Notes: a model not told the origin generated them from the sequence alone. Counted from the stretch's first letter, positions 1 through 32,000 are shown. The stretch: 32,000 nucleotides of DNA from Candidatus Saccharimonadota bacterium (GCF_014252415.1 NZ_CP059223.1:360001-392000); one strand, 5' to 3'. Numbers and translations are program-made.

Positions 1-49
1 TTCCGAATGCAATAAATAAATATCCAAAAATAAATACTAAAATTACCAT
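1..49 (-). CDS. Possible 5' end of a downstream gene; the hydrophobic N-terminus MVILVFIFGYLFIAFG... runs off the window
   Basis: An ATG (reverse complement of 47-49) lies 19 nt downstream of the eno stop and opens a frame that reaches the window edge. Only 16 codons are visible and they look like a transmembrane helix. No homology can be judged. Confidence 0.2.
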   Translation of the reverse strand, partial: MVILVFIFGYLFIAFG

Positions 50-68
50 TTATTTATTAAATAATGGA

Positions 69-1361
69 TTAATTAATTTCTCCCCATTTTGGATGATATG
101 AATTTTTACCTAAATATTCTTCAATTCTCAATAATTCATTATATTTCGATGTTCGTTCTGAACGACATATAGATCCTGTTTTTATTTGTCCAATATTAAA
201 TGCTACACATAAATTTGATATAAAAGTATCTTCTGTTTCTCCAGATCTATGAGAAATTATATTTTTATATTTATTTGATTTTGCAAAATTTATTGTATCG
301 ATTGTTTCTGTTAATGTACCTACTTGATTTAATTTTATTAAAATAGAATTAGCAATTTTTTTTTCTATTCCTATTTTTAACTTATTTACTTGAGTAACAA
401 ATAAATCATCTCCAACTAATTGTATTTGATCTCCTATTTCATTTGTTAACATTTTCCAACCTTTCCAATCATTTTGATCCATACCATCTTCAATAGAAAT
501 AATAGGATATTTATTAACTAAAAACGATAAATATTGTACATGTTCCTCTCTAGATTTTATATAAGATGTTTCTGTTTTATTCTCAAATTTAGAATAATTA
601 TATTGATTATTTTCATAAAATTCTGATGCAGCACAATCTATTGCTATTCCAATATCATCATAAGGTTCATATCCTGAGGTATATATAGCATCTAATATAT
701 GATCTAAAACTAATTCCGATCCTTTAATATTAGGAGTAAAACCACCTTCATCTCCTAAACTAGTAGATAAACCTTTTTTATTAAAAATATATTTTAATTG
801 ATAAAAAATTTTATGAATAATTTGTAATGAATCTATTAAATTTTCCCCTTTAGTTGGTACTAACATAAATTCTTGAAAAGCAATAGATGCGTTAGAATGT
901 TTTCCCCCATTTATTATATTTACTAACGGTATTGGTAATGAATGAGCATATAATCCACCTATATATTTATAAATAGGAATATTCAATTCAATAGCAGCTG
1001 CTTTTGCAGCTGCTATTGAAACAGCTAATATGGAATTAGCTCCTAATTTTTTTTTATTATTAGTACCATCAAGACTTAACATTAAGTTATCAATATTTAT
1101 TTGATCTAATACAGATTTTCCTATTAATTCTGGAGAAATAATATTTACAATATTATATATAGACTTCATTACACTTTTTCCTAAAAAAAAATTATTATCT
1201 TTATCACGCAATTCAATTGCTTCATTTATTCCTTTAGACACACCTGATGGTATTGACGCTCTACCTATTACATTATTTTTTGTTATTAAATCTACTTCTA
1301 CTGTAGGATTACCTCTAGAATCTAATATTTGTCTTGCTTTAATAGATTTTATATAAGTCAT
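69..1361 (-). CDS. eno: Enolase (phosphopyruvate hydratase)
   Basis: Full-length 430-aa ORF with an ATG start. Enolase motifs are present: SHRSGETED, VGDDLFVTQ and the N-terminus IKARQILDSRGNPTVEVD. Confidence 0.98.
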   Translation of the reverse strand: MTYIKSIKARQILDSRGNPTVEVDLITKNNVIGRASIPSGVSKGINEAIELRDKDNNFFLGKSVMKSIYNIVNIISPELIGKSVLDQINIDNLMLSLDGTNNKKKLGANSILAVSIAAAKAAAIELNIPIYKYIGGLYAHSLPIPLVNIINGGKHSNASIAFQEFMLVPTKGENLIDSLQIIHKIFYQLKYIFNKKGLSTSLGDEGGFTPNIKGSELVLDHILDAIYTSGYEPYDDIGIAIDCAASEFYENNQYNYSKFENKTETSYIKSREEHVQYLSFLVNKYPIISIEDGMDQNDWKGWKMLTNEIGDQIQLVGDDLFVTQVNKLKIGIEKKIANSILIKLNQVGTLTETIDTINFAKSNKYKNIISHRSGETEDTFISNLCVAFNIGQIKTGSICRSERTSKYNELLRIEEYLGKNSYHPKWGEIN

Positions 1362-1789
1362 TTTTTTATTTTTTTCTTTTTACTTCTTCTTACACTTTTA
1401 AACTTCTTTTTAGTATGAAAAAAAGAAGTTGTATTAAAATCTACTAATTCAATAAATGAAATAGGAGATTGATCTCCATAACGAAATCCTACTTTTAATA
1501 TTCTTGTATATCCACCTAAGCGTTCTCTTACTTTTTTAAATGAATCTTTAAATAATTCAAAAACTGCTTTTTTATCTCTTAAATAAGAAAATATAATTCT
1601 TCTAGAATGAACAGTATTAATTTTTGATTTAGTTATAATTGGTTCAATATATTTTCTTAATTCTTTTGCTTTTGCTAAACTTGTAAATATCCTTTTTTCT
1701 TTTATTAAAGAAGATGCCATATTAGATAAAATAGATTTTCTATGTCCGTATTTTCTACTTAATGGATTATTTTTTTTTCCATGATTCAT
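1358..1789 (-). CDS. rplQ: 50S ribosomal protein L17
   Basis: The N-terminus MNHGKK..LSRKYGHRKSILSNMASSLI is typical of L17. The gene sits after rpoA. Its TGA stop overlaps the eno ATG (ATGA). Confidence 0.96.
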   Translation of the reverse strand: MNHGKKNNPLSRKYGHRKSILSNMASSLIKEKRIFTSLAKAKELRKYIEPIITKSKINTVHSRRIIFSYLRDKKAVFELFKDSFKKVRERLGGYTRILKVGFRYGDQSPISFIELVDFNTTSFFHTKKKFKSVRRSKKKKIKK

Positions 1790-1807
1790 AATTATAAATG
1801 ATTTTAA

Positions 1808-2824
1808 TTATTTTTTATTTTCATTTATTTTATATTCTGATGTCTTCATTCCAAATGATAAACCTTTTTCTTTCATTTTTATTTCTAATTCTTCTAAAGA
1901 TTTTTTACCGAAATTTCTCATTTTTAACATAGAACTTCTATTACAATTTACTAATTCTTCTATAGTATTTATAGATGCTGATTTTAAACAATTTTTTGTA
2001 CGTACAGATAGATCCATTTCAGTTAATTTAGATCTTAATAAAGCACGCATTTTTAAAAATTCTTCATTATATTTTCTTTTATTTTTTCCTATTTTTTCTT
2101 TATCTTTTTTATCTATTTTTTCTTTTGAAAATAAAGAAAAATATTGAATTAATATTTTGGATGCCTCCATTAATGCAGATTTTGGTGAAATAGATCCATC
2201 AGTTGTTATTTCTAATAATAAATTTTCAAAATCAGTTTTTTGTCCAACTCTACAATTTTCTATTGTATATTTTACATTTCTAATTGGAGTATAAATTGAA
2301 TCAATTGGAATAGTTCCTATTAAAGAAGATTCAACATTACTATTTTTTTTATTTTCTTCTGCAGAAACATATCCTCTACCTTCTTCAATTGTAAAACTCA
2401 TATTTAAAACAACAGATTCTTCTTTTTTACAAATAATTAGATCATGATTTAATATTTTAAATCCAGATATAAATTTATTTAAAACTTTTCCATCTATAAT
2501 TTCATTTTGTTTTATTGAAACATTAACTATCTCTTTCTTAACATCTTGGATTATTCTTTTTAATCTAATTTTTTTGAAATTTAACACCATTTCTGTTACA
2601 TCTTCAATAACTCCATCTATAGTAGAAAATTCATATTTTATTCCTTCAATTCGAATAGATGTAACGGCAAATCCTCTTAATGAACTTAATAAAACTCTTC
2701 TTAAAGAATTACCTAATGTAATTCCATAACCTGGTTCTAATGGTTTTAAATGAAAAACTCCTCTATAATCTGAAAACTCAGTAACCAAAATTTTATCTGG
2801 TTTAATGAAATCTAAAATAGTCAT
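1808..2824 (-). CDS. rpoA: DNA-directed RNA polymerase subunit alpha
   Basis: 338 aa. The N-terminal-domain motif GYGITLGNSLRRVLLSS and the C-terminal-domain helix-hairpin-helix LSVRTKNCLK are present, joined by a Lys/Glu-rich linker. Position is the conserved alpha-operon one. Confidence 0.97.
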   Translation of the reverse strand: MTILDFIKPDKILVTEFSDYRGVFHLKPLEPGYGITLGNSLRRVLLSSLRGFAVTSIRIEGIKYEFSTIDGVIEDVTEMVLNFKKIRLKRIIQDVKKEIVNVSIKQNEIIDGKVLNKFISGFKILNHDLIICKKEESVVLNMSFTIEEGRGYVSAEENKKNSNVESSLIGTIPIDSIYTPIRNVKYTIENCRVGQKTDFENLLLEITTDGSISPKSALMEASKILIQYFSLFSKEKIDKKDKEKIGKNKRKYNEEFLKMRALLRSKLTEMDLSVRTKNCLKSASINTIEELVNCNRSSMLKMRNFGKKSLEELEIKMKEKGLSFGMKTSEYKINENKK

Positions 2825-2868
2825 ATTTTGATTTTACTGTTATTTTTTTTATAGTATTTTAAATATTA

Positions 2869-3474
2869 TTATTTTGAATATAATTCTACAATTAGTTGTT
2901 CTTTTATATTTTCAGGTATTTGATTTCTACTTGGTATAGATTTAAATTCTCCACACATATTTTTTTCATCTAACATTAACCAATCAACTATATTATTCCC
3001 TTTTTTATTGGATAATGATTCTATTACCACTGGATGTTTTTTATTTTTTAATAAAATTTTATCTCCAGGTTTTAATCTAAATGAAGGAATATTAACTACA
3101 CAATTATTTACTATGATATGTTTATGAGATATCAATTGACGAGAAGAAAACCTAGAAGGGGTAAAATTTAGTCTAAATACAATATTATCTAATCTACTTT
3201 CACAAAATTGCAATAATAATTCTCCTGTAACCCCTTTTTTTCTAGAAGCTTCAATAAATAATTTTTCAAAATGACGTTCTAATATACCATAAATATATTT
3301 TGCTTTTTGTTTTTCTAATAATTGAAAAAAATATTCCGATTTTTTTCCTCTTCTCCTATTAGTAACATAATTTATAGGTAAATGTTTTCTTCTATTAAAA
3401 TACTTATCTTCTCCAAAAAGACTTTCCCCAAACCTTCTAGAAATTTTTGTTTTAGGACCTATATATCTAGCCAT
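2869..3474 (-). CDS. rpsD: 30S ribosomal protein S4
   Basis: N-terminus MARYIGPKTKISRRFGE; 201 aa; lies between rpsK and rpoA. Confidence 0.97.
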   Translation of the reverse strand: MARYIGPKTKISRRFGESLFGEDKYFNRRKHLPINYVTNRRRGKKSEYFFQLLEKQKAKYIYGILERHFEKLFIEASRKKGVTGELLLQFCESRLDNIVFRLNFTPSRFSSRQLISHKHIIVNNCVVNIPSFRLKPGDKILLKNKKHPVVIESLSNKKGNNIVDWLMLDEKNMCGEFKSIPSRNQIPENIKEQLIVELYSK

Positions 3475-3498
3475 AAAATATTTTATATTTTTTTAAAA

Positions 3499-3885
3499 TT
3501 AAACTCTTCTTCTTTTAGAAGGCCTACATCCATTATGTGGTAATGGTGTAATATCTTTAATCATAGTAATTATTAAACCAGAATTACTTAATGCTCTTAT
3601 AGCCGCATCTCTTCCAGCTCCTGGTCCTTTTATTTTAACTTCTACTTTTTTTAATCCTGCATTTAATCCCTTTTTTGCTACATTTTCTGCTGTAATTTGT
3701 GCAGCGTATGGAGTATTTTTTTTAGATCCCTTAAAATTCATTTTTCCTGCAGAAGACCATGCAATTACTTCCCCCTTTTTATTTGTTAAAGATATTATAA
3801 TATTATTAAAACTTGATTGTATATGAGCTTCTCCTATTGCATCAACTAATACTAATTTTTTTTTCTTGGAGGATTTATTATTCAT
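3499..3885 (-). CDS. rpsK: 30S ribosomal protein S11
   Basis: [27 protein letters not shown] and the C-terminus [13 protein letters not shown] are S11 hallmarks. Confidence 0.97.
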
Positions 3886-3894
3886 ATATTTATT

Positions 3895-4275
3895 TTATTT
3901 TGTAACCTTTTTTTTGTTTGCTACAGTTTTCTTTTTTCCTTTTTTAGTCCTACAATTATTTTTAGTTTTTTGTCCTCTTAATGGTAAACCTTTTCTATGT
4001 CTTATACCAATATAACTTTTTATGTCTATTAAACGTTTAATATTAAATTGTACTTCTGATCTTAATTCCCCCTCTATTTTTATATTATCAGATATATATT
4101 TACGTATTTTACTGATTTCCTCATCAGACCAATCTTTAACTTTTTTATTTTCATTTATATCCAAAAAATTTAATATTTTTTTTGATATATTTTTTCCAAT
4201 ACCATAAACGTATGTTAAACCTATTATACCTCTTTTAGAAAGAGGTAAATCTATTCCCGATATTCTTACAGACAT
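3895..4275 (-). CDS. rpsM: 30S ribosomal protein S13
   Basis: [11 protein letters not shown]... and [18 protein letters not shown] motifs; conserved operon position. Confidence 0.97.
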
Positions 4276-4283
4276 AAAATTAA

Positions 4284-4400
4284 TTATCCTTGTTTTTGTT
4301 TGAATTTTGGATTTTTTTTGTTTATAATTCGTAATCTACCTTTTCTAATTACAATTATACAATTATTAGTTCTTTTTTTTAAAGAAGCTTTTACTTTCAT
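4284..4400 (-). CDS. rpmJ: 50S ribosomal protein L36 (38 aa); absent from the supplied ORF track
   Basis: My manual translation of the minus strand gives [38 protein letters not shown]. This is colinear residue-for-residue with the L36 family (MKVRAS.KK...C.I..R.G...I...NPK.KQ.QG). It sits exactly in the conserved infA-rpmJ-rpsM slot. ATG at 4398-4400, TAA at 4284-4286. Confidence 0.93.
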
Positions 4401-4413
4401 AATTACATATTAT

Positions 4414-4629
4414 TTAATACCTATAAGTTATTCTTCCTCTTTCTAAATCATAAGAAGACATTTCTAATTTTACTTTATCTCCTGGAAGGATTTTTATATA
4501 ATGCATCCTCATTTTTCCAGATATATGAGCTTTTATAATACAACCATTTTCCAATTTTACTCGAAACATTGCATTTGGAGATGATTCTATTATTACACCA
4601 TCAACTTCAATATGCTTTTGTTTAGTCAT
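4414..4629 (-). CDS. infA: Translation initiation factor IF-1
   Basis: 71 aa. The S1-like fold sequence MFRVKLENG...[20 protein letters not shown]...RGRITYRY is present. Confidence 0.97.
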
Positions 4630-4676
4630 TAAGAAACCTTAATTTCAAATTTATCATTATATAATATACACAAAAT

Positions 4677-6065
4677 TTATAATTTATTATATTTGATTCC
4701 ATGATTTTTCGTCATTAAATCATCATAATAATAATTTAATAAATAAATATTAACTTGCTGAGAAATATCTAATATAACACCTACAACTATTAGTAAAGAT
4801 GTACCTCCGTAAAATAAAGAAAAATTTTGAGTTACTCCCATTCTAAAAACTAAAGATGGTAATATCGCTATGATAGAAAGTAATATTGCTCCTGGAATTG
4901 TTATGCATGATAAAATATGATCTATATATTTTATAGTATTTTTTCCTGGTTTAATTTTAGGTATATGACCTCCATTTCTCTTTAAGTCATCAGCTATTTG
5001 ATTAACTGGAATAGTAATAGCTGTATAAAAAAAAGTAAAAATTATAACTAATATAGCAATAGTAAAATTATACCAAAATCCATATACATCTTGAAAAACT
5101 AAAAGAATTTTTTTTATTATAGGGTTTTCTATATAACTATAAAAAGTAATTGGAAGTAATATGATAGCTTGAGAAAATATTAATGGCATAACCCCAACAG
5201 CAGTCATTTTTAATGGTATATATTGATGTTTTTTATTAATTAATTGATTTTTATCCAAAAAAAAAGTTTTATAGTGGGATACATATTGAACTGGTATTTT
5301 TCTTATTGCCTGAATTATTATGATAGAAAATAAAATAACTAATATCCATAAAATTAATTCTAAAAATAATAATATTACTCCAATAAATCCTATATTTAAT
5401 TTTGAAGAAATTTCCTTAGTTATTGCAATAGGAAAACGAGCTATAATTCCAGACATAATAATTATTGATATTCCATTTCCTATTCCTTTATCAGTTATTT
5501 TATCTCCTAACCACATAGTAAATAAAGTACCAGAAGTTAATACTATTACTCCTATAATCCAAAATATACTTCTTCCATAAGAAGTATTTATATCGAGTAA
5601 ATATACAGAATTATAAAAAGAAGAAAATGGTATTAATTGTTTAGTTAAAGATATAAGATATAAAGGTGCTTGTATTAAACAGATACCAATAGTTAACCAC
5701 CTGGTAATAAGATTTATATATCTTCTACCGCTTTCACCCTCTCTTTGTAATCTATGTAAATTTGGAATAATTATACACATTAATTGCATTATAATAGAAG
5801 ATGAGATATATGGCATAATTCCTAAAGCTAGGATAGAAGCTCTATTAAAAGCACCTCCAGTAAAAGAGGATAAAATTTGTATTAATCCTTTAGATTTTGA
5901 GTTAAATTTTTCTATAAAATGATTAATTCCCAATGGATCAATTCCTGGGATTGGAATATATGCTCCAAAACGATATATTAATAATAAACTTAAAGTTATT
6001 ATTATTTTTTTACGTAATTCTTTTAAAATCCATATTTTATGGATTCTTTTAAAAAAAATACTCAT
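4677..6065 (-). CDS. secY: Preprotein translocase subunit SecY
   Basis: 462-aa polytopic membrane protein with the motif GGAFNRASILALGIMPYISSSIIMQL. It lies after rplO as in the spc operon. Confidence 0.97.
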   Translation of the reverse strand: MSIFFKRIHKIWILKELRKKIIITLSLLLIYRFGAYIPIPGIDPLGINHFIEKFNSKSKGLIQILSSFTGGAFNRASILALGIMPYISSSIIMQLMCIIIPNLHRLQREGESGRRYINLITRWLTIGICLIQAPLYLISLTKQLIPFSSFYNSVYLLDINTSYGRSIFWIIGVIVLTSGTLFTMWLGDKITDKGIGNGISIIIMSGIIARFPIAITKEISSKLNIGFIGVILLFLELILWILVILFSIIIIQAIRKIPVQYVSHYKTFFLDKNQLINKKHQYIPLKMTAVGVMPLIFSQAIILLPITFYSYIENPIIKKILLVFQDVYGFWYNFTIAILVIIFTFFYTAITIPVNQIADDLKRNGGHIPKIKPGKNTIKYIDHILSCITIPGAILLSIIAILPSLVFRMGVTQNFSLFYGGTSLLIVVGVILDISQQVNIYLLNYYYDDLMTKNHGIKYNKL

Positions 6066-6082
6066 AGTAGATGAATTTTATG

Positions 6083-6532
6083 TTATTTTCTTAATAATAC
6101 TTTTCCTCCCGCATTTTCTATAATATTTTTTGCTTTTTTACTAATTTTATTTACAAATATTTTTATTGAATCATGTATAATTCCTCTTCCTATTATTTTT
6201 ATAGGAATATTTTTTTTAGTGATATTTTTTTTTATTAACATTTCTATACAAAAAATATCTTTTTTATTTATTTTTTTTTTATTAATATAATCTTGTATTG
6301 TATCTAAATTAATTTCAATAAATTTTTTTCTCAAATTATTTTTAAATCCAAATTTAGGGATTCTTTTATGAAGTGGCATTTGTCCTCCTTCAAAACCAAT
6401 TTTATTGGAAAATCCAGATCTAGATTTAGCTCCTTTATGTCCTCTTCCACATGTTCCTCCTTTACCAGATCCTTGTCCTCTTCCTAAACGGATTCTATTT
6501 TTTTTTCTTTTTTTTTTATTAAAAATTGTCAT
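6083..6532 (-). CDS. rplO: 50S ribosomal protein L15
   Basis: GRGQGSGKGGTCGRGHKGAKSRSG motif. I prefer the ATG at 6532 (MTIFNKKK...) because it gives the usual distance to the GRG motif. An upstream ATG at 6568 (the ORF-track start) would overlap rpsE by 8 nt and cannot be excluded. Confidence 0.93.
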   Translation of the reverse strand: MTIFNKKKRKKNRIRLGRGQGSGKGGTCGRGHKGAKSRSGFSNKIGFEGGQMPLHKRIPKFGFKNNLRKKFIEINLDTIQDYINKKKINKKDIFCIEMLIKKNITKKNIPIKIIGRGIIHDSIKIFVNKISKKAKNIIENAGGKVLLRK

Positions 6533-6560
6533 GTAATTAACAATTTTATTTTTATCTGTT

Positions 6561-7097
6561 TTATCCATCTAATACTTTTTTTATAGATATTCCTCTTTGT
6601 TTTGATATAATATTAACATCTCTAATTTGACTAAGAGCTTTAATAGTAGCTTTAATAATATTATGATGATTAGAAGATCCTCTAGATTTAGATAAAATAT
6701 TTTTTAATCCAGTAATTTTCAGCACTGATCTTAAAGTTCCCCCTGCTATAATACCAGTCCCATTTGTTGCCGGAATAAGTAAGATACGAGCTCCACTATA
6801 TTTAGCTTCCTGTTTATGTGGTATAGTTCCATTTGATATACATACTTTGCATAAACTTCTTTTTGCTTGTTCTCCAGCTTTTCTAATTGCATCAGGAGCT
6901 TCCTTAGATTTTCCAAATCCATATCCTATAAATCCACTTTCATTTCCTTTTATGACTATTGCACTAAAACTAAAATATCTTCTTCCTTTAGTTACTTTAC
7001 AAACTCTTGTAACTCCAATTAATTTTTCTTTTAAATCTAATCCAAAATATTTTGTTCTTTTTTCTTTTCTTTCAGAAAAATTTTTTTTTTTTATCAT
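6561..7097 (-). CDS. rpsE: 30S ribosomal protein S5
   Basis: GRRYFSFSAIVIKGNESGFIGYGFGKSKEAPDAIRKA matches the S5 core; 178 aa. Confidence 0.97.
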   Translation of the reverse strand: MIKKKNFSERKEKRTKYFGLDLKEKLIGVTRVCKVTKGRRYFSFSAIVIKGNESGFIGYGFGKSKEAPDAIRKAGEQAKRSLCKVCISNGTIPHKQEAKYSGARILLIPATNGTGIIAGGTLRSVLKITGLKNILSKSRGSSNHHNIIKATIKALSQIRDVNIISKQRGISIKKVLDG

Positions 7098-7102
7098 ATT
7101 TT

Positions 7103-7420
7103 TTAAAATTCTAAACCAGAGGATCTTAATCCATCAATTAAAGCTTTTATTCTTCCGTGATATAAATAATTTTTTTTATCAAAGAAAAACTTATTTATTT
7201 TTAATTTTTTTGATTTCACTCCTAATAACTTTCCAACTTCATAAGATTGTTCGGTTTTATTTTTTTTTTTACTATCATTTTTTAATATTAAAGATGAATG
7301 TGATATTAATGTTTTTCCACATGAATCATCTATTATTTGTGCATATATTTCTTTATTACTTCTAAATATTGATAGTCTATATTTAGATTTTAAAATATTT
7401 TTTTTATATTTTTTTTTCAA
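7103..7420 (-). CDS. rplR: 50S ribosomal protein L18
   Basis: RLSIFRSNKEIYAQIIDD and the C-terminus YHGRIKALIDGLRSSGLEF are present. The start codon at 7418-7420 is TTG, and there is no in-frame ATG upstream of the conserved core. Confidence 0.94.
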   Translation of the reverse strand: MKKKYKKNILKSKYRLSIFRSNKEIYAQIIDDSCGKTLISHSSLILKNDSKKKNKTEQSYEVGKLLGVKSKKLKINKFFFDKKNYLYHGRIKALIDGLRSSGLEF

Positions 7421-7431
7421 AAAGTTATTTT

Positions 7432-7983
7432 TTAAGCAGATTTTCCAACTTTTTTTCTAACAATTTCATTTAAAAATCTTACTCCTTTTCCTTTATAAGG
7501 TTCAGGGGGTCTTAATGACCTAATTCTACAAGATAAAATACCTAATAATTGTTTATCATAAGATGTTAATGTAATTATATAATTTTTTCCTTTTTCTGAT
7601 CTTATTTTTAAGTTTACTTCAATAGGAATTTTAATCATAATATTATGAGAATAACCTAAATTTAAATCTAGAATTTTATTGTCTATTAAATAAGTAGCTT
7701 TATAACCAACTCCTATTAATTCCAATTCTTTTTTAAATCCTAATGAAACTCCAACAATCATATTATTTATTAATACACGATATAATCCATGTAAAGATCT
7801 AGATTTTTTATTTTCAAATTTTTTATCTACACGTAATATATTATTTGATATATTTATTTTAATTTTATTAGATATTTTTTGATGTAAAGTACCTAAATCT
7901 CCTTTCACTGTTAAAACATTTTTAAAAAATTTTAAATTAATATTATTAGGTATTATGATGGGTTGATTACCAATTCTAGACAT
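7432..7983 (-). CDS. rplF: 50S ribosomal protein L6
   Basis: The conserved N-terminus MSRIGNQPI begins at the ATG at 7983, and the PEPYKGKGVRF motif is present. The 15 extra upstream codons in the ORF track overlap rpsH and are not conserved. Confidence 0.96.
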   Translation of the reverse strand: MSRIGNQPIIIPNNINLKFFKNVLTVKGDLGTLHQKISNKIKINISNNILRVDKKFENKKSRSLHGLYRVLINNMIVGVSLGFKKELELIGVGYKATYLIDNKILDLNLGYSHNIMIKIPIEVNLKIRSEKGKNYIITLTSYDKQLLGILSCRIRSLRPPEPYKGKGVRFLNEIVRKKVGKSA

Positions 7984-7996
7984 GTTTATATATAGT

Positions 7997-8371
7997 TTAA
8001 TGAATATAACATAATATTTCACCTCCAATTTTATTTTTTTTAGCTTGTTTATTACTCATTACACCATATGATGTAGATATAATTGCTATTCCTAAACCAT
8101 TTAAAACACGAGGTAATTTTTTATATTTACAATATTTTCTTAATCCTGGTTTACTAATTCTTGTTATTTTTTTTATAACAGATTCTTTTCTATAATATTT
8201 TAATGCTATTTTAATTTTATTATTTTCTATCTTATAATCTGAAATATATCCATTTTCTAACAAAACATTAGAAATATTTTTCTTAGTATTAGAATACTCT
8301 ATTGTTAAAATTTTATGTTTAACAAGACACGCATTTCTAATTCTAGTTAAAAAATCGGAAATTGAATCCAT
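7997..8371 (-). CDS. rpsH: 30S ribosomal protein S8
   Basis: [14 protein letters not shown]... and the C-terminus GGEILCYI are typical of S8. Confidence 0.97.
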
Positions 8372-8403
8372 AATTTTAATTAATTATTTTTTTACATTTA
8401 AAT

Positions 8404-8673
8404 TTACCAACTAGCTTTTTTAATACCTGGTATAAAACCTTGAGATACTAAATTTCTAAATACTATTCTAGATACTCCAAATTTTCGCATATATCCTCTA
8501 CACCTTCCGCTAATAGAACATCTATTTCTTAAACGAACAGGAGAAGCATCCTTGGGTAATCTTTGTAATAACTCATAACTTTTTGATTCTTTTAAAAATT
8601 TTCTTTTTTTTGAAAACTTTAATACTATTTTTTCTCTTTTTTTTTGTCTTGCTTTTACAGATTCTTTTGCCAT
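8404..8673 (-). CDS. rpsN: 30S ribosomal protein S14 (long form, 89 aa)
   Basis: [27 protein letters not shown]...ASW C-terminus; correct spc-operon position. Confidence 0.96.
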
Positions 8674-8676
8674 ATT

Positions 8677-9240
8677 TTATTTATTTTTTTTAAAAGGTAT
8701 TCCAAGTAAAGATAAAAGATTTTTAGCTTCTAGATCTTTTTTAGTAGAAGTTACAAACGTAATATTCATCCCTAAATTTTTTATTATTTTATCAATATTT
8801 ATTTCTGGATAAATTATTTGTTCTGTTATCCCCATATTATAATTTCCAAAACCATCAAAACTATTATTACTTACTCCATTAAAGTCTCTAACCCTAGGTA
8901 ACGTAATAACAATTAATCTTTCTAAGAATTCATACATTTTATTTCTTCTCAATGTAACTTTAACTCCTATAGGCATACCTTTTCTAAGCTTAAAACTAGA
9001 TTCATCATGTTTAGAATAACAAGATACAGATTTTTGTCCTGTTATATTCGTTATTTCATTTAAAGAAGACTTTAGTATATTTTTATTATTTAAAACGGAA
9101 CTACCAATCCCTTGATGAATAACTATTTTCAATAATTTTGGAACTTCCATTACGGAAGAATAATTAAATTTTGTTTTTAAAGAATTAATTATATGATTAT
9201 TATATAGATTTTTTAATCTAGGTTGATATAATGAATTCAT
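8677..9240 (-). CDS. rplE: 50S ribosomal protein L5
   Basis: RDFNGVS..SFDGFGNYNMGITEQIIYPEI motif; 187 aa. Confidence 0.97.
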   Translation of the reverse strand: MNSLYQPRLKNLYNNHIINSLKTKFNYSSVMEVPKLLKIVIHQGIGSSVLNNKNILKSSLNEITNITGQKSVSCYSKHDESSFKLRKGMPIGVKVTLRRNKMYEFLERLIVITLPRVRDFNGVSNNSFDGFGNYNMGITEQIIYPEINIDKIIKNLGMNITFVTSTKKDLEAKNLLSLLGIPFKKNK

Positions 9241-9462
9241 TTATTTAATTTTTTTTAAATTAGACATATGTATAGGAGCTTCTTTTTCCAATATTTTTCC
9301 CTTAGGATTTTTTATTCCTGGTTTTATATGTTTTTTAATTATATTTATACCGTCTATAATAGATTTATTTTTTTTTGATAAAATTTTTTTTATAACTCCA
9401 CTTTTTCCTTTATGATTACCATATATTATAATAACTTTATCTCCCTTTTTTAATTTTTTCAT
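9241..9462 (-). CDS. rplX: 50S ribosomal protein L24 (short, 73 aa)
   Basis: KOW motif [23 protein letters not shown]. It lies between rplN and rplE. The C-terminal region looks truncated relative to typical L24 of about 100 aa. Confidence 0.93.
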
Positions 9463-9830
9463 AAAACTTCTTGTGCTAAAGATATAATTTTCATATATTC
9501 TTTTTCTCTTAATTCTCTAGCTACTGGACCAAATACTCTACTACCTATCATTTCTCCAGATGGATTAATTAATACACATGCATTATCATCAAAACTTATA
9601 TAAGAACCATCTTTTCTTCTAGTTTTTTTTTTTATTCTAATAATAACTGCTTTAGAAACCTGACCTTTCTTTATAGAAGTACTCCCAGGAATTGCTGATT
9701 TTATTGTAACAATTATAGAATCTGCTAATAAAGCATATCTTTTTTTAGAACCTCCTAACACTCTAATAACTAATGCTTCTTTTGCTCCAGTATTATCAGA
9801 AACCTTACATATCGATTCTTGTTGTAACAT
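9459..9830 (-). CDS. rplN: 50S ribosomal protein L14
   Basis: [18 protein letters not shown] and [13 protein letters not shown] motifs. Its TGA stop overlaps the rplX ATG (ATGA). Confidence 0.98.
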
Positions 9831-9845
9831 GAACTCAATTTTTAT

Positions 9846-10091
9846 TTATTTTTTGGATAAAACAATCCAACATTTTTTTTTACTTATAGGACGTGTCTCC
9901 ATAATAGAAATTCTATCTCCATTTTTATGAAAATTTTTTTCATCATGAACTAAATATTTTTTTTTTTTTAATATTTCTTTTCCATAATATTTATGTTTAA
10001 TTTTACGTATTTCGCATACAACTATTGTTTTATTCATCTTATCACTTATAACAATTCCTTTTCTTTGTTTCCTGCTATTTTTTCTTTTCAT
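9846..10091 (-). CDS. rpsQ: 30S ribosomal protein S17
   Basis: RKQRKGIVISDKMNKTIVV... is S17-like; conserved position. Confidence 0.95.
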   Translation of the reverse strand: MKRKNSRKQRKGIVISDKMNKTIVVCEIRKIKHKYYGKEILKKKKYLVHDEKNFHKNGDRISIMETRPISKKKCWIVLSKK

Positions 10092-10293
10092 TTTTTAATT
10101 TTTTTATTAATTCTGTTTTCAATCTTGCAATAAACCTTCTTAAAACTTTAATTTTTTCATGATTCTTTATTCTATTAATGGAATGACTAAATTTTATATT
10201 TTTATATTTTTTTTCACTATTTTCAATATATTTATTTAAATCGATAATAGAACAATCTTGTATTTTTAATTTATTTTTTTTTAAATCATTCAT
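10075..10293 (-). CDS. rpmC: 50S ribosomal protein L29
   Basis: 72-aa helical Lys-rich protein in the invariant rplP-rpmC-rpsQ slot. The sequence is diverged, so the call rests largely on synteny. Confidence 0.85.
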
Positions 10294-10706
10294 AAATTAA
10301 ATTTTTTATAAATAAATTTCATTTTTATAGGAAGTTTTTGTGCAGCTAATCTTAATGCTTCTTTAGCAGTAGGAAAATCTACGCCATCAATTTCAAATAA
10401 AATTCTACCTGGTTTTACAATAGCTACCCAAAACTCAACAGGACCTTTTCCTTTTCCCATACGAACTTCTTGGGGCTTTTTAGTAGCGGGTTTATCTGGA
10501 AAAATATTGATCCATAATTTTCCTTCTCTTTTCATATACCTTGTTGCAGCAACACGTGCAGCCTCTAATTGTCTAGCAGATATCCAAGATGATCCTAAAG
10601 ATTTTATTCCATAAGAACCTCTAGAAAGAGAAACTCCTTTTTTTGAATTACCTCGAATACGTCCTTTTTGTTTTTTTTTGTACTTAGTTTTTTTAGGTTG
10701 TAACAT
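10290..10706 (-). CDS. rplP: 50S ribosomal protein L16
   Basis: The conserved start [16 protein letters not shown] is at the ATG at 10706, and the [14 protein letters not shown] motif is present. The ORF-track start at 10715 is a TTG three codons upstream. Confidence 0.97.
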
Positions 10707-10711
10707 TATTA

Positions 10712-11419
10712 TCAATTATTTTTATTTTTTTTTCTATTAAAATTTTTTAGCTTCTTTTTTTTATGATAATGTGTTCCTAATAATGGATATAAATTCCTTT
10801 TTCCATAAACTTCCCCTTTCATAATCCAAACTTTTACACCTATACTTCCATAAATAGTATGAGCAACTTCCATGTGATAATCAACATCGGCACGAAAAGT
10901 ACCTAAAGAAATCCTTCCTTCTTTATAAGTTTCACACCTTGCCATTTCTGATCCATTTAATCTTCCAGAGATTTGAATTTTTATTCCAAATGCATTCATT
11001 CTCATTGCAGATAAAATAAACAATTTTATTAATTTTTTATAAGAAATTCTATTTTCTAGTTGTTTAACTACGCTTTTAGAAACTAAAGATGCATCCAATT
11101 CTGGTCTCTTTACCTCGGATATATTAATTTGTATTTCTTTTTTAGTTAATTTTTTTATTTCTTTTCTAACAGTATCTACTTCTTCACCTCTTTTACCTAT
11201 AATAAGAGCAGGTCTAGAAGTTCTAATTGTAATTGTGATAAATTTTAATGTTCTTTCTATAAAAATTCTTGATATTATTCCTTTAGGAAATCTAGCCTCG
11301 ATATATCCTCTTACTTTAAAATCTTCTTGTATTCTATCTTTATAATTGTTGCACCAACTGGATAACCATCCAGTTATAATTCCAAGACGGTTAACTATTG
11401 GATTTGTTTTTTGTCCCAT
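10712..11419 (-). CDS. rpsC: 30S ribosomal protein S3
   Basis: N-terminus [14 protein letters not shown] and KH-domain motif GKRGEEV; 235 aa. Confidence 0.97.
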
Positions 11420-11756
11420 GATAATTTTTTTTATCTATACAAATTGTGATATGACTTAATTTTTTTTTTATTCTATGACTTTTACCTTGAGGTACCGGTC
11501 TAATTCTTTTTATAATTTTTCCTTGATCAACTCTTATTTCTTTTATATAAAGAATTGATTTATTATCGTGATATTTATTATTCCAATTAGATAGTAAAGA
11601 TAAAATCAATTTTTTTATATTTAATGCTCCTCTTTTTTTACTACATAATGATAATATAGTTAATGCAGAATTAACTTCTTTATTTCGTATTAAATCAACA
11701 ATTAATCTAATTTTTCTAGGTGCCATTTTAAATCCTCTTAAAGATGCCGTAATCAT
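11391..11756 (-). CDS. rplV: 50S ribosomal protein L22
   Basis: [14 protein letters not shown] and [17 protein letters not shown] motifs. The 3' end overlaps rpsC by 29 nt. Confidence 0.95.
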
Positions 11757-11765
11757 AATTTTATA

Positions 11766-12065
11766 CTATTTTTTTTCATTAATATTTTTTGTTTTTATTC
11801 TATTTTTTGATCCTGAATGTCCTCTAAAAATCCTTGTTGGGGCAAATTCTCCTAGTTTATGTCCTATCATATTTTCTGTTATATAAACATTAATAAAAAT
11901 TTTTCCATTATGAATAGAAAAAGTTTGTCCCACAAAATCTGGTATTATAGTAGAAGATCTAGACCACGTTTTTATAATTAATTTTTTATTTAATTTTATA
12001 TTTTTCATTACTTTTTTTAGTAATTTATAATGAACATAAGGTCCTTTTTTTATAGATCTTGCCAT
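11766..12065 (-). CDS. rpsS: 30S ribosomal protein S19
   Basis: [11 protein letters not shown]... and [17 protein letters not shown] motifs. Confidence 0.97.
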
Positions 12066-12077
12066 AAAAAATAAAAT

Positions 12078-12902
12078 TTATTTTCTTTTTTTTATAATGT
12101 ATTTATTAGAATATTTTTTTCTTATTCTAGTTCTAAATCCTTTAGATGGTTTTCCTTTTCTACTTCTAGGAATACCTCCAGAAGCTTTTCCTTCCCCACC
12201 CCCCATTGGATGATCTATAGGATTCATTGCTACACCTCTTGTTCTAGGTCTTATTCCAATATGTCTAGATTTCCCAGCTTTTCCTAAGATTTCCAATTGA
12301 TGATCATGATTCGATACAGATCCTATTGTAGCCATACAATTAGACATAATCATTCTTGTTTCTCCAGAAGGTAATTTTATAGTAACATATTTATCTTCTT
12401 TTGCAGATATTTGCGCAAAAGATCCGGCACTTCTAGCTAATTTTGAACCCTGACCTGGTTTCAATTCTATACAAGAAATAATTGTACCTAGAGGGATTTC
12501 ACTTAATATTGTAGAATTTCCAATTTGAATTGGTATATTTTTTTTCCCGGAAATAATTTTATATCCTACTTTTAATCCATTTATAGCAATAATATATTTT
12601 TTTTCTCCATCTACATAGTGTAATAAAGCAATAAATGATGATCTATTAGGATCATATTCGATTGATTTTACGGTAGCTGAAATCATAAATTTTTTTCTTT
12701 TAAAATCAATAACTCTATATTTTTTTTTATGACCACCTCCAATATAACGCATAGTTCTTCGTCCATAATTATTTCTCCCCCCAGTTTTTAATTTTCCTAT
12801 CGTTAATTTTTTTTCGGGAAAGGAATTAGTAATTTGATCAAATTTATTTACAATTCTAAATCTTTGACTTGGTGTTATTGGTTTTAATTTCTTTGTTGCC
12901 AT
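12078..12902 (-). CDS. rplB: 50S ribosomal protein L2
   Basis: The conserved L2 N-terminus [16 protein letters not shown] starts at the ATG at 12900-12902, and the [15 protein letters not shown] and HPMGGGEGK motifs are present. The ORF-track version (to 13085) adds 61 non-conserved codons. These begin at a TTG inside rplW and are generated by the tandem repeat. Confidence 0.96.
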
Positions 12903-13329
12903 TGGAATTATTTTTATCACTTGTAGTTTCTTTATTGATAGTAGTTTCTTTATTGATAGTAGTTTCTTTATTGATAGTAGTTTCTTTATTGATAGTAGTT
13001 TCTTTATTGATAGTAGTTTCTTTATTGATAGTAGTTTCTTTGTTAATAGATGATTGATTAAAAATGATTTTACTATTTTTATCAAATTTTATAATAACTT
13101 TCTTGAAACGATCCATTTGTCCTTTTAAAAAACCCTTTTTTGAAAATTTAGATTTATCTTTTTTAGGATAAATCATAGTATTTACTTCAATGACATTAAA
13201 TCCAAATAAATTAAAAATTTCTTTTTTTATTTGTTTTTTATTATATTTTTTATTTACAATAAATGTATAAAAATTATTTTTTTCATTTATTAATGATTTT
13301 TTAGTTATAGCAGATTTTATAATAATCAT
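12856..13329 (-). CDS. rplW: 50S ribosomal protein L23 with a repeat-encoded C-terminal extension
   Basis: The first ~95 aa ([13 protein letters not shown]...NVIEVNTM...[16 protein letters not shown]) match the L23 family in sequence and length. The frame then continues through seven INKETT units plus 21 further codons to TAG at 12856-12858, which is 47 nt inside rplB. Confidence 0.93.
12923..13048. repeat. 18-bp tandem repeat, 7 copies (6 perfect and 1 with two substitutions)
   Basis: The plus-strand unit GTAGTTTCTTTATTGATA starts at 12923, 12941, 12959, 12977, 12995 and 13013. The copy at 13031-13048 reads GTAGTTTCTTTGTTAATA. All copies were read directly from the sequence. Confidence 0.98.
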
Positions 13330-13337
13330 AAATATAT

Positions 13338-13976
13338 TTATTTTTTAACATCAAAAAATAATTTTTGAAATTTATTTACAGAATTTTCAAATAATATAAT
13401 ATATGAACAATTCAATAAATAAAAACAAGTAACATCATTAATATTAATTATATTACATCTTTTTATATTTCTAAATGATAAATATAAATTTTTATCGAAT
13501 TTTTCATTTATTATTAAAACTTTTTCTTTAAAAAATCCTATAGAATTTAATAATTTTAATACAATTTTAGTCTTAGGTTTTTTCAATTTTATATTTTTAA
13601 CAATTTTAATTTCATTTTTTAATAATTTATGTTCTATAACGTATTTTTTTGCTATATTTTTAACTTTTTTATTAACTTTTATTGAATATTTTCTAGGTTT
13701 AGGACCAAAAATTCTACCCCCCCCCCTAAAAATTGGGTTTTTTATATCTCCTTTTCTAGATCCTCCAGTACCTTTCTGTCTATGTAATTTTCTATTACTA
13801 CCAGATAATTCACTTTTTTCTTTAGATTTATGTGTACCTTGACGTTGAGAAAATAAATATCTTTTTATTTCTAAATAAACAGAATGATCATAATTTTTTT
13901 TAAAAAAATTTTTATTATTAAAATTTATTTTTTTTTTTGTAAAATTTCCTTCAAAATCTAGTATATTTAGTTCCAT
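13338..13976 (-). CDS. rplD: 50S ribosomal protein L4
   Basis: [29 protein letters not shown] motif; 212 aa; S10-operon position. Confidence 0.96.
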
Positions 13977-14608
13977 ACTTTCTTTTTAATTGTTAAATAT
14001 GAATTTTTATTACCTGGAACTGATCCTCTTAAAATTAATAAACCTGGATCGGTATCTAATTTCAATATTTTAATATTTTTAATGGTAATTCTACTATTCC
14101 CCATTCTACCAGCCATTTTTTTTCCTTTAAAAACCCTAGATGGAGTTGATCCAGCCCCTATTGATCCAGGAGATCTTAAACGATTATGTTGTCCATGACT
14201 CCTTTCTCCTACTCCAGAGAAATTATGTCTTTTTACTACACCTTGAAACCCCTTTCCTTTAGAAACTCCAACTACATCCACAAAATCTCCTACTTGAAAT
14301 ATATTAATATTAATTAATTGTCCTACTTTATAGGATAATTCATCAAAATCACCTCTAAATTCTACCAGTTTTTTCTTAGGAGATAATCCAATTTTTTTAA
14401 AATGTCCTAATAAAGGTTTATTAGTTGTTCTTTCATTTTTTTCATCAGTTCCTATTTGAATTGATGAATATCCATCATTTTTTATTGTTTTTATTTGAAT
14501 TATATAACAAGGATTGACATGAATTATAGTACAAGGTACATTAATTCCATTATCTAAATAAATATTTGTCATTCCCATGTTTTTTCCTATCAATCCAATT
14601 GTTTTCAT
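13967..14608 (-). CDS. rplC: 50S ribosomal protein L3
   Basis: [15 protein letters not shown] and [14 protein letters not shown] motifs; 213 aa. Confidence 0.97.
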
Positions 14609-14913
14609 TATACTTTTATTTCTGCTTCTACTCCACTAGGTAATTCCAATTTCATTAATGCATCTACCGTTTTTGACGATGCATTATTTATTTGTAAAAG
14701 TCTTTTATGCGTAGGTAAAAAAAATTGTTCTCTAGATTTTTTATTTGCATGTGGAGATCTTAATATAGTATATGTTTTTTTTTCCGTTGGTAATGGTACT
14801 GGACCATTTAATACAACTCCAGTTGGAATTACTGAATTAACAATTTTTTCGGCAGATTTGTCCAATAAATTATAATCATAAGATTTTAATTTTATCTTAA
14901 TATTGTATCCCAT
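14608..14913 (-). CDS. rpsJ: 30S ribosomal protein S10
   Basis: [14 protein letters not shown] and [14 protein letters not shown] motifs. Its stop overlaps the rplC start by 1 nt (TAATG). Confidence 0.97.
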
Positions 14914-14924
14914 AATAAAATGTT

Positions 14925-17027
14925 TTATTTTTTTTCATTTTTGTCACTTTTTTTTGTTAAAATATTATTCATAATTGAATCAGAAACAACATAATAATGA
15001 GAAAATTCCATTGTAGATGTACCCCTACCAGAGGTAAGTGTACGTAATGAAGTCACATAACCAAACATTTCAGATAATGGAACCATCACATTAATTATTT
15101 TAATATTTTTCTTATCCCCCATATTTTGTATAACCCCTCTTCTTTTATTTAAATCACCTATAACATCCCCCATATTTTCCTCAGGTATAATTACTTCTAA
15201 TTTCATTATAGGTTCTAATAAAACGGGATTAGCTTTTTTTGATGCGGATCTAAAAGCAAATTTCCCCGCTAATTCAAAAGATAATTGATCAGAATCAACA
15301 GAATGATAAGAACCATCTAATATAGTAACTTTTGCGCTATCTATTTCATAACCACATAAAGGTCCATTTTTCATCATTTCTTTACATCCCTTTTCTATAG
15401 ATGGAATATATTCTTTAGGAATATTTCCTCCTTTTATCTTACTAATAAAAGTTAAACCAGGTTTTCCTGATTCACCTGGTTCTATTTTAAGTAAAATATC
15501 AGCAAATTTTCCTCTACCTCCAGTTTGTTTTTTATAAATTTCTCTATGTTCTATACATTTTGTTAATGATTCTTTATACTCAACTTGAGGTTTTCCTTGA
15601 TTAACTTCAACGTGAAATTCTCTTTTCATTCTATCTATAATTATTTCTAGATGTAATTCCCCCATTCCAGATATAATGGTTTGACCAGTATATTCGTCAG
15701 TTCTAACTTGAAATGTTGGATCTTCTTCCATTAATTTAGATAATGCTATACTCATTTTATCAATATCTGATTTATATTTAGGTTCAATAGCTAAACCAAT
15801 TACAGGATCAGGAAAAAATATTTTTTCTAATAAAATTGGATTTTTTTCATCACACAGAGTATCTCCAGTTTTAATATCTTTAAATCCAACTATTGCAGCA
15901 ATATCTCCAGCTTTTACTTCCTGAACTGGATTTTGTTTATTAGCATGCATCTGATATATTCTAGATATTCTTTCTTTATTTCCAGATCTAGAATTAAAAC
16001 TATAAGAACCAGGATTTATTTTACCAGAATATACTCTAAAAAAAGCTAATCGTCCTACAAATGGATCTGTAGATATTTTGAACGCTAATGCAGAAAATGG
16101 ATTATTTTCATCTGGTTTTCTATATATTTTATCTTTATTAATTGGATGAATTCCTATAATATCTTTCATATCAATTGGTGAAGGTAAAAATTTACAAATA
16201 GCATCCAACATAGATTGAACCCCTTTATTTTTAAAAGCAGCGCCACATAATATTGGTATAATTTTCATTTCAATTGTATTTTTACGTAAAGATTCAATAA
16301 TCTCATTTTCTGATATAGAAGATTTACCATATAAAAATTTTTCCATTATTTTATCATCAAATTCAGATAAAATTTCAATAATATTATTTTTATATTTTTT
16401 AGTTATATTTTTCATGTTATCTGGAATAGATGTTATTTCATATGTCATTCCATAATCTTTATCTTTCCATATTATAGCTTGATTAGAAATTAAATCTACT
16501 ACACCCTTAAAATTATCTCCAGAACCAATAGGTATTTGTATAGGTACTGAATTAGCCCCTAAAATTTTTTTTATTTGAATACAAACATCTAAAAAATTAG
16601 CTCCTTGTCTATCCATTTTATTAACAAAAGCTATTCTAGGTATTTCATATTTATCAGCTTGTCTCCATACTGTTTCCGATTGAGGTTCAACTCCATCAAC
16701 TGCACTAAATAATACAACCATCCCATCTAAAACTCTCATCGATCTTTCAACTTCCACAGTAAAATCAACATGTCCAGGTGTATCTATTATATTAATATAA
16801 TATTTTTCATTATTATAAATCCATTCACAACGTGTAGCAGCAGAAGTTATTGTTATCCCTCGTTCTTGCTCTTGTAACATCCAATCCATAGTAGCTGCAC
16901 CATCATGGACTTCTCCTATTTTATGATTAATTCCTGTATAAAATAATATTCTTTCCGTTGTGGTAGTTTTACCTGCATCAATATGTGCAACAATACCTAT
17001 ATTTCTATTATATTCTATTTTTTTCAT
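14925..17027 (-). CDS. fusA: Translation elongation factor G
   Basis: 700 aa. G-domain motifs [17 protein letters not shown] and NKMD are present. It is followed directly by rpsJ with no tuf, as in Bacteroidota. Confidence 0.98.
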
Positions 17028-17032
17028 AGAAA

Positions 17033-17509
17033 TCAGAATCTAAAATGTGAAAATGCTTTATTAGCTTCAGCCATTTTATGTATATTTTCTTTTCTTTTTA
17101 TAGATTCACCTTGTTCATTAAAAGCATCCCATATTTCAAATGCTAATTTATTAGCCATGGTTTTTTCATTTCTTATTGATGCACAAGTCACTAATAATTT
17201 CATAGCTTTTGTAATTTTACTACTAGAAGAAATTGGGACTGGTATTTGAATATTTGACCCCCCCATTCTACGACTTCTTACTTCTACATGTGGAGTAACA
17301 TTTTTTAAACTTTCTTTCCATATTTCTACCGAAGATTTTTTTTCATTTTTTTTAATTAAATCAATTTTTTTCATTGCATTATAAAATATTTTATATGCTA
17401 AACTTTTTTTTCCATTCTTCATTATATGATTTACAAAACGTGTTATAAGAATATCATTAAATTTTGGATCAGGTATATAAATTTTTATTCTTCTTTTAAT
17501 TTTTCTCAT
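17033..17509 (-). CDS. rpsG: 30S ribosomal protein S7
   Basis: 158 aa; [26 protein letters not shown] and the C-terminus [11 protein letters not shown]. Confidence 0.97.
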
Positions 17510-17880
17510 TTTTTTTTCATTTTTGTTCCATATTTACTTCTACTTCTTTTTCTTCCATTAACCCCGGCAGTATCTCTTGCTCCTCTTATTATTTTATATT
17601 TTACACCAGGTAAATCTTTTACACGTCCTCCTTTCACTAATACAATAGAATGTTCTTGAAGATTATGTCCTTCTCCTGTTATGTAACTAATGACTTCCTT
17701 ACCATTTGTGAATCGTACTCTTGCTACTTTTCTCATTGCAGAATTAGGTTTTTTTGGAGTAGTAGTATAAACTCTAGTACATACTCCTTTTTTTTGAGGA
17801 CAAAATTCTAAAGCAATGGATTTTCTTTTTTTTGAATTAGAAATTCTACCTTTTCTAATTAGTTGTTGTATAGTAGGCAT
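17506..17880 (-). CDS. rpsL: 30S ribosomal protein S12
   Basis: The conserved start [12 protein letters not shown] is at the ATG at 17878-17880, and the [15 protein letters not shown] motif is present. The 37 upstream codons in the ORF track overlap map and are not conserved. Its TGA stop overlaps the rpsG ATG. Confidence 0.97.
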
Positions 17881-17887
17881 AATAAAT

Positions 17888-18709
17888 TTAAAATTTAATT
17901 TTTTTATTTTGAAATGGTTTCTCCTCATCCGAGAAAATATTAAGTTCATCATAAATATAACTAAAAGTAGATAGAAGACAAGGTTTACCATCTATAATTG
18001 CTATATTATGTTCATAATGAGATGAATTTTTTTTATCTAAGGTAGTAATAGTCCAACCGTCTTTGTGAAAGATTATATCAGATTTTCCTAAATTCACCAT
18101 AGGTTCGATTGACAATACAAATCCATTTTTTAATTCAATTCCTTCTCCTTTTTTTCCAAAATTAGGAATTTGAGGATCTTCGTGCATTTTTTTTCCTATT
18201 CCATGACCTACTAAATCCTTTACTATAGTAAATCCATTTTTTTCTATAAAAGATTGAATAGAAAATCCTATATCACCTATTTTATTTCCAGAAATACATT
18301 GGGAAATCCCAATATAAAGAGATTTTTTAGAACAAGATAAAAATTTTCTATTTTTTTTTGATATATTTCCAACTTCAAAAGTATAAGCGTGTTCTCCATA
18401 AAACCCATTCATATATACACCACAATCTACAGATAAAATATCGCCATTTAATAATACATTTTTATTGGGTACCCCATGTACTACTTGGTAATTTGGAGAT
18501 ACACATAATGTATTTGGATAGTTATATAACCCTAAAAAAGCTGGTTTTCCTCCATGATCAATAATAAAGTTTTTTGCTAGTTTATCTAAATAAATAGTAT
18601 TAATTCCGGGTTTTATTTCCTTTGCCAACATACCTAAAGTTTTAGATGCTAAAAATGCACTTTTTTTTATTAATATTATTTCTTCAATAGTTTTTATCAA
18701 AATATTCAT
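17888..18709 (-). CDS. map: Methionine aminopeptidase, type I
   Basis: Metal-ligand regions [41 protein letters not shown] and HYEHNIAI are present. I chose the ATG at 18709 ([11 protein letters not shown]...). The ORF-track start at 18751 would overlap gpmI. Confidence 0.95.
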
Positions 18710-18713
18710 AAAA

Positions 18714-20261
18714 TTAATTATTGTTATTTCTATTAATAATAGAAAATCCATTCATATCATCAGGAACAGGTAGTTTCATTAGATTTAAAATAGTTGGTGC
18801 AATATCACATAATGAACTATTTTTATTTAAAATAATATTATTCTTTTTTATATTATTATCTAATAAAATAAATGGTACCAAAGAATTACTATGAGATGTA
18901 TTTAAACTACCATTTGTATTAATCATATAATCTGCATTACCATGATCTCCTACAATAATAACTGTATACATATTATGTAATGCTACATTTGAACATTCTT
19001 TAACACATTTATCAACAATTTCACATGCTTTTATAGTTTGAATCATATTTCCTGTATGTCCAACCATATCTGGATTTGCAAAATTTATACAAATAAAATC
19101 AAATTCTTTTTTTTTTATTTTTGGAATAATTTTTTTTACGATTTTTATTGCACTCATTTCAGGTTTAATATCGTAAGTTTTTACATTTGGTGATGGACAT
19201 AAAATTCTTACTTCTTTATCAAACGGTTTTTCTCTTCCACCAGAAAAAAAGAAAGTAATATGAGGATATTTTTCTGTTTCTGCTATACGAATTTGTTTTT
19301 TCCCTTCTTTTGATAAAATTTCTCCTAGCGTATTTGATAAATTTTCTTTTTCAAAAATTGAAATAATATTTTTATATTTTTCATTAAAAGATGTCATTGT
19401 TATGTAATGCGAAAGATTAATATTATTATAATTTTTTATTTCGAAATTATTATTTGTTAATAATTCTGTTATCTGTCTAGATCTATCTGAACGATAATTA
19501 AAACAAAAGACAATATCTCCATTTTCTATTTTTGAAATAGGTTGATTATTTTTATCTATCATTATTAATGGAGATAAAAATTCATCCGTTTTTTTCATCT
19601 TATAAAAATTTTCTATAGAATTTATAATATTATTAGTATAAGTTCCTTTAGAATTTACCATAGCATCATATGCTATTTTTGTTCTATCCCATTTTAAATT
19701 TCTATCCATTGCATAAAATCTTCCAATAACAGATGATAATTGTCCAACATATTTATTAGTTATAGTTAATAATTTTTTTATATAATGAATTCCGTTATAT
19801 GGAGAAGTATCTCTACCATCCATAAATGCATGAATAAATACATTTTTTAAATTATTTTCATGAAATATTTTAAGTAAATATAATAAATGATTTATATGAG
19901 AATGAACTCCCCCATCTGAAAGAAGCCCAATAAAATGAATTTTTTTATTATAAGAAATATTTTTGAATATATTATTTATTTTTTTGGTAAAAAATCCATT
20001 TTTTATAGATATATTAATTTTTTTTAAACTTTGAATAACTCTTCTTCCAGAACCTATATTGATATGTCCAACTTCAGAATTCCCCACTTGTTTATTAGGT
20101 AATCCTACATATTTTCCAGATGCATTTAATTTACTATTTGGATAATTTTTAATACAAAAATCTATAAATGGAGTATATGCTTTAGCTATTGCAGAAACAG
20201 ATTGATTTTCGATCGATGTTACTCCCCATCCATCTAAAATTATCAACATTAATTTTTTCAT
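18714..20261 (-). CDS. gpmI: 2,3-bisphosphoglycerate-independent phosphoglycerate mutase
   Basis: 515 aa. It has the N-terminus LIILDGWG, the catalytic-Ser region GNSEVGHINIGSGR and the C-terminal motif GDHGNAD. Confidence 0.97.
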   Translation of the reverse strand: MKKLMLIILDGWGVTSIENQSVSAIAKAYTPFIDFCIKNYPNSKLNASGKYVGLPNKQVGNSEVGHINIGSGRRVIQSLKKINISIKNGFFTKKINNIFKNISYNKKIHFIGLLSDGGVHSHINHLLYLLKIFHENNLKNVFIHAFMDGRDTSPYNGIHYIKKLLTITNKYVGQLSSVIGRFYAMDRNLKWDRTKIAYDAMVNSKGTYTNNIINSIENFYKMKKTDEFLSPLIMIDKNNQPISKIENGDIVFCFNYRSDRSRQITELLTNNNFEIKNYNNINLSHYITMTSFNEKYKNIISIFEKENLSNTLGEILSKEGKKQIRIAETEKYPHITFFFSGGREKPFDKEVRILCPSPNVKTYDIKPEMSAIKIVKKIIPKIKKKEFDFICINFANPDMVGHTGNMIQTIKACEIVDKCVKECSNVALHNMYTVIIVGDHGNADYMINTNGSLNTSHSNSLVPFILLDNNIKKNNIILNKNSSLCDIAPTILNLMKLPVPDDMNGFSIINRNNNN

Positions 20262-20287
20262 TATAAAATATAAAAATTATCAATTAT

Positions 20288-21100
20288 TTATATAATTAAT
20301 CTTTTAAAAGATAAAATTTTTAAATTGTTTTCATATTTTTTTATGTATTCATTTATTGTTATTTTATTATCTTTTATAAATAATTGATTAAGAAGTGTAT
20401 TATTCAATATTAATTTATTAATTCTCCCACAAATTATTTTTTGTAAAATTTTATGTGGTTTCTTTTCATTTTCTACTTGTTGTTTAATAATATTTTTTTC
20501 TTCATTTAATATTTTTTCTGGAAAATCATTTTCTGATATAGATATTGGATTCATAGCAACAACATGCATAGCTATATTTTTTGCTATAGATTTATCTATT
20601 TTTTTTGAAAATCCAACCAATGCAGATATTTTATGATTATGAGTATAATGTATTACATATGGTGCCTTTATTATTTCAAATATTTTTATTTCTATTCTTT
20701 CTTTAAAAATTCCTATTTTATAATTAATTACTTCATTTATAGTTTCTTTATTATCATATCTACTGTTAATAAAATCAATTTTAGAATGATATGATAAAGA
20801 TTTTTTTGAAAGATCAAAAAGAAAATTTAAAAAATCTTTATTTCTGGATAAAAAATCAGTTTCACAACTAATACCTATAATAGTTCCAAAAGAATTATCG
20901 TTTTTTACAGAAGAAACTAAAGCTCCTTCATTCATCTTATTTTTAGTAAGATTAATAGATATTTTATTTCCTATTTTTTTTAAAAAAAAAATAGCCTGTT
21001 TTATATTTCCATTAGATTTTGTTAAAGCTTTTTTACATTCCATTATTCCTATCCCAGTTAATTTTCTTAATTCATTAATTTTAGAAATTGTTATTTTCAT
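20288..21100 (-). CDS. tsf: Translation elongation factor Ts
   Basis: The N-terminal UBA-like region I.ELRKLTGIGIMECKKAL is present; 270 aa; downstream of rpsB as usual. Confidence 0.95.
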   Translation of the reverse strand: MKITISKINELRKLTGIGIMECKKALTKSNGNIKQAIFFLKKIGNKISINLTKNKMNEGALVSSVKNDNSFGTIIGISCETDFLSRNKDFLNFLFDLSKKSLSYHSKIDFINSRYDNKETINEVINYKIGIFKERIEIKIFEIIKAPYVIHYTHNHKISALVGFSKKIDKSIAKNIAMHVVAMNPISISENDFPEKILNEEKNIIKQQVENEKKPHKILQKIICGRINKLILNNTLLNQLFIKDNKITINEYIKKYENNLKILSFKRLII

Positions 21101-21143
21101 GTCATATAGATATTGTTATGTTATTTTTTTTATGGAATATATA

Positions 21144-21827
21144 TTATTTACACTTTTTTTTACAAATTATATATTCTGTTATAAACTTCAATATTAAGTT
21201 AATAGATTTAGAAGAATCATCATTAGATGGAATAGGATGATTAATATTATTAGGATTAGTATTTGTATCTACCATAGCGAATATAGGAATTCTCAATCTT
21301 TTTGCCTCTGTCAATGCTATTTTTTCTTCATTTGGATCTACAATAAATATTCCACTTGGAATATGATTCATATTAGATATAGTTCCTAAATTTTTATATA
21401 ATTTGTTATATAATCTATCAATTAATAATCTTTCCTTTTTAGACAATGTGTTAAAAGTCCCATTTTTTTTCATTTTTTCAATACTATTCATTTTCTTTAT
21501 TGACTTACGAATAGTACTAAAATTAGTTAATAATCCTCCTAACCACCTTTCTGTAATACATGGCATATTTATTTTTTTGGAATAAAAAAATATTTTTTCC
21601 TTAGCTTGAGGCTTTGTTCCTACAAATAATACTTTTTTTCCACTTTTTATTATTCTGTATATTCCATTACATGCTTCTTTTAATTTTATTATGGTTTTTG
21701 ATAAATCTATTATATGTATTCCTCCTCTTTTCATAAAAATAAAAGATCTCATATTAGGATTCCACCTTTTTGTAATATGTCCAAAATGGACTCCAGCCTT
21801 TAATAAATCTTGAGTATTAATTTCCAT
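21144..21827 (-). CDS. rpsB: 30S ribosomal protein S2
   Basis: LLKAGVHFGH...RWNP and WLGGLLTNF motifs; 227 aa. Confidence 0.97.
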   Translation of the reverse strand: MEINTQDLLKAGVHFGHITKRWNPNMRSFIFMKRGGIHIIDLSKTIIKLKEACNGIYRIIKSGKKVLFVGTKPQAKEKIFFYSKKINMPCITERWLGGLLTNFSTIRKSIKKMNSIEKMKKNGTFNTLSKKERLLIDRLYNKLYKNLGTISNMNHIPSGIFIVDPNEEKIALTEAKRLRIPIFAMVDTNTNPNNINHPIPSNDDSSKSINLILKFITEYIICKKKCK

Positions 21828-21847
21828 ATTTTTATATATAATTTAAT

Positions 21848-22231
21848 TCAACGTTTTGAAAATTGATATTTTTTTCTTGCTTTTTTTTGTCCAAATTTTT
21901 TTCTTTCTACTTCTCTAGAATCACGAGTAAGTAATCCTTCACTTTTTAATATTATTTTATTTTTTGAATTAATTTTACACATTGCACGAGAAATAGCTAA
22001 TCTAATTGCTTCTATTTGTCCATTAACACCACCTCCAGATACTCTGATAATTATATTAAATTGATTTTTAATATTTAATAATTCTATTGGATAGAATATT
22101 TTATAACGAATATATTTTGGAAAATAATTTTCCAATGTTTTAGAATTAACAGTAATTAATCCATTTCCTTCTGTGCTAATATAAATTCTTGCAGTAGATC
22201 TTTTTCTTCTTCCTATCGTATGATATATCAT
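21848..22231 (-). CDS. rpsI: 30S ribosomal protein S9
   Basis: GRRKRSTARIYI..., GGGVNGQIEAIRLAISRA and LTRDSREVERKKFGQKKARKKYQFSKR motifs. Confidence 0.97.
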   Translation of the reverse strand: MIYHTIGRRKRSTARIYISTEGNGLITVNSKTLENYFPKYIRYKIFYPIELLNIKNQFNIIIRVSGGGVNGQIEAIRLAISRAMCKINSKNKIILKSEGLLTRDSREVERKKFGQKKARKKYQFSKR

Positions 22232-22241
22232 TTTTTTAATT

Positions 22242-22685
22242 TTATTTTATTAGAATAGGATTTTGAGCTTTATGATTATGTTTTTCATCATGATATACAT
22301 AAAGATTTTTTTTAAATATTTTTCTTGATAAGCGATTTTTTGGTAGCATTCTTTCTACTGATTTATATATCAATATTCTTGAATCTTTATAAAATAAATC
22401 TTTAGCAAAGATTATTTTTTTACCTCCTGGATAACCAGTATAACGAATATATTTTTTATTATTCCATTTATTTCCACTAAGTTTAATTTTGTTAGAATTG
22501 AGCACTATTACATAGTCACCACAATCCATATGTGGAGAAAAAAAAGATTTATGCTTACCCATAATAATATGTACAATTTTTGATGATAATCTACCTAAAA
22601 TTTGATTAGATGCATCTATCATAATCCATGATTTATTTATCAAATTTTTTTTTACCGAAATGGTTTTAAAACTTAATGAATCCAT
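22242..22685 (-). CDS. rplM: 50S ribosomal protein L13
   Basis: W.MIDASNQILGRLSSKIVHIIMGKHK and YTGYPGG motifs. I chose the ATG at 22685 (MDSLSFKT...). The 8 upstream codons in the ORF track are not conserved. Confidence 0.96.
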   Translation of the reverse strand: MDSLSFKTISVKKNLINKSWIMIDASNQILGRLSSKIVHIIMGKHKSFFSPHMDCGDYVIVLNSNKIKLSGNKWNNKKYIRYTGYPGGKKIIFAKDLFYKDSRILIYKSVERMLPKNRLSRKIFKKNLYVYHDEKHNHKAQNPILIK

Positions 22686-22868
22686 AATATAAAAAATTAA
22701 ATATAACAATATTTTAAAGATAATTTTTTTTTATGACAAAAAGTCATTTTTTTTATTGATTTTTATTGTCATATATTATGATTTATTTATTGATATATGG
22801 TTTTATTTTCACTATGGCATAATGATTGAGGAATTGTTTTAATGACTATTTATGAATAAAATATAAAA
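22686..22868. promoter_or_regulatory. Divergent intergenic region between rplM and dnaK; it must carry the promoters for both units
   Basis: This is the largest non-coding stretch in the window and separates genes transcribed in opposite directions. It contains ATGAC/GTCAT motifs at 22733, 22743, 22768 and 22842, and TTTATTGAT/TTTATTGTC motifs at 22752, 22762 and 22786. A weak match to the Bacteroidota -7 box (TAnnTTTG) is TATTTATG at 22847-22854, with TTG at 22826-22828. No promoter is proven. Confidence 0.4.
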
Positions 22869-24761
22869 ATGAGTAAAATTATAGGTATAGATTTAGGAAC
22901 TACAAATTCTTGTGTAGCAGTAATGGAAGTTAATGATCCTAATGTTATTCAAAATTCTGAAGGAAAAAGAACAACTCCATCTGTAGTTGCATTTGTAAAA
23001 GGTGGGGAAAGAAAAATAGGGGATCCAGCAAAAAGACAAGCTGTTACTAATCCTAAAAAAACTATTTTTTCTATTAAAAGGTTTATGGGAAGAACATATT
23101 CAGAAATATCTGAGGAATTAAAACATATACCTTACAAAGTAATAAAAGGTGGAAATAATACACCTCGTGTTAGTATAGATAATAGATTATACGCACCTCA
23201 AGAAATTTCTGCAATGATTTTACAAAAAATGAAAAAAACTGCAGAAGATTATTTAGGACAAGAAATTAAAAAAGCAGTAATTACTGTACCTGCTTATTTT
23301 AATGATGCACAAAGACAAGCAACAAAAGAATCTGGAGAAATTGCTGGTCTTAAAGTAGAAAGAATTATAAATGAACCTACTGCTGCTGCTTTAGCATATG
23401 GATTAGATAAAAGTAATCAAAATAAAAAAATTGTAGTATATGATTTAGGAGGTGGTACTTTTGATGTGTCTATTTTAGAATTAGGAGATGGAGTATTTGA
23501 AGTACTTTCTACTAATGGTGATACTCATTTAGGAGGAGACAATTTTGATCAAGTAATTATAGATTATCTTGCAAATACTTTTAAATCTAAAGAAGGATTA
23601 GACTTAAGAAAAGATCCAATGGCTTTACAACGTTTAAAAGAAGCTTCTGAAAAAGCAAAAATAGAATTATCTTCATCTAGTCAAACAGAAATTAATCTAC
23701 CTTATATAACAGCTACAGAATCCGGTCCAAAACATTTAGTTGTAACTTTGACAAGATCTAAATTTGAACATCTTTCTGATTCTTTAATTAGAAGATCAAT
23801 AAGTCCTTGTTCAAAAGCACTAAAAGATGCAAATTTATCTACTAAAAATATTAATGAAGTGATTTTAGTTGGAGGATCTACTCGTATACCAAAAGTTCAA
23901 AAAGAAGTAGAAAATTTTTTTGGTATCAAACCATCAAAAGGAGTTAATCCAGATGAAGTAGTAGCCATAGGAGCAGCGATACAAGGAGGAGTTTTAACTG
24001 GAGACGTACAAGATGTATTATTACTGGATGTAACACCTTTATCTTTAGGAATAGAAACTTTAGGAGGAGTTTTTACTAAATTAATTGAATCTAATACTAC
24101 TATACCAACAAAAAAATCAGAAATATTTTCAACAGCATCAGATAATCAACCTGCAGTAACTATAAGAGTTGGACAAGGAGAAAGATCAATGTTTAAAGAT
24201 AATAAGGAAATAGGAAGATTTGATTTAGTAGATATACCTCCATCACCTAGGGGTGTACCACAAATAGAAGTAACATTTGATATAGATGCTAACGGAATAC
24301 TTAATGTATCAGCTAAAAATAAAGGAACTGGAAAAGAACAATCTATTCGAATAGAGACATCTTCTGGATTAAACCAAGATGAAATTGAAAGAATGAAAAA
24401 GGAAGCTAAAGAAAATGAAAAAAATGATGAAACTATTAAGAAAAAAATAGATAAATTAAATTTAATAGATAATCAAATTTTTCAATTTGAAAAACAATTA
24501 AAAGATTATGGTAAAAAATTATCAGAAAATAATAGAAAAAAAATAGAAAATTCTATGAAAGAATTAAAAGAATTTTATCAAAAAAAGAATTTAAATGCTG
24601 TTGATAATTCTATAAAAAAACTTAACGAACTTTGGAGTAAATCATTACAAGATATTAATAATCCTAATAAATCTAAAGAAGAAAAAAATAATGATAATAA
24701 AAAAAATAATAAAAAAAATGGAGAAAATGTACAAGATGTTGATTATGAAGAAGTAAAATAA
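22869..24761 (+). CDS. dnaK: Molecular chaperone DnaK (Hsp70)
   Basis: 630 aa. The motifs [26 protein letters not shown] and [14 protein letters not shown] and the C-terminus DVDYEEVK are present. Confidence 0.99.
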
Positions 24762-24783
24762 ACAATAATTAATAAAGGGAGTT

Positions 24784-25443
24784 TTATTTTGGAAGAATAG
24801 ATATGTCAGTAATTCCTCCTATAACTTTTTCTCCCTTTTTTACTAATATTTTGGAATCAATAGGAACAAAAATATCTACTCTAGATCCAAATTTAATAAA
24901 TCCAAGATCATCTCTTTTATTTACTATAGATTTTTCTTTAGCATAACATACAATACGTCTTGCTATAAAACCGGCTATTTGTCTTAACAAAATTTTTTTT
25001 TCATTTATTGTTTGTATTACTACAGTAGTATGTTCATTTTTTAATGAAGATTTTTTTAACCAAGCAATTAAATGTTTTCCAGGATGATATTTTACATAAA
25101 TAATTTTACCAGAAATTGGATATCTATTTACATGTAAATCAAATGGTGACATAAAAATAGAGATTTTTATACACTTTGTTTTTAAATATTCATTTTCAAA
25201 AATTTTTTTTATTGTTAATATTTTTCCATCAGCAGGGGATACTAAAACATTTTTTTCAATTTTATTCAAAAAATATCTTGTAGGATTTCTAAAAAAAAAT
25301 AGAAAAAATGAATAAATAATGGATAAAAAAAACAAGGTAGTAATAAAATAAATTTTTGGTAATAAAAAAAAAGTTATTATCGATATAATTAACAAAAAAA
25401 TTATTGTATATAGTAAAAAAGATTTACCTTCTTTGTGTATCAT
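24784..25443 (-). CDS. psd: Phosphatidylserine decarboxylase proenzyme (short form)
   Basis: 219 aa with N-terminal transmembrane segments and the self-cleavage region FIKFGSRVDIFVP near the C-terminus. It is coupled to cdsA by an ATGA overlap. Confidence 0.9.
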   Translation of the reverse strand: MIHKEGKSFLLYTIIFLLIISIITFFLLPKIYFITTLFFLSIIYSFFLFFFRNPTRYFLNKIEKNVLVSPADGKILTIKKIFENEYLKTKCIKISIFMSPFDLHVNRYPISGKIIYVKYHPGKHLIAWLKKSSLKNEHTTVVIQTINEKKILLRQIAGFIARRIVCYAKEKSIVNKRDDLGFIKFGSRVDIFVPIDSKILVKKGEKVIGGITDISILPK

Positions 25444-26258
25444 AATTGAAAAAAATGATAAAAACCAAGTAATGTTACAAATATTATTGGAATAACGAAA
25501 ATAAAACTATCTAATCTATCAAAAAATCCTCCGTGTCCTGGAAACCAAATACCAGAATTTTTTACTCCATAAGATCTTTTTATAGTTGATTCTATAAGAT
25601 CGCCAATAGTCCCAAATATTGATATTATAAACGAAAAGAATAACCAATATTTTTCTTCCCATATTTTGGATAATACAATTCCTATTATTATACAAAATAA
25701 TAATCCTCCAAAACACCCCTCTATAGATTTTTTTGGGGATATAGATATAGATATTTTATTTTTTCCCCATTTTTTACCAACTACGTAAGATAATGAATCA
25801 TTTATCCATATTAAAATAAATATTCCTAATATCATTTTTTTTCCATATAATGAATATATATAACATGATATAAAAAAAGGAACTACAATATATGTTAATC
25901 CAAATAATATATTTTTAATATTTATCATTTTTTCTTCATAAGAAGATTTATTGAATAACTGTATAATGGAAAAAAATAAAAAATAATAGAAAAAACCCAT
26001 TATATATAAAATTAATCCATTTTTTACAAAAAAAATATCTACAATAATAATTATAAGAAACAGTAAAAATACTAGTTTTTTTAAGAAAATTTTTGTATTC
26101 GATATCATTAGAAATTCAGTTAAACAAATAAATGAAAATAACATCATCATAATTCTAAATAATTTATCTCCTTTTTCTATAGAAAAAATAATTATAATTA
26201 TATGGATGATACCTGAAAAAATTCTTATTAAGAAATCTAAATTTTTTTTTTTTATCAT
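25440..26258 (-). CDS. cdsA: Phosphatidate cytidylyltransferase (CDP-diglyceride synthase)
   Basis: Polytopic membrane protein with the CdsA signature STIKRSYGVKNSGIWFPGHGGFFDRLDS. Confidence 0.94.
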   Translation of the reverse strand: MIKKKNLDFLIRIFSGIIHIIIIIFSIEKGDKLFRIMMMLFSFICLTEFLMISNTKIFLKKLVFLLFLIIIIVDIFFVKNGLILYIMGFFYYFLFFSIIQLFNKSSYEEKMINIKNILFGLTYIVVPFFISCYIYSLYGKKMILGIFILIWINDSLSYVVGKKWGKNKISISISPKKSIEGCFGGLLFCIIIGIVLSKIWEEKYWLFFSFIISIFGTIGDLIESTIKRSYGVKNSGIWFPGHGGFFDRLDSFIFVIPIIFVTLLGFYHFFQL

Positions 26259-26271
26259 AAAAATACCTTAC

Positions 26272-28242
26272 TTAATTATTATTCAATGTTGTAGGAAAAT
26301 TAAATTTTTTTTTTCTTAATAAATCATCTATTTCATCAGGAAATGGTCTTTCTCCAAAGATTTTTTTTAAATCTTCTCTAAATAAAACTTCTTTTTCTAA
26401 AAGTTTATTTGCTAACATATCTAATTTTTTTTCGTTAATTTTTAATATATCTATAGCTCTTTTATATTGTTCTTTAATAATTTTAGATATTTCCTCATCT
26501 ATAATTTGAGCAGTTTTTTCACTATAAGGTTTTGAAAAATTAAATTCATTTTGTCCTGTAGAATCATAATAAGATATATTTCCAATTTTTTCATTTAATC
26601 CAAAAATAGCAACCATAGATTGTGCTTGTTTTGTTACTCTTTCTAAATCATTTAAAGCCCCAGTTGAAATAGAGTTAAAAGCAATTTTTTCTGCTGATCT
26701 TCCAGCTAATAGAGAACATATTTCATCTTTCATTTGTTCAGGAGTAGTTAACTGACGTTCTTCTGGTAAATACCATGCAGATCCTAATGATTTTCCTCTA
26801 GGTATTATAGTAACTTTAACTAGAGGTGCTGCATGTTCTAATAACCAACTTATTATTGCATGACCCGATTCATGATAAGCAATTCTTTTTTTTTCGTTAG
26901 GTTTTATTATTTTATTTTTTTTTTCTAATCCACCTATTATTCGATCAATTGCTTCTAAAAAATCTTTATGAACTATTGATTCTCCATTTTTTCTAGCAGC
27001 AATAAGTGCAGATTCGTTACAAACATTTGCTATATCAGCACCACTAAATCCAGGGGTTTGCCTTGCTAAAAAATCTATGTCTACATTTTTAGATAAAACT
27101 AATTTTTTTAAATGGACATAAAATATTTCTTTTCTTTCATTTAATTCTGGAGGATCAACTATAATAGTTCTATCAAAACGACCTGGTCGTAATAAGGCTT
27201 TATCTAAAATATCGGATCGATTAGTCGCTGCTAATACAATTACATTAGTATTTGTTCCAAACCCATCCATTTCTGTTAATAATTGATTTAATGTGTTTTC
27301 TCTTTCATCATTTGAACCCGCTATACTACTTTTTCCCCGTGCTCTACCTATTGCATCTATTTCATCTATAAATATTATACATGGAGATTTCTCTTTTGCT
27401 TTATCAAATAAATCTCTTACTCTAGACGCGCCTACACCAACAAACATTTCTACAAAATCTGATCCAGATAATGAAAAAAATGGGACTTTTGCTTCTCCAG
27501 CTACTGCTTTTGCTAATAAAGTTTTTCCTGTTCCTGGAGGACCTATTAATAAAGCTCCTTTAGGTATTTTTCCTCCTAATTTTGTATACTTATTTGGATT
27601 TTTTAAAAATTCCACTATTTCCTCAACTTCTTCCTTAGCTCCTTCCAATCCAGCTACGTCTTTAAATGTAATTTTAACATTATCGTTTTCATCAAATAAT
27701 TTAGCTTTTGATTTTCCAATATTAAATATTTGTCCACCTGGACCACCTCCTGTAGTACTTATTCTTCTAAATAAAAAAATCCAGAATAATATCAATAATA
27801 TAAAAAATATTCCATAATCAAAAAAAAATTTTGTTATAGTATAATCTTGTTGATTTTTGAAATCAATAATAGTATCTAAATTGTATTTTTTTTTATATTC
27901 TTCAAATTTATTTTGAAATAATTGTAAATCTCCTATTTCAAACTCATATTGTAATGAATTTTTTTGTACAACAAAATTTTTTTCATTATTATTGATACTT
28001 TCAATGGGATTATCATATTGATATTTATTAATTAAATCTTTTTTTAAATAAACATTTACAATTTCTTTATGTTTTACAATAATTCTATCTATTTTTCCTT
28101 TTGAAAGAATATTAAAAAATGTATCCTGATCTATTTTTTTTGGATTAGAGAAAGAAGATTTTAGAAAAAAAATACCTAAAAATATAATAAATATTGCAAT
28201 ATAAATCCAGAAAAAATTATTTCTATTTTTTTTACTTATCAT
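26272..28242 (-). CDS. ftsH: ATP-dependent zinc metalloprotease FtsH
   Basis: 656 aa. It has Walker A GPPGTGKT, Walker [10 protein letters not shown], the second region of homology, and the zinc site HESGHA. Confidence 0.99.
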
Positions 28243-28313
28243 ATAACAAATTTCTCCATTTAATATTTAATATAAAAGAAAATATATTGTTTTTGTGAAA
28301 ACAAACATATTTT

Positions 28314-28625
28314 CTATTTCCAAAGATTTTCTATATCATAGTAATATCTTTTTTTTTCTATAAAAATATGTACCACAATAGTAATATAATCAACCAAAAT
28401 CCACTCTTTATTTCTCAATCCTTCTATATGCCATGGCTTAGTTTCTAACTCGTTTTTTATAATTTTTTCTACAGATTGAGAAATTGCATGAACTTGATTT
28501 CTAGAATTACCATTACAAACAACAAAATAATCACATATAAAGTTATTTTTATATTTTAAATCAATAATAGAAATATTTTCTCCTTTAACTAATTGAATTC
28601 CTTTTACAATTTTTTTTAGTAACAA
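28314..28625 (-). CDS. rsfS: Ribosomal silencing factor RsfS
   Basis: 103 aa; the segment DYFVVCNGNSRNQVHAISQSVEK....HIEGL....WILVDY..IVVHIF matches the RsfS/iojap family. The only available start is TTG at 28623-28625. Confidence 0.9.
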   Translation of the reverse strand: MLLKKIVKGIQLVKGENISIIDLKYKNNFICDYFVVCNGNSRNQVHAISQSVEKIIKNELETKPWHIEGLRNKEWILVDYITIVVHIFIEKKRYYYDIENLWK

Positions 28626-28683
28626 AATAAAAATTTTTTTATTAAAAATAATATTTTCATTTTAAAAAAAAATAAATTTACTA
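28626..28683. promoter_or_regulatory. Short divergent intergenic region between rsfS and birA
   Basis: A 58-bp spacer made entirely of A and T separates divergently transcribed genes. Promoter function is inferred from gene orientation only. Confidence 0.3.
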
Positions 28684-29445
28684 ATGCAAATAAAATTTAT
28701 TTGGCCAATAAATGTATTCTTTTTAAAAGAGACTAAATCTACTAATAAATTTTCTAAAAAATATCTTGATCAAATACTTTTTTATTTTAAAAATTGGATA
28801 ATTATTAAATCTGAATATCAAACTAATGGGAAAGGACAATCAGGTAATTGGTTTTCAGAATATGGAAAAAATTTAACATTTAGTCTAATTTTTAAACCAA
28901 AAAAAATATATGATTCATATATAATAAATATTATTATAAGTAATGCTATTCATAAATTTTTATCAAAAAAATTAAATTATCCAGTATGGATTAAATGGCC
29001 TAATGATATCATAATAAATAATAAAAAGATAGGAGGGATTTTAATTGAAAATAATTTTATATCTAAAAAAATATATATATCCATAGTTGGAATAGGAATA
29101 AATATAAAACAAAAAAAATTTAATAAAAATTGGAATTCAACTTCTTTAAAGAATATATTTAATAATATAAATTTTGATATAAATCATATACTTTATAATA
29201 TTACATTTTTTATCCAAAAAGAATATTTATTGTTTATAACAAATGGAAAAAATATTATAAAACAGTATTATATTCATTATCTATATTTAAAAGATAAAAT
29301 GTCAAATTTTTTTTCTTTTAAAGAAAAAATTTCTTTTTGTGGAGTTATAAAATCTATTGATAAAAAAGGATTTCTTTTAATAGAAGTTAATGGAAAATTA
29401 AAATCTTTTTATCAAAAAGAAATAAAATTTTTTATAAAAAACTAA
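28684..29445 (+). CDS. birA: Biotin--[acetyl-CoA-carboxylase] ligase, group I (no N-terminal HTH domain)
   Basis: 253 aa. SEYQTNGKGQSGNWFSEYGKNLTFSLIF aligns with E. coli BirA [28 protein letters not shown], and the KWPNDI and KIGGILIE motifs are present. Confidence 0.9.
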   Translation: MQIKFIWPINVFFLKETKSTNKFSKKYLDQILFYFKNWIIIKSEYQTNGKGQSGNWFSEYGKNLTFSLIFKPKKIYDSYIINIIISNAIHKFLSKKLNYPVWIKWPNDIIINNKKIGGILIENNFISKKIYISIVGIGINIKQKKFNKNWNSTSLKNIFNNINFDINHILYNITFFIQKEYLLFITNGKNIIKQYYIHYLYLKDKMSNFFSFKEKISFCGVIKSIDKKGFLLIEVNGKLKSFYQKEIKFFIKN

Positions 29446-31166
29446 TTATTATTTATCTTTTTTATTTTTAATAATATTTTTTTTTCATCTAAAAAAAATT
29501 TTTTAATTATAAAAAAGAATCCAATATTAATAATATTAGAAATGAAATAATATAAAGATAAAGCAGATGCATAACTATTTATAAATAATAACATAACAAA
29601 TGGCATTAAGTATAACATAATATCCATATTATTAGATGATAAGTAATTATCACTATTACTCATAGTGTTTTTTCCATCATTACTTAATTTTGTATAAATC
29701 AATAAAGCTATAGAATATAATAAAGTAAGTAAACTTATATGATTTCCATAAAATGGAATAAAAAATGGTAATTCTAATATAGAATCATATGATGTTAAAT
29801 CTTCAACCCATAAAAATGATTTACCTCTAAGATTAATCAAGGTAGGAAAAAATTTAAATAATGAATAAAAAATTGGGATTTGAAAAATTGCAGATAAACA
29901 TCCAGACATAGGATTAATACCAACTTTTTTATATAAACTAATTATAGATTTTTGTTTTTCTATTATATTTTTATTTCCAAATTTTTTATTAATCTTTTCT
30001 ATATAAGGACGAATTAATTTCATAGTAACACTTAATTTATATTGATTATATGTAATCGGGTATAATATTAATTTTACTACTATAGTCATGAGAATTATTA
30101 TTATTCCATAATTTAAATTAGTATTTTCCAATAATTTAAATATTGGTAAAAAAAAATATTTATTAATCAATTTCAAAAACCCCCATCCAAATGGAATTAT
30201 ATCTTCATAATTATTATTATATGTTCTTAATAAACTAAAATCTAATGGACCAAAATAAAAACGTGTAAAAAAATTTAATTCTTTTCTTTTATTTGGATTT
30301 AAATAAGTATTAATACGAATCATTTTCAAAAATTTATTAGAATTAAAGTTTTTAGAATAAACATGTACATTTTTCAATTCATTTTTTGGATGAAAAATAG
30401 TTGTAAAAAATTGTTGTTTACAAGCAAACCATTTAATATTATTAATATTTCTATTTTCCGAATTTTTCTCGGATAAGTATTCTAATTTATTTTTATCTAA
30501 ATCATGAGAATAATAATATAATTGTGTATAAGAATTTTCCCAATTTTTATCTTTTTCCAATGGAAAAATATTTTGTTCTAAATTTATGAATACAGTATTA
30601 TTTAATTTAAATTTTTCTGTTTTTACAGAAAAATTTAAATCATATTGTTTTTTTGTTCCTATTTTATATATATAATATAAATTTCCTTTTTCCCTATTAT
30701 TATTATTTAAATTTTTATACATTAAAATAAGTGTTGTAAATTTTTTATCCTTTTTAAATAAAATAGGCTTAAATAAAATATTACCTGTATCAATTTTACT
30801 CCCATTTTTTTTATCATAAAAATTCATTTTATAAAATAAACTATAATTTTTTACTAAAAAAAGATTTCTTTTATGATAAGATTGAATTGGATCATAAGAT
30901 TTATATTTTTTTAAAAAAACTTCATTGATAGTACCTCCTATATTAGATATTTTTAATTTTAACACTTCATTTTCTAATATAAAAAATTGTTCTTTTAATT
31001 TCTTTTTTTCAAAAAAATTATATTGTTTTTTATAGTTAAGATTATGTTCAATTTTTTTTTCTTGAAAAAAAGATTTTTCTTCAATAAAAAATGAAAAAGT
31101 TAGCAAAACTATAATAATAAGAAATAATCCTATTATAAAATTATAATCTGTATTTTTTCCTTTCAT
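29442..31166 (-). CDS. yidC: Membrane protein insertase YidC (long form with large periplasmic domain)
   Basis: The conserved C-terminal core is present: KLILYPITYNQYKLSVTMKLIRPYIEKINKKF...GINPMSGCLSAIFQIPIFYSLF...FLWVEDL. I chose the ATG at 31166 (MKGKNTDYN...). The ORF-track start at 31178 is a TTG four codons upstream. Confidence 0.94.
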   Translation of the reverse strand: MKGKNTDYNFIIGLFLIIIVLLTFSFFIEEKSFFQEKKIEHNLNYKKQYNFFEKKKLKEQFFILENEVLKLKISNIGGTINEVFLKKYKSYDPIQSYHKRNLFLVKNYSLFYKMNFYDKKNGSKIDTGNILFKPILFKKDKKFTTLILMYKNLNNNNREKGNLYYIYKIGTKKQYDLNFSVKTEKFKLNNTVFINLEQNIFPLEKDKNWENSYTQLYYYSHDLDKNKLEYLSEKNSENRNINNIKWFACKQQFFTTIFHPKNELKNVHVYSKNFNSNKFLKMIRINTYLNPNKRKELNFFTRFYFGPLDFSLLRTYNNNYEDIIPFGWGFLKLINKYFFLPIFKLLENTNLNYGIIIILMTIVVKLILYPITYNQYKLSVTMKLIRPYIEKINKKFGNKNIIEKQKSIISLYKKVGINPMSGCLSAIFQIPIFYSLFKFFPTLINLRGKSFLWVEDLTSYDSILELPFFIPFYGNHISLLTLLYSIALLIYTKLSNDGKNTMSNSDNYLSSNNMDIMLYLMPFVMLLFINSYASALSLYYFISNIINIGFFFIIKKFFLDEKKILLKIKKINNN

Positions 31167-31188
31167 ATTATATAACAATTATTAATTA

Positions 31189-32000
31189 TTATAATGATTT
31201 ATATTTTTTATTTTTAGAAGTTAATACAAAAGAAATAAATAATGGATGAGGATTAATTATTGTACTTTTATATTCTGGATGATATTGAACGCCTATAAAA
31301 AATATATGATTTTTTAATTCTAAAGCTTCTACTAAACCAGTTTCGGGGTTTAATCCTACAGGTTTCATACCCGCTTTAGAAAAATGATTAAAATAATTAT
31401 TATTAAATTCATATCTATGACGATGTCTTTCTAAAATTTCTTTTTTTCCATAAATAGAAAATAACTTAGATCCCTTTAATAAAATACATCTCCAATTTCC
31501 TAAACGCATTGTTCCTCCTTTATAAAAAATATTTTTTTGTTTTTCCATTAAATTTATGATAGGATGATTAGTATTAGGATTTGATTCACATGTATCTGCT
31601 TCTTTTATTCCTAAAACATTTCTTGCAAATTCTACAGCAGAAATTTGCATTCCTAAACATATTCCAAGAAATGGTATTTTTTTTTCTCTAGCATATTTTG
31701 CTGCCAATATTTTTCCTTCTATTCCTCTTTTTCCAAAACCTGGGGCTATTAAAATTCCTGATACATGATTAAAAGTCGATTCAATATTTTCTTTATTGAT
31801 TAAATCAGAATAAATCCATTTTATTTTAATATTAATATTATTTTTTGTTCCTGCATGAATTAATGATTCTATAATAGATTTATAAGAATCATGTAACAAA
31901 ATATATTTTCCAACTAATGCAATTTTAATTTTAAATTTAGGATTTTTATATTTTTTTAGAAAAGAGGTCCATTCAATTAAATGATGGCAATTTTTTTTTT
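31189..32000 (-). CDS. pyrG: CTP synthase, C-terminal part (5' end lies outside the window)
   Basis: Glutamine-amidotransferase-domain motifs GICLGMQ and HRHRYEFN are present. The frame stays open upstream of the ORF-track TTG (...KIALVGKYILLHDSYKS...) all the way to position 32000, so the gene is truncated by the window edge. Confidence 0.96.
   Translation of the reverse strand, partial: KKNCHHLIEWTSFLKKYKNPKFKIKIALVGKYILLHDSYKSIIESLIHAGTKNNINIKIKWIYSDLINKENIESTFNHVSGILIAPGFGKRGIEGKILAAKYAREKKIPFLGICLGMQISAVEFARNVLGIKEADTCESNPNTNHPIINLMEKQKNIFYKGGTMRLGNWRCILLKGSKLFSIYGKKEILERHRHRYEFNNNYFNHFSKAGMKPVGLNPETGLVEALELKNHIFFIGVQYHPEYKSTIINPHPLFISFVLTSKNKKYKSL

Follow-up and report, generated by a model that had tools for sequence, protein, structure and literature searches.

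How does a tandem repeat come to lie inside the coding sequence of an essential ribosomal gene, and does the peptide that it adds to the protein have any use of its own? The question is raised by a stretch of bacterial DNA of 32,000 nucleotides (NZ_CP059223.1:360001-392000; the window), in which an earlier note, made from the sequence alone, had described seven tandem copies of an 18-bp unit fused in frame to rplW.

The array and the gene that carries it

The gene that carries the repeat encodes ribosomal protein uL23. Its product matched the Pfam family Ribosomal_L23 (PF00276) with 60.9 bits against a cut-off of 30.8, over residues 2-90 of the protein and positions 2-86 of the 86 in the profile. 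The same core aligned to residues 3-92 of the 96-aa uL23 of Flavobacterium johnsoniae, the best match among solved chains (7jil_T, E = 4.9e-11). The top protein matches were 50S ribosomal proteins L23 of Blattabacterium cuenoti (72% and 61% identity), and the order of open reading frames, rplC-rplD-rplW-rplB-rpsS-rplV, is that of the S10 operon at three Blattabacterium loci (L001, L002, and L007), with rplW between rplD and rplB. Overall, the window contains genes of the str, S10, spc, and alpha ribosomal operons, along with tsf, dnaK, ftsH, yidC, secY, and others. The organism is a strain of Blattabacterium cuenoti, the cockroach endosymbiont, and the Flavobacteriales endosymbiont suspected in the earlier note was a correct call. 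The nearest strain that we found was ALLACbim (CP059221), whose uL2 and uL4 are 86.5% and 83% identical to those of the window. Because other operon genes are nearly identical in length between the window and ALLACbim (fusA, 700/700; rpsJ, 101/101; rplC, 213/213; rplB, 274/274), rplW stands out as a length outlier. Coordinates of the features discussed here are collected in Table 1.

Table 1. Features of the rplW/rplB region, in window coordinates.
Feature	Position	Strand	Evidence
rplB (uL2), 274 aa	12078..12902	-	Pfam Ribosomal_L2_N and Ribosomal_L2_C; N-terminus aligns with relatives
rplW/rplB overlap, 47 nt, encodes uL23 tail	12856..12902	-	Sequence; like overlaps in ALLACbim, CP059199, and EUPHYsp
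rplW (uL23), 157 aa including array and tail	12856..13329	-	ORF listing; Pfam Ribosomal_L23, E = 1.6e-16; L23 matches; operon position
Post-array linker, SDKNNS plus first base of Asn codon	12903..12921	-	DNA and protein alignments
In-frame minisatellite, (INKETT)7	12922..13047	-	TRF score 240; exact check; per-copy translation; absent from relatives
NQSS, four codons, ancestral C-terminus of normal 94-98-aa uL23	13048..13059	-	Alignments with relatives
uL23 core, residues 2-90	13060..13326	-	Pfam; 7jil_T alignment; AF2 pLDDT

The array proved to be as first described. An exact string test recovered six perfect copies of GTAGTTTCTTTATTGATA on the plus strand (12923-13030), adjoined by GTAGTTTCTTTGTTAATA as a seventh, divergent unit (13031-13048). 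Tandem Repeats Finder (TRF), which had been proposed as a check, reported an array at 12923-13049 with a period of 18, 7.1 copies, a 98% match, no indels, and a score of 240. The runner-up in the 32-kb window scored 79, in keeping with the statement that the window holds no other comparable repeat. Perfect periodicity extends over 108 nt, and chance is far too small to account for it.

Read in codon phase on the minus strand (12922-13047), the array comprises seven copies of 18 nt, each of which translates to INKETT, the reading given in the earlier note. The first copy to be translated is ATT AAC AAA GAA ACT ACT. It differs at two nucleotides from copies 2 to 6, all of which are ATC AAT AAA GAA ACT ACT, and both substitutions are synonymous, as claimed. 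Copy 7 has ACA in place of ACT as its last codon, a third synonymous difference; it went unlisted earlier because the unit had been set in a phase shifted by 1 nt. In total, then, the copies differ at three places, each a synonymous change at a third codon position and each in an edge copy, 1 or 7. The rplW frame is open across the array, with no interruption until the TAG at 12856-12858, and since the unit equals six codons, a change in copy number would never break that frame, a point already made in the earlier note. The rplB frame is likewise open from end to end (ORF 12078-13085), while the third frame contains a TAA within each unit. The encoded peptide includes seven Lys and seven Glu (net charge, 0), and the rest is Asn, Thr, and Ile. 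Its Ile codon, ATC, is rare in the neighborhood, accounting for only 6 of the 191 Ile codons in five adjacent genes; the GC content of the window is 23.2%.

We searched for the array in other genomes. None of about 20 clusters of Blattabacterium uL23 contained it, nor did any match in a search of 5.8 billion proteins. A scan of metagenome contigs for DNA containing two repeat units gave no matches, and a metagenome scan for relatives of uL23 returned one locus, which was distant and irrelevant. From a scan of species-representative genomes we obtained four loci, none of them closer to the window than ALLACbim. Exact look-ups of the window's uL23 and uL2 showed neither protein to be on record in the public protein-position index. 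Because the array is missing from orthologues, it represents an insertion and not an ancestral domain. With near-perfect copies arranged head to tail, a unit that is a multiple of three in an open frame, and no counterpart in orthologues, it is a real coding minisatellite, present in seven copies as assembled. The searchable literature held nothing specific on a Blattabacterium rplW repeat or on in-frame repeats in endosymbiont ribosomal proteins, and neither this array nor the one from strain EUPHYsp (see below) was described there. A chloroplast rpl23-ycf2 repeat has been described, but it lies in an intergenic spacer, which makes the parallel a loose one.

An 18-nt repeat might also bring to mind a phase-variable contingency locus. 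We rejected this candidate: the unit keeps the frame, and the gene encodes an essential ribosomal protein in an obligate endosymbiont.

The rplW/rplB junction in related strains

To place the array in time, we compared uL23 among relatives. The protein measures 94-98 aa in most Blattabacterium strains and in free-living Bacteroidota, and most Blattabacterium strains with that length keep a TAATG junction or its equivalent. In strain Bge, for example, uL23 has 96 aa and the junction, …GAAGTTTAATGTCA, is a TAATG overlap of stop and start. The alignment with relatives that had been suggested for finding the ancestral stop thus puts it after about 94-98 codons, at TAATG. Measured against this normal end, the uL23 of the window has an excess of about 63 residues, the figure estimated in the earlier note and supported by both the Pfam boundaries (2-90) and the alignment to 7jil_T.

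The array contributes 42 of those 63 residues. In ALLACbim, uL23 has 116 aa; its core, linker, and tail can all be aligned to those of the window, but the array is missing. CP059199 encodes a uL23 of 113 aa without any repeat; the C-termini of both (…NGDKKIETDNTKSEIQSCK in ALLACbim) align with the end of the window's protein. A tail of 13-17 residues encoded inside rplB is therefore present in relatives that have no array at all. The earlier note had joined the repeat and the 21 codons after it into one extension, which does not hold given that the tail is older. It had also correctly placed the rplW stop 47 nt inside rplB, whose ATG lies at 12900-12902. However, the repeat is not the reason for that position, as relatives without the INKETT array overlap rplB by 47 nt (CP059199), 50 nt (EUPHYsp), and 59 nt (ALLACbim). 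We accordingly rejected the array as a cause of the overlap or of the loss of the stop. Within the overlap, the codons of the conserved uL2 N-terminus (M-A/S-x-K-K-L-K-P-x-T-P-S/G-Q-R-F) are read in another frame to give the uL23 tail, which is why the end-tail of uL23 looks conserved; the TAG lies inside the uL2 QRFR codons.

The extended strains differ from the others in how the two genes are phased. The offset of rplW relative to rplB is 1 instead of 2, and because of this change, the ancestral stop goes unread. EUPOLsin has a uL23 of 105 aa with an 11-nt overlap, ending where rplB codons 3-4 (GTT AGA) supply a TAG. Where uL2 has K and not R at position 4, this TAG is gone and rplW runs on to the QRFR TAG, for an overlap of 47-50 nt. 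The rplW of ALLACbim also passes the position-4 TAG and ends at a TAA. The junction of CP059217 differs again, with a uL23 of 104 aa, a 6-nt spacer, and rplW in the same frame as rplB. On this comparison, the junction is unusually labile in the reduced strains. Genome size in the strains with an extended uL23 is 511-571 kb, EUPOLsin (639 kb) being the exception. The 113-aa and 116-aa proteins are annotated as L23 by NCBI, and the 145-aa protein of EUPHYsp appears there without a name. A second gene end in the window has changed in a similar manner: the TAA that ALLACbim keeps at the end of rplV is gone, and rplV reads 29 nt into rpsC, supporting relaxed constraint at gene ends in the window.

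Within this framework the position of the array is precise. The core is followed by a short linker (…KIIFNQSS), then by the cleanly inserted array, and then by the older linker and tail (SDKNNSNG…); 20 nt separate the array from the rplB start. The post-array linker lies directly upstream of the rplB ATG and can be aligned to the linker of ALLACbim. By these alignments, the array has added 42 aa cleanly at a point between the uL23 core and an older tail, and the extension appears to have been built stepwise, first by frame change and stop loss, then by growth of the tail, and last by the array.

A second array occurs at the same place in EUPHYsp (CP059204), whose 511-kb genome is the smallest Blattabacterium genome in Kinjo et al. 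2021 (PMC8382890). Its uL23 has 145 aa and ends in …NKQNLIVNNNNNKQNLIVNNNNNKHFNKNDNKQNLNVNNKKIKTYNTGTKV. The array is a perfect 33-bp repeat of 2.2 copies (nucleotides 3271-3344 of its locus, L004; TRF score, 148), also in frame. A third, diverged copy matches at 29 of 33 positions and reaches and includes the rplB ATG. Since the best of 3,000 random placements matched only 24 of 33, this was a clearly positive test, and the EUPHYsp array is in part a copy of the rplB start region. The units of the two strains are unrelated in sequence and in peptide (KQNLIVNNNNN versus INKETT), and both are multiples of three in length (33 and 18). In about 70 kb, made up of the window plus eight related loci, only two arrays had a TRF score above 100, and both were in this segment of rplW. 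Sequence comparison indicates that the EUPHYsp array arose independently at the same site, which because of this second in-frame array can be regarded as a recurrent hotspot. A minisatellite here is consequently less unexpected than the earlier note had judged.

Could the unit in the window also have been copied from rplB? It resembles the adjacent 5' codons of that gene, with 14 of the 18 nt of AACAAAGAAATTAAAACC matching, and a shared 10-mer, AACAAAGAAA, occurs three times in the window against 0.56 expected (empirical P ~0.03, post hoc). These matches weakly suggest such an origin.

Origin of the array and competing explanations

We consider it probable (about 0.7) that the array is a young slippage product that arose in an unconstrained linker and that is translated and tolerated without having a dedicated function. 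Identical interior copies with divergent copies at the edges are the usual mark of a recently expanded array, and this is the pattern observed here, from which we take the array to be young. The rare ATC codon, copied six times, points the same way: it implies amplification at the DNA level and a recent origin, with no optimization of codons.

The course of events may be pictured as follows. The ancestral rplW would have had about 94-98 codons and a TAA stop fused to the ATG of rplB (TAATG). In the strongly reduced strains, an indel would have shifted the rplW frame such that the stop was lost and rplW read into rplB, at first to the TAG at codons 3-4. A change of uL2 residue 4 from R to K would have removed this TAG and extended rplW until a TAG or TAA was reached, 47-59 nt into rplB. 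What would have been left is a short protein-coding stretch, nearly unconstrained, between the uL23 core and the rplB start. In the lineage of the window, an 18-nt unit of that stretch would then have been amplified to seven copies, whether by slipped-strand mispairing or by unequal exchange between sister chromosomes, in very AT-rich DNA that became coding only after stop loss. Once translated, the array would form a charge-neutral, hydrophilic, disordered spacer of 42 residues in the C-terminal tail of uL23. Such a spacer might be tolerated if the tail hangs from the ribosome surface and if the A-rich, structure-free RNA leaves initiation at rplB undisturbed.

In this scheme we infer the slippage mechanism, the translation of the array, its neutrality, and a link to the loss of replication and repair genes. 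The rate of gene loss in Blattabacterium increases with the mutation rate (Kinjo et al. 2021, PMC8382890), and the gene for the Pol III sliding clamp is missing from Blattabacterium genomes below 600 kb, except those from Anaplecta and Mastotermes (PMC8382890). In Portiera of Bemisia, proliferation of tandem repeats coincides with the loss of dnaN, dnaQ, mutL, and other genes (Sloan and Moran 2013, PMC3673631).

We modeled the structure of uL23 with AlphaFold2 (AF2) from an alignment of 43 sequences. Residues 1-90 adopted the expected alpha/beta fold with block-mean pLDDT values of 80-95. From about residue 91 to residue 157, block-mean pLDDT was 51-65, and there was no secondary structure save a three-residue helical turn at 92-94. 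The 63-residue tail beyond the core is thus predicted to be disordered. The composition of the array suggests a flexible hydrophilic spacer, unlike a basic rRNA-binding extension. The earlier note had proposed that a tail near the exit tunnel could be either functional or merely tolerated; a functional role found no support in the model, where the tail had low confidence and no secondary structure.

Selection for the tail nevertheless has arguments in its favor. According to this alternative, (INKETT)7 was selected for altering the exit-site platform, where SRP, trigger factor, SecYEG, and YidC dock; the array might tether a short basic end-tail further off, or it might compensate for a factor lost in genome reduction. 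uL23 is located at the polypeptide tunnel exit, and both secY and yidC are encoded in the window. The same site has expanded in frame independently in two lineages. All three differences between copies are synonymous (P ~0.04), and both unit lengths are divisible by three (P ~0.11); under simple assumptions and with small numbers, these observations fit selection on the peptide or the frame as well and so count against neutrality. Furthermore, Mycoplasma pneumoniae, which is also reduced, has C-terminal extensions of L22, L23, and L29 near the exit tunnel, described by in-cell cryo-ET and cross-linking (PMC10568206; bioRxiv 10.1101/2020.02.28.970111). Yet the M. pneumoniae L23 extension is itself predicted to be unstructured and left no density that could be discerned in the in-cell ribosome map (bioRxiv 10.1101/2020.02.28.970111), and the two peptides in Blattabacterium are unrelated, with three related reduced strains having no array. 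Disorder is predicted for the tail in the window, and rRNA-binding extensions, in contrast to the array, are not charge-neutral. A composition of N, K, I, T, and E is what AT-biased codons would be expected to yield, a rare codon is used, and the perfect identity of copies implies that selection has had too little time to shape the array. On balance, we regard selection for the tail as unlikely. A bolder proposal would make the junction a recurrent in-frame hotspot throughout the most reduced Blattabacterium, with tails either selected (for docking of SRP, YidC, SecY, or a chaperone, or in place of a lost exit-site factor) or hypervariable in copy number between host populations. To this we give equally little credence.

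Errors of short-read assembly could in principle have produced the array or its copy number, in which case the true number of copies would be fewer, more, or none. The perfect repeat is 126 bp long, which is near a common short-read length, and single reads may not span it. However, an assembler confronted with tandem repeats usually collapses them and does not add spurious ones. Specific differences mark the edge copies, whose joins to the flanks are clean, and the flanks themselves can be aligned to ALLACbim; in addition, a different array occupies the same place in an independently assembled strain, EUPHYsp. Moreover, as the frame is kept at any copy number, a uL23 tail that bears repeats would survive an error in the count. 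We therefore judge an artifact to be an improbable account as a whole; it is unlikely for the presence of the array and possible for the number of copies.

Another alternative concerns the messenger and not the protein. After the coupling of rplW and rplB through TAATG was lost, as has occurred in these strains, the array might have been kept as a long, A-rich, unstructured leader for initiation at rplB independent of a Shine-Dalgarno sequence. We folded a 201-nt segment covering the array and the rplB start and found no stable RNA structure in it (minimum free energy [MFE], -1 kcal/mol; z = +2.64); all 200 shuffled controls folded as well or better. Because the segment is less structured than its shuffles, the array adds no structure before the rplB start. 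The short distance from the end of the array to the rplB ATG and this lack of folding would both suit such a leader, and the EUPHYsp array, in part a copy of the rplB start region, abuts the rplB ATG as well. On the other hand, ALLACbim, CP059199, and CP059217 express rplB from a like junction without any array, the G-poor sense strand of a 23%-GC genome is weakly structured nearly anywhere, and normally only about 20-30 nt before a start codon matter, which would make seven copies superfluous. Selection on the messenger is thus very unlikely. The same folding result led us to reject the opposite candidate, a structured RNA element or leader upstream of rplB.

Least probable of all is that the array is noncoding, with uL23 ending near residue 92-94 through a hidden indel error or frameshift and the repeat serving as an rplW-rplB spacer: error-prone homopolymer runs (A5 and T5) do lie just upstream of the array, another frame has a TAA at TTTTTAA just before it, and a shift to one of the two other frames there gives ...NHF*, but in four relatives, each from an assembly of its own, the frame with offset 1 likewise stays open across the linker and on into rplB, the extended forms of 113 and 116 aa bear the L23 annotation, the unit is a multiple of three, and every difference between copies is synonymous in the rplW frame.

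Significance and comparison with known systems

Under the slippage reading, the array by itself reveals no new mechanism and is probably without a function of its own; it illustrates the growth of a protein under drift. The value of the locus would lie in the clean, datable view that it offers of how proteins may grow in degenerating genomes, through stop loss, read-through, and slippage in the new linker. At this one junction, a read-through linker seems to have served as a substrate for slippage on two independent occasions. Should the array prove polymorphic, it could provide a strain marker for an unculturable symbiont and register directly how faithfully DNA is replicated in lineages for which loss of the Pol III sliding clamp has been reported. 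It further implies that uL23 can probably bear a disordered tail of 63 residues, which is relevant to the tagging of uL23 and to ribosome engineering.

Gene overlaps caused by stop loss are familiar from reduced genomes, e.g., that of Carsonella. The rplW gene resembles such cases in having lost its stop and in ending at the first in-frame stop within rplB, and rplV has likewise run into rpsC. Stop-loss overlap accounts for the 13-residue end-tail and the overlap but not for the array. Low-complexity and tandem-repeat inserts in housekeeping proteins, meanwhile, form a wider pattern in AT-rich genomes. The array shares with these inserts its frame, its hydrophilic, Asn- and Lys-rich, disordered character, its location at a surface terminus or loop, its origin at the DNA level, and its apparent tolerance. 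It departs from them in that inserts of this sort are rare in bacterial ribosomal proteins and in that it lies 20 nt from the next essential gene, within a gene that overlaps it. Large in-frame inserts have been described in plastid genes (PMC2410131), and a census of protein tandem repeats associates them with intrinsic disorder (PMC7230257).

Two further systems invite comparison. The closest analogue in function is found in M. pneumoniae, whose L22, L23, and L29 extensions are placed close to the exit tunnel (PMC10568206). Its L23 parallels the protein of the window in that both come from reduced genomes, both have a lineage-specific C-terminal addition to a normal core, and both additions are predicted to be unstructured (for M. 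pneumoniae, bioRxiv 10.1101/2020.02.28.970111). The M. pneumoniae extension, however, is common to close relatives and so is older, whereas here read-through into rplB is combined with a recent array in one strain. The resemblance would be one of analogy and not of common descent, the extension in the window appearing to have arisen within Blattabacterium, most strains of which have a uL23 of 94-98 aa. Portiera of whiteflies is, like Blattabacterium, an ancient obligate insect endosymbiont with an AT-rich genome, and it has tandem repeats in a fast-evolving lineage. Portiera BT has lost the Pol III sliding clamp, as reported for Blattabacterium genomes below 600 kb (PMC3673631; PMC8382890). 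The Portiera repeats are mostly 7-bp microsatellites in expanded intergenic regions, whereas the window contains one 18-bp coding minisatellite in a compact operon. Set beside these systems, the array adds one more case to a type of event already known, and the recurrent hotspot and the stepwise loss of stops are of greater interest than the repeat itself.

Repeat arrays and the rplW/rplB junction

The junction between rplW (uL23) and rplB (uL2) is unusually labile in an operon that is otherwise rigid. The frame relation of the two genes at this point differs among Blattabacterium strains, and three arrangements are listed in the table below. At the rplW 3' linker, strain EUPHYsp carries a 33-bp array whose origin is independent of that of the 18-bp array encoding (INKETT)7 at the same site in the window. 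The EUPHYsp array consists of 2.2 perfect copies and one diverged copy (29/33 matching) that takes in the rplB ATG. The resulting uL23 is 145 aa long and carries KQNLIVNNNNN repeats. In the same strain, uL4, the rplD product, is 219 aa long, compared with 209 to 213 aa in other strains.

Coordinates of repeats, junctions, and overlapping frames
Feature	Locus	Position	Strand	Detail
33-bp in-frame array	L004 (EUPHYsp, CP059204)	3271-3379		rplW 3' linker, same site as window array
Degenerate repeat, 33-bp period	L004	2912-2990		rplD 3' end and rplD-rplW junction; 78% match, TRF score 85
rplW/rplB junction, Bge	L007	1789-1793		TAATG
rplW/rplB junction, EUPOLsin	L006	3305-3315		11-nt overlap; stop is TAG in rplB codons 3-4
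rplW/rplB junction, CP059217	L008	1813-1824		6-nt spacer; rplW and rplB in one frame
Open rplB frame across array	Window	12903-13085	minus	Mechanical ORF 12078-13085
rplV/rpsC overlap	Window	11391-11419	minus	29 nt of rpsC read by rplV
Mechanical rpsL ORF and map (methionine aminopeptidase) ORF	Window	17506-17991 and 17888-18751	minus	

Codons and alternative frames of the window array

Across window 12940-13029, the repeat unit encodes Ile by ATC, which is rare in this genome: of 191 codons for Ile counted over five genes nearby, 6 are ATC. In the first copy, which diverges from the others, the common ATT stands for Ile and the rare AAC for Asn. Because the rplB frame stays open through the whole array, a +1 shift within it would fuse uL23 to full-length uL2. 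The mechanical ORF in that frame has a TTG start and reads LLSIKK repeats where it crosses the array, while the third frame contains one TAA per unit.

Other overlaps in the window

The mechanical rpsL ORF, in which some 54 residues precede the S12 domain, shares 104 nt with the end of the map ORF. The 5' excess is probably no true extension and just reflects an ATG that lies in frame farther upstream. At rplV (uL22), the window no longer has the terminating TAA still present in ALLACbim (CP059221), the closest available relative (GATAAAAAAAAATAATCATGG versus GATAAAAAAAATTATCATGG); by running into rpsC, rplV adds about 10 residues to the window uL22. This overlap is of the same stop-loss type as the rplW/rplB overlap in the window.
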